From assembly GCA_902573085.1 (NCBI GenBank), contig CACGHY010000002.1, forward strand, positions 4,925 to 68,924: a stretch of DNA of 64,000 nt, in the 5' to 3' direction. The notes below the pieces were generated by a model, which made no database searches, was not told where the DNA came from, and worked only from the letters and a program-made list of their open reading frames with translations. Shown here one piece after another: positions 1-64,000 of this stretch. Each line of letters starts with the position of its first letter. Positions within the stretch are counted from its first letter, which is position 1. This DNA comes from an uncultured Candidatus Poseidoniales archaeon. Its GTDB lineage: Archaea; Thermoplasmatota; Poseidoniia; Poseidoniales; Thalassarchaeaceae. The position numbers and the translations under genes are program-made.

Positions 1-8012: not shown

Positions 8013-8731
8013 TGCAAGCCCTCCAAACCACCAAATCGGGGCGCGTTGCCCTTTTTCTCCCAATAAGAGGGCTTCAAACCGAAACGCAGGTCACTCGACG
8101 ACAGTTGGCTCAGGAGTTTCTTCCTCTGCTCCAAAGCGTGGTCGAACTCCTCATCCATATACTGATTGCGAGGAGATCGGGCTATCTGGTTTATTATCTC
8201 GCTCATGAGGTCCGCACGTTCCTCGTTGGCCGTGTAGTAGTCCTCCTCGCTCTGGATGGCCCTATCGACCTCATCCTGACTCAACTGGCGTATCAGGTGA
8301 GGGGGTATCACCTTGTTCGACCTGCGTTGGTCCTTGGGTTCGTTGAACGCCGGTTCGTCCGGTCGGATGCGTGGTTCTGGCATGAAGAAGGGCGAATCCG
8401 GGTGTCGGTCGTCTATCTCTAGCACCACCGGCCCCCCGCCCTCCTCCTCGTCGTCCACCCAATCCTTCGCGCTAGTGATTGCGGCTTGCTTGCCACCCAT
8501 GGTGCTAAGGCTCGGTTTTGCCTTGTCCCCATAGAAGAAGTTCCAATTTCCTCCGAAAATGTCCTCCATCTGTTGGTCATCGAAGCCAAGTGCCTCCTGT
8601 ATCTCCTCCATGTCAAAATCATACAACTGTGGGGCGTGATCTGTCGGCTTCAACCCCTCTTGCATGATTTTCTTGGCATTTTCGGCTGTTGTGCCATGGT
8701 AAACCGGCATTTTCACGACTTCCCAAGCCAT
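8009..8731 (-). CDS. FDxAW-leader family protein (240 aa) with PARP/Tpt1-like ART-fold candidate; first gene of the array
   Basis: Track ORF 8009..8872. MAWEVVKMPVYHGTTAENAKKIMQEGLKPT starts at ATG 8731. An upstream GTG at 8749 would give MGGAFSMAWEVVK, which aligns better with the leader. PVVLEIDD and KVIPPHLIRQL parallel 2656..3237. Confidence 0.5.
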   Translation of the reverse strand: MAWEVVKMPVYHGTTAENAKKIMQEGLKPTDHAPQLYDFDMEEIQEALGFDDQQMEDIFGGNWNFFYGDKAKPSLSTMGGKQAAITSAKDWVDDEEEGGGPVVLEIDDRHPDSPFFMPEPRIRPDEPAFNEPKDQRRSNKVIPPHLIRQLSQDEVDRAIQSEEDYYTANEERADLMSEIINQIARSPRNQYMDEEFDHALEQRKKLLSQLSSSDLRFGLKPSYWEKKGNAPRFGGLEGLQ

Positions 8732-8757
8732 GCTAAACGCTCCGCCCACGAATTTGG

Positions 8758-8961
8758 AAAAAAACCATGCTTTATCGCAGTTATGACAGCATTTTTCCCG
8801 AAAATTTTGGTCCGAGAAAAAAAACAGCAACGATTTTGGAGCGTTTTTGCCTTTTTCATCCCGATCGGGCAACCCTGACAGCCCTGACAGAAAAAAACCC
8901 GGAAATTGTCCGCCGAGCGTATGCGGTTAGGCCGGGGGGCTTCGCAGAAAAAAAAAAAAAA
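8758..8961 (+). repeat. Four phased poly(A) tracts, each preceded by G (G-A7, G-A8, G-A7, G-A14)
   Basis: A-runs at 8758-8764, 8817-8824, 8891-8897 and 8948-8961, with start-to-start spacing of 59, 74 and 57 bp. Confidence 0.8.
8873..8890 (+). repeat. Perfect tandem 9-mer CCCTGACAG x2, abutting the third A-tract
   Basis: 8873-8881 and 8882-8890 are identical, followed by AAAAAAA. Confidence 0.85.
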
Positions 8962-9045
8962 TTCCATGCCTAATTTTCGCATGGCTCCGGCGACCCGGAG
9001 GGGAGCCGGGGGGCCACGCATTGGCGGAGGGGGCGGCGGGCTGTA

Positions 9046-9268
9046 CGCCCACCACCCGATGCGCTCCGATGGCATCCGATACGGGGCGATGGGGCATCCC
9101 ACACACGCCCACCACATCCACCCGCATCCACCCACATCAACGGCCATCGGCGGGGGGCCGGGGAGGAGGCGTGGAGGGGGCATGGAGCGGGCCTATCGCC
9201 ACCTCCCACCACCCACCATCGGCCACTGTCTATCAATGCCCATCGGAGGCTATCGCCACGCCCACCAC
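9046..9268 (+). repeat. C-rich iterons: CGCCCACCAC x3 perfect plus one single-mismatch copy; a 19-20 nt unit CTATCGCCAC-[C/-]-[T/G]CCCACCAC occurs twice
   Basis: The perfect 10-mer occurs at 9046-9055, 9106-9115 and 9259-9268, with CTCCCACCAC at 9203-9212. CTATCGCCAC occurs at 9193-9202 and 9250-9259. A degenerate CCCCACCAC lies at 9534-9542. Confidence 0.8.
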
Positions 9269-9431
9269 CGACCTCCCACATCGCCCGCCATCGACCCCCA
9301 TTTTTTCCGGATCGCCCGCCACATCACACGCCGTCGCGCTGATGGTGGTGGGATGACCGGAGAGGGGTGCGGACGGGGGTTAGCCACAGCCCGCTTCGGA
9401 TGGTGCAATTGGCATACAAATAGCAGACAAT

Positions 9432-9457
9432 TAGACACTAGACTAGACAACTTAGAC
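9432..9457 (+). repeat. Cluster of four TAGAC pentamers
   Basis: TAGAC at 9432, 9439, 9444 and 9453, within ttagacactagactagacaacttagact. Confidence 0.7.
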
Positions 9458-9751
9458 TATACAACAGAAGACTGACCTGAGAATACGTTTCGGAGGGTAG
9501 GGGTATCGACCTTTGTCTGTTGTCTCCCATCCACCCCACCACGCCCCCAGAACCGTTGCACCAAGGCCCTGTTTCGGTGTCTGTGGATAGAAGACATGGG
9601 TGTGTCGGATGTCTGCTGAAATCGCACCACGTCTAGCCCCGATCTGGTCCCGTCCAAAACCGAGCCACTCACACGGGGGAAAGGGTGGGACTCAAATAGT
9701 CCCCCCACTACCGAGACACTACCGGCAATGACCGGACGGAAGTGAAAAAGT

Positions 9752-12700
9752 ATGAAGAATGCAATGAGAACAGCAATGATGACCGCCCTTCTGGTAGTGC
9801 TAATCAGCACCCAGAACGTAGTCACCGAGGAGACAGCAATCCCCTCGGCAGACAGCGAGATGAACACCGAGATTGCAATTGTCGGAGGCCTCTATGACCT
9901 AGCCCCGAAGAGTCGTCTTAGGCCATCGGCCAGACAGGCCCAGAACCACAACCGGAGGGTACAGATTCTCCGAGACATGGGACTCATCCAGAGCCGATCC
10001 AATGGATGGCCTAGATTAGCCGTTCTAGGGCTTGTTCTAGCCCTTGGACTACTACACCCTGCTCTGGGTCTAGTCGGAGCCGTAGGAGCGGTTCTGGAGG
10101 CCCCAGAGACTACCATGGAGCATGACCCCACCAACCCAGAGACTATCGAGAAGATGAAGGCAGACCACGCCGCTAGGCCAGAGTGGTTGAAGGCCATCAA
10201 GGACAAGGCCCTAGACCAGATGTGGGAAACCTTCGGACCCCTCCTAGAGGGTAGCCTCCCATCATGGCAGAAGCCTTGGAAGATGGTCATGAATGGCATA
10301 GAATACACCGTCAGCAGACCAGTAAACGCCCTGACCGGGAGAGCATACAAGGGGGCCAATATCTTCACCCTATCAGGCCGATTCTATCCGGTCTGGGCCA
10401 CCCAGAAGCAGGTCAATCAGATAGCCCGGAAACTCAAGATTGAGTTGGTCTGGGACGAGGATTACCAGACCGATTACAAGGAGAACCCCGGCTCATACAT
10501 GGTCGATGTGGATGGAGAGATGAAGCCCATAATCAAGGACTCATTTGAGAGAAATGGAGAGCAGAGAGCGATCTGGGTTCCATTCCTCAAGACCTTCTGG
10601 GTCGAGGCCAAGGACGCCTCTGGAAACGTGATAATGGACCCCAAGACCGGGAAGGCCAAGAAGAAGCGAATCCAGAAGGCCCAGAAGGGTCTAGGAGGCA
10701 TGACAGTCGGTAAGGAGGCATTGGTCTGGAACATCGAGGACATCAACCTTCCAACAGACCGTGTGCTAGAGATTGTCCCAGACTTTGAGAACACTCAACC
10801 CAAGACTCCGGTCAAGGAGGATATACCCGTAGTCGAAGGGGCCAAGACTCTTGTCGATTCAATCCTGAATAACCTCACAGGTCTGAGATACAAAGAGGCC
10901 CCAAACAGGGCCTTCTATTCCCCTGCTCAGGACTACATATCCATGCCCCCGGCAGGGACGTTCAAGGACAACGGTGTAACGGCTCTGGAGGCCTTCGCGG
11001 CAACCCTAGCCCATGAGGCCGCTCATGCCACAGGACATCGCCTGAGACTCGCTAGAGCCATGGGAAATCCATTCGGGTCCAAGGGCTATGCGAGGGAAGA
11101 GTTGGTCGCTGAATTGGCCGCTATGATGGTAATTAGAGCATGGGGCATGAATGACGTAGCCCCACAGCACGGAGCATACCTGAAATCATGGGCCACCAAG
11201 TATGTCGGTTCACCCGATCCGGAGAATCCCGATGTGTGGATGGACTCATGCCGTGGAGTGTTGAAGGAGGCCGCTAACGCCTCTGAGTGGATTCTCTCTG
11301 GAATGCCAGAGTGGTTCAAGGGAGCCAAGACCACCGAGGGCCAAGAGATTGAGGAGGAGAAGCCCATGCCCGCTAACGCGGCTTCCATGGACATCTCAGA
11401 CCTGCCTTCTGGGTATCTATTCAGAGCGATGGCACAGGACAACGGGGGGGGCAGAGATGCCCCCTCCCAATGTTGCTCTGGATGCTCCGATGACTCTGGA
11501 GAAACCATCACGATTGAGTGGAATATCAACACCCTGAATGCCCCCGGCTTTGAGAAGATGGCAAAGAGAATCCAGAGGGCATTTGACCGCCGTGGATTGA
11601 CCTTTGAGTATGAGGTCAAGGATGCCGTCTGGGTCACTGAGATGCGCTCCCTCTATGGTGTCGCCGCCGATGCCGCCAGAGCGCGAGGTGATCCAACCGA
11701 GGTCGAATTCAGAGTCATGAGAACCCCTGTCTCTGTGACCCATTCTCCGCTCACTGACAAGGGATACGAGGCCATGGCTACCCTAGTGCCATTTGACCCC
11801 TCTGTGACGCCTCTGACGGACACAGAGATGCTCATCAGACCCATACCCACCACAGAGGAGAATGAGGACGATAGGAACCTTTGGATTAGCGAGCAATTGG
11901 CTAAGAGATACGGCCATGGAAATGCGATCGCATATGACCCAACAGTCTGTGACCATTGTGACCAGAGAAAGAGCAATCGAAAGAAACTGGTTCTGGTCCG
12001 AGATACCAACAACGCCGATGCTGATGCTCTGGTGATTGGTTCGTCCTGCCTCTATGACTACACTGGAGTGGACCCCGATATGCTAGAGAAACTGTTCACC
12101 ATCAGGGCGAATCACAGCCCCTACGAGGGCATGGAAACCGACCCTCTATCATGGAGGAAAAACATTGCCAGAATGGAGATAACCGAGTTCGTGGATTTGG
12201 TGGGAGAGAATGCCGCTATCTTCGGTTCATACAGGAGAGGTCTAGGAGGCACGGCCATGGGCCAGTGGATGGGATACACAGTCAAGGAGTATATCTCTGA
12301 TTTCGATAGGTGGGGGAAGCCGATTGACACGACCGCCGCTTACAGGATTGTCTCCAATCCAAGGCCCAAGTACGACAACCCGAACGGACCTCAGATTATC
12401 GAGAGGCCACCGACTTACGAGGCAGTCCATGTAGGGGGCATCAGGAAGTGGGTTCTGGATGCTCTTGAGGCCTCGGTAAAGGAGAACCAGACCGACACCT
12501 TCGGTCGCACCCTAGCGACCGTCCAGAGAGCCGGATATGTGACTTACAAGACAGCCAATTTTGTGGCCGGTTCGTCCTCCAGATATTGGAAGGAGACAAC
12601 ATCCTACACCAAGGAAATCAGGGACGCCGCGAAGTCCACAGATCTGACTGCCTTCCCTGCTCAGGCAGGGACCAAGTGGACCGGGAATCTGGTTGCGACC

Positions 12701-15700
12701 ATTGCCGATATTCGATGGTTCGACGATCGGTTCAATCCGGGCGTCCAGAAGGCCATTGTGACGTTCGTGACCAATGAGCATAGGCTCAAGACGTTCTCTA
12801 GTGCCAAGTGGACCCAGAGCATCAAGAAGGGCCAACAAGTGACCATCACCGGATTCACGGCCAAGAAGACCGAGGACTACCAAGGACAAGGTAGTCTGGT
12901 GGTGACATACCTAAACTTCGGGGAGGCCCCTGCGGCCTCCCTGAACGCTGTTGGAGCCTTCGGATTGGTTCCGGCACTACTAGACCCCTCTATGGTGTCT
13001 ATCGCCGCTCTGGGAGCGGCTATGGTAGTGGGAGTCGTAACTGCCGGTCGGAATGATGATGATGAGGGCATTTTTAGTTACACCACAATCAATTTTGAAC
13101 AGGCCCACCAATGGTTGGATAACCTCCCTCCATGGATTGAGCCATCCCATGCCGAGGTCTATGACAACCACCAGAGAATGTATGCGAAGCATGGTCTGGC
13201 TTGCATGATGTTTGTCTTCTGGAACCGGGGCGTTTCGACCACCAGATACCCGGATGGAATCATTCAGCACGTCGTAGTTCAAGACCCAGATTTTGAGGCT
13301 GACACACAGCGTCCTCATTGGCATGGCATTCAGGACTTGTGGATTCACGCATGGACCGATTGGGATTTGGTCTTGTATGAACAGGGATGGATGAACATTG
13401 ACGAGAAGGGCAACCGGATTACTGTGGAGGAGTCTAAGTTGCGAGCCGTTGGAGCCATGGGATTCATCCCGGCACTACTAGACCCATCCATGGCCTCTAT
13501 GGTCGCTCTAGGCGTCGCTATGGTGGTCGGGGTAGTCGGTAGGACCAAGACGACGGAGGAGCCAACCTCATGCGTCCCTGCTTGCATAGCAGAGGAATAC
13601 GATCCAGAAGGCCCCTCCTTCGGCAACGATAGCGGAGAGGTCAGGGGTCAGCACTTCGATACCTGCCACAACCTAGAGGAGATGGTGAGCGAGTGCGTGG
13701 GTGAAGACCCATACACCGGACGACTAGAGCATATCCACTACTCCAGAATCAAGTGCAACTGCCTTGAGATAGCCATGGATTGGTATGAGGAGTCCGAGTT
13801 TGTCAGAGGGGTTCTGAAAGACGAGGGAGTCGGCCCATTGACCAATGGCGGACACTTAGCAGAGAGTAGTATAGTCGCTGATTCGTATGAGGACTTGGAG
13901 CGAATGAAGCACCCTGAACGCTTCGATATGTTCGGAGATAGGATTGAGGAAATAGACCCCGGCTTGCCTAACGCGGATGAGAAATTGCTTCAATGCAAAT
14001 CGTGCGGTGCATGGTCAATAATGACGCCATTCACAGACGCCGATGGAGAACCCAATCTGGTATGCGAGGCTCTGGATGAGGATGAGGTTGAATGCGGACA
14101 CATCTATTGGGGCATGGGGGCCTTCTCTCTGCTTCCGGCACTACTAGACCCTAGCCTGACCACTCTCGTGGCTCTGGGCGTGGCTATGGTAGCAGGAACG
14201 GTCCGCCTAAGCGATTTGGACAAGAGGAAAATCCCCTTTGAAACGGAGGGGGTCAATGTCCAGACATTGAAGCAGGGTGTGTCCCCACGGCAAGAAGCAG
14301 GACGGGTCTGGAAGACCATGCTAACGGGAGGAGAGCAGGAGATTCTGGATGGACATCTCTCCGACTACATCACAATCCGAAACGGGGGGTCTTCTCGCTA
14401 TGCAATCAGCAGATGCTCGTTCATGGATACTACTCTGACTCTGGCCGCATCGGTCGAGGAGCATAATGATGAAAGAGCAGTCTTCCGTGGTTGCAAGGAA
14501 TTCAGCCTGAGAGCGTATCTGGTATCGGAACATAGGAGGAAATACGATCGCATCACCACTGATGTTGCGACTGTCAATTTCAGCCTTAAAGTGAAGGATG
14601 TCGATGCTGACGGTGACGAGGTATATCGCCATAGTGACCCGGATTACAACCTAGAGGATGTCGTGGATAGGGCTGTAATGGTGACAACCGGACTAAGCGA
14701 GATGAAGATTGATGTCGATAGCACATGGAGGTCGAACAATGTAGTTACGGTGGACGCGAAATTGGTCGGTCTGGTGAGCAAGTTGAACGACATTGTGAGT
14801 GACAATCTGTATGAGGCATTCGGACTCAAGGAGGACATGGAGAAGGACACCATAGCGGTGTCATCCCCGGACGGAAAGGTCACAGCGAGCAACCCGGACA
14901 ATTGGCTATACAGAGCCTTCACCACGCCATGGGTTCTCTGTGGTGCATCGGACGTTTCTGACCTCGCGGAGGAGGCTTACGAGGCATGGGAGAGCCTGAA
15001 ACAAGCAAAGGAGTTCCACAAGGTCACAGAGGCTTCTCAGAAGGCCCTAGACACCATAGAGAGGTATGGGGGCCTCCCGGTCGAGAAGGACGCCCCAGAG
15101 GCGGCATGGGAGAAACTATCGGCCAGTAAGATTGAGACTCTTACTGAGGACTTGGAATTGACCCGAAACAATTGGGGAGACAGCAGGATGACTGATGATG
15201 TGCAGAGGGCCATCAAGGGCAACAAACACACAGGAGCATTGGCTTACATTACAAGAAAGGCAAACCGCAGGTGGTCCGATGCTATCAAGAAGTCAGGATC
15301 AGTCAGACTGCTGAAAACCTTCTTCGATAGAGACAACATTCTGGATAGGGCCAAGGAGGACTTTGCAGAGGCCATCAAGGCATACGTCAAGACCTGTGAG
15401 GAGAAAGAGGTTTGTTGGACGGAGGCAATTGTCCAACAAGGACGGTTCCAGAGTATGATGGGTCACTTCCGAGTGATGCTAGAGAATGACTTCTCCGAAC
15501 CCATCATGAGAATCTGGGCTAATGGGAGATACGATTCTCCTGTCGATGCTAGAATCTGCCGAGTCGGATTCATGTGGAATCTTGAACCAACGACGATTGA
15601 CATATTTGAGGATTGTTCGCCTGATACTATGTGGCAGGATAGGGCATTCGACTCTGACTCTGATAGTGAACACTTGAGAGTCGCTTATCGTGTCTTTGAG

Positions 15701-16027
15701 GCGAACCTCATTGAAAAGGGGCTGTTAAAGAGAACCGATAGCGGTGGCGGTGTCTCTGTCGTGTATGACGGAGAAACGCTGTCGTCGTCCGACGCCCATG
15801 CCATAGAGGATGCATTGGGAGACATGAGGAGAACGACGAGATTCATGAGTGAACATCTCATTGCTCTCCATGACTTCCAGAGCGATGCCAAGAGTGCGAG
15901 TTTTGGTGCGATGACCGACAATATCAGGGACGAAGATGCCATCCCTGACTTCATACAGGGGAAGGTTGTAACCAAGTTCCGAGACATCATGGACGACAGA
16001 CTGCCGACTGAGGAGGTGGAAGCATGA
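9752..16027 (+). CDS. Giant polyvalent protein (2091 aa): hydrophobic N-terminus, ArdC-like ssDNA-binding N-domain plus HExxH zincin domain, then about 1600 aa of uncharacterised modules separated by hydrophobic PALLDPS segments
   Basis: Single uninterrupted ORF. The start is preceded by GGAAGTGAAAAA (9738-9749). Internal motifs are listed in the sub-features, and the stop overlaps the next ATG (ATGA). Confidence 0.8.
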   Translation: MKNAMRTAMMTALLVVLISTQNVVTEETAIPSADSEMNTEIAIVGGLYDLAPKSRLRPSARQAQNHNRRVQILRDMGLIQSRSNGWPRLAVLGLVLALGLLHPALGLVGAVGAVLEAPETTMEHDPTNPETIEKMKADHAARPEWLKAIKDKALDQMWETFGPLLEGSLPSWQKPWKMVMNGIEYTVSRPVNALTGRAYKGANIFTLSGRFYPVWATQKQVNQIARKLKIELVWDEDYQTDYKENPGSYMVDVDGEMKPIIKDSFERNGEQRAIWVPFLKTFWVEAKDASGNVIMDPKTGKAKKKRIQKAQKGLGGMTVGKEALVWNIEDINLPTDRVLEIVPDFENTQPKTPVKEDIPVVEGAKTLVDSILNNLTGLRYKEAPNRAFYSPAQDYISMPPAGTFKDNGVTALEAFAATLAHEAAHATGHRLRLARAMGNPFGSKGYAREELVAELAAMMVIRAWGMNDVAPQHGAYLKSWATKYVGSPDPENPDVWMDSCRGVLKEAANASEWILSGMPEWFKGAKTTEGQEIEEEKPMPANAASMDISDLPSGYLFRAMAQDNGGGRDAPSQCCSGCSDDSGETITIEWNINTLNAPGFEKMAKRIQRAFDRRGLTFEYEVKDAVWVTEMRSLYGVAADAARARGDPTEVEFRVMRTPVSVTHSPLTDKGYEAMATLVPFDPSVTPLTDTEMLIRPIPTTEENEDDRNLWISEQLAKRYGHGNAIAYDPTVCDHCDQRKSNRKKLVLVRDTNNADADALVIGSSCLYDYTGVDPDMLEKLFTIRANHSPYEGMETDPLSWRKNIARMEITEFVDLVGENAAIFGSYRRGLGGTAMGQWMGYTVKEYISDFDRWGKPIDTTAAYRIVSNPRPKYDNPNGPQIIERPPTYEAVHVGGIRKWVLDALEASVKENQTDTFGRTLATVQRAGYVTYKTANFVAGSSSRYWKETTSYTKEIRDAAKSTDLTAFPAQAGTKWTGNLVATIADIRWFDDRFNPGVQKAIVTFVTNEHRLKTFSSAKWTQSIKKGQQVTITGFTAKKTEDYQGQGSLVVTYLNFGEAPAASLNAVGAFGLVPALLDPSMVSIAALGAAMVVGVVTAGRNDDDEGIFSYTTINFEQAHQWLDNLPPWIEPSHAEVYDNHQRMYAKHGLACMMFVFWNRGVSTTRYPDGIIQHVVVQDPDFEADTQRPHWHGIQDLWIHAWTDWDLVLYEQGWMNIDEKGNRITVEESKLRAVGAMGFIPALLDPSMASMVALGVAMVVGVVGRTKTTEEPTSCVPACIAEEYDPEGPSFGNDSGEVRGQHFDTCHNLEEMVSECVGEDPYTGRLEHIHYSRIKCNCLEIAMDWYEESEFVRGVLKDEGVGPLTNGGHLAESSIVADSYEDLERMKHPERFDMFGDRIEEIDPGLPNADEKLLQCKSCGAWSIMTPFTDADGEPNLVCEALDEDEVECGHIYWGMGAFSLLPALLDPSLTTLVALGVAMVAGTVRLSDLDKRKIPFETEGVNVQTLKQGVSPRQEAGRVWKTMLTGGEQEILDGHLSDYITIRNGGSSRYAISRCSFMDTTLTLAASVEEHNDERAVFRGCKEFSLRAYLVSEHRRKYDRITTDVATVNFSLKVKDVDADGDEVYRHSDPDYNLEDVVDRAVMVTTGLSEMKIDVDSTWRSNNVVTVDAKLVGLVSKLNDIVSDNLYEAFGLKEDMEKDTIAVSSPDGKVTASNPDNWLYRAFTTPWVLCGASDVSDLAEEAYEAWESLKQAKEFHKVTEASQKALDTIERYGGLPVEKDAPEAAWEKLSASKIETLTEDLELTRNNWGDSRMTDDVQRAIKGNKHTGALAYITRKANRRWSDAIKKSGSVRLLKTFFDRDNILDRAKEDFAEAIKAYVKTCEEKEVCWTEAIVQQGRFQSMMGHFRVMLENDFSEPIMRIWANGRYDSPVDARICRVGFMWNLEPTTIDIFEDCSPDTMWQDRAFDSDSDSEHLRVAYRVFEANLIEKGLLKRTDSGGGVSVVYDGETLSSSDAHAIEDALGDMRRTTRFMSEHLIALHDFQSDAKSASFGAMTDNIRDEDAIPDFIQGKVVTKFRDIMDDRLPTEEVEA
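10013..10102 (+). repeat. Degenerate N-terminal copy of the hydrophobic module (RLAVLGLVLALGLLHPALGLVGAVGAVLEA)
   Basis: The DNA ggactactacaccct resembles ggcactactagaccc of the three strong copies. It is a hydrophobic segment of about 30 aa. Confidence 0.4.
10169..11191 (+). other. ArdC-like antirestriction module (N-terminal ssDNA-binding domain plus zincin metalloprotease-like domain)
   Basis: LPSWQKPWKM...ALTGRAYKGANIFTL...VWATQKQV fits the ArdC-N/DUF1738 pattern. TLAHEAAHATGHRLRLAR...GYAREELVAELAAMMV (HEAAH at 11012-11026) fits the ArdC C-terminal pattern. Confidence 0.75.
12947..13051 (+). repeat. PALLDPS hydrophobic module, copy 1 (aa 1066-1100)
   Basis: AVGAFGLVPALLDPSMVSIAALGAAMVVGVVTAGR, followed by NDDDDE. 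Contains the 17-mer CCGGCACTACTAGACCC at 12971-12987. Confidence 0.85.
13445..13543 (+). repeat. PALLDPS hydrophobic module, copy 2 (aa 1232-1264)
   Basis: AVGAMGFIPALLDPSMASMVALGVAMVVGVVGR, followed by TKTTEE. The same 17-mer lies at 13469-13485. Confidence 0.85.
14111..14206 (+). repeat. PALLDPS hydrophobic module, copy 3 (aa 1454-1485)
   Basis: GMGAFSLLPALLDPSLTTLVALGVAMVAGTVR, followed by LSDLDKRK. The same 17-mer lies at 14135-14151. Confidence 0.85.
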
Positions 16028-16203
16028 GCGATTGCGACTACGGACGTGTCGAGTGTCCAACCTGTGGGGAGTTGGTCGATGAGGATGACATAGGAGCGTC
16101 TAGCATAGACCATGACCTGTACGACAGGACAGGGGAGGAGGAGTGGATAGAGCCTGTGAATCCAAATCAGTGCAAGTGGTGCGAGTGGGGGCCAGAAGCA
16201 TGA
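16024..16203 (+). CDS. 59-aa zinc-ribbon protein (below the ORF-track size cut-off)
   Basis: ATG 16024 overlaps the stop of the giant ORF (ATGA). MSDCDYGRVECPTCGELVDEDD...NQCKWCEWGPEA has CxxC...CxxC. Its stop overlaps the next ATG at 16200. Confidence 0.6.
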   Translation: MSDCDYGRVECPTCGELVDEDDIGASSIDHDLYDRTGEEEWIEPVNPNQCKWCEWGPEA

Positions 16204-16373
16204 CCGGGGACCACGCCAAGATTCACGATGCATATGAGGTCATTCTCGCGGCTAGGAAAAAGTGGAGTGACACTTTGATGGAGGCAGAGGAAGTGGAGGA
16301 GTTATTCCTTGAGACACTACGCGATGTCGAGTATGCCCTATTCCCTGAGATACATGAGGAGGTGAAGGCATGA
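16200..16373 (+). CDS. Hypothetical acidic protein (57 aa)
   Basis: In-frame 3' part of track ORF 16143..16373. ATG 16200 forms an ATGA overlap with the upstream stop. MTGDHAKIHDAYEV... Confidence 0.5.
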   Translation: MTGDHAKIHDAYEVILAARKKWSDTLMEAEEVEELFLETLRDVEYALFPEIHEEVKA

Positions 16374-16660
16374 CCGAGGAGTGGACGCCAACGGAGTTCG
16401 ATGAGGACGTGGAGGTAGTCATAGAGGAGCGCATGACGCTCGCTGATGGCAGGGTCATGGTTCTGAACATAGAGGACAGGATCGTGACCATGACGCACCC
16501 TCTGACGGGCCATACCATGACCGGCCCCATGACATGGATCGGGAAGGAGTTCTCTAGGCTAGATTTGGTTGTGGGCCACATCAAGATGGCCGACCAGATA
16601 CAGGCAGGTATGCAGAGGGCGACCGACTACGAGGACGAGAACCTAGAGAGTGAAGAGTGA
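16370..16660 (+). CDS. Hypothetical protein (96 aa)
   Basis: Track ORF with an ATGA overlap at its start. Acidic C-terminus LESEE. Confidence 0.6.
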   Translation: MTEEWTPTEFDEDVEVVIEERMTLADGRVMVLNIEDRIVTMTHPLTGHTMTGPMTWIGKEFSRLDLVVGHIKMADQIQAGMQRATDYEDENLESEE

Positions 16661-16699
16661 GTGGATAGAGGATTTATACAGAGAGAGGGTCGAGGGAGC

Positions 16700-16969
16700 A
16701 TGATGAGTGAGCCGATCGAGTTTACTTTCGTCATAGTGGTCTTTGAATCAACAGAGCCGTCATATCGCGTCATAGGAGAGATTCTGAGCGAGGATGGGGC
16801 CAAGGCTACGGTCACGGCTGATTTCGACAGTCTGGAGGCGGCAGAGGGGTGCTTTGCGGCTCATGAGGAGACTGCTGTCAAGCGTGATTTCAGGTGCATA
16901 TCCCGCAACGCTATTCCCAAGGATGAGGACTCATGGATTACCATGTCGAGATGGAGGTCTAACAAATGA
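16700..16969 (+). CDS. Hypothetical protein (89 aa)
   Basis: Track ORF 16661..16969 starts at GTG. The in-frame ATG at 16700 is preceded by GAGGGAG, so the start is uncertain. Confidence 0.5.
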   Translation: MMSEPIEFTFVIVVFESTEPSYRVIGEILSEDGAKATVTADFDSLEAAEGCFAAHEETAVKRDFRCISRNAIPKDEDSWITMSRWRSNK

Positions 16970-17211
16970 CAAAGCAGGGCTATTTCAAAGAGGAGTGGAG
17001 GCCAAGGAAATCGAAGCGTAGCGCGTGGCGCGAGAGAAGGCAGGGGTATCTCCAGAGGAGACTCAATGCGGGTCTGGCTAGAAAGCGAAGGTGTTCCTGT
17101 TGCAACGGCATGGGTTTCACCATCGAGGAGTTGCCATACAAAGAGCAGAGGGCAATCTTAGACGCCAGAACAGAGGATAGAAGACGAAGACGGAAGGAGG
17201 AGGAGGAGTGA
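16966..17211 (+). CDS. Basic Arg/Lys-rich protein (81 aa) ending in EEEE
   Basis: Track ORF with an ATGA overlap at its start. Contains CSCCNGMG. The 3' end AGGAGGAGGAGGAGTGA holds the next gene's SD and GTG start. Confidence 0.55.
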   Translation: MTKQGYFKEEWRPRKSKRSAWRERRQGYLQRRLNAGLARKRRCSCCNGMGFTIEELPYKEQRAILDARTEDRRRRRKEEEE

Positions 17212-17480
17212 CTGATCTGCCATCATGGGCCGACGCCGCGAAGGCGATAGAGGGAGTCGAGGTTCTGGATAAGCCACGTTGGAAGGACGGCGAACCATGC
17301 CCGGACTGTGGCCGCGTGGATGAGGGATGCAAGCACCCAGAGGCAGAGGGAGAATTACCGGGGAGGATTGTGTGCTACGACTGTTGGACCGTCCTCCATG
17401 GTGGCCTAGAGGAGGGAGAGGAGTGGGTGTGCAAGACCTGCTGTCACTTCGATTACCCTCTGGTCAGGCGGCTACCCTAG
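17208..17480 (+). CDS. Cys-rich zinc-ribbon protein (90 aa)
   Basis: GTG start in a GTGA overlap. CPDCGRV...C and CYDC...CKTCC pairs. Confidence 0.55.
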   Translation: MTDLPSWADAAKAIEGVEVLDKPRWKDGEPCPDCGRVDEGCKHPEAEGELPGRIVCYDCWTVLHGGLEEGEEWVCKTCCHFDYPLVRRLP

Positions 17481-17604
17481 TAAGGATTCATAACGATACA
17501 CCAGTCTGTGGGGTCGATGGTTCAGTCGAGTCGCCCCCTGCTAATCCCCCTGTTCGTGGTTGCGATCGACTGGACTATCCTATACAATCAAGGGAGTATG
17601 TATC

Positions 17605-17712
17605 ATGTATAGGGCGTGTCAATGCAACAAGCCCGGTTGTTCCAACTGGAGTCCATCTCCCGCCGCATTGTGCTTCTATTGCAGGACGTGGGGAGAGACT
17701 GAGGATGCTTGA
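17605..17712 (+). CDS. 35-aa Cys-rich micro-ORF upstream of the chaperonin
   Basis: MYRACQCNKPGCSNWSPSPAALCFYCRTWGETEDA. AAGGGAG lies 7-13 nt upstream of the ATG. Not in the track because it is under 60 aa. Confidence 0.3.
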   Translation: MYRACQCNKPGCSNWSPSPAALCFYCRTWGETEDA

Positions 17713-17716
17713 GGTA

Positions 17717-17839
17717 ATGGCGACCAGTCCAGAGCAAGCAGAGGCAAATTGGGAGTTAATCAAGGGCATGGCCGCGTGGGGAGGAGTCGCTTTGCTGTGG
17801 CTCTATCTCTATGTCAAAGTCAAGGAAATCCTGAGATAA
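17717..17839 (+). CDS. 40-aa predicted membrane micro-protein
   Basis: MATSPEQAEANWELIKGMAAWGGVALLWLYLYVKVKEILR. GAGGT lies just upstream of the ATG. It is the 3' part of the otherwise implausible track ORF 17327..17839. Confidence 0.3.
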   Translation: MATSPEQAEANWELIKGMAAWGGVALLWLYLYVKVKEILR

Positions 17840-17880
17840 GGTCGGCGGGATTAAATGTCAATCCTGTCAGCACCGACGTT

Positions 17881-19464
17881 ATGAACAACGTGCCACAAGG
17901 CAACCAACCGATATTCATAATGAAGGAGGGGACGGAGCGAATCAGGGGAAAGCCCGCCCAGAGCAACAACATCGCGGCGGCTAAGGCCGTCGCTGAAACC
18001 GTGAGATCCACGCTCGGTCCAGAAGGAGCCGACAAGATGTTAGTGGACCCATCAGGAGATGTGGTCATCACCAACGACGGAGCCACGATATTGAACAGGC
18101 TAGACGTTGAACACCCTGCCGCGAAACTCATCATAGAGGTATCCGAAACCCAAGAGCAGGAGGCTCACGATGGAACGACATCAGCCGCCGTTCTGGTGGG
18201 AGCCATACTAGAACGTGCGGAGGATTTGCTAGACGACAGCATACACCAGACAATCATATGCAGGGGCTTCAAGGAGGCTCATGACTTAGCCAAGGACGAG
18301 TTAGCCACATTGGGATGGGATGCCACAGAGGAGGACTTGACTAGCGTCGCCATGACTAGCCTGACCGGGAAGAGTGCAGAAGGAGCGGCAGAGGTAATCT
18401 CAGCAATGTGCGTCGAGGCCGTCCAGACAATAGGTGATGAGGGTACGTTAGATGACATCATGGTAGCCTCATTCTCTGGTGGGACGTATGATGAGTCCGC
18501 ATTGATTCATGGTGTCCTCATAGAGAAGGAGCGAGCGCACAGCGAGATGCCCGCGAGCCTGAACGACGCTCATGTCCTACTGGTCACAGAGGAGATTGGC
18601 ATCAAGGAGTCGAAGTTCGACACGACGCTCAACATCAACAACCCAGATCAGGTCAAGGACTTCTTGGCTCAAGAGGAGGAGATGCTCAAGGGGATGTGCG
18701 CGGAGATAATATCAACAGGTGCTAATGCGGTGTTCTGCCAGAAGGAGGTGGATGACCTCGCAATGCACTATCTAGCGAAGGCCGGGATCTTCTGCCTAAA
18801 GCGCGTGAAGAAGAGCAGGATGGAGGCACTCAAGAAGGCAACGGGCGCGAGGTTCGTCAATGGCTTGGAGGATATAGACCCGGAGGACATGGGTCTGGCT
18901 TCTAGTATTGAGGAGGTCAAGTTCGGAGACTATCATTGCACGGTCCTGAAATCAGATAGGACGACAAGCGTTACTGCCGTGCTTCGTGGTAGTACCGGCC
19001 ACTCCCTAGATGAGATAGAGAGAGCATGGGACGACGCCATGGGTGTGGTTTTCCTGAGTGCTAGGGCCAAGAAATTGGTTGCAGGAGGTGGAGGAGTGTA
19101 TGCCCACCTAGCCCGACATCTGAGGTTGAAGGCCGCTACCATGGGAGACAGAAAGGGAATGGCAATCTCCGCTTTCAGCGACGCTCTGGAATCAATACCG
19201 AAGACTCTGGCGGAGAACGCCGGAATCGATCCGGTCGATGCAGTCCTCGCGCTACGCAAGGCAGAGAGCGCGGACTACGGGATAAACACACAAGGGGATG
19301 TGGTGAACATGAGGGATGCGAAGGTCATAGAGCCACACAAGGTAGTGTGGACAGCACTTGGCTCCGCTACCGAAGCCGCCATCATGATTCTAAGAATAGA
19401 CGACGTGATTAGTATGAAGGCAGGTGACGGGGGTATGCCACCAATGCCGGGGATGATGGGTTGA
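17881..19464 (+). CDS. ths: Group II chaperonin (thermosome/CCT family), 527 aa
   Basis: Starting at MNNVPQGNQPIFIMKEGTER: LGPEGADKMLV, VITNDGATIL, VEHPAAKLIIE and HDGTTSAAVL are signature motifs. The Gly/Met/Pro tail GDGGMPPMPGMMG is typical of thermosome C-termini. I chose ATG 17881 rather than the alternative start at 17749 used by the track. Confidence 0.9.
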   Translation: MNNVPQGNQPIFIMKEGTERIRGKPAQSNNIAAAKAVAETVRSTLGPEGADKMLVDPSGDVVITNDGATILNRLDVEHPAAKLIIEVSETQEQEAHDGTTSAAVLVGAILERAEDLLDDSIHQTIICRGFKEAHDLAKDELATLGWDATEEDLTSVAMTSLTGKSAEGAAEVISAMCVEAVQTIGDEGTLDDIMVASFSGGTYDESALIHGVLIEKERAHSEMPASLNDAHVLLVTEEIGIKESKFDTTLNINNPDQVKDFLAQEEEMLKGMCAEIISTGANAVFCQKEVDDLAMHYLAKAGIFCLKRVKKSRMEALKKATGARFVNGLEDIDPEDMGLASSIEEVKFGDYHCTVLKSDRTTSVTAVLRGSTGHSLDEIERAWDDAMGVVFLSARAKKLVAGGGGVYAHLARHLRLKAATMGDRKGMAISAFSDALESIPKTLAENAGIDPVDAVLALRKAESADYGINTQGDVVNMRDAKVIEPHKVVWTALGSATEAAIMILRIDDVISMKAGDGGMPPMPGMMG

Positions 19465-19742
19465 GTCCCTTCAAGAGAATCATGACTGGAAAGACGAAGC
19501 GGCTACGGCTCAAGATTGTGAAGCACCTTGAGAAGAAGGGTCCGCAAACGACACAGCAGATTTTCGACCACATCAACAAATCGTCCTATGGTGGAACCAC
19601 ATTACAGCAAACCACCAATGTCCTATCGAAAGACCCCCGGTTCAGAGCGATCGGTTTCGTCCAGACCAAATCACCCATCGAGAACCAGAGGTACAACATA
19701 CAGGTCTGGGACTTGACGTTGGATTACAAGGACTGGTCATGA
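19461..19742 (+). CDS. Small putative winged-helix DNA-binding protein (93 aa)
   Basis: LKIVKHLEKKGPQTTQQIFDHINKSSYGGTTLQQTTNVLSK...IQVWDL is a wHTH-like pattern by eye only. The start overlaps the chaperonin stop. Confidence 0.4.
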   Translation: MSPFKRIMTGKTKRLRLKIVKHLEKKGPQTTQQIFDHINKSSYGGTTLQQTTNVLSKDPRFRAIGFVQTKSPIENQRYNIQVWDLTLDYKDWS

Positions 19743-20011
19743 TGAAGCCATACGCTCGCAGACACAAGAAGAGAGGCCCCGCTCGCAAGCCTGAGAATTA
19801 CAGGCAATGCAGAGATTGCAAGAAGCACAACATCAGGACGCAATCCAAGGATACTGTTGTCCGATGTGGAAGATGCGCTAGACTCAGGAGAGAGGCCAAC
19901 GGATGGCGAATGCAAGCGCACCCCCACATCACGGATAATGGTGTTATTCCTCCTCGTCCTCAGTCAGAGGATCACCCCCTCTTGAATCAGATAATAGATA
20001 GCACCGACTGA
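19739..20011 (+). CDS. Basic zinc-ribbon protein (90 aa)
   Basis: CRDCKKHN...CGRCARL. ATGA overlap at the start. The 3' end overlaps the convergent minus-strand ORF 19964..20341. Confidence 0.45.
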   Translation: MMKPYARRHKKRGPARKPENYRQCRDCKKHNIRTQSKDTVVRCGRCARLRREANGWRMQAHPHITDNGVIPPRPQSEDHPLLNQIIDSTD

Positions 20012-20341
20012 CACGCCCAACTGAAAGGCGGCTCCAAATCCGGCCTTCACGGCTGAAAATAGGACATCCATAACCTTCTGTCGGCGGGCCTTTCTTGCCT
20101 CGCATACGTCACAATTTCTCACTTTGTTCACCTCCCTTTTCTTTTGCCTACTATGAACGGAGTGTCGGATTGGTTTGCCAGAGGGAGTTACTGGATTGTC
20201 ATTCAGTAGTTTCAATGTCTCCTCAAGACTCGTGTCCAACCTACACCAACCACAGATGCGTCGGTCATAGGTTGTCTTACCACATTTCACACAATCATAT
20301 CGTATTCGTTTCATGTTCTTCCCCCAAGTGCTTTCGCCCAC
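19964..20341 (-). CDS. Zinc-ribbon protein with C-terminal hydrophobic helix (125 aa); lone minus-strand gene in the plus block
   Basis: CVKCGKT...CGWC and CDVCEA, with the C-terminal AVKAGFGAAFQLGVSVGAIYYLI. It is followed upstream by a 194-bp intergenic region. Confidence 0.45.
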   Translation of the reverse strand: MGESTWGKNMKRIRYDCVKCGKTTYDRRICGWCRLDTSLEETLKLLNDNPVTPSGKPIRHSVHSRQKKREVNKVRNCDVCEARKARRQKVMDVLFSAVKAGFGAAFQLGVSVGAIYYLIQEGVIL

Positions 20342-20535
20342 AAAATGGGTTCGATTCTCGCTCGTGCAGTTTCGATTCTATTTCGATTGAAAATGCACGT
20401 TGTATATCCAAAAACAGGCATTTTTTAGCCAAAATGGCTCGCAGTACCCCGTTTTTGGGCAGAAGCCTTTATGGTCAAATACCGACTCGTTAATTTTACC
20501 GAGGCAAAATTGGCCCGGTTTATGGAAGTGAAAAA
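20342..20535. promoter_or_regulatory. Divergent intergenic region with three direct TTCGATT repeats and the GGAAGTGAAAAA leader
   Basis: TTCGATT at 20350-20356, 20371-20377 and 20382-20388. The 12-mer GGAAGTGAAAAA at 20524-20535 is identical to 9738-9749. The region looks relatively A+T-rich by eye. Confidence 0.4.
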
Positions 20536-20745
20536 ATGAATTGGAAAAAGAAGAAAAAGAAAGCAAAGAAAAACCGAAAAATCGGTAGGGAGCCAGTCCC
20601 CAAAGATACGGCAGAAATGATGGCGATGATTGACGCCCATATCGAGAAGCAATTGAGACTGACGCCTCCTCATATGAAACTGAAAGTAAAAATCAGGGAG
20701 ACTACTGAGGGAATGGTATTGGACTTCGATAGGGTGAGAAGGTAA
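20536..20745 (+). CDS. Hypothetical protein with poly-Lys N-terminus (69 aa)
   Basis: Track ORF. MNWKKKKKKAKKNRK... The start is directly preceded by GGAAGTGAAAAA. Confidence 0.5.
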   Translation: MNWKKKKKKAKKNRKIGREPVPKDTAEMMAMIDAHIEKQLRLTPPHMKLKVKIRETTEGMVLDFDRVRR

Positions 20746-21237
20746 ATGCCTAGACCAGTAAGAACCGTGGACGATCTGATTGGGAAGAAGGTGATGGTTC
20801 CCATCAATCTCCTGCTTCCTAAGTCGAAGTGGGTTTCCGCCTTTGTCTCCAAGATATGCAAAGTCGTGGGAGTCAAGCAGGACAGGACAGGGGCCATCAC
20901 TCACATCTATGTGGTGAGAGAAAAGGAGAGGAAATTCGACAAGAGGACAGGGCGATACAAGGTCGTGAAATTCCTCAAGACCAAGAAGCGCATCCCTGTC
21001 GAACACTGTACCGAGACAGTTAGGAGAATCCGAAGGAAGGGGAATGCGACATTCCAGTGGGAGTTTCCATCATCCAACATAGTCAAAATCAAAGCAGGAG
21101 TGCAATGGGAAGGTGCTTGGGCTTCGTTGGCATGGTGGCTTAACGACCAAGACCTAATTCCATTCTCTAAGGACAAGAGATTGGACTTGAACAAGGTCAC
21201 AAGAGGAGCAATCATAAGCGAAACGCCCCTTTGCTAA
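20746..21237 (+). CDS. Hypothetical basic protein (163 aa)
   Basis: Track ORF that starts 1 nt after the upstream stop. No motif recognised. Confidence 0.55.
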   Translation: MPRPVRTVDDLIGKKVMVPINLLLPKSKWVSAFVSKICKVVGVKQDRTGAITHIYVVREKERKFDKRTGRYKVVKFLKTKKRIPVEHCTETVRRIRRKGNATFQWEFPSSNIVKIKAGVQWEGAWASLAWWLNDQDLIPFSKDKRLDLNKVTRGAIISETPLC

Positions 21238-21239
21238 TC

Positions 21240-21398
21240 ATGCCCGTGTGTTTCAGGTGCAGAAAGGACATCAATACTAGGAACACCAAATCATCAGTCT
21301 CGCAAGCGACTCGCAAGAGATGGTACTGTGGCAAGTGCTACCTGTTGAACATGAAGGAGAAGCGTTCTGGCATGGTTGCATATCACAAGCGGAAGTAG
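21240..21398 (+). CDS. 52-aa zinc-ribbon protein (below the track cut-off)
   Basis: MPVCFRCRKDINTRN...RWYCGKCYLLNMKEKRSGMVAYHKRK, with CxxC...CxxC. The ATG lies 2 nt after the upstream stop. Confidence 0.5.
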   Translation: MPVCFRCRKDINTRNTKSSVSQATRKRWYCGKCYLLNMKEKRSGMVAYHKRK

Positions 21399-21456
21399 GT
21401 TCAAATACTACCCCCACTCATGAAGTATTCCCCGATGAGGGCTAGGAGACAATAGA

Positions 21457-22470
21457 ATGAGCAAAGCAAAGATAGGACAGCAATTGAAAGAACAATTTGG
21501 TGCGGGCAATATACCCGTTGAGTTAATCGCTCTGGAACCGATAGGTGCAGAGGTGAAGAGACTCATCCACGAACAGATGGAGGACACGGGTGAGCGCGTT
21601 TACTTCTCACAAGAGGAGCGTAAGGGTATGAACCCATTGAGGACTGTCGGGCAGACGGACTTGGAGGTGACTGTGAATGGTGTCACACTCAGGGTTCGCC
21701 AAGCAGAGGACGACAAGCCATCAGTCGTGATACCCGTGGGCAAGAGCGATGTCACGACGACCATGGCTTTGGATCACAAATACAATTACTCCTTCTTGAT
21801 TGCCAGTCTGCGTCACGCATTCGGCGGCAACATGGACAGGGTTCAGGAGGTAGTGAACTTGCTGAACGAGGTTCAGGACGAGGCCATGGTCACTAACGAG
21901 TCCGGTCGCACATCCATAGACAAGGCACAGTTGCCAGACATCCAAGACAAGGAGCGCATAGACGCCATGGTCGAGTCACTCACACGCAGAGTCAAGTCCC
22001 GTTCCAAGGGTACGATTCAGACCAACGTCAGCGTCACTGTCGAGGGACTAGAGACACCCGTCGCTAGTCCAGTCACAAGATCCGACATCATTACTACTCC
22101 AACCCATGAGTCACCCACCTCGGACCCGGTTGTTCACCCGACCGAGGAGATGCCTCCTAGCATAGTAGTCATGGGAGGAGAGGGACAGACTGTTCAGTCC
22201 ATCACATCCGAGGAGGGTGTGGGGGTCGAGGGTGACGCCCCCGCATTCTCCGCCATAGTCAAGCAGAGAGAGCAGATTACGGACGCGCTCAGTAGCGTCC
22301 TGTCTCTAGGCGACCTGACTATCGGTGCAGTACGCAAGGGCATGGCGGAGATGGGCCTCAACGACGACGATTGGAGGCCACGCTTCGACGCACTACTCAA
22401 GGCAGGTTGGATTGTCACCAACGGAGCGAGCGGTCGCTCCTGCCGCTACAATTGGATGGGGGACGAGTGA
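21457..22470 (+). CDS. Hypothetical protein (337 aa)
   Basis: Track ORF with AGGAG upstream of the ATG. The C-terminal GAVRKGMAEMGLNDDDWRPRFDALLKAGWIVTNG is a possible wHTH (weak). Confidence 0.6.
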   Translation: MSKAKIGQQLKEQFGAGNIPVELIALEPIGAEVKRLIHEQMEDTGERVYFSQEERKGMNPLRTVGQTDLEVTVNGVTLRVRQAEDDKPSVVIPVGKSDVTTTMALDHKYNYSFLIASLRHAFGGNMDRVQEVVNLLNEVQDEAMVTNESGRTSIDKAQLPDIQDKERIDAMVESLTRRVKSRSKGTIQTNVSVTVEGLETPVASPVTRSDIITTPTHESPTSDPVVHPTEEMPPSIVVMGGEGQTVQSITSEEGVGVEGDAPAFSAIVKQREQITDALSSVLSLGDLTIGAVRKGMAEMGLNDDDWRPRFDALLKAGWIVTNGASGRSCRYNWMGDE

Positions 22471-22788
22471 ATGTCATACACATACGATCGGTACGGATAC
22501 ATCCAAGCAGAGCAGACCGGGGAGAAATACATCCTGATGGCATCAGGGGAGAAGTACGGCACTCATGAGTTGAAGAAGCCCTTGAAGTGGTCTGACCCCA
22601 TTACTGGTGTGACTGTAATCAAGTCGAAGTCAGGACTGAGATACACGGTCAAGAACGGACTCGGCACGGCGATATACACTCTCAAGGGCGCGAATCGAGC
22701 AGAGAGGAATGCCTTCGTCGATAGGATGTTGGCAGGGGTCAATCAGGTGCTTGATATACCCTCATACGCAGATAGGGAGGAGGAGTGA
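22471..22788 (+). CDS. Hypothetical protein (105 aa), ends REEE
   Basis: Track ORF whose ATG directly abuts the upstream stop. The 3' end is GGGAGGAGGAGTGA. Confidence 0.55.
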   Translation: MSYTYDRYGYIQAEQTGEKYILMASGEKYGTHELKKPLKWSDPITGVTVIKSKSGLRYTVKNGLGTAIYTLKGANRAERNAFVDRMLAGVNQVLDIPSYADREEE

Positions 22789-22790
22789 CC

Positions 22791-22940
22791 ATGCCTAACA
22801 GCAGACAGAGAGCCGCACAGAGATACCGCTACAACATGAAATTCAAGGCACGACGCAAGGCAGACCCGCCTCATATCATGAGTGCCAAGGCACTAGCGAA
22901 GAATCGCGTTGAGGCACTACTAGATCAGGAGGAGGAGTAG
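22791..22940 (+). CDS. 49-aa basic protein, ends QEEE (below the track cut-off)
   Basis: MPNSRQRAAQRYRYNMKFKARRKADPPHIM...LLDQEEE. The ATG lies 2 nt after the upstream stop. The 3' end CAGGAGGAGGAGTAG lies 1 nt before the next ATG. Confidence 0.45.
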   Translation: MPNSRQRAAQRYRYNMKFKARRKADPPHIMSAKALAKNRVEALLDQEEE

Positions 22941-22941
22941 C

Positions 22942-23313
22942 ATGGGTGACTTACCAAAGAAGGCATGGATATTCTATCAGCGAAGCGAGGCCTATCCTTA
23001 TCCCATTGTCGAGGTCGAACCCAAGGATGGGGAGGACTTCACGTTAGAGGAATTGCAGGGATTCGTGGAGGGTCCGATCGAGAAACTACCCATCCCCGGA
23101 CACATCATCTTTGCAAATGAGATGGCCGGACTGAGCGATGAGTTCCAGACCAATGCACGTTTCGTAACATACTTCCAGAAATTGCTTTTCACCAATGTCC
23201 TCATGAGTGAAAAACTCATTGCGGGCAATGTCATTGTGATGGATACCCCTGCCTTGAGAGAGGAAGAGGACATCATGCACTACATTGATGTCGTAGCGGT
23301 GGTGGCGGAATGA
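22942..23313 (+). CDS. Hypothetical protein (123 aa)
   Basis: Track ORF, coupled to neighbours on both sides. Confidence 0.55.
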   Translation: MGDLPKKAWIFYQRSEAYPYPIVEVEPKDGEDFTLEELQGFVEGPIEKLPIPGHIIFANEMAGLSDEFQTNARFVTYFQKLLFTNVLMSEKLIAGNVIVMDTPALREEEDIMHYIDVVAVVAE

Positions 23314-23468
23314 GAGACTCAGACTACCCACAGCACCCAGAGGAGTACCTGCCCGCATGGGTTATCGATCTATGTGACTGCCCAATCTGCGACCACCCAA
23401 TCATCCCCGACTACCGTGAGGAGGAGTGGGGTGGCGAAAGGTGCGCGTGTGAGGAGGCAGAGGCATGA
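23310..23468 (+). CDS. 52-aa Cys-rich protein (below the track cut-off)
   Basis: MRDSDYPQHPEEYLPAWVIDLCDCPICDHPIIPDYREEEWGGERCACEEAEA. ATGA overlaps at both ends. Confidence 0.5.
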   Translation: MRDSDYPQHPEEYLPAWVIDLCDCPICDHPIIPDYREEEWGGERCACEEAEA

Positions 23469-23773
23469 ATCCCATTGATAGTGCCTATGATGCCATGCGA
23501 GGCATGGAACGTGCGGTAGCAGGTCTGATGGCAATCGCATTCACGAGACTAGGACAGGATGAGCATGGAGAGGCCATCCGAGTCATTGATGAAACCATCG
23601 AGCAGATTGGAGATAACCCTGCCTTCAATTCGTTGGTGGAAATCCTCGCTAGAGTCTCAGAGCGAATAGAGGACGGCCAAGTATTAGAGTCTAGGGAGAT
23701 TCTCCGAGATTTAATCTTCAAGATGGGAGACAAGTTTCTCCAAGATGTAATCGTAAGACAGGAGATGGCATGA
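23465..23773 (+). CDS. Hypothetical helical protein (102 aa)
   Basis: Track ORF with ATGA overlaps. Confidence 0.55.
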   Translation: MNPIDSAYDAMRGMERAVAGLMAIAFTRLGQDEHGEAIRVIDETIEQIGDNPAFNSLVEILARVSERIEDGQVLESREILRDLIFKMGDKFLQDVIVRQEMA

Positions 23774-23994
23774 TGGGGGATTGGGTCGGAATCAAAATCA
23801 CTCTGAGGAACGTCGCATCCTTTCGCAGAGAGAGAGTGCCGGATCTCATGGAGGACTTGGCTCAAGTGATGGCTAACTACGGGTTGAGCATGAAACTGAC
23901 TGAGAAGGTCGGCGCGGCTTGTGTGTCAAATCACGTTTACATGGGCAATCACTTCGGCAGGGTGATTAACGCTAAGAAAGAGGAGGAGGAGTGA
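23770..23994 (+). CDS. Hypothetical protein (74 aa), ends KKEEEE
   Basis: Track ORF. The 3' end is GAGGAGGAGGAGTGA. Confidence 0.5.
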   Translation: MMGDWVGIKITLRNVASFRRERVPDLMEDLAQVMANYGLSMKLTEKVGAACVSNHVYMGNHFGRVINAKKEEEE

Positions 23995-24260
23995 GCATGG
24001 CTTTCAACAAAGGGCCAAGGGTAACTGAGTTCACTAGATGCCCCGGCAGGACACGCAAGAAGGCCAAGAACGTCTGGGTGGGCGCACAGTTCCTGTTCGG
24101 ACGCCCACCACACTCCATGACCATGACTCCCGGTAACGGCGTGGACACTACCGAGTGGACGATACACAGGACTGCCGATGATCCTGAGCCAATAGTCATC
24201 AATGCCCCTGCTAAGAAGGCATATGACATACTGATTAAGATGATGAGGGAGAATCAATGA
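23991..24260 (+). CDS. Hypothetical protein (89 aa)
   Basis: Track ORF with a GTG start in a GTGA overlap. An alternative ATG lies at 23997. Confidence 0.5.
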   Translation: MSMAFNKGPRVTEFTRCPGRTRKKAKNVWVGAQFLFGRPPHSMTMTPGNGVDTTEWTIHRTADDPEPIVINAPAKKAYDILIKMMRENQ

Positions 24261-24370
24261 CTAAGTGCAAATATTGTCTTGGTACAGGCACGATGTATTA
24301 TCATAATGTGAACAATCACTACGAAGGCCCATGCCCTAAATGTAAGCCTAACAAGGAGTTAATCGAATGA
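24257..24370 (+). CDS. 37-aa DnaJ-type zinc-finger-like micro-protein
   Basis: MTKCKYCLGTGTMYYHNVNNHYEGPCPKCKPNKELIE, with a CxxCxGxG motif plus CxxC. ATGA overlaps at both ends. Confidence 0.45.
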   Translation: MTKCKYCLGTGTMYYHNVNNHYEGPCPKCKPNKELIE

Positions 24371-24843
24371 GGATTGACAAGGACAAACTCCCTGATGCTC
24401 CTAAACCCGGCTTTGAGTACGCACTCGCCCGTTGGGTCATGCCAAGCCTTACTGTGATTAGTGACGATGGCTATGCGGGTTCCGACCAAGGAGAAACTGC
24501 TGACGGACAACCATGGGACATCAGATCATCAATCATCATAATGCAGAGCGTCAGGCTTGCAGAGAATATGTTCTCCAAAGACATACTTCCTCTCAAATTG
24601 CCAGACAGGCATTTTGGTGTGATTGAGGTCGATACCGGAAGGACTGGTTGGATTTCCCATGATGTGGTTGCAGGAGACACTCTGGAGTTGGTGGAGAAGG
24701 ATTCGACGATTCTGAATTATGTGGACTCTATGCTTGAGAGAAGAGGGTGGTATCCTATTCAATTGGATTTAGACGACTTGTTTGCTGTCCGAATAGTGCC
24801 ACCACTAGATGACTTCGATGATTCGATGCCTGATTGGTTGTGA
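24367..24843 (+). CDS. Hypothetical acidic protein (158 aa)
   Basis: Track ORF. No motif recognised. Confidence 0.55.
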   Translation: MRIDKDKLPDAPKPGFEYALARWVMPSLTVISDDGYAGSDQGETADGQPWDIRSSIIIMQSVRLAENMFSKDILPLKLPDRHFGVIEVDTGRTGWISHDVVAGDTLELVEKDSTILNYVDSMLERRGWYPIQLDLDDLFAVRIVPPLDDFDDSMPDWL

Positions 24844-24871
24844 GAGAGGCGGGGTTATACCGTAAACCGCA

Positions 24872-25192
24872 ATGGATATTGGCATGAACGACCCAAAGGG
24901 AAGGGCATATGCCATAGAGAGGCGATACAGAATGCTGTCCGCACCATGGAATGAATTGATGGCTGAGATTAGAGCAGAGAGGGGGGCTTTGCTCGCCACA
25001 TCTGAGTATCAAGAGTGGTCTGGGATAGAGAAAGCAGAGAAGTTAGACATAATCGACTCGCGTTTGAGGATCGCAGAGGATTGGCTGTCTCGCTATGATA
25101 AGGAAAGAACCGAGGGAGTGGGCTTCCGTGTGAGGAGGTGGTTACAGTCTGCCAAGCACTTGAGTGACTCAGAGTTGGAGGGGATTCTGTGA
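24872..25192 (+). CDS. Hypothetical protein (106 aa)
   Basis: Track ORF. No motif recognised. Confidence 0.5.
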   Translation: MDIGMNDPKGRAYAIERRYRMLSAPWNELMAEIRAERGALLATSEYQEWSGIEKAEKLDIIDSRLRIAEDWLSRYDKERTEGVGFRVRRWLQSAKHLSDSELEGIL

Positions 25193-25353
25193 CCGAGGAC
25201 GAGGATGTATATGCGTATCAGGTGTGGTGTGAAGGATGCGGTGTGAGGATGACAAAGAGCAAGAGGAGAAAGAACATCATGAGGAGCAGAATGCAAGGGA
25301 CTCTGATGTGTCCCATGTGCAAGAAGTGGGAGTGGGATCCGAATGATAACTGA
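25189..25353 (+). CDS. 54-aa zinc-ribbon protein (below the track cut-off)
   Basis: GTG start in a GTGA overlap. VTEDEDVYAYQVWCEGCGVRMTKSKRRK...LMCPMCKKWEWDPNDN. Confidence 0.45.
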   Translation: MTEDEDVYAYQVWCEGCGVRMTKSKRRKNIMRSRMQGTLMCPMCKKWEWDPNDN

Positions 25354-25846
25354 GGAGGATTGCATATGGGCCATCCAATTGTGGGGTGGTCTGGCGGAGG
25401 GGGGACGGTGGATTGTCCCAGACCTCGGTGTCTATGAGAGAACCGGGGAGAACCAGATAGTCCTCGTCGAGTTGTATGCCGCTCTGCCCACTCATAAAGT
25501 GACAAAGGAATCTCGGACCCTGTTCGATGACCATGAGTACCTAGTCGAGTTGGGTAAGCACATTGGTTGGGAAGTGGGACTTGCGATCGAGAAGGCATGG
25601 AACCAAGAGGGAGAGGTGTTGAACATACCAGAGGACAGGTATGGGGAGGCGGCGGTATGCTCAAAGCAATGTGGAACCATAGTCAGGATAGAGCCGCCTG
25701 AACCCGGCAAGATAATGATTCAGATAACAGATAGAAAATGCCCGACCTGTGGCAAACAAGGATTCACAAAGGCTTGGGATAATCTCCATGTGGTAATGGA
25801 TGACAGAGGGGCTAGGATAAAGCAGATACTATCAGAGGAGGAATGA
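25343..25846 (+). CDS. Hypothetical protein (167 aa) with internal zinc ribbon
   Basis: CSKQCGT...CPTCGKQG. Ends SEEE, with GAGGAGGAATGA lying 1 nt before the next ATG. Confidence 0.55.
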   Translation: MITEEDCIWAIQLWGGLAEGGRWIVPDLGVYERTGENQIVLVELYAALPTHKVTKESRTLFDDHEYLVELGKHIGWEVGLAIEKAWNQEGEVLNIPEDRYGEAAVCSKQCGTIVRIEPPEPGKIMIQITDRKCPTCGKQGFTKAWDNLHVVMDDRGARIKQILSEEE

Positions 25847-25847
25847 G

Positions 25848-26141
25848 ATGACCAGAGAGCATGACTATCAGAACGTCATCCATGATGAAATCGAAACGAC
25901 TTGTCATCCCGGTGAGGAGTTGCACGTCATAACATCGAATGCCTTTGATGGACGTATGCTCAACGTCAGAATGCGTCGTATCGTGCCATCGAAAACAGGT
26001 TGGACTGGTTATACCAAGGCCGGTTTCTTTCTGAACAGGACTGAGGCTAGGGCATTGAGAGATGCGCTCTCGGATTTAGTCGAGGATGATGACGTGTGGA
26101 TTGTCGTGGAGAAGGACTCCTTGAGGGATGTTGATGAGTAA
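25848..26141 (+). CDS. Possible PC4/Sub1-like ssDNA-binding protein (97 aa)
   Basis: FDGRMLNVRMRRIVPSKTGWTGYTKAGFFLNRTEARALRDAL resembles the PC4 pattern (f.G...ldIR.......PtkKGisL....w..L). By eye only. Confidence 0.3.
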   Translation: MTREHDYQNVIHDEIETTCHPGEELHVITSNAFDGRMLNVRMRRIVPSKTGWTGYTKAGFFLNRTEARALRDALSDLVEDDDVWIVVEKDSLRDVDE

Positions 26142-26538
26142 ATGGAAAACCATCGACGACTTCCTGTCTGAGCATAAGTCTCTCATTCAGATGATTTGGG
26201 AGATTATCGACGACGAGGATTATGAGTCACTATCGGAGTATTCCTATGAAATCTGGTCGAAGACTAGAAGCAAGGTAAACCGCAGTCCGATTACTCATTG
26301 CTTCGATTGCATATACATCGTAGCGAATTGCACGGGCAAGAAGGTATCAGTCTCCTATCTCAAATACATAGGGCAGATGACATTGGGGAGGGGCGTGAAG
26401 GCCATGGACAGTCTTGGCAGGATCGAGGACAGGTGGTTTGTTCAAGATTGGGCTAGAGACATAATCATAGATGTCATAGGTGATGAGGAGTTGTACCAAG
26501 ACTGCGTTGCATGGTGGATGAGGGACGAGGAGGAGTGA
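26128..26538 (+). CDS. Hypothetical protein (136 aa), ends DEEE
   Basis: Track ORF. The 3' end is GAGGAGGAGTGA. Confidence 0.5.
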   Translation: MLMSKWKTIDDFLSEHKSLIQMIWEIIDDEDYESLSEYSYEIWSKTRSKVNRSPITHCFDCIYIVANCTGKKVSVSYLKYIGQMTLGRGVKAMDSLGRIEDRWFVQDWARDIIIDVIGDEELYQDCVAWWMRDEEE

Positions 26539-26541
26539 CGG

Positions 26542-27969
26542 TTGTTGAAGTACCGATCTCTGGCAGAGACATGGAGAGTCATGACGCTGTACCGGCTGAG
26601 AAACAGAGCGGAGATGGTTGCGAACAATATCCGTGCCGAGACAACAGACCCATGGTCCGTGGTTTCATTCTTCTATCCTAAGAATGGAGTGGGCAATCGC
26701 CTTAGTGATGAGGATTTCAGAGAGATATATTTTCTATTGACTGATGCGTACCCAGAGGAGGTCGAGACTAATCCAGACCCAATCAATCTGCTCACATCGT
26801 TGTCTGAGACTGTCGTCACAGAGGGACACGCCAAAGCGATTGTCGATAGGATGCACAAGATTCTGGAGGCGGACGACAATGAGGTTAGAGCATGGTTGAT
26901 ACGTCCCCTCTTCGATCGCATAAACAAGAGGGACTTGCACCCCTTATTCATGCGTTTGAGCATAAGGGCCGCACCAGTCAGGCGAAGAGATGTGGTTAGA
27001 GCGTTGGGCATGGCATACGACCAACCATTCCATCATGTGAGGACATCTGTGAATCTGTTAGGTTTGAGAAATACCGTGAGAGACTTGAACATGGGGTCTT
27101 TCAATTACAATAAGATACGTCCGATTCCGAATATGCCATTGTTAATCCCATCACCGAATCTGGTTGAAAGCACGGACGCCGTGGCGTTCACTAGATGCTA
27201 TGCCGAGATAGTCGAGGGGGTGTGGGCCACTTTGCATCATTCTCCCTCTGGTACAGTCGGCTTTAGTGCATCAGGGGAGGAGTTGCCAGATGATGATGGA
27301 TGGATGGAGCGGTGGGCTTCATCTTTGAATCTCCCAGAAGGAGTGTATTTGGTGGATTATGCAGAGCATAGAGAGAATCCCATGCTGTTGATTGATTGGC
27401 TGAACCCGGATGACCCCAAGGCAACGTACACAAAGCGCAGACGCAGATTCAATGACATACCCGCGTGGGGCATGAAATCAATGACGATGTTGGAAGCACC
27501 TTACCATGCGAGGACTCACATTGAGTCTGGCCTTCCCTTCATACTTCGCAATGCGAGGGGGATGCTAACTTATGAGAATACCATTGAGGAAATCGCATTG
27601 TTGAATCCAGTATCTAAGGATCGTATTCTCCGTGTGCTATCTGGTCGAGTCATTGATTCGACGACAGGAGGTGCGCCGAGGAAGTTATGGAAACTTGGAG
27701 TGAGAGATGGTTTCGACTACTATCCTGTTTGTGAGATGGAGAGTGACTTTGACTTCAACAATTACTGTGCGTCATACAAGATGATTGATGGCGAGGCAAT
27801 CAAGATCGACACTCCCTTGTTCGTCACGGTGGACATATTGTCATCGGGATGGGGGGACATAGGCGCGTATGTCATGGGTACGATAACGGGCATCAAAACC
27901 GATGCAGGGATTTCAGAATGCATGGGTGTGGAGGAGATTGGATATGTCGAAGATACTGAATCAGAATGA
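26542..27969 (+). CDS. Hypothetical protein (475 aa)
   Basis: Track ORF with a TTG start. Function unknown; see the rejected ligase-like idea. Confidence 0.6.
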   Translation: MLKYRSLAETWRVMTLYRLRNRAEMVANNIRAETTDPWSVVSFFYPKNGVGNRLSDEDFREIYFLLTDAYPEEVETNPDPINLLTSLSETVVTEGHAKAIVDRMHKILEADDNEVRAWLIRPLFDRINKRDLHPLFMRLSIRAAPVRRRDVVRALGMAYDQPFHHVRTSVNLLGLRNTVRDLNMGSFNYNKIRPIPNMPLLIPSPNLVESTDAVAFTRCYAEIVEGVWATLHHSPSGTVGFSASGEELPDDDGWMERWASSLNLPEGVYLVDYAEHRENPMLLIDWLNPDDPKATYTKRRRRFNDIPAWGMKSMTMLEAPYHARTHIESGLPFILRNARGMLTYENTIEEIALLNPVSKDRILRVLSGRVIDSTTGGAPRKLWKLGVRDGFDYYPVCEMESDFDFNNYCASYKMIDGEAIKIDTPLFVTVDILSSGWGDIGAYVMGTITGIKTDAGISECMGVEEIGYVEDTESE

Positions 27970-28321
27970 TCGTGATGTAATCATTCTCGCATCGTCGATA
28001 AGAGGGAGTATCAAGTGCGTTCAGACCACAGAGCGCAAATGTGGTTACATTATCAGACCAGAATTGAGGATACCCGTAATCAAAGCAGGAGTGTCACGAG
28101 CCTTGAACGACAAAGGCATAGAGGTCAAGAACGTGTATTCGGACACTGAGGAGATTACCAAGATACTGAACATCATCAACGGCCTAGAGGACTTGTCGAA
28201 CACGACAGAAGGTCTGGAGATGGTCAGAAGGTACAATGGTGTCCTGTCTCAACCAGAAACTCATGCAGACGTTGAGAACGCATTGGAATTGCTTGAAAGC
28301 GTCGGCGGGATTATAGGGTAG
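27944..28321 (+). CDS. Hypothetical protein (125 aa)
   Basis: Track ORF 27902..28321. The in-frame ATG at 27944 (MSKILNQ...) is preceded by GGAGGAG. Confidence 0.5.
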   Translation: MSKILNQNDRDVIILASSIRGSIKCVQTTERKCGYIIRPELRIPVIKAGVSRALNDKGIEVKNVYSDTEEITKILNIINGLEDLSNTTEGLEMVRRYNGVLSQPETHADVENALELLESVGGIIG

Positions 28322-28356
28322 TCCTCACACGTCGGACTCCCATTGAGGGATTAGTT

Positions 28357-29661
28357 ATGTCAGATATATTTAGTGAAATAGCACAGCGAACAGGAAAGAC
28401 GGAAGCAGAAGTCGAAAAGGACTTCACGGGCTTTGTGGAAGGCCACTACCCAGATGCGTGGAAAGACGCTAAGGGCAAGTTAGCCAACCTTGACGATGAA
28501 GATCTTGAGTTCTTCTTAGAGTCATACAGGGTGAATAAGATTAGGGCCAGAGGGGCCTCGTCCGGCAAGGGTGAAGATTGGGTTGGCATGATTGTCGGCC
28601 ATGTTTCCCTCCGAGACTTGATGTCCAAGCAGAGAGACTTAGCCACAGAGCAAGCGGAGATTGACTTGAACAACGTACTCAGTCATGGCATCAGACCATA
28701 CAACAACGACAACTCGGTTGGCGTTGGCAGGGTTCACTACACCGATGGGTCATGGAAGGTGTCCAATGCGGCAGATCAAGTGATACACACCGAACAGGGC
28801 GATGAGGGTAGCCTTCCTCCTTGGGCGATAGCAGTACCGAACAAGTCATACTACGTCGCACTACTAGGGCCAAAGGGACCAAAGAGAGCATCTTCCCTCA
28901 AGCGCGAGTGGCTGTTCGTCGGTAACACAGCAGACAAATTCCTAGTTGAGGGGCCGTTGCCCCCCATGAGATTGGAATGCTCCTTCGATGCGGCTGACGT
29001 GCATTTGCAGATGAACAAGCCAATCAGTTTCAAGGCAGAGGTGGGAGAGTCATACTTCAACCCAGAGGAGTCCATACTCAAGGCAAACAACATCGACCCC
29101 TCTTACAGCCTAGATTGGGTTCCCGATACACAGAGAGCGACTGCGGAGGCTATGTTCTCTCCCGATCAATACCTGTCCCAATTCATGGGATACGTCACCG
29201 ACCTCTCAAGCGTCATGGATTACTACGAGGCCAACACCACCTATTCAGAGAAGACTGGCCGATCATACGGTCCTCTCTTTTGCATGAGGGGCGTGGTGGA
29301 CTACATAGACCACGATGGAGAGCCTAACAGGTACACAGACGGAGGACACAGACACTCGATGACTCTGAGTAGCGCGGCTCTCAGAAGGGACGGCGGGGGC
29401 AACCTATGGCTCAACGTCAGCAGATACCTAGTCAATGACCATCATGCGTTCCAAGGTTTGGATGACGACACATGGAGAGACTTCACAGCAGGGACACAGG
29501 TGTTCGTCACCGTGCGCTCAAGCACATGGGAGTCGGACATGGGTGAGACACGCCTCAACCTAGACGCTCTCAATGTATGGCCTGTCCCAAGGAGAATACT
29601 ATGGGGTCAGGATGCAGACGACGACGATCTTAGCGGCCTAGATGGATTCAGGAGTGACTGA
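28357..29661 (+). CDS. Hypothetical protein (434 aa), first gene of the replication/recombination cassette
   Basis: Track ORF with GAGGGA upstream. No motif recognised. Confidence 0.6.
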   Translation: MSDIFSEIAQRTGKTEAEVEKDFTGFVEGHYPDAWKDAKGKLANLDDEDLEFFLESYRVNKIRARGASSGKGEDWVGMIVGHVSLRDLMSKQRDLATEQAEIDLNNVLSHGIRPYNNDNSVGVGRVHYTDGSWKVSNAADQVIHTEQGDEGSLPPWAIAVPNKSYYVALLGPKGPKRASSLKREWLFVGNTADKFLVEGPLPPMRLECSFDAADVHLQMNKPISFKAEVGESYFNPEESILKANNIDPSYSLDWVPDTQRATAEAMFSPDQYLSQFMGYVTDLSSVMDYYEANTTYSEKTGRSYGPLFCMRGVVDYIDHDGEPNRYTDGGHRHSMTLSSAALRRDGGGNLWLNVSRYLVNDHHAFQGLDDDTWRDFTAGTQVFVTVRSSTWESDMGETRLNLDALNVWPVPRRILWGQDADDDDLSGLDGFRSD

Positions 29662-29662
29662 A

Positions 29663-29947
29663 ATGAGTAAGAAGGGTTGGGGAGAGTTGAGAAACTGGAC
29701 TACCAAAGACTCACAGAGACTTGTCAGGGGTACATTCCTTGACTTCGTTAAGTGGCTCAGAGAAGGTGGCGATGAGTACCAAGTCGCTGATGACAATGGA
29801 TCAGGAGGTTCCTCTAGGATAGGACACCTAGATGTGGATTACAGCAATCTTCATGTCGTGGCCGCTATACTGACTCAGGCTACGCTTGACAATTACGACA
29901 ACAACAGCGATGTCATGACCAGATTTCCATTGGAGGACTTAGAATGA
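29663..29947 (+). CDS. Hypothetical protein (94 aa)
   Basis: Track ORF 29642..29947. The ATG at 29663 (MSKKGWGEL) lies 1 nt after the upstream stop. Confidence 0.5.
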   Translation: MSKKGWGELRNWTTKDSQRLVRGTFLDFVKWLREGGDEYQVADDNGSGGSSRIGHLDVDYSNLHVVAAILTQATLDNYDNNSDVMTRFPLEDLE

Positions 29948-31179
29948 CCGGATTCATGGACAATTGGGAGAAGAAGGACACTACTGAGGCCAAGGTGGTT
30001 AATCCTCCGGCAGAAGGTGGCAAGCCTGAGCCTCTAGCAAAGCAGATATTCGTTCAAGAGGGAGAGTACGATCCTAACCTATCAATCGAGGAGCAGGAAT
30101 TGAGGGACATCGAAGCCGCAGGTGGAGATGGGTATAGTGGAGAAGGTAGTTCTCCGGCAGAGTTTCCAGTAAAGGAGGAGAAGAAAGTGACGAAGAAGAC
30201 ATCCAAGAAGAAAGCACCATCAGCACAATGGCTGACCAAATCAGCGAACCCCGCATGGGAGCAGATAGAGGCGGCTAGGGCCAAGAATCTCATCAGCGAG
30301 AAGACGTACTACGTCTTGATGGGAATCTGGGGGCCACCGAAGTCCGGTAAGACGGGCGCGGTTCTGGATAGCCTCACAGAGGAGCAGAAGAAGAACGGTG
30401 CAGAGATACACCACTACGATTTCGATCTGGGTGGAGAGACTACCAAGTCTGCTCACCACGAGGGCGACACAAACATCCTCGTCCTCAATCCATGGGTCAT
30501 GTCATCGACTGCGGCCAGTCGAGTCCCATACGATTACCCCGCTACGTTCCAGAATACCATGGACTATCTCAGAGCGGCTGTCGAGATGGCTAAGGGTCAA
30601 TTGGCATACTACAACGAGCATGGGGAGATGCCGAAGCCATATCTCAAGACCGTGGTGTTCGATGGTGCAGATCATTGGCTACACATCTGTGAGACTATCA
30701 TGAAGGTGGATGACCTCAAGTTAGGGCCAGACGGCATAGCCGTAGCAGGAAAGGACGCTACCACCAAGATAGGTCGATTCAATTGGAACATCAGAAAGAG
30801 CCGATACAATTCTGCTCTGACTGCGTTGCAGGAATTGTGCAGACTAGGTGTGCATTGCTACATCATCACGCACGGAAAGACCGCATACGATAGCGGTGGC
30901 AACGAAATCATAGGTGCTGAGACAGCGCATTGGCTCAAGGACACAGAAGGTTGGCTACAACAGGTCGCCAAGTTTGAGGTGACTGAGGAGAGGGACGAGA
31001 AGGGCGAATTAACCGGAGTGTCAGAGTCCCATGCCATCATCACGCATAACCGAACGAGCCTAAAGTCCTCTGGGAGGGTCAAGGTCTTCCGACGTGACCC
31101 CGAAGGAGGAGAGTGGTACGGTTGGAAGGGACTCAGAGATGGGTCGCTAGATCATGCTGATGATGTAATTGACGAGTAG
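29944..31179 (+). CDS. P-loop ATPase, phage AAA_24/RecA-like (Sak4-type) family candidate (411 aa)
   Basis: Walker A GIWGPPKSGKTGAVL. Walker B-like TVVFDGADHW. Acidic/Lys-rich low-complexity N-terminal 100 aa. Confidence 0.55.
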   Translation: MTGFMDNWEKKDTTEAKVVNPPAEGGKPEPLAKQIFVQEGEYDPNLSIEEQELRDIEAAGGDGYSGEGSSPAEFPVKEEKKVTKKTSKKKAPSAQWLTKSANPAWEQIEAARAKNLISEKTYYVLMGIWGPPKSGKTGAVLDSLTEEQKKNGAEIHHYDFDLGGETTKSAHHEGDTNILVLNPWVMSSTAASRVPYDYPATFQNTMDYLRAAVEMAKGQLAYYNEHGEMPKPYLKTVVFDGADHWLHICETIMKVDDLKLGPDGIAVAGKDATTKIGRFNWNIRKSRYNSALTALQELCRLGVHCYIITHGKTAYDSGGNEIIGAETAHWLKDTEGWLQQVAKFEVTEERDEKGELTGVSESHAIITHNRTSLKSSGRVKVFRRDPEGGEWYGWKGLRDGSLDHADDVIDE

Positions 31180-31206
31180 GGGGATTATCCATAGGGGGAA
31201 TGGATA

Positions 31207-32184
31207 GTGTCGGCATTTAGTCCACCAAAGAGATACCCCGTACCGGGAAGGCCGGGACTCTTCTCTTCATACCAATGGCATCCGGGCATGAACGACGATG
31301 TGATATTGAGAGTGTCGAAGTCATCATTGGGTGATTTCGGTTTCTGCCAACAGCAGTCATTCATCAAGAGAGTCCTTGGTATCAAGTCTGAGGAGACTGA
31401 GGCTATGATTCGCGGGTCCAATGTTCATGACTCAATCGAACGCTTCTATCAAGACGTAAGCGTATCTTACGCCGCATCCATGAAGTCATACGGATTGGAG
31501 AACGTCGAGAAGTATTTCATGGAGTTTGTTGGTGAGGGCGATCCGAAGCGCGGTCCCTATGAATTGGATGAGGAACAGCACTTGACGAAATACATGAAAC
31601 TTGAAGCAGAGCGATTCATGAATTGTGCTGACCCTCACTTCTTCCTTCCGATTGGCAATGAGGTAAGTCTGGACGCGGTAGTCACCATAGAGGGACAGTT
31701 AGTTCACCTCACAGGAATCGTGGACAGGTTGTTCGCTGATGCCGAGGGAATACCTCATGTTCATGAGTTGAAGACAGGTATGTGGAAAGACCACAAGCCC
31801 TCAAAGTGGAGTAACATGAGAGAGGAGATGGCATACTATGTCATGCTCTTGAAAGAATGCGACCATGAGGTTCTGGGTGGTCTGGAGTGCGAGCGATGGG
31901 GGTGGGACCACACAGGAGGCTATGCGTCTAAGGAGGGCGAGGAGCCGGACGCGGTGTGGCGTGGTGTGGAGGATGTCCGGCAGAAGGACATGGACTCCAT
32001 GATGGATAAATTGAGATTACTGGTGCGGACGTATAATCAATACAAGGGCGATTTAGATGGTAGGGCCTTTGCATTGATTGATTTCTGGAGAGCGCAGGAG
32101 GTCATTTGTGAACCTTGGTGCGATCTTAAGGGATATTGTCCTCGCTATGAGAAGATTCTATGGCCCTACCCTCAAGAGGGCTAG
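31207..32184 (+). CDS. Cas4/RecB-family PD-(D/E)xK nuclease with Cys cluster (325 aa)
   Basis: GIVDRLF...HVHELKTG gives the D...ExK core. An N-terminal Cys (GFCQQQ) and the C-terminal CEPWCDLKGYCPRY form a four-Cys Fe-S-type arrangement. Confidence 0.6.
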   Translation: MSAFSPPKRYPVPGRPGLFSSYQWHPGMNDDVILRVSKSSLGDFGFCQQQSFIKRVLGIKSEETEAMIRGSNVHDSIERFYQDVSVSYAASMKSYGLENVEKYFMEFVGEGDPKRGPYELDEEQHLTKYMKLEAERFMNCADPHFFLPIGNEVSLDAVVTIEGQLVHLTGIVDRLFADAEGIPHVHELKTGMWKDHKPSKWSNMREEMAYYVMLLKECDHEVLGGLECERWGWDHTGGYASKEGEEPDAVWRGVEDVRQKDMDSMMDKLRLLVRTYNQYKGDLDGRAFALIDFWRAQEVICEPWCDLKGYCPRYEKILWPYPQEG

Positions 32185-32186
32185 GT

Positions 32187-33281
32187 ATGTCGCACTTGTT
32201 TGCGGACTTCCCACGCGAAGTAAACATGAGGACGAGGAAGGTCGTCCGCAACATGGCAGAGTTGCAGAGGTACATAGACAGCATGAACGGGAGGGATAAC
32301 CTGACCACGACAGTATATGGGTTCCGTCATTTGAAGACCAAGGGCAACCGATGCGAATACTCAACGGCAATCGTGCCACACTTTGTCATCGACCTTGACA
32401 AAGGCAGGGCAGAGGAGGTGTTGCCAGAGGGGACCGAGGACGAATGGGGAGAGAGATGCACCCGTGACACCCTGACACTTACAGAGCATCTCAAGAAGGA
32501 AGACATACGTCATGCGACATGGTACTCTGGCGGTGGATTCCACATCTGGGTCATGCTATCTGAGATACACACGTTGCCACCGGACGAGTTGGCTAACCTA
32601 CTATTCTCTGGAAGGGTCATTATCAACAAGTGGATTAAGAACATGGATTTGGTCACAATCGATCCTGTCGTATCATTCAGACCCGATAGGCATATCAGAA
32701 TCCCAAATTCATACAATTTCAAAAGGAAGAAGTGGTCTATACCAGTCTCCACCAAGGATTTGCAAGATGGTTGGACAACAATCAGCGACAAGGCAGAAAC
32801 GCAATCAGGTGGCATGAGGGCATACGGCAAGAATGGCTTGGAAATCGAGATTGTCAGTCATGACCCAAACATGACAGGACTGACAGGATTGTTTCAAAAG
32901 TTCGACGCGGCGGAAATTGGGGTGTCGGCAAGGAACCTAAATGGTGTTCCTATTCTCCCATGCCTTGACGCCGCCTGTTGCACCAAGGGGAGCAACCCAC
33001 CACACAAACCACGATCATACCTCATGATGTACCTCATGGACTACAAGAGGGACTTTGCTAGACCGCCACATGAGAGCAAGGTTGGCAATGCAGAGGTAGT
33101 CCAATGGACTCATGAAGTGATAGCAGGTTTGGAGTGGGCAGATTACAACCCAAAGATTACTCAGCAGATGCTCGTTCATGGTGCAAGCAAGCATTACCTA
33201 ACGCCTTCCTGTGCGAGGATATATAGCGAAGGACTTTGCCTTGGCAAATGCCCCATGTTCGATGGCAAGGGAGTGGAATGA
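32187..33281 (+). CDS. Archaeo-eukaryotic primase (AEP, PriS-like), about 364 aa
   Basis: Motif I HFVIDLDKG (DxD), motif II YSGGGFHIWV, motif III DRHIRIPNSYNFKRK. Track ORF 32160..33281; I chose the ATG at 32187, 2 nt after the upstream stop. Confidence 0.7.
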   Translation: MSHLFADFPREVNMRTRKVVRNMAELQRYIDSMNGRDNLTTTVYGFRHLKTKGNRCEYSTAIVPHFVIDLDKGRAEEVLPEGTEDEWGERCTRDTLTLTEHLKKEDIRHATWYSGGGFHIWVMLSEIHTLPPDELANLLFSGRVIINKWIKNMDLVTIDPVVSFRPDRHIRIPNSYNFKRKKWSIPVSTKDLQDGWTTISDKAETQSGGMRAYGKNGLEIEIVSHDPNMTGLTGLFQKFDAAEIGVSARNLNGVPILPCLDAACCTKGSNPPHKPRSYLMMYLMDYKRDFARPPHESKVGNAEVVQWTHEVIAGLEWADYNPKITQQMLVHGASKHYLTPSCARIYSEGLCLGKCPMFDGKGVE

Positions 33282-33410
33282 ATGAGTGAAGAAATGGAGA
33301 AGTGGAGTCAAGCACACTTTGGCGAGTTGGCGTTGTATCGAACCATCGCTACCACAATTAACATGATAATTTCAACATTGGTACTAGCAAAACTATTCGG
33401 GTGGATATAA
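33282..33410 (+). CDS. 42-aa hydrophobic micro-protein (below the track cut-off)
   Basis: MSEEMEKWSQAHFGELALYRTIATTINMIISTLVLAKLFGWI. The ATG directly follows the primase stop, and its own stop overlaps the next ATG (TAATG). Confidence 0.4.
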   Translation: MSEEMEKWSQAHFGELALYRTIATTINMIISTLVLAKLFGWI

Positions 33411-33682
33411 TGAGTGAAGACAAAGACATAGATGAGATAAGAAGAGAGAAAGCGGCGAAATTACTGGCCGCGTTTGACAGCGAAGATCCAGAACAAGCAG
33501 AGGCAATACGAGAAGCGATGCCGTGGTCGATAGCGGTACATAAGGACAGGCCCACAGATTTTGAGGTAAGATTGGAAGGTAAGGTGATAGCACTCACTCA
33601 AAGTGAGGAATGGGCGCAGTTGGTTGTTGAGTTGATGAATAGGCTCTTACTTGCGGAACAAGCAGGGGTCGGTTGGCCGTGA
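33410..33682 (+). CDS. Hypothetical acidic protein (90 aa)
   Basis: Track ORF 33401..33682 starts at GTG. I chose the in-frame ATG at 33410. Confidence 0.5.
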   Translation: MSEDKDIDEIRREKAAKLLAAFDSEDPEQAEAIREAMPWSIAVHKDRPTDFEVRLEGKVIALTQSEEWAQLVVELMNRLLLAEQAGVGWP

Positions 33683-34383
33683 CCAAGGTTCTCTATATTG
33701 ACAATCGTGAACGCTCAGGCCTTGAGGATCTCGTCAAGAAGTATTGCGATAAGAAGGGACTCTCCTATGTAATCAACCAGAACATGATTACTGACTACGC
33801 ATTTGCAAGTGTGGGCATCGAGGCAAAGAGCATATCTGATTACATGAGCAGTCTGTATTCGGGTCACTTGGAGAGGCAATTGCAGAATCTTGATGATAAC
33901 TACAACCAATTTGCCTTGGTGGTGTGGGGGTCGCTAGACCAATACATAACGAAGGCGAGGAGAGGTGGTCGGAAGACGAGTTACCCCAAGGTGTTCGGCT
34001 CGTTCTATGGGTCGATAGCGAGATTCCACAATGACTACGATGCCAGTATCCTAATCATGCCCGACAGATCATCAGCCGCTCGATTCATCTGCAAGCGTTT
34101 TGAGAAGCATGGCTCACTCAGCGCACCCACGACGTACCGTCTGCTTCGCAAGACGGCATCAGAGGACAGGAGGATAGACATCCTCAGAGCCGCAGGATGT
34201 AGCGAGGCAATAGCCAAGCGACTTCTTGCTACCTTCGGCTCAATCTCAGAAATCACATCATGTTCTCCGAAGGAATTACAAGCGGCGGAGGGTGTTGGCA
34301 AAATCCGCGCCAACCGAATCCTGCTCTGTCTCAACAGCGAGGAGCCGGTTGCCGATGAGAAAGTGAAGATGAAGAGGGCTTGA
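33673..34383 (+). CDS. XPF/Mus81-family ERCC4 nuclease with C-terminal (HhH)2 domain (236 aa)
   Basis: VLYIDNRERSG ... ITDYAFASVGIEAKSISDYMSSLYSGHLERQLQNL fits the ERCC4 pattern D.RE / GDY / E-x-K..D..S...G.L..Q. The C-terminal ILRAAGCSEAIAKRLLATFGSISEI...LQAAEGVGKIRANRIL is a tandem helix-hairpin-helix. Confidence 0.65.
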   Translation: MAVTKVLYIDNRERSGLEDLVKKYCDKKGLSYVINQNMITDYAFASVGIEAKSISDYMSSLYSGHLERQLQNLDDNYNQFALVVWGSLDQYITKARRGGRKTSYPKVFGSFYGSIARFHNDYDASILIMPDRSSAARFICKRFEKHGSLSAPTTYRLLRKTASEDRRIDILRAAGCSEAIAKRLLATFGSISEITSCSPKELQAAEGVGKIRANRILLCLNSEEPVADEKVKMKRA

Positions 34384-34384
34384 A

Positions 34385-35833
34385 ATGATAGAGAGGGGGT
34401 TGGCTTCGACAAGAAGAGAGTGGAATGATTACAGCGTGGTAAACTCTCCCTATGAGGGCAGTAACAAACTCAGGCAGTACGTCGAGAGGTTCGACACTCT
34501 CTCTTTCTTCAACCAGTATGCAGGTATGCTCTCTTACTTTTACATCCTTGGACAGATGCTCGCTCCATATGTGAGGATACCAATACACGGTGCTTACATC
34601 GACTCCCGACTTCATGTCTTCTGGATACAGGCCTCAAGATCGGGGAAGTCGATAGCATACGAATTCACAGCCAAGATATTGAAGTTGTGCGGCATAGAGA
34701 GCGAGAAGTTTAGTGCGGGGTCAGACTCTAAGTTGATTGGTTCCGTAATCGAGACTCCGAAAGTGGATGAGGATGGGAAGAGAGTGGGAGGGGTTGATTT
34801 TGAAGTGGTTCCCGGTCTTCTGAATGGCTACAAGACTCTGCTGTTCGATGAGGGTAGCATACTCCTTGATGATTCCAAATCGTATTTCAGCCAGAAGATT
34901 CTATTCTTGCAACAGGCCATGGCTCCCATCGGTAGCGAAACCAACGTGCTTGTGAATCACTTGAAGGGAGCGTCGATATACACGCCATCTGGTATCTCTC
35001 TATGGGCTACTACCTTCCCACCAAAGGACATCATGCACCACGTCCTTGAGAAAGGGTTCTTCCAGAGAGTGTTTCTGTACCAGAACGATGTCAATCTTGA
35101 GACACGGCAGACCACTAGCGAGCATCGAATGTCTGGTGTCTATGTTCCGGTTCCCGAACAGGTCTGGTCGTATGAGGAAATATCCAATTGGATTGTCGGC
35201 ATGAGAGATGATGTTAGGGACAGGCTGTTCACCGTAGCAGGAATAGACCAAGACCAATGGGATTCAATGTCTGAGGAGCAGAGAGAGGAGGTCGCTGTGA
35301 ATCACAGCCATATGCTATTCTCGATAGGGCCTAACTACCACGCCGCTCTGTTAAGTGCGGTTGATGATTACTATGATCTTGTCAAGACTGTATCGGACGG
35401 TAACGTGAGAGAGACTGCAATATCCTTCTTGCCGAACGTCGAGAATTACACTATCATATTCAGCAACATGATTGCCGCTACCATGGGGACCAATGTGATT
35501 ACTGCTGAACACATCTCCATGGCGTCAGAAATAATCTATGACAATCTTCACAATCTAATCATATGGTTGGAGCAGAAGCGAGACTACAAGGCATCTAGGG
35601 AAAGACAGGCTGATGTCAGAGCATGGAAACAGGCGTTCGCGGGTTGTAAGAGACAAGTCCACGATCGCACCAAGAAGGAGGTTGTGAGAAAGACTGAGTT
35701 ACAGGCTAGATATGCCGCGCTCAATGCTGTAAGCGTCAAGACCGCCGAAAGGAGACTAAGCAAACTCATCGAGAACAAACTGTCGGTCATGGTTAAGGAA
35801 GGGAGAAACGTGTACGTTTCCTTGGAGGTCTGA
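34385..35833 (+). CDS. Divergent AAA+ ATPase, MCM-like/Mg-chelatase-like core; candidate replicative helicase (482 aa)
   Basis: Walker A WIQASRSGKSIA. Walker B TLLFDEGSIL. The motif order (FSAGSDSKLIGSV, VPGLLNGY, LQQAMAPIGSETNVLVNHLKGASIYTPSGISLWATTFP) parallels the MCM AAA+ core. By eye only. Confidence 0.4.
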   Translation: MIERGLASTRREWNDYSVVNSPYEGSNKLRQYVERFDTLSFFNQYAGMLSYFYILGQMLAPYVRIPIHGAYIDSRLHVFWIQASRSGKSIAYEFTAKILKLCGIESEKFSAGSDSKLIGSVIETPKVDEDGKRVGGVDFEVVPGLLNGYKTLLFDEGSILLDDSKSYFSQKILFLQQAMAPIGSETNVLVNHLKGASIYTPSGISLWATTFPPKDIMHHVLEKGFFQRVFLYQNDVNLETRQTTSEHRMSGVYVPVPEQVWSYEEISNWIVGMRDDVRDRLFTVAGIDQDQWDSMSEEQREEVAVNHSHMLFSIGPNYHAALLSAVDDYYDLVKTVSDGNVRETAISFLPNVENYTIIFSNMIAATMGTNVITAEHISMASEIIYDNLHNLIIWLEQKRDYKASRERQADVRAWKQAFAGCKRQVHDRTKKEVVRKTELQARYAALNAVSVKTAERRLSKLIENKLSVMVKEGRNVYVSLEV

Positions 35834-35835
35834 TT

Positions 35836-36513
35836 ATGTCATTGTATGATTGGATGACAGTAAACAAAGTGATTGCCTATCGGGTCTTTTCTTCCACCGA
35901 TGCTAGTGATTTGCCAGAGGGATGGCAGAAACCCAGAGAGTTCTCATTGGACGCCGCCGCTTTCTTTGATGGGAAAACGATGTCGATATTTACCGATTTG
36001 ACTGGTCGAATTCTGATTAATAAGAAGAAGACAATAACACTCCCGCTTAAGGAATTGCAGAGTTGGTTGGACAATAGGATTGATTCAAGTGTAACACTTG
36101 TCGGTTATGGCAACGAAAAATTCGATCATGCCTTGCTAACTCATAAGCATAATGTGAAAGGCAACCCTGTCGATTTCAGCGAGATAGTCAGCGAAGCATC
36201 GAAACTTCACTATGGGGATTATCCTCGTAGGTACGACCTGCGAAACCTATCCACTCTGAATCGCAAGAAGCAGACAGCCATCGCTCATCTCTCATTCATG
36301 CTCAAACCCATTGCGTTGATTTCCGAGTGGCAGAGAGGAATGATGCGTAACGTGTTGAGAGTCTTGGCCGCAGAGGTCGAGTTGATTGCCGGTTTATACA
36401 AACACATGATGGTGAAGGAGGAAATCAGGATAACCGATGAGAGGACTGAGCGTCCTGTCACCATACCATGTCAGTTTGTCCGATCGAATACTTTCGCGTT
36501 TGAGGAGGAGTGA
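35836..36513 (+). CDS. Hypothetical protein (225 aa) with a DnaQ-like ExoII-type motif; ends FEEE
   Basis: LVGYGNEKFDHALL resembles the DEDD ExoII motif, but the expected ExoI DxE is not evident (FSLDAAAFF). The function call is weak. Confidence 0.5.
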   Translation: MSLYDWMTVNKVIAYRVFSSTDASDLPEGWQKPREFSLDAAAFFDGKTMSIFTDLTGRILINKKKTITLPLKELQSWLDNRIDSSVTLVGYGNEKFDHALLTHKHNVKGNPVDFSEIVSEASKLHYGDYPRRYDLRNLSTLNRKKQTAIAHLSFMLKPIALISEWQRGMMRNVLRVLAAEVELIAGLYKHMMVKEEIRITDERTERPVTIPCQFVRSNTFAFEEE

Positions 36514-36514
36514 C

Positions 36515-36655
36515 ATGACTTGGACTTGTGACAATCCGAGATGCAAGAAAGTGATGAGGGGCTTTAGGAATGGTCGAACCCATTGTCACATCTGCCGCAG
36601 AGTCCGCCAGAGGCAGATAGAAAATAAGACATGGAACGGTAAGCCTATCGCTTAG
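36515..36655 (+). CDS. 46-aa zinc-ribbon protein; last plus-strand gene
   Basis: MTWTCDNPRCKKVMRGFRNGRTHCHICRRVRQRQ. The ATG lies 1 nt after the upstream stop, preceded by GAGGAGGAGTGA. The 3' end overlaps the convergent gene 36645..37226 by 11 nt. Confidence 0.45.
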   Translation: MTWTCDNPRCKKVMRGFRNGRTHCHICRRVRQRQIENKTWNGKPIA

Positions 36656-37226
36656 TCTCGGCTCTTGAGCCACCCGCGCCTAGTTGTCTTCTCATCTTGG
36701 GTCGGACGTTGCCACGCTTCTTGTTTCGACTGTATATCTGGCGCGTTCTCCTTCGTTGAATCTTTCTGCTCTGGTTGTGCGTCTTTGCTTTGGCTTGCCT
36801 CTCTGCTCGCCCGCTAATGGTGTTCCTTGAGTAGCCTCTGAACTTGCCTTTTGTGATGGAATCCCATACGACATCAAACATCTCATTGCTATTCAAAATC
36901 TCATCACCCCCATACGCCACATCTTGTGCCGACGGAGGAGTGTAAGGTTCTCTTAATTGTCCTTCTCTTCTAAGAGCCGCAAGTCCATGCCTACGAGTGC
37001 ATCTTCCACACAGCATCTGTTCCATAGATCTTGTGCTTCCTAACCTGTGCCTCAACTTGTTGTCACAATTGCGATTGGAACAAGGAGTCTTTTCATCGGA
37101 TTCAACCCTGACTCCGGCTATTGCCTCTGGCCTCAGAGAGGCTCCCTGTCGTAATCTTATTTGAGAGTGGATGCCCTCTGGGTTTCCGGCTTTGCTATGT
37201 CCCGGTTTTTTTGCCTTTAACATCAC
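36645..37226 (-). CDS. Zinc-ribbon protein with an extremely basic C-terminal tail (193 aa); last gene of the structural operon
   Basis: CSNRNCDNKL...CGRCTRRH. The C-terminal 78 aa start MFDVVWDSITKG (leader-like) and are Arg/Lys-rich (QRRRTRQIYSRNKKRGNVRPKMRRQ). ATGA overlap with the upstream gene. Confidence 0.55.
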   Translation of the reverse strand: MMLKAKKPGHSKAGNPEGIHSQIRLRQGASLRPEAIAGVRVESDEKTPCSNRNCDNKLRHRLGSTRSMEQMLCGRCTRRHGLAALRREGQLREPYTPPSAQDVAYGGDEILNSNEMFDVVWDSITKGKFRGYSRNTISGRAERQAKAKTHNQSRKIQRRRTRQIYSRNKKRGNVRPKMRRQLGAGGSRAETKR

Positions 37227-37405
37227 GCTTCCACCTTCAACCTTGGCTTCGCCTTCTTCCAGACATCACCACACAGGGGACATTCCCATAGAAAGATTCT
37301 GTCTCTCGATCCGGCATAGAAGCCATTGATTCTTATTGCTAACACACGGTTCTCACACTTGGGACAGTCTTGACTTATCTTGTCACGGTAATGGTTAGTC
37401 TTCAT
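37223..37405 (-). CDS. 60-aa zinc-ribbon protein
   Basis: CPKCENRV...CPLCGDVW. Overlaps both neighbours by 4 nt. Confidence 0.55.
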   Translation of the reverse strand: MKTNHYRDKISQDCPKCENRVLAIRINGFYAGSRDRIFLWECPLCGDVWKKAKPRLKVEA

Positions 37406-38490
37406 CCAGTATGCCCCGCATGAACATAGGAGATTCTAACATGAGTCGGTGTGCCTGTGTATCCAAGAGAACCATTGACGGTCACTACGTTTGCAGATAT
37501 GGTGTAGTCTAGCCCTTGTATGAGGGTGGCGATGAAACGTGGTGTTCCCGACTTATACATCGCGACCTCGATAAGTTTGGTTGATGCCTCATCCTGAGAA
37601 CCGAGAGGGCTGTATTCCAATGTGAAGTTCTTCTGCGCTCCTGTGTATGTTCCTGTCAGTATGGATGTCCTGTGTGTCGGCGTTATCTGGTATGCCCCAC
37701 CTGCCCCTGCTTGGTTGATTCTCTGATCGGACTGATAGAACAGATGTGTGCCGCCGCTACCGTCAGGATGGTCGCCAAGTCCCGCAGGGTCACGGGCGAA
37801 GATGAATCCTAAGTCAGTAACAGGTAGGTTGGCTGTATTGTCCCCGGAGATGAAATTGTTCGCGGGCATTGCCGCGTTACCTGATGCGTTCACCAATGCA
37901 GAGACTGGTATTGGTCCCGGCCTGACGAAAACTCTCTTGTCTTCAAGAGATGCAATTCTCACCTCGTTGCCCGCATAGTGCAGACGTGCTGATGCGAGGA
38001 CGATGGTCTGGCGGGCGAGGTGGGCGGAGGGGGATTGGGGGTAGGCCCCACTCGACGTGTCTATGGCGTTCCCATACACGAAGCCTATGTTCCCCGTGAG
38101 GGTGGGATCGAAATACACCAAGAGGATTCTCTCGTGGTTGGCGGAGAGGGTGGGGGCCGTGCTACTGTTGTATGTGGCATACTGAGCCGTGACCGTGGCG
38201 GCATTGAGAGTCTGCGAGCCTATGGAATAGAACATACCATCGACGAGGATGGTCCCTGCCGCAATGACGATGGACTGGTTGCCTGATGTGGAGCAAGCGC
38301 AGTTGCCAGTCTGGGATGCGTTGCGCGAGCCTGAGTTGTAGTCGTTGCTGACGATAGGCACGACACCGTTCATGAGTCCGCGCTCGTTGAAGTTGGTCAG
38401 GGTGGGACTGGCTAGGACATCCGTATCCCTCAGTCCGTCCGTCTGGTATGACTGGTTGGCTGTCTCATGCCCTTGCCCTAGCCCTGCCAT
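37402..38490 (-). CDS. Tail-module structural protein, function unknown (362 aa)
   Basis: Track ORF with a strong SD (AGGAGGTG) 6 nt upstream of the ATG. The Gly/Ser/Thr/Asn/Ala-rich composition is typical of fibre or baseplate proteins. Confidence 0.6.
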   Translation of the reverse strand: MAGLGQGHETANQSYQTDGLRDTDVLASPTLTNFNERGLMNGVVPIVSNDYNSGSRNASQTGNCACSTSGNQSIVIAAGTILVDGMFYSIGSQTLNAATVTAQYATYNSSTAPTLSANHERILLVYFDPTLTGNIGFVYGNAIDTSSGAYPQSPSAHLARQTIVLASARLHYAGNEVRIASLEDKRVFVRPGPIPVSALVNASGNAAMPANNFISGDNTANLPVTDLGFIFARDPAGLGDHPDGSGGTHLFYQSDQRINQAGAGGAYQITPTHRTSILTGTYTGAQKNFTLEYSPLGSQDEASTKLIEVAMYKSGTPRFIATLIQGLDYTISANVVTVNGSLGYTGTPTHVRISYVHAGHTG

Positions 38491-38501
38491 CAGTCACACC
38501 T

Positions 38502-38524
38502 CCTGTCAGGACTGACAGGTTTTT
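38502..38524. promoter_or_regulatory. Perfect 8-bp inverted repeat CCTGTCAG-GA-CTGACAGG followed by T5 (top strand), between two minus-strand structural genes
   Basis: 38502-38509 pairs with 38512-38519, and TTTTT lies at 38520-38524. On the coding (minus) strand the hairpin sits immediately 5' of the AGGAGGTG SD of 37402..38490. Confidence 0.3.
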
Positions 38525-38558
38525 CCTGAGATTTGGGCGGCGGCGAAATTTTTGACAT

Positions 38559-38903
38559 TCAACGCACCTCCATCAGGACATCCACGCGAACCTCGTTCGT
38601 GCTGTTCTTGTCTATGGGTAGGAAGGTGGCTCGGTAGGCAGGAGTGTCTAGTGCGGTATCACCATGCAGGGCCACCTCCTTGATGCTCTGGGAGGATGTC
38701 TGTTGCGTGTCGAAGTTAGCGGAGATTGCGATAGTCCTGTCGTCTATCTTGGTGACTTGGGGGGTGACTGTGATCTGTGGCGTCCCCGCTCCCCCGTCCC
38801 TGCTCGACGCATCCCCTCCGTTGGAACCGAGGGTCATGCGAGTGACTAGACTAGAGAGATGATCGGTCAAAGCGGACTTCAAGGAATCTAGCACCGGCAT
38901 CAT
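38559..38903 (-). CDS. Small tail-module protein (114 aa)
   Basis: Track ORF whose start overlaps the stop of the 2717-aa gene (ATGA-type). Confidence 0.55.
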   Translation of the reverse strand: MMPVLDSLKSALTDHLSSLVTRMTLGSNGGDASSRDGGAGTPQITVTPQVTKIDDRTIAISANFDTQQTSSQSIKEVALHGDTALDTPAYRATFLPIDKNSTNEVRVDVLMEVR

Positions 38904-41900
38904 TTCACCTCGTAATACAGGCTCTTGCTCGTGCCGATGGCCCGCCCTCGCTTGTTCCCGTCACGCACACCGATTTTGCCCATCCCATTAGTGTGTTTCG
39001 CCCCTATAATGAATCCTGTATTGCTCACGCTACGCACAAATACCTTGTGGACTGCAACCACATTGATGCCGCTTGACAATGACACTTCTGCTACATCGAC
39101 CACCTTACCCGCCGCATCGTCTAATGGACTGGCGTTACCTGATACTGCTTGTAGGTCGGACAGTATGCCCTCTATGCCCTTGTCATACTGTGCCACTATG
39201 AAATCGCTAGTGGATTGGATGTAGTTGTGAGTCGCTTCAAAGACCATGTATTCTCCACGGAGGCCATGCATGGGCAGGTCGATGTTGATTATCTCACCGG
39301 GCTGAACCATGGATGCTTTGATGGCTCCGCTAATTGTTATGAGAGGTGCGCTGTTCTCGGATCGTGACAGTATGGACTTGGCGAGTTTCAATGCCTCGCT
39401 GTTGGTCTTGAGTCCGGGTATCTCCTGTCTCAATGTCCTGACTAGGTTGCTACTTGCTCCCTTGCTTGCCTCCTTCTTCATCCTCTCTAAGTCCTTTACG
39501 ACGACAAAGACCCTTTCGTTCTGGGCTAGTTGGTCGCCCACAATCACTATCTCATTTGGAGAGTCAAACATCTTGCTCGCAGTTACACTACGGATTGCAC
39601 TACCCATACCGAAGGTCATGCCCTTGTTATTGAATACGTTCGATGAGTAAACCATGGCTCCGTTCTTCTCATTGATTAGTTGCTTGCCATCTATCTGACT
39701 CAGATTGCGTATGACCTCCATGACATTCAGGCCCTTCGTCTTGCGGGCGGTGAAGATAGCGGAGTGGTCGGACACGAGGCGGAGGGAGGGGTGGGCGTCG
39801 AGGGTGGATGAGATTTCCCTGTCCTTCCCTAGCAAGGCACTCGTCGGAGTCACGTTGAAGCCCGCTAGGTCTGAGCCGGAGTCATCGAGTAGCATCATCG
39901 CGGCGTCGCTAGTCCTGACGCCTATGTATCCCTGCTGTCCCATTAGGATTGGACCCTGTGACAGTCCGAAGTCTGTGAGGCTGTCAGCCTCTATGTTCCT
40001 GAACAGCAAGAAGGTGGATAACTCGTCCTTCTCCACACCGGCAATCCTCAGAGCCGTATTCTTTTGGTCGAACAGGTAGGGTGGGAAGTCGGTGTCGGTG
40101 ACTTCCTTGCCGTCAAATCTGATTGCGGTGATGGAGGGGGATGATGTCGATACGAGAGCCGAGGTCTTGCCGTTGTCTATGATTAGTGGCCTCTGGTTAA
40201 TCATCATGAAGTCCGTCGGGTCATACTCCAACAGGCCTCTATAACCGAGAGTGGTCTGCTTGACCGCATCATTGGTGACATCGTACCTGTGCCATGTCGC
40301 GGACACCTGCTTGGCTAGGGTGATTGCATTGTCGATGTATGTCGGAGACACCAGATGAGGCGTGGTGAGCGATCTTATGTCGGAGATGGCAGATGGGCTA
40401 GTCACCGTCGTGTATCTGAGTATCTGTCCCGTCAAGTCCGATACCCCGGTGCTGTTGGTTATCCCTGTGAGTTTGTTCTTGCTCTTGCCTGTGTATGTCA
40501 CCTTGCCCTTGCCCACTATGAACAGAGTGCCAGAGGCGGGCAACAGGGATGCGTCCTCAAGGAACACGTTATTGTTGGAACCCGCGTGTTTCGTGACTTT
40601 GAACTGTGGATAAAGTCTCATGGTCGAGTCCATGTGGGTGTGCGTCACCGCATCTGGTGTAGTCTGCTTCACGAAGTCACCGCTAATGCCTGTCCCCTCT
40701 GCTCTGTACCTTGTCTCTGACTGGTGCAGGGACTCGCCTCCACCCGGATGCGTAGTCTGTGAGTATCGTGCTTCTATCTCTGGGTTGAACTCTCCATCGA
40801 CAGTCTTGCGAACAGCATCCGATTTGAAGAATTGAAGCATGGATGCACTAGGTAGCAGGTGGAACACCGCATCGTGTTCATTGGCATCGGGATATGTGAT
40901 TTGGAATATTCCCTCGGCGGTCGATATGAATTTCAAGTCACCTAGATTCCTCTCCATGTTTGCCTCAAAGACACCATACCTGTTGTCTCTGGTGAATGCC
41001 TGATGCTCAAGGTCAGCATCTCCGTATGATGATCTAGCACCCATCAACCAACCGTCTTGCTGTATGTCAGAAGCAAAGCCGAAGAGTTTCAATGGGCGAA
41101 CGGGTCTTACGAAGTAGTCAATGGACTTCCTTCTCTGGTTAGATGTGGTGGCGTTTCCATCCGTGCCAAACACGTCCGTGGTCAATGTTCCTTCCTCTGT
41201 CCTGTTGAGATACGTCTTCCTCAGAATGTACGTCCCACCCCATGGTGGCAAATCAGCAGAGCCACGGACAGCCCAATAGTCCATGCCATGAGTCTTGGAT
41301 GCAATTAGCAAATCAGGATTAGTGGGTAACGATACAGTCGCTACCACGACAGCACTCGATCCTCCTTCATTGACAACGATGGTCGGCGTGGTTGTGTAGC
41401 CTGAACCTCCCGCGCCTATGCTCACCGATACCAACGGCCCTGTCGAACCCAATACTGCTGTTGCCGTCTGTGCAGTACCTCCTCCCTTCAAGTGAGTCGT
41501 AGGCAGGGTTATCGCAGGGGCAGAAGTGTATCCGCTTCCTCCGTTGTTACCAATCGTCACGGCTGTTATAGTGCCTGTCTGAGTATGCCCACCTGCCAAT
41601 GAAGCCGTCAGCGATTCTCCTGTCCCTCCCGGAGCAGAGACAGATGGCGCAGAGGTGTATCCATCCCCTTGATTATTGACCGTGACTGATACTATCGTGC
41701 CGTTGGTTGTTGCCGCGCTTATGTCTGCTACTACGTTTCCTGCATTGTTAAAGGAAATAGTGTTTCCACCGGCATATGCCGATTGTCCGTTCAAGAACAA
41801 CTGAACTGTTTTTGTCCCTCCTGATGTGAATCCTGCACCGGCATTGGTTATGTTGTAGGCGTTGCCTCCCGCACGAACGTAATATTTGCTACCGACTTTT

Positions 41901-44900
41901 TCATAACCTATCCTGACAGTCGCAGGTGTCTGTGCGGCAGGACTTGTCTGATTGATTGTCATAGTAAGAGTGCTTGCGGGTATTGTCACCGCGCCACCCA
42001 ATACCGCCACCGCGCTTTGGGGGTTGGGATTCAAATCGAAAACGGTACTACCACTTGTAAAGGTGAAAGCACGACCATGACTAGACTCTGATATTGTAAA
42101 GGTGTGAGTACCTACGCTACCGGATGTATTCTTTCCAGAGTAAGTGATGAAAGCAGTTGCAATACCATCTTGCAAATACAATGTTCCCGATGAAGGCCAT
42201 GCCGAGATGTCTTCATTGACGGCTAAGGTTGAGCCGAATGAGTAATCTGAACGGAGCGGAGCGTTAGATGTGGGAGTATGATCTCCATCCAAAGTCAGAG
42301 TGTTCACGTTCGTGCCTGATATGTCTATCTCATGCTCTTGACTACTTGGATTGGAGATTGACACACCGAATCCAATAGTTGCGGTAGCGGTGGCTTGGAC
42401 TTGATTGTGGCTCGCGTTCGGTGAGTCTATTGTTAGACTGACCGTGCTTGAGTTGAAACCCGATCCTCCGTTGCCAATCGAGATGGTGTTGCTAATTGGT
42501 CTGCCATCGTTGGTAATCGTGTATGTAGCAGTCGCGTTACCCGCAATCGTGCATGAGTGCGTCCCCACTCCGCTCACTAGGTATTGACCATTGGAGCCTG
42601 ATACGGTAGCACTAGCGACGTTGGTGCTAGTGGTGTATGTCCCTGAGAATCCTGTCCCGCCACCCCCACCTGTGAACCCTAGTGTGCCACTTGGGAATTG
42701 ATAGCCAGAACCTGCGTTGCTTATCGAGAGTGAAGTTACCGCCGCACCACCATCGCCCTTGTCATCCTTGGTATCTGGACTCCATGTGGGTAGTGAGTAT
42801 GGATTTGAGATGGTTTGACTCGTAGGGCTTCCGGGGTTTATGGTCATGTTATGCGTACCAAACTTGGAGTTTGAGACAAAGGATGGCAAGACAGGGAAGT
42901 GCTGACCGACAATCAAATCGCTATGCAGAGAAGCGGCTTTCGTTGATGTTATCACATACTCGATATTCTTGTTGTTCTGCCTCTCGTTCTCAGTCTGTAT
43001 GACGAATCCTAGACGTGGTTCGGTTCTGGATTGCACTTGTCTATGATCGCTTATCTCGGACAACGGGATGCCTAGTATGTTGTTTATTGTCGAGTTGGTG
43101 TGAGTCCCTATTCCCCATCCAGTCGTGGGGTAGTGGATGTTTGCTGTGCTTGAGTGGTCGATGGCAGAGGCGTTGGTGTGTAGCGCATTCCCCTTGAGAT
43201 GATGGAAGCCACCTGACACTCCGAACTGCGTGGAACTAACCGCAGACTCGGAATCACCTTGGGAGTATGAGTTTGAGCCTGTGTATTGAACTAAGTCGAT
43301 GAAAGGGTCTGAGCCTTTATTCATCGGTATTGCCTTCAAAGGCTCATTTGCTCCCTTGTCCGGGTCGGTCTTGGGTTCCCACATCCCGGCAGGTAACGCT
43401 GTCGGTTTCACAAGACCCGCAGACTCGACCCCTAGCGTCAGCCCTATCCCTATTGGTTGCTCTGAGGTGAGTGGCTTGGTGTTGCTTCTCCTTATCACGC
43501 TTGAGAATGGGGTTGATTCTGCTGTGTGTGCAGTCGTAATCAGTCCTATTGGCAGACTTCTCTCGACCCCGTTGTAGTTCGTGGGGAATCTCCAAGATGA
43601 ACCGTAGGTAGTTGCATCGGGTATCTTGTTTACCGAGTCGTGAACTCCTCCATCGAATCTAGCACTACCGAAGACGGGTTGCAGGTTGGTATCTGCCTCA
43701 GTAGGATCTCCTGATAGCATATTCAGAGCATCAGAACTTGTTCGGAAACCCCACGCTCTGACAGGTAGTCTTCTGCTGAAATCATATGCGACCATATTGT
43801 CCACGACAATCTCATATTCTGTGAACGATACACTATCTGAATCAGTATCATATGATATGGTTGCAGATAGTTTCTCTGGTTGTATGCCATCCCCTATCCC
43901 CTCACCCCGACTATATCTTATGCGATCATATTCTTTGGTGAGTCTCAGAGTACCTTGTGCTTCCCTATGTGTGGTGTGTCCCATATATACTGCGTTAGCA
44001 GAGCGCATACCATCCACATTCTTCTGTCCCGATGCGTTCAATGCATTGTATCCGAAGTTCTGCAACCATTGTGTGATGTATAGTCTCTCAAACGGCAGAG
44101 CGTTCTCTGCTTGTGCAGTAGTGGTGGGGTTGGAGTGGTTCCGTAGGTACAGGCTTCTTGTGGGTGGGTAGTTTAGGGAACGAGGCGTCCCTGCCTCCCT
44201 GTATCTGAACGTCAAATAGTGTTCACGACTGGTTCCGAAGAGGGCCGGATGGCTGTATTCAGCAAGCCAATGACATAGGAATGCATCAGGGACGCACCCG
44301 GTCCCGGTGTTGTCCTTGTCGAGTAGTGCAAAATCACCAAAATCTGTGTTTATACCGGCGTTATCGTTGGCAGGGTTAGCCGTTCGTGCCGCCATGTTGA
44401 GATATTCTGGGTCGTGACAGAGCAGGGGAGGGACAGTTCCTAGTTCAGTACCAGAACGTGGTACTAAGACGCCTTCTTCCAATCCCAATGAGAAATAATC
44501 ACTCGATCCTGTGTCGATTACAGGGGCAATTGGGCGTCCTGCGGAGAGTGTGTAGTCATCAATCAAAAACCCGTTCAGTATAATTTCACTAGACGTGTTA
44601 TAGCGACTTCCACCAGTCAAAGCGTTGGCAAAAGTGAGCCTAGTTGGACCCGAAGTTGTGGCATCTTTGCTCGGTGCGGCCCTTCTGACGAGGTGTCCTG
44701 CACCGTCTGTCTCAGTCTGCTCCTGTCCCGGTGCTACGAGATAGTCCAAATCCGTTCTGGGAGTGACTCCTGAGTGAGCGGATTGCTTGATGTCTGGCAA
44801 TCTGAAACCATCTAGTTCGGCTAGTGGGAGTCCATCAGATGCAGAGGAGCCTGTTGCTCTGTACCCTGACTCCACCTTCGTGTCCAGAGAGTCCAACTCA

Positions 44901-47053
44901 AAGACCGTGGAGGAGTTTGATGACTTAGCAGAGCCAAAGCCGTGGTGCTTGTGTTCTGTCTCTGCTTCAAACAGTAAAGAATACGAGGAGCCATGGCTTC
45001 TGTGAAGTTGTCTCCTCATGGCGTTGGGTGTGCCTCTATGGGTCATTGGGGTGACAAACGAGTGGCCCTGCCTTGCAAAGCGTATCCTGTGGTGGGGGTG
45101 GGCGTATCCGGTGTAGGTGGTGAACGACCCGCTAACGCTTGTCTGGTTGGTCTGCGTTAGTAGGGAGCCACGCTCTGCGTGATCGGTTATCCTGTGCGCC
45201 GCGAATAAGCGTGTTGTGCCGCTTGGAACGGCTCCGGGAGTAGTGTGGGAGGTGAGGCCCTGTTTCGTCGTTAAATCGGGATGCAGGAGCCTCTGTATGT
45301 GGAAGATTAGCATACGGTCGTGGGTGTCGAATTGAGAAACACCACCAGAAGCCTCCGCCACGCCCGGTTTACGGGGGTCTGGGGCCGTCAGCCCCCCCAA
45401 CCCCCAAGTGAGGTTAGAGAAGGCCTGTACGCGGTCGTGTGCGCTTCTCACGAATATCTCTCCGGGTATCTCTGATGCATCAGGGAGTTGAATCTGCAAG
45501 TTCGGAGTCAGTTTACCGTCCGTGGTCGAAGGCCCGGTAATCTCCTCGCCAGTCACCGGATCTGTCCTAGTATTCTGCACGGAGTAGTCCTTGATGACCA
45601 CTCCAAGGGGAGAACCACCCGTCAGGGTAAGCCTGTTACCTGCGTCATCGACAGTCTCAATATCCTCAAACACTTTCTCCTCGTTACTAATTTGCAGACC
45701 TGTGACTCTCGCGGTGTTGATTGTCTTCGATGAGAATATGGGACGTGGCACATTCTTGGAACCATCACCATCTATTCCCTTCGCCTCAAATGATGTCCCA
45801 TATGTTATGTTAGTGAGATTATCACGACTTGAAGAGAGCATATTATTGGAATCGTTTGTAGCCGTCGCCCTATATCCTGACTTCAAGTGGAACATATCTC
45901 CTGACGCGGCAGGGAAGTCTGTCCCATATTCCATCTCTGCTAGTTTGATATTGTTCGATCCGGTGGTATCTGTCTCCACCTTTGTCACATGGTACAGAGA
46001 TGGTTCTGTGACGGTGTAGTCTGGAGGAGGGATGTCTGGTAGGTTGCAAGAGTTTAGCCCCTCTATGCTGAATCTAACGTATCCGTGTGCTGTTGAGTGC
46101 GAAGAGGCCGTTGAACCGCGAGACTCGTGGTTGGTGGCAGGGATGCCCATGTTGCCGCCATCCATCGGTTTTGCTGTCAGATACCATGTTGGGATGCCCT
46201 GACCCAGACCTTGGATGATTGGCCCCGCGTTAGCCGCCGCCCAATACCCTCCTGCTGAGTTGGGCGTGGTGTTCTCCCAAGTCAGAACCATCGTGTGCTT
46301 GGCGGGTTCTCCGGGTATCGAGACTGTCGCTCCAGAGATTGTCTCAGGGTAGGAGCCTCCTACCTGCGTTATCTGTGCGGCTAGGTCAGTCACCGTAAAG
46401 TCAGCGTAAGACTTCTGGTCAAGGGGGCTTCCATTGTAGTTCCTGCCACCTCTCCTGAATGCGGATACTGCGGTGTAAGCGACAGACAGGTTGGTGTGAT
46501 TGCTATCTGTGTAGGTCAGGGTTCCGCTTTGGGGTATATCCGAGGGGAATCCGTTTCGGAATGCACCATCCAACTCCACACGCAACGTAGTCGCATTGAA
46601 TGCCAGTTCCGCAGATCCTGAGTGAGATGGCTTGCCGGACATCCTGACATACCTAGCCCGCAGGTATCTGGTCTGGCTATGCTCCCCTACTTGCTTGACT
46701 CGACGACTGTTTATCTTGGCCGCAATGAGCCTAGTGGCTTCCTCCGTTCCCAAATCGTAGGTCTTGCTGTTGGTGTCATCCGTAGCGGCTTGCTTCAAGT
46801 CCACAACAATCACGTTGTTGGCCTCTGAGGGGGCGGAGGCGGTGGCGATGGGGGTGCGGACGATGACAGTCAGTCCCTGCCCCCATGTGTTACTGTTCGT
46901 GCCGTATTGCCAATCAGTCACGTCATCGTCATACTCCGTATCGGGGTAGGTAATGTGCATGGCAAAGAAGCCGCTTGCGGGATAGCCACTAGCCGACCCC
47001 ATGGGGACTACCTTGGCAGGATAGAGTTGCTTCTGGTTTACCGCCATCACCAC
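38900..47053 (-). CDS. Giant tail-associated fibre/adhesin-like protein (2717 aa)
   Basis: Uninterrupted 8.15 kb ORF that overlaps the upstream giant gene by 7 nt. Thr/Ser/Gly/Asn-rich. Contains six copies of an h-[TS]-I-x-N-x-G-x-G-[YF] motif (nt 41390-42740). Confidence 0.75.
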   Translation of the reverse strand: MVMAVNQKQLYPAKVVPMGSASGYPASGFFAMHITYPDTEYDDDVTDWQYGTNSNTWGQGLTVIVRTPIATASAPSEANNVIVVDLKQAATDDTNSKTYDLGTEEATRLIAAKINSRRVKQVGEHSQTRYLRARYVRMSGKPSHSGSAELAFNATTLRVELDGAFRNGFPSDIPQSGTLTYTDSNHTNLSVAYTAVSAFRRGGRNYNGSPLDQKSYADFTVTDLAAQITQVGGSYPETISGATVSIPGEPAKHTMVLTWENTTPNSAGGYWAAANAGPIIQGLGQGIPTWYLTAKPMDGGNMGIPATNHESRGSTASSHSTAHGYVRFSIEGLNSCNLPDIPPPDYTVTEPSLYHVTKVETDTTGSNNIKLAEMEYGTDFPAASGDMFHLKSGYRATATNDSNNMLSSSRDNLTNITYGTSFEAKGIDGDGSKNVPRPIFSSKTINTARVTGLQISNEEKVFEDIETVDDAGNRLTLTGGSPLGVVIKDYSVQNTRTDPVTGEEITGPSTTDGKLTPNLQIQLPDASEIPGEIFVRSAHDRVQAFSNLTWGLGGLTAPDPRKPGVAEASGGVSQFDTHDRMLIFHIQRLLHPDLTTKQGLTSHTTPGAVPSGTTRLFAAHRITDHAERGSLLTQTNQTSVSGSFTTYTGYAHPHHRIRFARQGHSFVTPMTHRGTPNAMRRQLHRSHGSSYSLLFEAETEHKHHGFGSAKSSNSSTVFELDSLDTKVESGYRATGSSASDGLPLAELDGFRLPDIKQSAHSGVTPRTDLDYLVAPGQEQTETDGAGHLVRRAAPSKDATTSGPTRLTFANALTGGSRYNTSSEIILNGFLIDDYTLSAGRPIAPVIDTGSSDYFSLGLEEGVLVPRSGTELGTVPPLLCHDPEYLNMAARTANPANDNAGINTDFGDFALLDKDNTGTGCVPDAFLCHWLAEYSHPALFGTSREHYLTFRYREAGTPRSLNYPPTRSLYLRNHSNPTTTAQAENALPFERLYITQWLQNFGYNALNASGQKNVDGMRSANAVYMGHTTHREAQGTLRLTKEYDRIRYSRGEGIGDGIQPEKLSATISYDTDSDSVSFTEYEIVVDNMVAYDFSRRLPVRAWGFRTSSDALNMLSGDPTEADTNLQPVFGSARFDGGVHDSVNKIPDATTYGSSWRFPTNYNGVERSLPIGLITTAHTAESTPFSSVIRRSNTKPLTSEQPIGIGLTLGVESAGLVKPTALPAGMWEPKTDPDKGANEPLKAIPMNKGSDPFIDLVQYTGSNSYSQGDSESAVSSTQFGVSGGFHHLKGNALHTNASAIDHSSTANIHYPTTGWGIGTHTNSTINNILGIPLSEISDHRQVQSRTEPRLGFVIQTENERQNNKNIEYVITSTKAASLHSDLIVGQHFPVLPSFVSNSKFGTHNMTINPGSPTSQTISNPYSLPTWSPDTKDDKGDGGAAVTSLSISNAGSGYQFPSGTLGFTGGGGGTGFSGTYTTSTNVASATVSGSNGQYLVSGVGTHSCTIAGNATATYTITNDGRPISNTISIGNGGSGFNSSTVSLTIDSPNASHNQVQATATATIGFGVSISNPSSQEHEIDISGTNVNTLTLDGDHTPTSNAPLRSDYSFGSTLAVNEDISAWPSSGTLYLQDGIATAFITYSGKNTSGSVGTHTFTISESSHGRAFTFTSGSTVFDLNPNPQSAVAVLGGAVTIPASTLTMTINQTSPAAQTPATVRIGYEKVGSKYYVRAGGNAYNITNAGAGFTSGGTKTVQLFLNGQSAYAGGNTISFNNAGNVVADISAATTNGTIVSVTVNNQGDGYTSAPSVSAPGGTGESLTASLAGGHTQTGTITAVTIGNNGGSGYTSAPAITLPTTHLKGGGTAQTATAVLGSTGPLVSVSIGAGGSGYTTTPTIVVNEGGSSAVVVATVSLPTNPDLLIASKTHGMDYWAVRGSADLPPWGGTYILRKTYLNRTEEGTLTTDVFGTDGNATTSNQRRKSIDYFVRPVRPLKLFGFASDIQQDGWLMGARSSYGDADLEHQAFTRDNRYGVFEANMERNLGDLKFISTAEGIFQITYPDANEHDAVFHLLPSASMLQFFKSDAVRKTVDGEFNPEIEARYSQTTHPGGGESLHQSETRYRAEGTGISGDFVKQTTPDAVTHTHMDSTMRLYPQFKVTKHAGSNNNVFLEDASLLPASGTLFIVGKGKVTYTGKSKNKLTGITNSTGVSDLTGQILRYTTVTSPSAISDIRSLTTPHLVSPTYIDNAITLAKQVSATWHRYDVTNDAVKQTTLGYRGLLEYDPTDFMMINQRPLIIDNGKTSALVSTSSPSITAIRFDGKEVTDTDFPPYLFDQKNTALRIAGVEKDELSTFLLFRNIEADSLTDFGLSQGPILMGQQGYIGVRTSDAAMMLLDDSGSDLAGFNVTPTSALLGKDREISSTLDAHPSLRLVSDHSAIFTARKTKGLNVMEVIRNLSQIDGKQLINEKNGAMVYSSNVFNNKGMTFGMGSAIRSVTASKMFDSPNEIVIVGDQLAQNERVFVVVKDLERMKKEASKGASSNLVRTLRQEIPGLKTNSEALKLAKSILSRSENSAPLITISGAIKASMVQPGEIINIDLPMHGLRGEYMVFEATHNYIQSTSDFIVAQYDKGIEGILSDLQAVSGNASPLDDAAGKVVDVAEVSLSSGINVVAVHKVFVRSVSNTGFIIGAKHTNGMGKIGVRDGNKRGRAIGTSKSLYYEVK
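41390..42740 (-). repeat. Six-fold repeat motif [LVI]-[ST]-I-[GS]-N-x-G-[SAD]-G-[YF]-[TQN]-[ST]-x-P inside the 2717-aa protein
   Basis: LSISNAGSGYQFPSG, TISIGNGGSGFNSST, YNITNAGAGFTSGG, VTVNNQGDGYTSAPSVS, VTIGNNGGSGYTSAPAIT and VSIGAGGSGYTTTPTIV. The last three are spaced about 42 aa apart (nt about 41400, 41530 and 41660). Confidence 0.7.
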
Positions 47054-50000
47054 ACCCCCCTTGCCGCGTATATCTCCTCACACTCGCTCTGAGAAAGGGC
47101 ATAGTTGAAGACGCCTATCTCCGATAGCGCACCGTTCCAGAAATACACGTTCTCCGACGTGGCAAGTCCACCACCTGCGTATGACTCATAACTATCCAAT
47201 GTGCCACAGACTCCTGCATGGTTCCCCTGTGAAGAACTCGTGACATCGGTGTAGTGTATCGTAAAGAGGGCATCTGGATCGCCAGAGGAATGGACAGTCT
47301 CAAGATTCCTGATGGTCGAAACGCCAATGAAGCACATTCCTGTCTTTACGGTCCCTCCTAGAAATTGAGGGAAGGTGGCCGTATTGTTGTGATTAGCCGT
47401 GGTTGTTTCTAGGCTTCTAGCATTGCCCGTGCCAAATTGTCCCCCTCCCAAATTAATCATGCTAGTGGTGTCTTGAACAGAACTAGCGTTGTAATTGTAC
47501 CCTCTAAGACGCTCCGAGTTTCCCGCTCTCATTGTGATGGTAGTCCCACTCTTGGTCACTATGATGTTAGTCCATGCGTTATCGGTTATTTTGATTCCCC
47601 CATCGTTCACCTTATTCCTTGCAATCTTGTGATTCGATCCATCGTGGTATGCCATGGCGAATGAAATGGTCTGATGGGTATTGTCAATCCTACTGCCGAA
47701 TAGGTAAAGCCCCCAATTCCTGTTGTTCTTATCTCTGCCCGTAATTATAGGGCCAGAGCAAATCTCATTGTTATTGGCAAACGAAGTATCGCTCGGTTTG
47801 AACCACGCGCTGATTGACCAGTCCTGTGTTATGTCGAAGTCGGACATCGGCCCATACTCAAGGTTGGTCGTGGAACCAGTCCAATGGTGAGTCGCAATGC
47901 TTTGACCTCCTCTGAATTTGTATCCCTTCGATGTAGTATCGACGGAATACGCAGGGCCATTCAGGGAGGTCATCGTTGCGACATTGGTATTCCCTCTGGT
48001 AAATGTCATCTCAACGCCATCATTGACTGCCGATGCTCCAACGACACCACTAAGGGTTGCATCTGCCCCTCCTGTTGCTGATGTACCAGTAAATGTGAAT
48101 GCATCGTCATTGTGAACCACACTCCTTGCACCACTTAGGTTGCTACCACCACCGATTAGTATGTTAGTAATATCAGTTGAGCCGGTCATTGTGACATCCA
48201 TGCTCGATCCAGAGGAGTAGTTGCCATCGGGAGTCAATATTGCATAACCTCTAGTCAATCGGAGTTTTGAACCATACAATGCCTCAGTTATGATTGGACT
48301 CTGGTTGTACGTCCCATCTATGATAGTGCCATCATTCAACCTTGCATAGAGAAGGCATCTTTGCAGGGCGGTTCCATCCGTATTCAATCTGTGATGAACT
48401 CCTTGCAGAGTATTCTCATTGATTGTGTCGTTGTTGGTTATGTTCGTGAAATCCAATACTGCTGATGCCGTGCTGACCTCGTGGAGATTCTGGTATCCTG
48501 AGAATCCGGTCGGCCCCTTTGAGTAGTGATGCGGATAGTCATCGCTGTAATCGTTGGCTGTCCCGTCGCTGATGTCGAAGGTCACACCCGTGTGTCCTCC
48601 ACCGAAATAGACTATGCCCTCTGCGTCTGTTCTAGGGTAAAGAAGTTCGACTTCGATTCCGCCTATGGCCGCACCATCGCTGTCATAGAATGTCTCGATG
48701 AAGTCAGTCATGGTATCACGAGGGGTGATGTTGCGAATGAAGAAGCAGTTGGTCATGACATCCGTTGAAGTAGCGGTTTTTTGTTGGTCTATGCTTTCAA
48801 ACTCGGCAATGAGCGAACCTACTTTGAGTATTCCCTTACTCAGCGTTCCCGTTGCTCTTGTAACTCTCTTAAGGTAGTCCTCCACGTTTGTGCTTACTGC
48901 GAGATGTGTCATTGATGTATCATTATTGAACGCCGCAAGCGTAGGGTCAGTCATATTGTTTGTTACTGAGCCACCTGCGAGTGTCTGCCCTGCGGGCGAT
49001 GCAACGGTCGTGACTTTGAACGGACCACCAAGTCCGTTATACGATCGGAGAGCGTTTGTTGAGTCTAACGTCGAACCAGATGGTGCGCCTCTGAATGTCG
49101 ATATAGGAACGAAAGTCTCGCCATCAGCCCCTATTGGCATTGGAGCGGGTATGGTGTTTGGCTGATACAACCTACTGTTGCTTGCAAGAAGCCCCCCATA
49201 ACCAATCACTTGTGCGGGTTTGTAGGTGTAAGGTGTCTTGTTGCTCAGTCGGACATTGAAGTTCCGGCCCGATGCGCCCGGTACTGTGCTATGTATCACA
49301 ATTGACTTACCGGATTCACCATCCCTGCTCTCGGTATCTGTCCCGATGAAGGCTCTGACATATCCCATGTGTGTTCCCGTGTCTTTGTTACTTGCAATTA
49401 AAGGGAAGAGAGGGGGTGGATCGAAGGCACTACCCCCATTGGCATTCTTGGCTTGTGGGTGTCCTGCCATGTTGATTCTCCTAATGACCTCATCCACGCA
49501 GAGATTGAAGTCTCCTTTCGTGTTCGCAATATCGTTGAAATCAATCTCAAGGGGCCGAATGTATTCAAGTGCCGAAGAGTCGGACTTCTTACCTTTGAGA
49601 GACAGGTAACTGGTTTGACATACGACGGGATGAAGCGATTGCCTGTCATTTGCAGACTCGTTGTCCTCGTTCGGATCCCACTCAAACGCCTCCATGTTTG
49701 GCCCATCGAGTATCAAGTATCGAGCAGAGTTGTTGGGGTCAGCATGAACCGCATTTGCGTTCAGACCTATCACGGTCTTTACTGCGGTGGCAATCTCTGC
49801 GGCTAACAGGTTGGGCGTGTTGGCTGTGAAATTAGATATGGCTTCAATGGAGATAATGTAGTCATGTGAGGGGTTAGGGACAGAAGTAGCACCATCTAGG
49901 ATAATGTACCCTCCTAGAGTTACGGTCATTCCTGCGTCTATGTTACCGAGATTACTGCTTTCGTTGTTAGTAGTGTTCAGGGGGTTCCACGTCTGAGATG

Positions 50001-53000
50001 TTGTTATTGTAAGGGATGTGCCGTTGTCAGGGTCAGGGATTGCGGCTCTTGCCATGATTCCATAACCATCATTCAGAACTCCTTCCCCAATGGTCACGAA
50101 GAAATTAGTCGCACAGTTTGCTTCAAGCCCTCTTTCTCCTGTTGAGGCCAAGAAAGCAGAGGCATCATCCACATTGAGTGTACCACTACTGTATGATGTC
50201 ACTACTGCTTGAACAGATGGTCTTTGACATCTTATGAACCACCGACCGTTACCTTCGGCCCATGCCTCCAACTGATCTGTGACCTCAAAAGACGACACAG
50301 GACTGTTCTGACCCCAATCGACTGCGAACCTAGATTCATTCATCCTCATCTCAGGCCTGTTCGTAGCCATGGTGCAATCGACAGTCATCTTGAATTTCTT
50401 GTTCGCCGGTATGGGAGTTCTAGCATCGTTGTCTGCTGAGAGCAACCCATCAACATCGAAGAACATGGACGGGAACAAGGGTATCTCCGTCAATGCCCTA
50501 GTGGATGCATAGTAAGTCGAGGCCTGTTTGTCGTTTCTTACTGATGCATTTCCTGTCCCCACGATTTTGTCCTTCCATCCGGGCAAGAACGGGTGTTCTG
50601 TGAATACGGGCTGTATATCTATGCCACCCTGACCCAACCCTCCCAGAGTCATAGTCACAGTAGGAGTCCCCATGTCTCCTATCTCTTTGACGGGCGAACC
50701 CTGTCCTAGATTGAAGTCCCTTTGTGACCTGTGGTCAAGGATGTCCATCAAAACAGAACGTCCGTTTATCACGGTGCTTGACGACTGTCCCTGACCTGCT
50801 GTTGGACTTATCTCCTCGATCCTACCACGCATCAGGGTCTTTTCCAAAGTGACCAAGGCGGAGTCTCTCGGAGACTTTGCATCGTCTGCTACATCATTGA
50901 GCATGGATGTCCTGAGTTTGTTCGTAGGGTGAACTAGGACTAGGTTCTCATTGCCTGTCAATTCATTGTCGATGACATCGAAACCACATAGGTTGCTACG
51001 CCTCAATGATGAGGGGGTTATCTGGGATGAGGTGTGATTCTTATTGTTTGAAGCCCCTCCAGATGCGAAGTATAGTGTGTGGAAGTCAGAGTTACTGGTG
51101 CTATCTGGGGTGTTGATTGATGCTACTGCTTGTGGTACACCATACCCTTGGACCCCTGTGCCTACTGAATACACGGTATCCTCGATGTTGATGAATGGCG
51201 AGGGGGTGATGTCTCCTGTCGGGTTCGATGAGAGTGTGCCTGATGCGGGCTTGTCATTGAATGTGGTAGTCGGTAGGCTGACCAAGCCACCCGGAGCGGT
51301 GACATTCAAGAGTATGGCATCACCGTCTGTTTGGTTGCCCGAATAAGGCCGTCTAAGCCAATCTGAGACAGTCCGACTACCAAAGACAGCACTACCACTA
51401 GGGACAGTCTTAGACACGACCAGATAGGCCGCATTGCCTGTGGCGTGGTCGGGGCGGAACTTGGTACTCACATCTCCAGATGCTAGGCTCGTACCCGCAA
51501 CTATCTCTCCGGTTAGGTCAATTGCATTGTAATGGACTAAAATCTCATTCGGCCCTCCTGCATTCTTTAGCAATTGGGGAGACTCTATGACTGCAATCCT
51601 AGACTCCTTTTCAGGGGACAGGTGTCTGACATAAGCATCGTTGGTTGGTACGCCATTAGACAGAGATGCCGTATGCTCTGTGTCCAACCCTTTCAACATG
51701 AATGGCTTGGGATCAGAAACTGCGATTGCGACAATCTCATCTCTCGTTGATGCATACAGATTCTGCCCGACGCTATTGTCATAGAAACCAATTCCGCTCT
51801 CAGTCACTATCCTATTGAATACGTTCGTGCTACTGCTTCCTGAGTCTGTACCAGAAACCGTCTTTGCTTTGTTGATTACCTTGGACACGGAGCCATGGTA
51901 AACCGGCTCTGTAACGATGACTTGCTGATTCTCAGAGACAAGCGAAGAGACTGAAACTTCGTCTGCCACATACTTGAACGTGTTAGCGATTCCTTGGACG
52001 GTCTGCTTGACGATCTGCTCATCTGGAGTAGGTAGCATACGCAGGAAGAAATCGCCCTCAACGAGGCTGTACGATGTTGAAGCACCCATGGCAGGGTATG
52101 TCGTTGCCGGGTCGTATAACGTGTCCGCATCGGTCGATCCGGTGCTTCTGCTCTTGAGAGAGATGAAGTACGCATCGTTGGAGTATCCAGAGGCGTCAGA
52201 GAATCTCTGTCCTTGGACGAATTGGGCCAAGGTGAATGTATCTGTCCTTCTCTTTCTTTGTCCGTTCACCGAAGCGTCGGTGTTCTCGTTGCCCGGATCG
52301 ATTAGGAGGTCTGCATTTCCCAGAGTGAACCATACGGGCGTGTTGTCCGTATGAGCGAACAAGTGTCCCTGTGTGGTTGGCAGGTTGTCCACGGTCCCAT
52401 TGGCGGCATCGTTGGCTAGTATCACAGATGTGCAGTTTATCCGGTTGTTAGCAAAGTCCAGACCCGTTATCCTGACTCTCTCGACCCTATTGATTGATGG
52501 GTTCAATGTCGATGTGGAGGAGGTGGATAGCACGTTGCCATCAGCGAACCTGACCTTCTGGGAATCGGGTGGTGTGACCGTGCCTGTCGTCGGGCTTGTC
52601 GCTGAGTGGTTAATCACCGCATTGAGAACCGTGGACTTGACGGTCGAGAAGTATGCGTCATTGGTCAAATCCAATGTCGATGTGTAGTATGATTGGTCTT
52701 TGACCTCCTCTAAGGGTATGCCCTGCGTCAATGCCGCTAGTTTCTCAAGGGCCGTGTACCTGTCTGTCACACTACCCGGATTGGCAGGGTAGTCTCGTAT
52801 CTTGAAGTGGGTGGTGTTGAAGTCGTAGCCTATCCCGACCATGGGTATCTCAAGCAGACCATCATGGGTGTTCGGCCCATCCCTTCCTTGCATGGACGTA
52901 CCCGGCCTTGCATGATCGAAGAAGTGAACATCCGGTATATCGTACTCATCATCGAACGTCCAGAGTCCGAAGGTGTTGTCTATCTTGGCGAGGGGTTGGA

Positions 53001-53664
53001 GGGTGGGGGGGTGGATGCCTTGGCAGATTCTCACGCTCTCTATCATGCCACGGAACTCGCCGCCCTGTCCACCGATGAAGAGGTCGGAGGATGCCTCCCG
53101 CATCAGCCCCCCGTCCCCACCGAGGTTCAACTCTGCAACTATGTCCCCATTCACGAACAGGCGTATCTCGTCCTGCGAGTATTGGGCGGTGACTAGGACT
53201 AGCCCCTGCGTCCCCACCGTCATCTCGTGTGGCCTGTGTGCATTGTAGGATGATGAATAGACTCCTGAGTTACTGCTCGTGTTTACTGGTGCGTTGAAAC
53301 TCGTCGTCAATGAGTATGGCCTGTCCTCCGTATGGACTTCAAAGACTATCTTGCCCTCAGAGAAGGGATTGCCGTACTTCAAGGTGAATGCATTGTCCTT
53401 GTGGACTATCACTCCACCATAGTCTGGCACGATGTACGCATCGATCGTGAATGCGCCTCTCAGGGAGTTGAGCGGGTTCGACATGGAGTCCTGATGCATT
53501 CTGCCAATCTTGGTGGCGTGACTCTTCGTGGCATTGACAGTCCCTGCAAACTCATTGGGACGCAAATCGACTCCAGACTCACGAAACTTGCCTGTTGGGA
53601 CTACCAGACCATCAGTAAGACCATTGAATCGTAGTGCCTTGCCATGTAGTCTGACAATCCCCAT
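47047..53664 (-). CDS. Giant tail-associated protein (2205 aa) with concanavalin-A-like/LamG domains at both termini
   Basis: N-terminus: LRFNGLTDGLVVP...FTIDAYIVPD...IRLFVNGDIVAE...LFIGG..GEFRGMIESVRI. C-terminus: WSISAWFKP...NWGLYLFG...YFWNGALSEIGVFNYALSQSECEEIY. Both match the LamG_3 pattern. Confidence 0.75.
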   Translation of the reverse strand: MGIVRLHGKALRFNGLTDGLVVPTGKFRESGVDLRPNEFAGTVNATKSHATKIGRMHQDSMSNPLNSLRGAFTIDAYIVPDYGGVIVHKDNAFTLKYGNPFSEGKIVFEVHTEDRPYSLTTSFNAPVNTSSNSGVYSSSYNAHRPHEMTVGTQGLVLVTAQYSQDEIRLFVNGDIVAELNLGGDGGLMREASSDLFIGGQGGEFRGMIESVRICQGIHPPTLQPLAKIDNTFGLWTFDDEYDIPDVHFFDHARPGTSMQGRDGPNTHDGLLEIPMVGIGYDFNTTHFKIRDYPANPGSVTDRYTALEKLAALTQGIPLEEVKDQSYYTSTLDLTNDAYFSTVKSTVLNAVINHSATSPTTGTVTPPDSQKVRFADGNVLSTSSTSTLNPSINRVERVRITGLDFANNRINCTSVILANDAANGTVDNLPTTQGHLFAHTDNTPVWFTLGNADLLIDPGNENTDASVNGQRKRRTDTFTLAQFVQGQRFSDASGYSNDAYFISLKSRSTGSTDADTLYDPATTYPAMGASTSYSLVEGDFFLRMLPTPDEQIVKQTVQGIANTFKYVADEVSVSSLVSENQQVIVTEPVYHGSVSKVINKAKTVSGTDSGSSSTNVFNRIVTESGIGFYDNSVGQNLYASTRDEIVAIAVSDPKPFMLKGLDTEHTASLSNGVPTNDAYVRHLSPEKESRIAVIESPQLLKNAGGPNEILVHYNAIDLTGEIVAGTSLASGDVSTKFRPDHATGNAAYLVVSKTVPSGSAVFGSRTVSDWLRRPYSGNQTDGDAILLNVTAPGGLVSLPTTTFNDKPASGTLSSNPTGDITPSPFINIEDTVYSVGTGVQGYGVPQAVASINTPDSTSNSDFHTLYFASGGASNNKNHTSSQITPSSLRRSNLCGFDVIDNELTGNENLVLVHPTNKLRTSMLNDVADDAKSPRDSALVTLEKTLMRGRIEEISPTAGQGQSSSTVINGRSVLMDILDHRSQRDFNLGQGSPVKEIGDMGTPTVTMTLGGLGQGGIDIQPVFTEHPFLPGWKDKIVGTGNASVRNDKQASTYYASTRALTEIPLFPSMFFDVDGLLSADNDARTPIPANKKFKMTVDCTMATNRPEMRMNESRFAVDWGQNSPVSSFEVTDQLEAWAEGNGRWFIRCQRPSVQAVVTSYSSGTLNVDDASAFLASTGERGLEANCATNFFVTIGEGVLNDGYGIMARAAIPDPDNGTSLTITTSQTWNPLNTTNNESSNLGNIDAGMTVTLGGYIILDGATSVPNPSHDYIISIEAISNFTANTPNLLAAEIATAVKTVIGLNANAVHADPNNSARYLILDGPNMEAFEWDPNEDNESANDRQSLHPVVCQTSYLSLKGKKSDSSALEYIRPLEIDFNDIANTKGDFNLCVDEVIRRINMAGHPQAKNANGGSAFDPPPLFPLIASNKDTGTHMGYVRAFIGTDTESRDGESGKSIVIHSTVPGASGRNFNVRLSNKTPYTYKPAQVIGYGGLLASNSRLYQPNTIPAPMPIGADGETFVPISTFRGAPSGSTLDSTNALRSYNGLGGPFKVTTVASPAGQTLAGGSVTNNMTDPTLAAFNNDTSMTHLAVSTNVEDYLKRVTRATGTLSKGILKVGSLIAEFESIDQQKTATSTDVMTNCFFIRNITPRDTMTDFIETFYDSDGAAIGGIEVELLYPRTDAEGIVYFGGGHTGVTFDISDGTANDYSDDYPHHYSKGPTGFSGYQNLHEVSTASAVLDFTNITNNDTINENTLQGVHHRLNTDGTALQRCLLYARLNDGTIIDGTYNQSPIITEALYGSKLRLTRGYAILTPDGNYSSGSSMDVTMTGSTDITNILIGGGSNLSGARSVVHNDDAFTFTGTSATGGADATLSGVVGASAVNDGVEMTFTRGNTNVATMTSLNGPAYSVDTTSKGYKFRGGQSIATHHWTGSTTNLEYGPMSDFDITQDWSISAWFKPSDTSFANNNEICSGPIITGRDKNNRNWGLYLFGSRIDNTHQTISFAMAYHDGSNHKIARNKVNDGGIKITDNAWTNIIVTKSGTTITMRAGNSERLRGYNYNASSVQDTTSMINLGGGQFGTGNARSLETTTANHNNTATFPQFLGGTVKTGMCFIGVSTIRNLETVHSSGDPDALFTIHYTDVTSSSQGNHAGVCGTLDSYESYAGGGLATSENVYFWNGALSEIGVFNYALSQSECEEIYAARGVW

Positions 53665-53665
53665 A

Positions 53666-54895
53666 TCATATACCCACCAGTTGCTCGACTGCCGCGAACT
53701 CTAACTCGTAGCCCCAATAACCATCACCTGCGTTAAAGGTCGGATTGTAACTCTTGAGAACGGCAGGGATAGCAACTCCCTGCTCCAAGAATGGGTTTGG
53801 TCGGATAGTCTCGTTGTTCACTACGGTAGTGGGGTCGAAGGCCCGGTTGTTCTCCTCGGAGGAGAAGTCGGTTCCCACTCCAGATGGAATCAGGTATTGC
53901 CTTAGCACCTTGCTTCCTGAACTGGACGATGCTAGTGACTCATATGGTATTCTGACTCCAACCACATACTTCTTTACCGTCTTCATCTGATCGACGCGGA
54001 GGAAGCGGGATGCATCCTTGGAAGAGACACCATCTGGTATGTCTATGACGGAACCTGCTATCGCGTTTGGAGATACCAAAGCACCTCCTGCGCTCATGTT
54101 GGTGAGATTGAGCAAGTCCTGTACCTTGTCCTCCATGGTCTTCTTCTGACTCGATGCTCCGCCAGACATACTGGTGACTAGGAACTGATTGCTCCACGTC
54201 GCTCCTGCGTCATCCTTCGACACGGTTACTACATGGTCGCCGTTAGCCCCCTCGACCGTGTTCTTGATTGTGATTCGCTCGCCGTTGAAACCGGAGCCGC
54301 CCTGTGCATCTTGGGATAGTGTCTCCATCTGACCAGATGCCTGTGTGACGGTCAATATGGATGAGCAACCAGTAGTAGCGGTATTGACCTTGACCGATGC
54401 GCTGTTGATTGCACTAGCAATCGTATCGGCTAGGCTATCAGAGGAGGTCGTCGAGGAGATGTTAATCACGATGATGCTGTTGGTGGCTACTGTCGATGAG
54501 CCAGATCCGTTCTTCAATTGCAATGTGATGTCCTCTCCCAAGTTAGCATTGATTTGCCCGGTGGTCTGAAATCGTATGCTAACGCCATCCAAGTCAGACT
54601 TGACCGCGTTCCAACTTGCATACAACTCGTACCACGTCGCTTGAAGGGACTGACTGCCGTTGATTGAGGTGTCAATCGTCATGGATGAACCGGCTCCTCC
54701 TGTCGCGTCTGTGTCGTCCGTGAATATCCCGCTAACGGCTATGCCCACTTGTGACTGGTTCAAGTCCAGACCGACACGGGTGTTGATGATGGCGATGGGG
54801 TAGTGAGTCACCTCCCTCTGTACGTTGAAGGTTATCCTGTCAGCATCCAACTCCGTGACGGTGCTATCCCTGTGTATCATCTGAATCCTCGGCAT
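53666..54895 (-). CDS. Putative distal-tail/baseplate protein (409 aa)
   Basis: Position immediately downstream of the tape measure gene, with a 1-nt start/stop overlap. No diagnostic motif, so the call is by synteny only. Confidence 0.5.
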   Translation of the reverse strand: MPRIQMIHRDSTVTELDADRITFNVQREVTHYPIAIINTRVGLDLNQSQVGIAVSGIFTDDTDATGGAGSSMTIDTSINGSQSLQATWYELYASWNAVKSDLDGVSIRFQTTGQINANLGEDITLQLKNGSGSSTVATNSIIVINISSTTSSDSLADTIASAINSASVKVNTATTGCSSILTVTQASGQMETLSQDAQGGSGFNGERITIKNTVEGANGDHVVTVSKDDAGATWSNQFLVTSMSGGASSQKKTMEDKVQDLLNLTNMSAGGALVSPNAIAGSVIDIPDGVSSKDASRFLRVDQMKTVKKYVVGVRIPYESLASSSSGSKVLRQYLIPSGVGTDFSSEENNRAFDPTTVVNNETIRPNPFLEQGVAIPAVLKSYNPTFNAGDGYWGYELEFAAVEQLVGI

Positions 54896-56319
54896 CAGAT
54901 ACCCCTCCCGTACCCGCCAGACCTAGACCTCGACCGGAATGCCTTCTGGACTTCCATGCTTACTGCTCTGGCTATCGCGTTGGGATCTCCGCCCGTGCTA
55001 TTGACCGTTATGTTGGCGGTGAATCCACCCCCCATCCCCTCTGCTCCTTGCAGAGTCACGGGTATCGTCCTACCGTCTGGTAGTGGCACGACGGCCTCTG
55101 TGCCGTGCAGGGCTACGGCGTAACCAGAGTCAGGGCCTCTTGCTATGCCTCCCTGAGCAAACGGATTCAGAGAGGCCAAGCCACCCGTTATATCTCCTAA
55201 GTCAGGCACTATGCTTCCCAAGTCTATGTTCTTCAACTCATCAATCTTGTCTAGGATGTAGTCGATTGGAGTCATCAAGAAATCGAACATTCCACTAAGG
55301 GCCTTGGAAACTCCATCCTTGAAATCAACAGCAGAGTCATACATATCACCAAACTTTTCGCTGAAAAAGTCCGCTATCTCCCCTATACCTCCGGTGGCTA
55401 TGTATTGAATTCCTTGGAAGTAAAGTTGAATTCCTTTTAGAACGAAGGTTGCTATGCCATAAACAACATTTAGTACGCCACCAATGACCGTGCCAATGCC
55501 TTTCACGATTGTATTCAAGATAGTTCCCGATGTGGTTGCTTCCTTCACGATATTGGCAATCAACACTATAATCGCCCCTATGACTATGCCCGCAGTCTCG
55601 CCTAACATTCCGAATGTCACAATCAACTCGTTGAAGTATTCAATGAAACCACTTGCCGTGAGGAATGCGAACACCCCATTGATTATGTTCGTGAGTGTCT
55701 CACCGAGGTTGCCTCCTTCGATACCGAGAATCGCAAAGGCCTCGTTCACAGAAGCGAAGATTGCACTTACGCCCGTGCCTAGACCATCAAAGGCAGTCAT
55801 CAGGGAATCTAGTAGTCCGGTCTGTTGAAGATTTGCTACGAAGACGCTCCATGCCACTCCTAGAGCCTCAAAGGTCACAACCACGCCATTGACAAAGGCA
55901 TCAAAGGTCGATTTGAGGTCGGTTACTGTGATGCCTGTGCCTTGTAAGAGGCCGTCGAATATGGTGAGGGCATCACCTACTCCTCCTATTTTGTCACCCA
56001 TGGCAACGAAAGCAAGACCCACTAGGGTAATGACGCCGATGAGGAAGAATAGATTGCCACGAATAGCATCAAATAATCCTTTGAATAGAGTTATTGGTTT
56101 TAGGACTGCTTTGAACACATCCGCTAGTGTCTTAAGGTTTGAAATCATATTTCGGTATATGTCATAAAATGGACCGAGCGTCTTAGTAAGTGCCTTGTTT
56201 ACTGCTATCTGTCTTACCTTAATTGGAATTTCTTGTCGCCCAGATTGATTAAGTCTGAAAAGGGATGCTTCTAGTTCAGCAATCGTTCCCTTTGCCATTC
56301 TATTCGCCGTCCTGCTCAC
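54895..56319 (-). CDS. Tail tape measure protein (474 aa from GTG 56319, or 467 aa from ATG 56298)
   Basis: Position just after the G/GT chaperone pair. Long Gly/Ala/Ile/Val/Phe-rich helical-hydrophobic core (GVITLVGLAFVAMG..., GAIIVLIANIV...). The C-terminal GGIARGPDSGYAVALHGTEAVVPLPDG is typical of tape measure C-termini. Confidence 0.7.
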   Translation of the reverse strand: MSRTANRMAKGTIAELEASLFRLNQSGRQEIPIKVRQIAVNKALTKTLGPFYDIYRNMISNLKTLADVFKAVLKPITLFKGLFDAIRGNLFFLIGVITLVGLAFVAMGDKIGGVGDALTIFDGLLQGTGITVTDLKSTFDAFVNGVVVTFEALGVAWSVFVANLQQTGLLDSLMTAFDGLGTGVSAIFASVNEAFAILGIEGGNLGETLTNIINGVFAFLTASGFIEYFNELIVTFGMLGETAGIVIGAIIVLIANIVKEATTSGTILNTIVKGIGTVIGGVLNVVYGIATFVLKGIQLYFQGIQYIATGGIGEIADFFSEKFGDMYDSAVDFKDGVSKALSGMFDFLMTPIDYILDKIDELKNIDLGSIVPDLGDITGGLASLNPFAQGGIARGPDSGYAVALHGTEAVVPLPDGRTIPVTLQGAEGMGGGFTANITVNSTGGDPNAIARAVSMEVQKAFRSRSRSGGYGRGI

Positions 56320-57021
56320 TTAATTGTTGGTTGAATCTCTCAAAGAAGTCGTCAAGGTTGGCACTATCACTTGTAGTCCGTAAGGGCCTCCCCTTATTTC
56401 GGTTTCCTCCGGCGTTATAACGCTCGGCTTCTTTACGAGCCTTCTTCATCTCCTCTGTCTGTTGCTCTTGATTTACCCTCACCATTAGGTAGTCTAGGTA
56501 AACCCGATCGACTGGTTGGTCGTCCCACATATGTGGAGGACAATTGAAATGACTACCTAAAACGAATGTTATGGTCTGGAAGGAGAGCATTGCACTCTGT
56601 TCTGGAGTGAACGGATTGATTAGTCCGCCTGACGTGATGAATGACCTGAGATCAGAGTGCGTTATTCCAAAGGGCGGGGTTCACCGCCGGTCATAGTCGC
56701 TATCAATGAGTCTATTCCGGGCAGAACCTCGACTAATGAGGCCCCGACTTCTGGACTCAGGTTCACCAAGTCCTTCTTCTCGATCTTAGGCTCTGTGTCC
56801 GTGATGCAGTTTCTGAGGACGTACTGCCAATATCCCCCGAAGTCTATCCGGGGTTTCATGTCCTCTCCTTCGATTACGAAATCGACGAACTTGGATATGG
56901 CTTCCTGCTGTTGTATCCAAGTCATGGGCTTGACGTAAACCACTAGGACACCTGCGGGCGTTTCGACCTCGTGCCTCTCTGCGGACTTACCCGCTAGGAA
57001 ATCACTCGCTTTCAGAGCCAC
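56300..57021 (-). CDS. Tail assembly chaperone GT-like fusion, produced by a -1 programmed frameshift
   Basis: The -1 frame is open from 56680 down to the stop at 56300..56302. The track's ATG at 56590 has no SD-like sequence upstream. The T-frame stop lies 1 nt before the tape measure ATG at 56298. Confidence 0.5.
56662..57021 (-). CDS. Tail assembly chaperone, G-like (119 aa)
   Basis: Small acidic ORF immediately upstream of the tape measure gene. It ends ...GGEPRPLE* with the slippery heptamer CCCTTTG spanning its last codons. Confidence 0.6.
   Translation of the reverse strand: MALKASDFLAGKSAERHEVETPAGVLVVYVKPMTWIQQQEAISKFVDFVIEGEDMKPRIDFGGYWQYVLRNCITDTEPKIEKKDLVNLSPEVGASLVEVLPGIDSLIATMTGGEPRPLE
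56668..56674 (-). promoter_or_regulatory. Candidate -1 ribosomal frameshift heptamer C CCT TTG (X XXY YYZ in the G frame)
   Basis: The minus strand reads ...gaa ccc cgC CCT TTG gaa taa. Slipping back 1 nt gives ccc ttt gga ata acg..., which is the open T frame. Confidence 0.5.
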
Positions 57022-57418
57022 TCACATCACCTTCTTCATCTTCGGGAAGACGGGGATTAAAGTCATCTCCATCTCCTGCTCCGACATCTTCCCCTGTTGC
57101 GGCAGGAGCATCTTCTGCGACACTTGCTCCTCCCTCGTTGTTGGCATCCCACGCCCTCAACCTGTCAATCAACTGCTGTTTGTTGCCATAGACAGGCTCA
57201 TCTCTCTGCGTTAGTAGGACTTTCAATTGCGTGACGGTTTGTTCGTCGTAACCATCTGTTATCACTACTGGCTCTGGCTCTGGTGCTACCATTGTACCCT
57301 CAATGACGATGCCGTGTGCGCTCAGGCCCGGACCCTCAATGATGGAACCATCTGCACCAATAGTCCAATCCAGTCTCTCTCTTGAACCGTTTAATGTGAC
57401 GAATCCCTTGACTCTCAT
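57002..57418 (-). CDS. Tail-module protein with SAP/HeH-like motif and acidic tail (138 aa)
   Basis: TVTQLKVLLTQRDEPVYGNKQQLIDRLRAW matches the SAP pattern (L..LL..R.L...G.K..LI.RL). Beta-rich N-terminal 55 aa and an acidic C-terminus. Confidence 0.55.
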   Translation of the reverse strand: MRVKGFVTLNGSRERLDWTIGADGSIIEGPGLSAHGIVIEGTMVAPEPEPVVITDGYDEQTVTQLKVLLTQRDEPVYGNKQQLIDRLRAWDANNEGGASVAEDAPAATGEDVGAGDGDDFNPRLPEDEEGDVSGSESE

Positions 57419-57456
57419 CGTTATACCGTTCCTGTCAATGGTTATTCAAGATTTCC

Positions 57457-59634
57457 TCACATAATGAAATATGGATTGTTTTCAGTTATCTTCATGTGTC
57501 TTACAACCAATTCGACATCAGCGATTATCGGCCCCTTGTCATCTGGCAATTGATGATCTGACTTCATTATGGTGTAGTCCTCAACGGTAATGGTAGCACT
57601 CTCCCTTGTGGTAGCACTTCCGGGTTTAGTTAGGGTGAAGGTTATGTCATTCGTGTTCTTGTGATGCTTCCTTTGCCTGAGTTCGTCCCAGAACCTGTCA
57701 TCCTCCACCAATGCCTTGAATGTGAATGAGTATTCTCTCTTTGCCTCAGTTATGTCAAGAGGCATCTGGGTAGCACCCCTCTGCACTTGATCGGTGGATT
57801 GCGTGGTTCCTTCGTAACCCCTGATGTACCACCTTGCTTCCGTGCTGTTGCTGACTGAGATGTTGAACTCGGTTGCTCTCAAGACCGGACGACCGAAAAC
57901 GGATATGCTGATGTCTTGGAAGAGGTATGGTTTCTCTCCGCTAGTAGCAATTCCACTCACCTTTCGATTTGCGGTGGTGTTGGCTGTGTTCTCAAACATC
58001 CTGTGGGGAGAGAACATATTGTTGGTATCTGTGTAGTGCCTCGTTGCTTGGTAAGATGCCTCCAACTTCAACTCGCCTTCCGTGTTAGCGGACAAGGATG
58101 CCTCGGATACTTTGCAACCACTATACATCCTAAGCAATTGCTCGCCGCCGGGTGTCTCATCGCTGTTCCTGTACGACTGCTCAATCATGAAGGAGGGGAG
58201 GGTGGTGTGGCCGAAGAAGGTGTGTTCAACCCCGTTCTGCAACTCCTTCGTAGTGGCGTTGATGTTTGGACTGCCCCTTGCGTCATTGGAGGAATAGACT
58301 ATCCTGTCGATTCCACACTTGTTTACCGCGTGAGAGAACATGAATGGCTCCTCGACATAGATGAAGTCTCCATCGGTGGCGATTATCCTCCTGACCTCGT
58401 GCTTGAACACAGAGGGCGCAACATCGTCCTGTCCGGGTATGTTGTGAGTCTCTGAGTCTATGATCTGAACGTAGTCACCCACGGAGAACAAGGCTCTCAG
58501 AGTCGCACCGACATTCAAACGAATATCTCCAACCGAACAGGCGGCGGCTAGTGGTGGGAGGAGGAATATCGTCTTGTCTGCCGCTAGAGCCGCAGTAGCC
58601 GCACCTGAGTCTATGTCTGCGATCGTCTGAATCGTGTGTGATGAGATTGCCCCATACGATGCGTACTTGATTTCCCCTCCGCTAACGACCTTGAGGACTC
58701 CTCCACTCGCGTTAGTCGATACGAAGATATTCTTGGAGTCTGTCACTAGCACCGTGTCATCGCTTGATGTCGAAGTGGACTTTGCACCTATTAGCACGTT
58801 GTCACCCGTGGCAATCCCACTAAGGCTGTCGAGGCCGGAGAACACCGTTCCGCTAGTTGCCACGGAGGCTATGTCCACATCGTTTCCATTGGAAACCTTC
58901 TCGGCCTTGTAAGTCGCCGCGCTGACTGCATCAACGATATTGAATGGCTTCGCACTAACCGTGTTGCTTGAGCCTGTCTTTGTAGCCAACTCTCCTTGAC
59001 TCTTGGCGGTGTGACCTCCTAGAGCGTACTTCATCCACCTCAGAGTGTGAGCGTTGAGAGAGATGCTTCCCCCATCGAGAGTCTCTCTTCCGCTTGTTAT
59101 CACATTGACATCCCTGCCCAAGCCAACGACGTGTTGCTTCCTCACGTCAATCTGAGGTTCCGGTAGTGCGAATGACTCTAGCAGACCTATGAATTGGTCG
59201 CTCTTTACTTTCTGACTGTTCGTAGCATCAGACATCCCTGCCTCAAAGGTAGGCGTTCTAAATGAGTCGATTACTAGGTTATCAGAACCACCCGCCGCTT
59301 GAGATGCACTCGTAGCCAATGCCGGTTGGACAGTAATCGTACCTAGTGACGTGTCATTGGCCGTAATGTAGTATGACCTACGAGTGGTTGCGAAGTTATC
59401 TGCGGAGAAGTTTGTTCCTCCCTCGATCCTCAACACACATCCAACCAGAGCATTGTCCGGCATCTCGACGACGGTCGATGAGCCGGTGTGCCAGTATGCA
59501 CTTGAACCCACAGTTATGACGCTCGTACTGCCAGAAGTGGACGTAAGTGTCCAAGTTGCCCCATCACAGCGTAGTCCTGTTTCTTTGCCGAACGAAACTT
59601 CGGCCAAATCACCCTTGAATAACGCATTTGCCAT
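57457..59634 (-). CDS. Putative major tail protein (tube with insertion, or sheath), 725 aa
   Basis: Position upstream of the chaperones and tape measure. The Ser/Thr/Gly/Ala-rich beta-type sequence gives no diagnostic motif, so the assignment is by synteny. Confidence 0.55.
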   Translation of the reverse strand: MANALFKGDLAEVSFGKETGLRCDGATWTLTSTSGSTSVITVGSSAYWHTGSSTVVEMPDNALVGCVLRIEGGTNFSADNFATTRRSYYITANDTSLGTITVQPALATSASQAAGGSDNLVIDSFRTPTFEAGMSDATNSQKVKSDQFIGLLESFALPEPQIDVRKQHVVGLGRDVNVITSGRETLDGGSISLNAHTLRWMKYALGGHTAKSQGELATKTGSSNTVSAKPFNIVDAVSAATYKAEKVSNGNDVDIASVATSGTVFSGLDSLSGIATGDNVLIGAKSTSTSSDDTVLVTDSKNIFVSTNASGGVLKVVSGGEIKYASYGAISSHTIQTIADIDSGAATAALAADKTIFLLPPLAAACSVGDIRLNVGATLRALFSVGDYVQIIDSETHNIPGQDDVAPSVFKHEVRRIIATDGDFIYVEEPFMFSHAVNKCGIDRIVYSSNDARGSPNINATTKELQNGVEHTFFGHTTLPSFMIEQSYRNSDETPGGEQLLRMYSGCKVSEASLSANTEGELKLEASYQATRHYTDTNNMFSPHRMFENTANTTANRKVSGIATSGEKPYLFQDISISVFGRPVLRATEFNISVSNSTEARWYIRGYEGTTQSTDQVQRGATQMPLDITEAKREYSFTFKALVEDDRFWDELRQRKHHKNTNDITFTLTKPGSATTRESATITVEDYTIMKSDHQLPDDKGPIIADVELVVRHMKITENNPYFIM

Positions 59635-59677
59635 TGCTATCGAGCGGAACTAGAAGGTCAATTGTCCTTAAGCAGTT

Positions 59678-59947
59678 CTATTCATCTGCCTTTTCGGACT
59701 CATCTGAGTCTTCTTCTGCCTCGTCTTCCGTTATAACGTCGGTTTCTGGCTGTGAAGATCCGGCGTTTCTAGCGGCTATTCCATTGTTTATTTGAGAGAT
59801 GTCTCTCTTGAGACTTCCCAAGGCAGACTCCACTCCTGAAACAAAATTCTGCAAAACGTTCAGATATGCGGTCTTGTCACCGTTATCTATCTGCAATATT
59901 CTTACTGCGTCTTCCATTGATATAGTAGTCTGCCCTTCATCAGTCAT
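59678..59947 (-). CDS. Small acidic structural-module protein (89 aa)
   Basis: Track ORF with an acidic C-terminal tail, EDEAEEDSDESEKADE. Confidence 0.5.
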   Translation of the reverse strand: MTDEGQTTISMEDAVRILQIDNGDKTAYLNVLQNFVSGVESALGSLKRDISQINNGIAARNAGSSQPETDVITEDEAEEDSDESEKADE

Positions 59948-59997
59948 TATCCTAGTCCAGACATAAATGGTTCATAAAGATGTCAGTCCTAACAGGA

Positions 59998-60372
59998 CTA
60001 TTTCAGCCACTTAGGTGCTTTAGGGAAGTTCTGCATAGCCTCTTCGGGACTGTCCATGTTGGTGATGTCCAACAGATCTTGTCTGTATTTGGCTAATTGA
60101 TTCTGCTTGGTCTTGGTCAAGGTATTGTAAATGATTACCCCTTGATAGACATCGACCTTTCTCAACAGGATTGTTCTGTGTTCCCTAATCTCATGCCAAT
60201 CCTCTGCTAACCTATTATCATCGGTTATGCTTTCATCATAGTAGGGGCCACTAACTCCCTTTGGCAGACCCCATGAGACTTTCTTCTCGATTTTGATGTC
60301 TATCACATTGCCATCCTCATCGAAGATTGGCACTTCTATTTCCTCGACTTTCTTCTCTCCTATGTGTTCCAT
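59998..60372 (-). CDS. Putative tail fibre assembly chaperone (Tfa-like), 124 aa
   Basis: Lies directly downstream of the fibre gene. The C-terminal half HRTILLRKVDVYQG...QLAKYRQDLLDITNMDSPEEAMQNFPKAPKW resembles the Caudo_TAP pattern (R..LL..D....W..YR..L.D......P....WP..P). Confidence 0.4.
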   Translation of the reverse strand: MEHIGEKKVEEIEVPIFDEDGNVIDIKIEKKVSWGLPKGVSGPYYDESITDDNRLAEDWHEIREHRTILLRKVDVYQGVIIYNTLTKTKQNQLAKYRQDLLDITNMDSPEEAMQNFPKAPKWLK

Positions 60373-60381
60373 GTTATCGCC

Positions 60382-63300
60382 TCAGAAGTTTGCTGTGTGC
60401 CTTGTGAAGTAAATATCAGCCCTTACGACATTGTGTATGTTGAGTGTCCCTGACTGCCTTCTAAAGGCATATGTCTTCAACTTGTTCATAGTCACATCAA
60501 GGCCCGAAGCGACATACACATAGAGATTCCCGTGCGCGTTCGTCATGTCGTTCGCCACATCGAAGGTGAAGTCTGAAACCACGTTAGCCGCATCAGCACT
60601 ATGAAAAAGTCTCCAAGTTTGGTCTGCTGTGCTAGTCTGTGAGGAAGAGAAGTTGTATGTGATTACGACTGCTCGTAGTTTGGCATCATATGGCAGAGTG
60701 AAGTTATTGATAGTACCTTGACCATCGTGACTCAGATTGTATAACCCTGAGCCATCGCCTGATGCGGTTCCGTAGGCTTTTCGATAGAAAGTCTCCTTCT
60801 CCCAAGTGTTCCACCCATTAGGCCCGCTTACCGTGACCGCACCGCCTTCCACTTGAATAGAAGGTATAGCACCGTCTGTTCTGTCAGTCCTAACATACAA
60901 TGTTGCGTTATCAGCATAAACGCTATCCTCAACCAAAGTTACTAATGGGTTTGATGTGCTTGAATCATTACGATAAGCGTAAATTGTCGGGACGCTACCA
61001 TCTGTCGATTCGACCTTTAGCATGGCGTTGGGTGTTGTGTCACCAATGCCGACTAAGCCCGCAGTTGTGACTGTCGCCCTCACGGAACCGTTGGTCTTGA
61101 GTTGGAAGTTGTGATTTGTCGTAGTTCCGATGATTCCTGCGCTCGCCTGTGCTTGGACATTGACTGTTGCACCGCTTGTCCTACTGAGGTTTATGTCACC
61201 GTTGCCTCCCCCTCCGCCTATGATGTCCAAGTCACCGCTTGGAGTGGTGTCGTTGATTCCCAAAGGCGCGGAGAAGTAGTTCTTGTCCTCGCCGGTCTGG
61301 TACATACCCCACTTAGTACCAACTTGGTCTGCTTGGGTCACAGAGTAGTTCCCGTACCACATATACGCATCGGTGACGACTGCCGCATCACCCGCCCCTG
61401 TGTCCACGTTATGATCGAAGAACCCCTCGTACACCCTTGCTGATGTTATCGTGATGTCGCCGCCTGTCCTGCTACCACCAATATCAACCTCGGAGGAAAC
61501 GCCTCTGATGTTCGGTAGGTTCGTAGCCCTGTTTCCACTCACTATGGTCTGTCCACGCGCACCGTGAGCATTCGATACTATTCCGGTGTCTTGTAGCGAT
61601 ACATATCCAAGAGAACCATACATGGCACTTACTGTGGAGTTCGCAGTCGAATCGTCACTCGCCGCCACGAAGTAGCCACCTGCCACGTTGGTGGTCGCAG
61701 TAGTGGGGCTACCGGCTCTCTGTGTCTCTGCATATCCATAAACGGCATAGACCGCATCGGCATCTCCATCGCCGTTTAGCCTCGTATCCGACCAGATACC
61801 GTACAGTCGGTGTTCGTTGGATTGGTCGCCGCCCGTTGCAGATGAATCCGCATCAATATACAAACCGCCTTGCTCCCTGTCGCCACCTGTCGCTCCGCTT
61901 CCTGATGAGTCGTGATCGATGAAGATGGCGAAGTCGCCGTCCGTAGCGGGGTTTGTCGCATTGTGGTCAATGTGTATGGGGTAAGAAGGGGCAGACACGT
62001 TTATTCCTAGATTGCCCGCATCGCTCAGTCTCATCTTCTCTGAACCCGATGTCTCAAAGAGAATGTGTCCTCCTGTCCCTACGTTCTCACTATCTGCTCT
62101 GATGCTCAAACTACCATTGTTATTGATGATGCGAGCAGTTGGGTCATTGGTAGCATCAGTATCTATCAGTTTTAATTCTGGAAGGGTGTTGGATACAAGT
62201 AGTGTAGTATTGACCGTTGTGAGAGCATCTTCCACCTTTACTCTTTGTGTGCCATTTGTCTTCAGGGTAATATCCTTGCTTGCACCTGCCATGATGATGT
62301 CAAGTCCGTTTCCATCTGTGATTAGCCGAGCATCGAAGTCATCGGAGAATGGAGTCTTCATGTCTATGAAAGCACCTGATGGGCCACCAACCTCTATACT
62401 AGCAAAGCCACTAGCCTTGTTGAGATTCAACCTCTCTGCGGTTATGTCACCTGCCACGTCTAGTATAGTCGAAGGGCTGTTAGTGCCTATTCCAACACGA
62501 TTGGCACTAGCATCAGCGAAGAAGGTTGCATCACCCGCGTCTGACTTCATCAACACATCCACGTTTCTCTCGGTATTGTTGAATGTGATTTGGTTGGATG
62601 CAATTCGTAGGTTCTCTCTTGGAGTTCCCATTTCATACAGTTTGAATTGGAATGCGGCATTTTCAGTAGCATCGGTTTCATCTTCAATGAAGTTTATGAT
62701 TTCACCATAAGTCACTTTCTCATCATTGTCATTCTCGCCTGTGAACTTGATATTACCGATAACATCGTTCACGGCGGGAGAAGCAGAATGCCTATACAAG
62801 TCGAATGTAGGTGCGGAGGCATTACCCGCCTCTGTTGATTCTAGCAACAACAACGTGCCAGTTGCGGTGCTTTTGACATGAAGTGGTGCATCGGGACTCG
62901 TAGTGCCTATTCCTAATTTATGTGTCACCGCAACTATTGAGTTAGCACCATCTCCACTATCTCTTATCCTAAGAGCCTCGTATGTGCTTGACCCGTTCTT
63001 ATCCACCATGAAGGTGTGTTGTCCCGACCAACCTCCTGTGCTTCCTTTGGAATGATAGACCATCTCATCGAAGGGTGAACCATCATTGCTCGTAGTTGCA
63101 TAGATTCGCTTCTCTCTGAGTGGACTGCCCGTTTGAATTGCTAATCCAGATGCGCTAGATATTGACAAAGGATAGTCAGGACTCGTATCGGCCCCTATTC
63201 CGAGATAACCCGCAGAGGTCAGCACCATTCTTACTGCGCTGTTTCCATACCAACGGAGATCATCAGAACTGTTAGCAGAATACATGACCCACGGCCCGCT

Positions 63301-64000
63301 TGAATCGGATGCCAACTCTATTGCCGCTTCGTTGTCTGTGGATTCGACCTTTATTTTCTGCACTCCTGAACCACTCACATGAAGTTTAGTTGCCGGACTC
63401 GTAGTGCCTATTCCGACCAATCCGTTATCCAAGATGGACATCCTCGGCTCAGTCTCGACTGAGTAGTTGAACTCGTTTGCTTGGTAGTAGGGGTCTTTTT
63501 GGAGATAAGAACCCGCACCGAAGTCTAGCCTGTAATCCCCAAAGGCAGATCTAGCCACATGGCTTATCGAGGAACCAATCCTACCGCCGCTTCCACTCTG
63601 GTCGTTGCCCATGAAGCCGATGACTGCTGTTGTGGGGCTATCCGAGTCCACGATGTCGCCATCGAGTAGGCTCTCCCTCAGTCCGACTACATTGGTGAAC
63701 GTACCAATGCCTGTTCCAGAATTGAAACTGTAATCAGCAGTAAAGGAGTCACCTGTCCTGTGAATGTAGTATGTCCCGCTTGTGGGCATGGCTGATTGTC
63801 CACTACCTCCATCAATCGTGAATGTCTCAGGGTGGTTGATGACTACCGCATTGTCATCCACAGCCGCTATCGCATTGTCACCGCTTGATGGTATGCCTGT
63901 GAGCGTGAATGTGCCATCGCCATTGTCGGTCTTGCCCGTGTAGGTGAACGTATCCTGAGTGGCTCTTATCTCTGCCCTGCCACTCGATGCGAAACTACTA
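60382..64000 (-). CDS. Tail fibre-like protein, over 1205 aa, 5'-partial (frame stays open to the right edge)
   Basis: The track starts it at GTG 63861, but the same frame has no stop up to nt 64000 (...TFTLTGIPSSGDNAIAAVDDNAVV...). It carries at least seven repeats of [LV]-G-I-[GN]-x-x-[ST]-P-x-x-x-L-x-[VI]. Confidence 0.75.
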   Translation of the reverse strand, partial: SSFASSGRAEIRATQDTFTYTGKTDNGDGTFTLTGIPSSGDNAIAAVDDNAVVINHPETFTIDGGSGQSAMPTSGTYYIHRTGDSFTADYSFNSGTGIGTFTNVVGLRESLLDGDIVDSDSPTTAVIGFMGNDQSGSGGRIGSSISHVARSAFGDYRLDFGAGSYLQKDPYYQANEFNYSVETEPRMSILDNGLVGIGTTSPATKLHVSGSGVQKIKVESTDNEAAIELASDSSGPWVMYSANSSDDLRWYGNSAVRMVLTSAGYLGIGADTSPDYPLSISSASGLAIQTGSPLREKRIYATTSNDGSPFDEMVYHSKGSTGGWSGQHTFMVDKNGSSTYEALRIRDSGDGANSIVAVTHKLGIGTTSPDAPLHVKSTATGTLLLLESTEAGNASAPTFDLYRHSASPAVNDVIGNIKFTGENDNDEKVTYGEIINFIEDETDATENAAFQFKLYEMGTPRENLRIASNQITFNNTERNVDVLMKSDAGDATFFADASANRVGIGTNSPSTILDVAGDITAERLNLNKASGFASIEVGGPSGAFIDMKTPFSDDFDARLITDGNGLDIIMAGASKDITLKTNGTQRVKVEDALTTVNTTLLVSNTLPELKLIDTDATNDPTARIINNNGSLSIRADSENVGTGGHILFETSGSEKMRLSDAGNLGINVSAPSYPIHIDHNATNPATDGDFAIFIDHDSSGSGATGGDREQGGLYIDADSSATGGDQSNEHRLYGIWSDTRLNGDGDADAVYAVYGYAETQRAGSPTTATTNVAGGYFVAASDDSTANSTVSAMYGSLGYVSLQDTGIVSNAHGARGQTIVSGNRATNLPNIRGVSSEVDIGGSRTGGDITITSARVYEGFFDHNVDTGAGDAAVVTDAYMWYGNYSVTQADQVGTKWGMYQTGEDKNYFSAPLGINDTTPSGDLDIIGGGGGNGDINLSRTSGATVNVQAQASAGIIGTTTNHNFQLKTNGSVRATVTTAGLVGIGDTTPNAMLKVESTDGSVPTIYAYRNDSSTSNPLVTLVEDSVYADNATLYVRTDRTDGAIPSIQVEGGAVTVSGPNGWNTWEKETFYRKAYGTASGDGSGLYNLSHDGQGTINNFTLPYDAKLRAVVITYNFSSSQTSTADQTWRLFHSADAANVVSDFTFDVANDMTNAHGNLYVYVASGLDVTMNKLKTYAFRRQSGTLNIHNVVRADIYFTRHTANF

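Follow-up and report, generated by a model that had tools for sequence, protein, structure and literature searches.

Two overlapping ORFs directly upstream of the tape measure gene in the window (the whole 64,000-nucleotide stretch of viral contig analyzed here) very probably make up a single recoded gene pair like lambda G/GT, joined by a programmed -1 frameshift in a magrovirus-like tailed virus of Poseidoniales. Judging from comparative sequence analysis, we put the probability of this reading at about 0.9. It was proposed in the initial annotation and is now supported by a slippery heptamer that is invariant among relatives, a downstream part (T) with no conserved start, gene synteny, and a chaperone fold in the upstream part (G).

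Most ribosomes would translate the 119-aa chaperone and terminate at the TAA at 56664..56662. We infer that a minority would shift backward by a single base at C CCU UUG (56674..56668), at a frequency likewise inferred, and would then read the -1 frame to the TAG at 56302..56300, yielding a 240-aa fusion whose T part could not be made otherwise. By analogy with lambda, G and the G part of GT would coat the tape measure protein encoded directly downstream, the T part would recruit the tail tube protein, and the frequency of the slip would set a fixed G:GT ratio.

Gene layout and viral context

The G-like tail assembly chaperone ORF (56662..57021, minus strand, zero frame) encodes 119 aa and has a GTG start preceded by the SD-like element AAGGTGAT (duplex -10.5 kcal/mol). 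Its 3' end reads ...GGC GGT GAA CCC CGC CCT TTG GAA TAA and contains the slippery heptamer C CCT TTG in X XXY YYZ register (56668..56674, minus strand). In the -1 frame, a TGA at 56681..56683 (minus strand) bounds the overlap on its upstream side; from 56680 onward this frame is open, and the two frames overlap by 19 nt in the window. The T part is a 122-aa extension in the -1 frame that runs from the GGA at 56668 to the TAG at 56302..56300 (56300..56668, minus strand). The predicted GT fusion (56300..57021, minus strand) would thus combine 118 aa of the zero frame with 122 aa of the -1 frame, and the resulting 240 aa agree with the approximately 240 aa first proposed.

A single base (56299) separates the T stop from the ATG at 56298 of the 467-aa tape measure protein gene (54895..56298, minus strand), which was recognized by phrog_58 (E = 1.9e-11) and nine more tape measure PHROGs. 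At this ATG the SD duplex is -8.2, compared with -3.3 at an alternative GTG at 56319. The end of the G ORF, the register of the heptamer, the -1 frame open to 56300 and the 1-nt gap before the tape measure ATG had all been placed at these positions initially, and each was reproduced. Further upstream on the same strand lie a gene for a 138-aa SAP-domain protein (57002..57418, minus strand; PF02037 SAP, E = 1.8e-7) and one for a 725-aa tail tube protein (57457..59634, minus strand; PF18906 Phage_tube_2 over residues 470-707, E = 1.5e-10), giving the module order tail tube, SAP-domain gene, chaperone pair, tape measure.

The contig appears magrovirus-like, and its putative host assignment comes from binning and from a thermosome gene. 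It shares a bin with a Poseidoniales MAG that has an S8e 100% identical to the one in MG-II/Poseidoniales MAGs, and it carries a thermosome subunit gene (17749..19464), as magroviruses of groups A and D reportedly do (PMC5434244). ERCC4 and PD-(D/E)XK nuclease genes are also present on the viral contig. Searches of the GenBank phage collection with the tail module (blastn) and with the T part (tblastn) returned no matches, to magrovirus reference genomes or otherwise.

Structure prediction points to a tail assembly chaperone (TAC) fold in the 119-aa protein. Its AF2 model (pLDDT 78) matched the TAC of Haloarcula hispanica tailed virus 2 (HHTV-2) in a Foldseek search of BFVD (E = 6.4e-7, TM 0.64), and other BFVD matches comprised several phage TACs, tape measure chaperones and Mu FS-gp41. 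At the sequence level, PHROG tail assembly chaperone families matched G weakly (best E = 5.8e-4 among 23 members), and the top tblastn match of the G part in the GenBank phage collection, the HCTV-2 chaperone, was non-significant (approximately 28% over 74 residues, E = 3). Nothing meaningful was found in the PDB, either by sequence-profile searches with G and T or by Foldseek with the G model.

An invariant heptamer and a T part with no conserved start of its own

Relatives were taken from 60 related IMG/VR viral contigs, in which the T part is 41-100% identical. CCCTTTGG occurs at the same position in every one of them (60/60), and the zero-frame stop always lies two codons past the slippery codons, the stop itself being TAA, TAG or TGA. 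Persistence of the heptamer and of the overlapping frames in related genomes had been named at the outset as a way of checking the reading, and both are kept in 60/60 contigs. The codon 5' of CCT may be CGC, AGC, TCC, GCC, GAC, AAC, GGC or ACC; these eight codons specify seven amino acids and end in C throughout. In seven loci (L036, L039-41 and L044-46), a stop in the -1 frame directly abuts CCC and the overlap is reduced to 10 nt. As the -1 frame of these loci opens exactly at CCC, the shift must fall within CCCTTTGGNN.

Codon choice at the site is far more uniform than at comparable positions. CCT and TTG are the sole codons at both slippery positions and are the same in 435/435 sequence pairs. 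At other invariant Pro and Leu columns several codons occur, and just 90-162/435 pairs agree in their codon. Synonymous conservation peaks around the site at 0.8-0.88, against 0.47 overall. The constraint on the heptamer exceeds that expected at the protein level and points to a nucleotide-level signature. For the seventh position of the heptamer, the invariance of G is inseparable from that of a Gly codon in the T frame. The heptamer as such is common enough: the 64-kb window has 10 copies of CCCTTTG against 8.3 expected. What goes beyond chance is its register, its location within the 19-nt overlap (a chance of approximately 2%, as a rough estimate) and, above all, its invariance in relatives. 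A full-text literature search for the heptamer string gave unrelated papers alone.

A change of frame could also originate at the nucleic-acid level, through transcriptional slippage, an assembly or sequencing indel, or decay of a pseudogene. These are generic alternatives for any split gene, and nothing specific speaks for them here. The two-frame arrangement recurs in 60 independently assembled contigs from many samples, the G and T parts are both under purifying selection among the relatives, and the longest homopolymer run in CCCTTT is 3, whereas transcriptional slippage, a process reviewed in PMC5009743, requires long A or T runs. We regard an origin of this kind as extremely improbable.

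Seen across the family, the T part has no conserved start codon of its own, which bears on whether it might be translated separately, with initiation at the ATG at 56590 or at some other internal or near-cognate codon, or with reinitiation after termination at the G stop. An ATG is indeed present at 56590, some family members have GAGGA ahead of a TTG, GTG or ATG at T codon 7-8, and T codon 2 is near-cognate or NTG in some relatives. No candidate start is conserved, however. The first NTG in the T frame ranges from T codon 2 to T codon 112 among relatives, and in three loci (L024, L035 and L010) it falls as late as T codon 47, 60 or 112, past the conserved CPPHxWDD core. The position of ATG 56590 is occupied by Val, Ile, Ala or Leu in relatives, and the T protein is conserved from the residue immediately following the heptamer onward, 26 codons 5' of this ATG. 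The initial annotation had described the ATG as devoid of an SD-like sequence, and its complementarity to the 3' tail of the host 16S is in fact near zero (duplex -2.4 kcal/mol), compared with SD duplexes of -8 to -12 at the starts of the G, tape measure, 409-aa, 124-aa and 2717-aa genes. Separate translation of T would also leave the invariant CCT and TTG codons and the invariant preceding C unexplained, and we consider it very unlikely.

A T-profile search of 1.84 billion representative proteins retrieved 11 stand-alone matches of 44-115 aa, which start at varied profile positions, and no naturally fused G-T gene of the kind that would establish the fusion as the functional form. Scanning genome contigs with the same profile revealed no proviral copy. 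The AF2 model of T is all-helical (pLDDT 74.5) and had no Foldseek match in BFVD.

Candidate downstream structure and the predicted mode of slippage

Tandem re-pairing is possible on the heptamer as read from the sequence, since CCU to CCC and UUG to UUU each retain at least 2/3 pairs, and the co-binned MAG encodes tRNA-Pro(GGG/UGG) and tRNA-Leu(CAA). In such a slip, the P-site CCU would re-pair to CCC and the A-site UUG to UUU; tRNA-Pro(GGG) would exchange a G.U wobble on CCU for full pairing with CCC, and tRNA-Leu(CAA) would retain 2/3 pairs on UUU. C_CC.U_UU.G is among the heptamers that shift at an efficiency above 0.1% without stimulators and is under-represented in E. coli genes (PMC4066793), and according to reviews Z of a slippery heptamer is usually not G (PMC8211752).

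Candidate stimulatory structure is more evident in the family than in the window. A helix of at least 5 bp starting at +5 to +9 after the heptamer was found in 23/37 lineages, compared with 21% of control windows, and the MFE of the 45 nt downstream of the heptamer has a median rank of 0.13 across lineages. Codon choice favors structure here (mean z of -1.37), with 14/37 lineages below 0.05; because the related contigs share phylogeny and are not independent, all p-values given here are upper bounds on significance. Comparatively strong hairpins starting at +7 occur in relatives such as L156 and L021. These hairpins are lineage-specific, neither their sequence nor the position of the 3' arm being conserved, and RNAalifold on eight relatives gave no common structure.

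In the window, the candidate stimulatory stem-loop (56592..56660, minus strand) begins 7 nt past the heptamer and consists of an 8-bp base helix around an inner hairpin, in which GCACUCUG (56660..56653) pairs with CAGAGUGC (56599..56592). Over 80 nt, a length picked after the fold had been seen, it reaches z = -3.1 against dinucleotide shuffles and z = -2.5 against synonymous resampling. At 45-60 nt the signal is not significant (rank 0.62-0.77, z = +0.16) and the local hairpin of the relatives is absent; the long-range 8-bp stem of the window is not conserved in relatives. The search for a downstream hairpin, suggested in the initial annotation, thus yielded one at canonical spacing in most related lineages and a weak, uncertain candidate in the window itself.

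An upstream SD-like stimulator was also considered. The SD-like GGCGGUGA, 6 nt 5' of the heptamer, can form a duplex of -10.9 kcal/mol with the 16S tail of the host, and such complementarity has a median rank of 0.04 in the family. This candidate was rejected since resampling synonymous codons for the same residues gives comparable complementarity (median fraction 0.42), and the conserved Gly-Gly-Glu/Val codons account for it fully.

The initial annotation placed the fusion junction at ...RP|FGITH. That junction would hold only if the P-site tRNA slipped alone and UUU were then decoded as Phe (...RPFGITH), at the same site and with the same fusion but with less dependence on structure. Simultaneous slippage of two tRNAs would instead give ...RPL|GITH, as Leu is decoded before the slip. 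A P-site-only slip would fit the lack of a convincing local hairpin in the window, as one-tRNA slippage has been described as independent of stimulatory elements (PMC8211752). It would also be in line with the Watson-Crick pair that tRNA-Pro(GGG) of the MAG gains on CCC and with U_UUG being a weak A-site slip motif in E. coli (PMC4066793). On the other side, UUG is not rare (it accounts for 26% of Leu codons on the viral contig and for 16% of those in the host), and the A site should therefore not starve; a hairpin stands at the spacing typical of two-tRNA slippage in most related lineages; and all three U's are invariant, as tandem re-pairing needs, though Phe and Leu coding also constrain them. 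[quoted passage not shown]

Bacterial phage families generally swap slippery heptamers freely, and the invariance of C CCU UUG across a whole virus family, with T parts down to 41% identity, might conceivably reflect a peculiarity of Poseidoniales ribosomes or tRNAs, such that no -1 site other than this Z=G heptamer would work efficiently in these hosts. The source could be tRNA-Pro(GGG) or tRNA-Leu(CAA) and their modifications, and the downstream hairpin would be a dispensable helper, repeatedly rebuilt with a migrating 3' arm. We consider this unlikely; if true, it would amount to a lineage-specific frameshift "dialect" in uncultured, globally abundant archaea.

Significance and comparison with known systems

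The phenomenon is well known from bacterial phages, and the present case is solid but not surprising. The picture of tail assembly is unchanged. The two magrovirus papers searched, PMC5434244 and PMC11706807, do not mention a frameshift, but one is expected for any long-tailed virus. One consequence is an annotation fix for a whole family of abundant marine archaeal viruses, in which gene callers place the start of the second chaperone ORF at arbitrary internal codons, although the product to annotate is the joined GT of 240 aa. To date, the Sulfolobus fucosidase gene is the only archaeal case of frameshifting with experimental proof (PMC8211752), and the pair described here is a further example of -1 frameshifting by archaeal ribosomes that is very well supported on comparative grounds. 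The defined signal, C CCU UUG either alone or together with the stem that follows it, lends itself to reporter assays.

Lambda gpG/gpGT exemplifies a -1 frameshift that is conserved in the tail assembly chaperones of dsDNA phages with long tails (Levin 1993; Xu, Hendrix and Duda 2004; reviewed in PMC5009743). As in lambda G/GT, overlapping ORFs lie between the tail tube and tape measure genes, the second one in the -1 frame and with no start of its own; an X XXY YYZ heptamer is found near the end of the first ORF; the G part has a chaperone fold; and the short form would be the abundant one, with the long fusion as the minor product. Unlike lambda, the heptamer is C CCU UUG and not G GGA AAG, an extra 138-aa SAP-domain gene stands between the tube and G genes, and the zero-frame stop is fixed one codon after the heptamer throughout the family. 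Sequence similarity to G or T of lambda is also undetectable, and the host is archaeal.

Like the tripartite signal of E. coli dnaX, which comprises an upstream SD-like element, a heptamer and a downstream hairpin, the site has a heptamer ending in G and an SD-like sequence upstream, and most related lineages have a candidate hairpin at +5 to +9. In dnaX, the SD-like element lies 10-14 nt from the heptamer; here the spacing is shorter (6-7 nt), and the SD-like complementarity shows no excess over synonymous resampling. The family hairpin also differs from that of dnaX in that it varies in sequence and 3' arm position.

Another parallel is offered by the haloarchaeal siphoviruses HVTV-1 and HCTV-1, 2 and 5, for which a G-T -1 frameshift has been predicted (Pietila 2013; Sencilo 2013; cited in PMC5009743 and PMC8211752). 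In the GenBank record of HCTV-2, a joined CDS is annotated between the tube and tape measure genes. These viruses and the one studied here are tailed viruses of archaea in which a -1 shift is predicted to join the two chaperone ORFs. The G model finds its nearest structural match in a chaperone from a haloarchaeal virus, and HCTV-2 gave the top, though non-significant, tblastn match. The signals differ, with A AAA AAC abutting the stop in HCTV-2 and C CCU UUG followed by one codon and the stop here, as do the hosts, which are Halobacteria for the haloarchaeal siphoviruses and marine Poseidoniales for the present virus.

Overlapping frames and their neighbours

On the minus strand, a GTG-started ORF of 119 aa (G, 57021..56662) ends GGC GGT GAA CCC CGC CCT TTG GAA TAA and carries the heptamer CCCTTTG, located by script, at 56674..56668 in the register C|CCT|TTG. 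The -1 frame has a TGA at 56683..56681 and is open from 56680 downstream of it to a TAG at 56302..56300, with the single base 56299 between this stop and the tape measure ATG at 56298. The zero frame up to and including TTG, continued from GGA in the -1 frame (the T part), gives a computed product of 118 + 122 = 240 aa, in agreement with the GT fusion of about 240 aa predicted in the initial annotation, whose coordinates for the ORF, heptamer, -1 frame, stop, and tape measure ATG were all correct. The observation of overlapping ORFs with an in-register heptamer is thereby confirmed. As a bare string, CCCTTTG is not unusual in the window (10 copies vs 8.3 expected); in frame, C CCT TTG occurs once, at the present site, when all ORFs of 100 aa or more on the entire 106-kb contig are counted.

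The downstream 467-aa protein matched phrog_58 (E 1.9e-11) and nine other tape measure PHROGs. The ORF list starts this gene at GTG 56319 (474 aa; 56296-56319, minus strand), but the SD of ATG 56298 is the stronger (-8.2 vs -3.3 kcal/mol) and in relatives an ATG lies at most a few bases from the T stop, so the 467-aa form is more likely. Upstream, the 725-aa tail tube protein (57457-59634, minus strand) matched Phage_tube_2 (E 1.5e-10) over residues 470-707 only, its N-terminal 470 residues being without a family match. The tube gene is separated from the chaperone pair by a gene for a 138-aa SAP-domain protein with an acidic tail (57002-57418, minus strand, E 1.8e-7), an unusual occupant of this position.

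PHROG matches of the 119-aa protein were weak (E about 0.05), every one of them to a "tail assembly chaperone" family, and 8 of 23 relatives matched phrog_25860 (best E 5.8e-4). An AlphaFold2 model built from the 23 relatives (pLDDT 78) had no match in the PDB. In BFVD it matched the tail assembly chaperone of Haloarcula hispanica tailed virus 2 (E 6.4e-7, TM 0.64), chaperones of Bacillus and Arthrobacter phages, tape measure chaperones of Salmonella and Vibrio phages, and the Mu frameshift product FS-gp41. The T part (56303-56668, minus strand) was modelled as four helices (pLDDT 74.5), for which a structural search gave no match. Its most conserved stretch is the motif HFxCPPHxWDDxP at residues 40-52; 23 sequences share every one of H, F, C, P, P, H, W, D, and the last P.

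Conservation of the slippery site and of the T frame

Three scans of IMG/VR gave 60 related contigs in all, with T parts 41% to 100% identical to that of the window. The heptamer and overlapping frames are conserved throughout: CCCTTTGG stands at the homologous position in 60/60 contigs, and the zero-frame stop (TAA, TAG, or TGA) falls exactly two codons past CCT in 60/60, after any of eight codons, all starting with G. The frames overlap by 10 to 109 nt. Immediately 5' of CCC, seven loci (L036, L039-41, L044-46) have a stop in the -1 frame, so the change of frame must fall within CCCTTTGGNN.

The codon preceding CCT may be CGC, AGC, TCC, GCC, GAC, AAC, GGC, or ACC, which encode seven amino acids, yet the third base is C in every case. 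Among 30 non-identical sequences (435 pairs), the site Pro is CCT and the site Leu TTG in 435/435 pairs, whereas at the other columns with an invariant Pro or Leu just 90 to 162 pairs have the same codon. Synonymous identity in a five-codon window peaks at 0.81-0.88 at the slippery site vs 0.47 overall. Together with the fixed codons, this peak is the signature of selection on nucleotides rather than residues. Two loci contain a further heptamer in frame, G GGG GGA, 30 nt 5' of C CCT TTG (L016:2968-2974, L018:2415-2421), and their -1 frame is already open 70-109 nt before the zero-frame stop is reached; a slip at G GGG GGA would yield a slightly different fusion. This second heptamer is not conserved in the other related contigs.

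The T-protein alignment is conserved from residue 1, and the Gly right after the heptamer is invariant. The Met of the window's ATG 56590 is replaced by Val, Ile, Ala, or Leu in aligned relatives, and their first ATG, GTG, or TTG lies anywhere between codons 2 and 112; in L024, L035, and L010 (codons 47, 60, and 112), it lies at or past the invariant CPPHxWDD core. Over the first 90 nt, stops interrupt the T frame in 0/30 sequences and the other two frames in 30/30 and 19/30. The claim that ATG 56590 lacks an SD-like sequence held, as it pairs with the host 16S rRNA end (GGATCACCTCCT) at -2.4 kcal/mol vs -8 to -12 at real gene starts of the module. A T-profile search of 1.84 billion representative proteins returned no naturally fused G-T protein and just 11 proteins with the domain, so that the domain seems confined to the present virus group. 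These 11 (44-115 aa) begin at scattered profile positions, which is what gene callers give for a frame without a true start.

In the YEDLV clade of related loci (L028, L036, L039, L042-L044), Glu-Asp at T codons 5-8 encodes a GAGGA motif followed 1-4 nt further on by TTG, GTG, or ATG, resembling an internal SD and start. Since the motif is absent in L035 and L045 and spaced too close for TTG, it probably arises secondarily from the encoded residues and from the CGAGGA/UCCUCG hairpin.

Sequences flanking the heptamer and the predicted slippage step

RNAalifold found no common structure downstream of the heptamer among relatives. Single-sequence folds gave a 7-12-bp hairpin in most lineages, with a 5' arm beginning 6-8 nt past the heptamer. 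This arm is anchored at +6..+8 (related loci, +6 to +55 nt; e.g., L017, L027, L013, L147, and L156), and the codons of the 3' arm differ from clade to clade. The paired arms also vary by clade (CCUACCCU/AGGGUAGG, CUUACCCU/AGGGUAAG, CCCACUCGGA/UUCGGGUGGG, CUUCUCCG/CGGAGAAG, UUAUGAGG/CCUCAUGA, and CGAGGA/UCCUCG). Paired residues change jointly despite amino-acid replacements (TYP with RVG, TFS with GE, TFP with GK). The pattern suggests repeated rebuilding of the stem.

Among 37 lineage representatives (<90% identity), whose relatedness means that the following figures are not clean probabilities, a helix of 5 bp or more without interruption begins at +5..+9 in 23 vs 21% of 10,722 control windows drawn from these loci, the median 45-nt MFE rank is 0.13, and protein-keeping synonymous resampling gives a mean z of -1.37 with 14/37 lineages below 0.05. 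The ITY/ITF clades show the tendency clearly; the YEDLV clade lacks it. A downstream helix, of the kind that the initial annotation proposed to look for, is present in 23/37 related lineages, and the window is an exception to the family (rank 0.62-0.77, z +0.16). The only candidate there is an 8-bp helix 7 nt past the heptamer (56660..56653 with 56599..56592, minus strand), with z -3.1 vs shuffles and -2.5 vs synonymous resampling over 80 nt, a length picked after the fact; it is not found in 84%-identical relatives.

Six nt 5' of the heptamer, GGCGGUGA is complementary to the 16S tail (-10.9 kcal/mol; family median rank 0.04). As evidence for a stimulator it was ruled out, because synonymous resampling reproduces the energies (median fraction 0.42) and conserved Gly-Gly residues thus explain the complementarity.

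On C CCU UUG, the tRNA in the P site can shift from CCU to CCC and that in the A site from UUG to UUU. Among the tRNAs of the co-binned MAG are tRNA-Pro(GGG), tRNA-Pro(UGG), and tRNA-Leu(CAA), and tRNA-Pro(GGG) would swap a G.U wobble for a G-C pair, which would favour the slip. Sharma et al. reported that C_CC.U_UU.G shifts >0.1% without stimulators in E. coli and is under-represented in its genes, and that U_UUG by itself is weakly shifty (PMC4066793). UUG and CCU are ordinary codons in the viral contig, each about a quarter of its own family, a mild argument against starvation of the A site. Two-tRNA slippage would give the junction ...RPLGITH and P-site-only slippage ...RPFGITH, and the data fit either.

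Virus, probable host, and known or predicted tail chaperone frameshifts

The window spans 4925-68924 of contig C2, the viral contig. Its source assembly (1.16 Mb, 55 contigs) encodes an archaeal ribosomal protein S8e 100% identical to that of several marine group II/Poseidoniales MAGs and single-cell genomes. The 106-kb contig carries a full-length thermosome subunit gene (17749-19464, plus strand; NF041082, E 3e-174, 580 bits), ERCC4-HhH and PD-(D/E)XK nucleases, and an ArdC-like giant protein; no tRNA genes were found on it. Philosof et al. described magrovirus genomes as 65-100 kb in size, with thermosome genes in groups A and D (PMC5434244). On these grounds, we take the contig to be a magrovirus-like virus that was binned together with its probable host.

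The G/GT-type interpretation is supported by the 60/60 heptamer conservation, the lack of a conserved T start, the tube and tape measure flanks, and the chaperone fold, and we put at roughly 90% the probability that ribosomes shift to the -1 frame at 56674..56668 and so make the 240-aa fusion. Neither the original magrovirus paper (PMC5434244) nor a 2025 survey of Poseidoniales viruses (PMC11706807) mentions a frameshift. The prediction is useful for annotation, and the C CCU UUG site is a possible archaeal frameshift model.

The frameshift, well documented by the comparative data, would be of a known type and is not surprising. The ORF pair has the arrangement of lambda G/GT and of the -1 frameshift in tail chaperone genes that is conserved across long-tailed phages (PMC5009743), and -1 shifts have been predicted in the G-T genes of the haloarchaeal siphoviruses HVTV-1 and HCTV-1, 2, and 5 (PMC5009743, PMC8211752). 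GenBank annotates the HCTV-2 chaperone as a joined CDS that lies between the genes for tube and tape measure, with the site A AAA AAC and a stop immediately after. The present family differs in its heptamer, its fixed one-codon gap to the stop, and its host.
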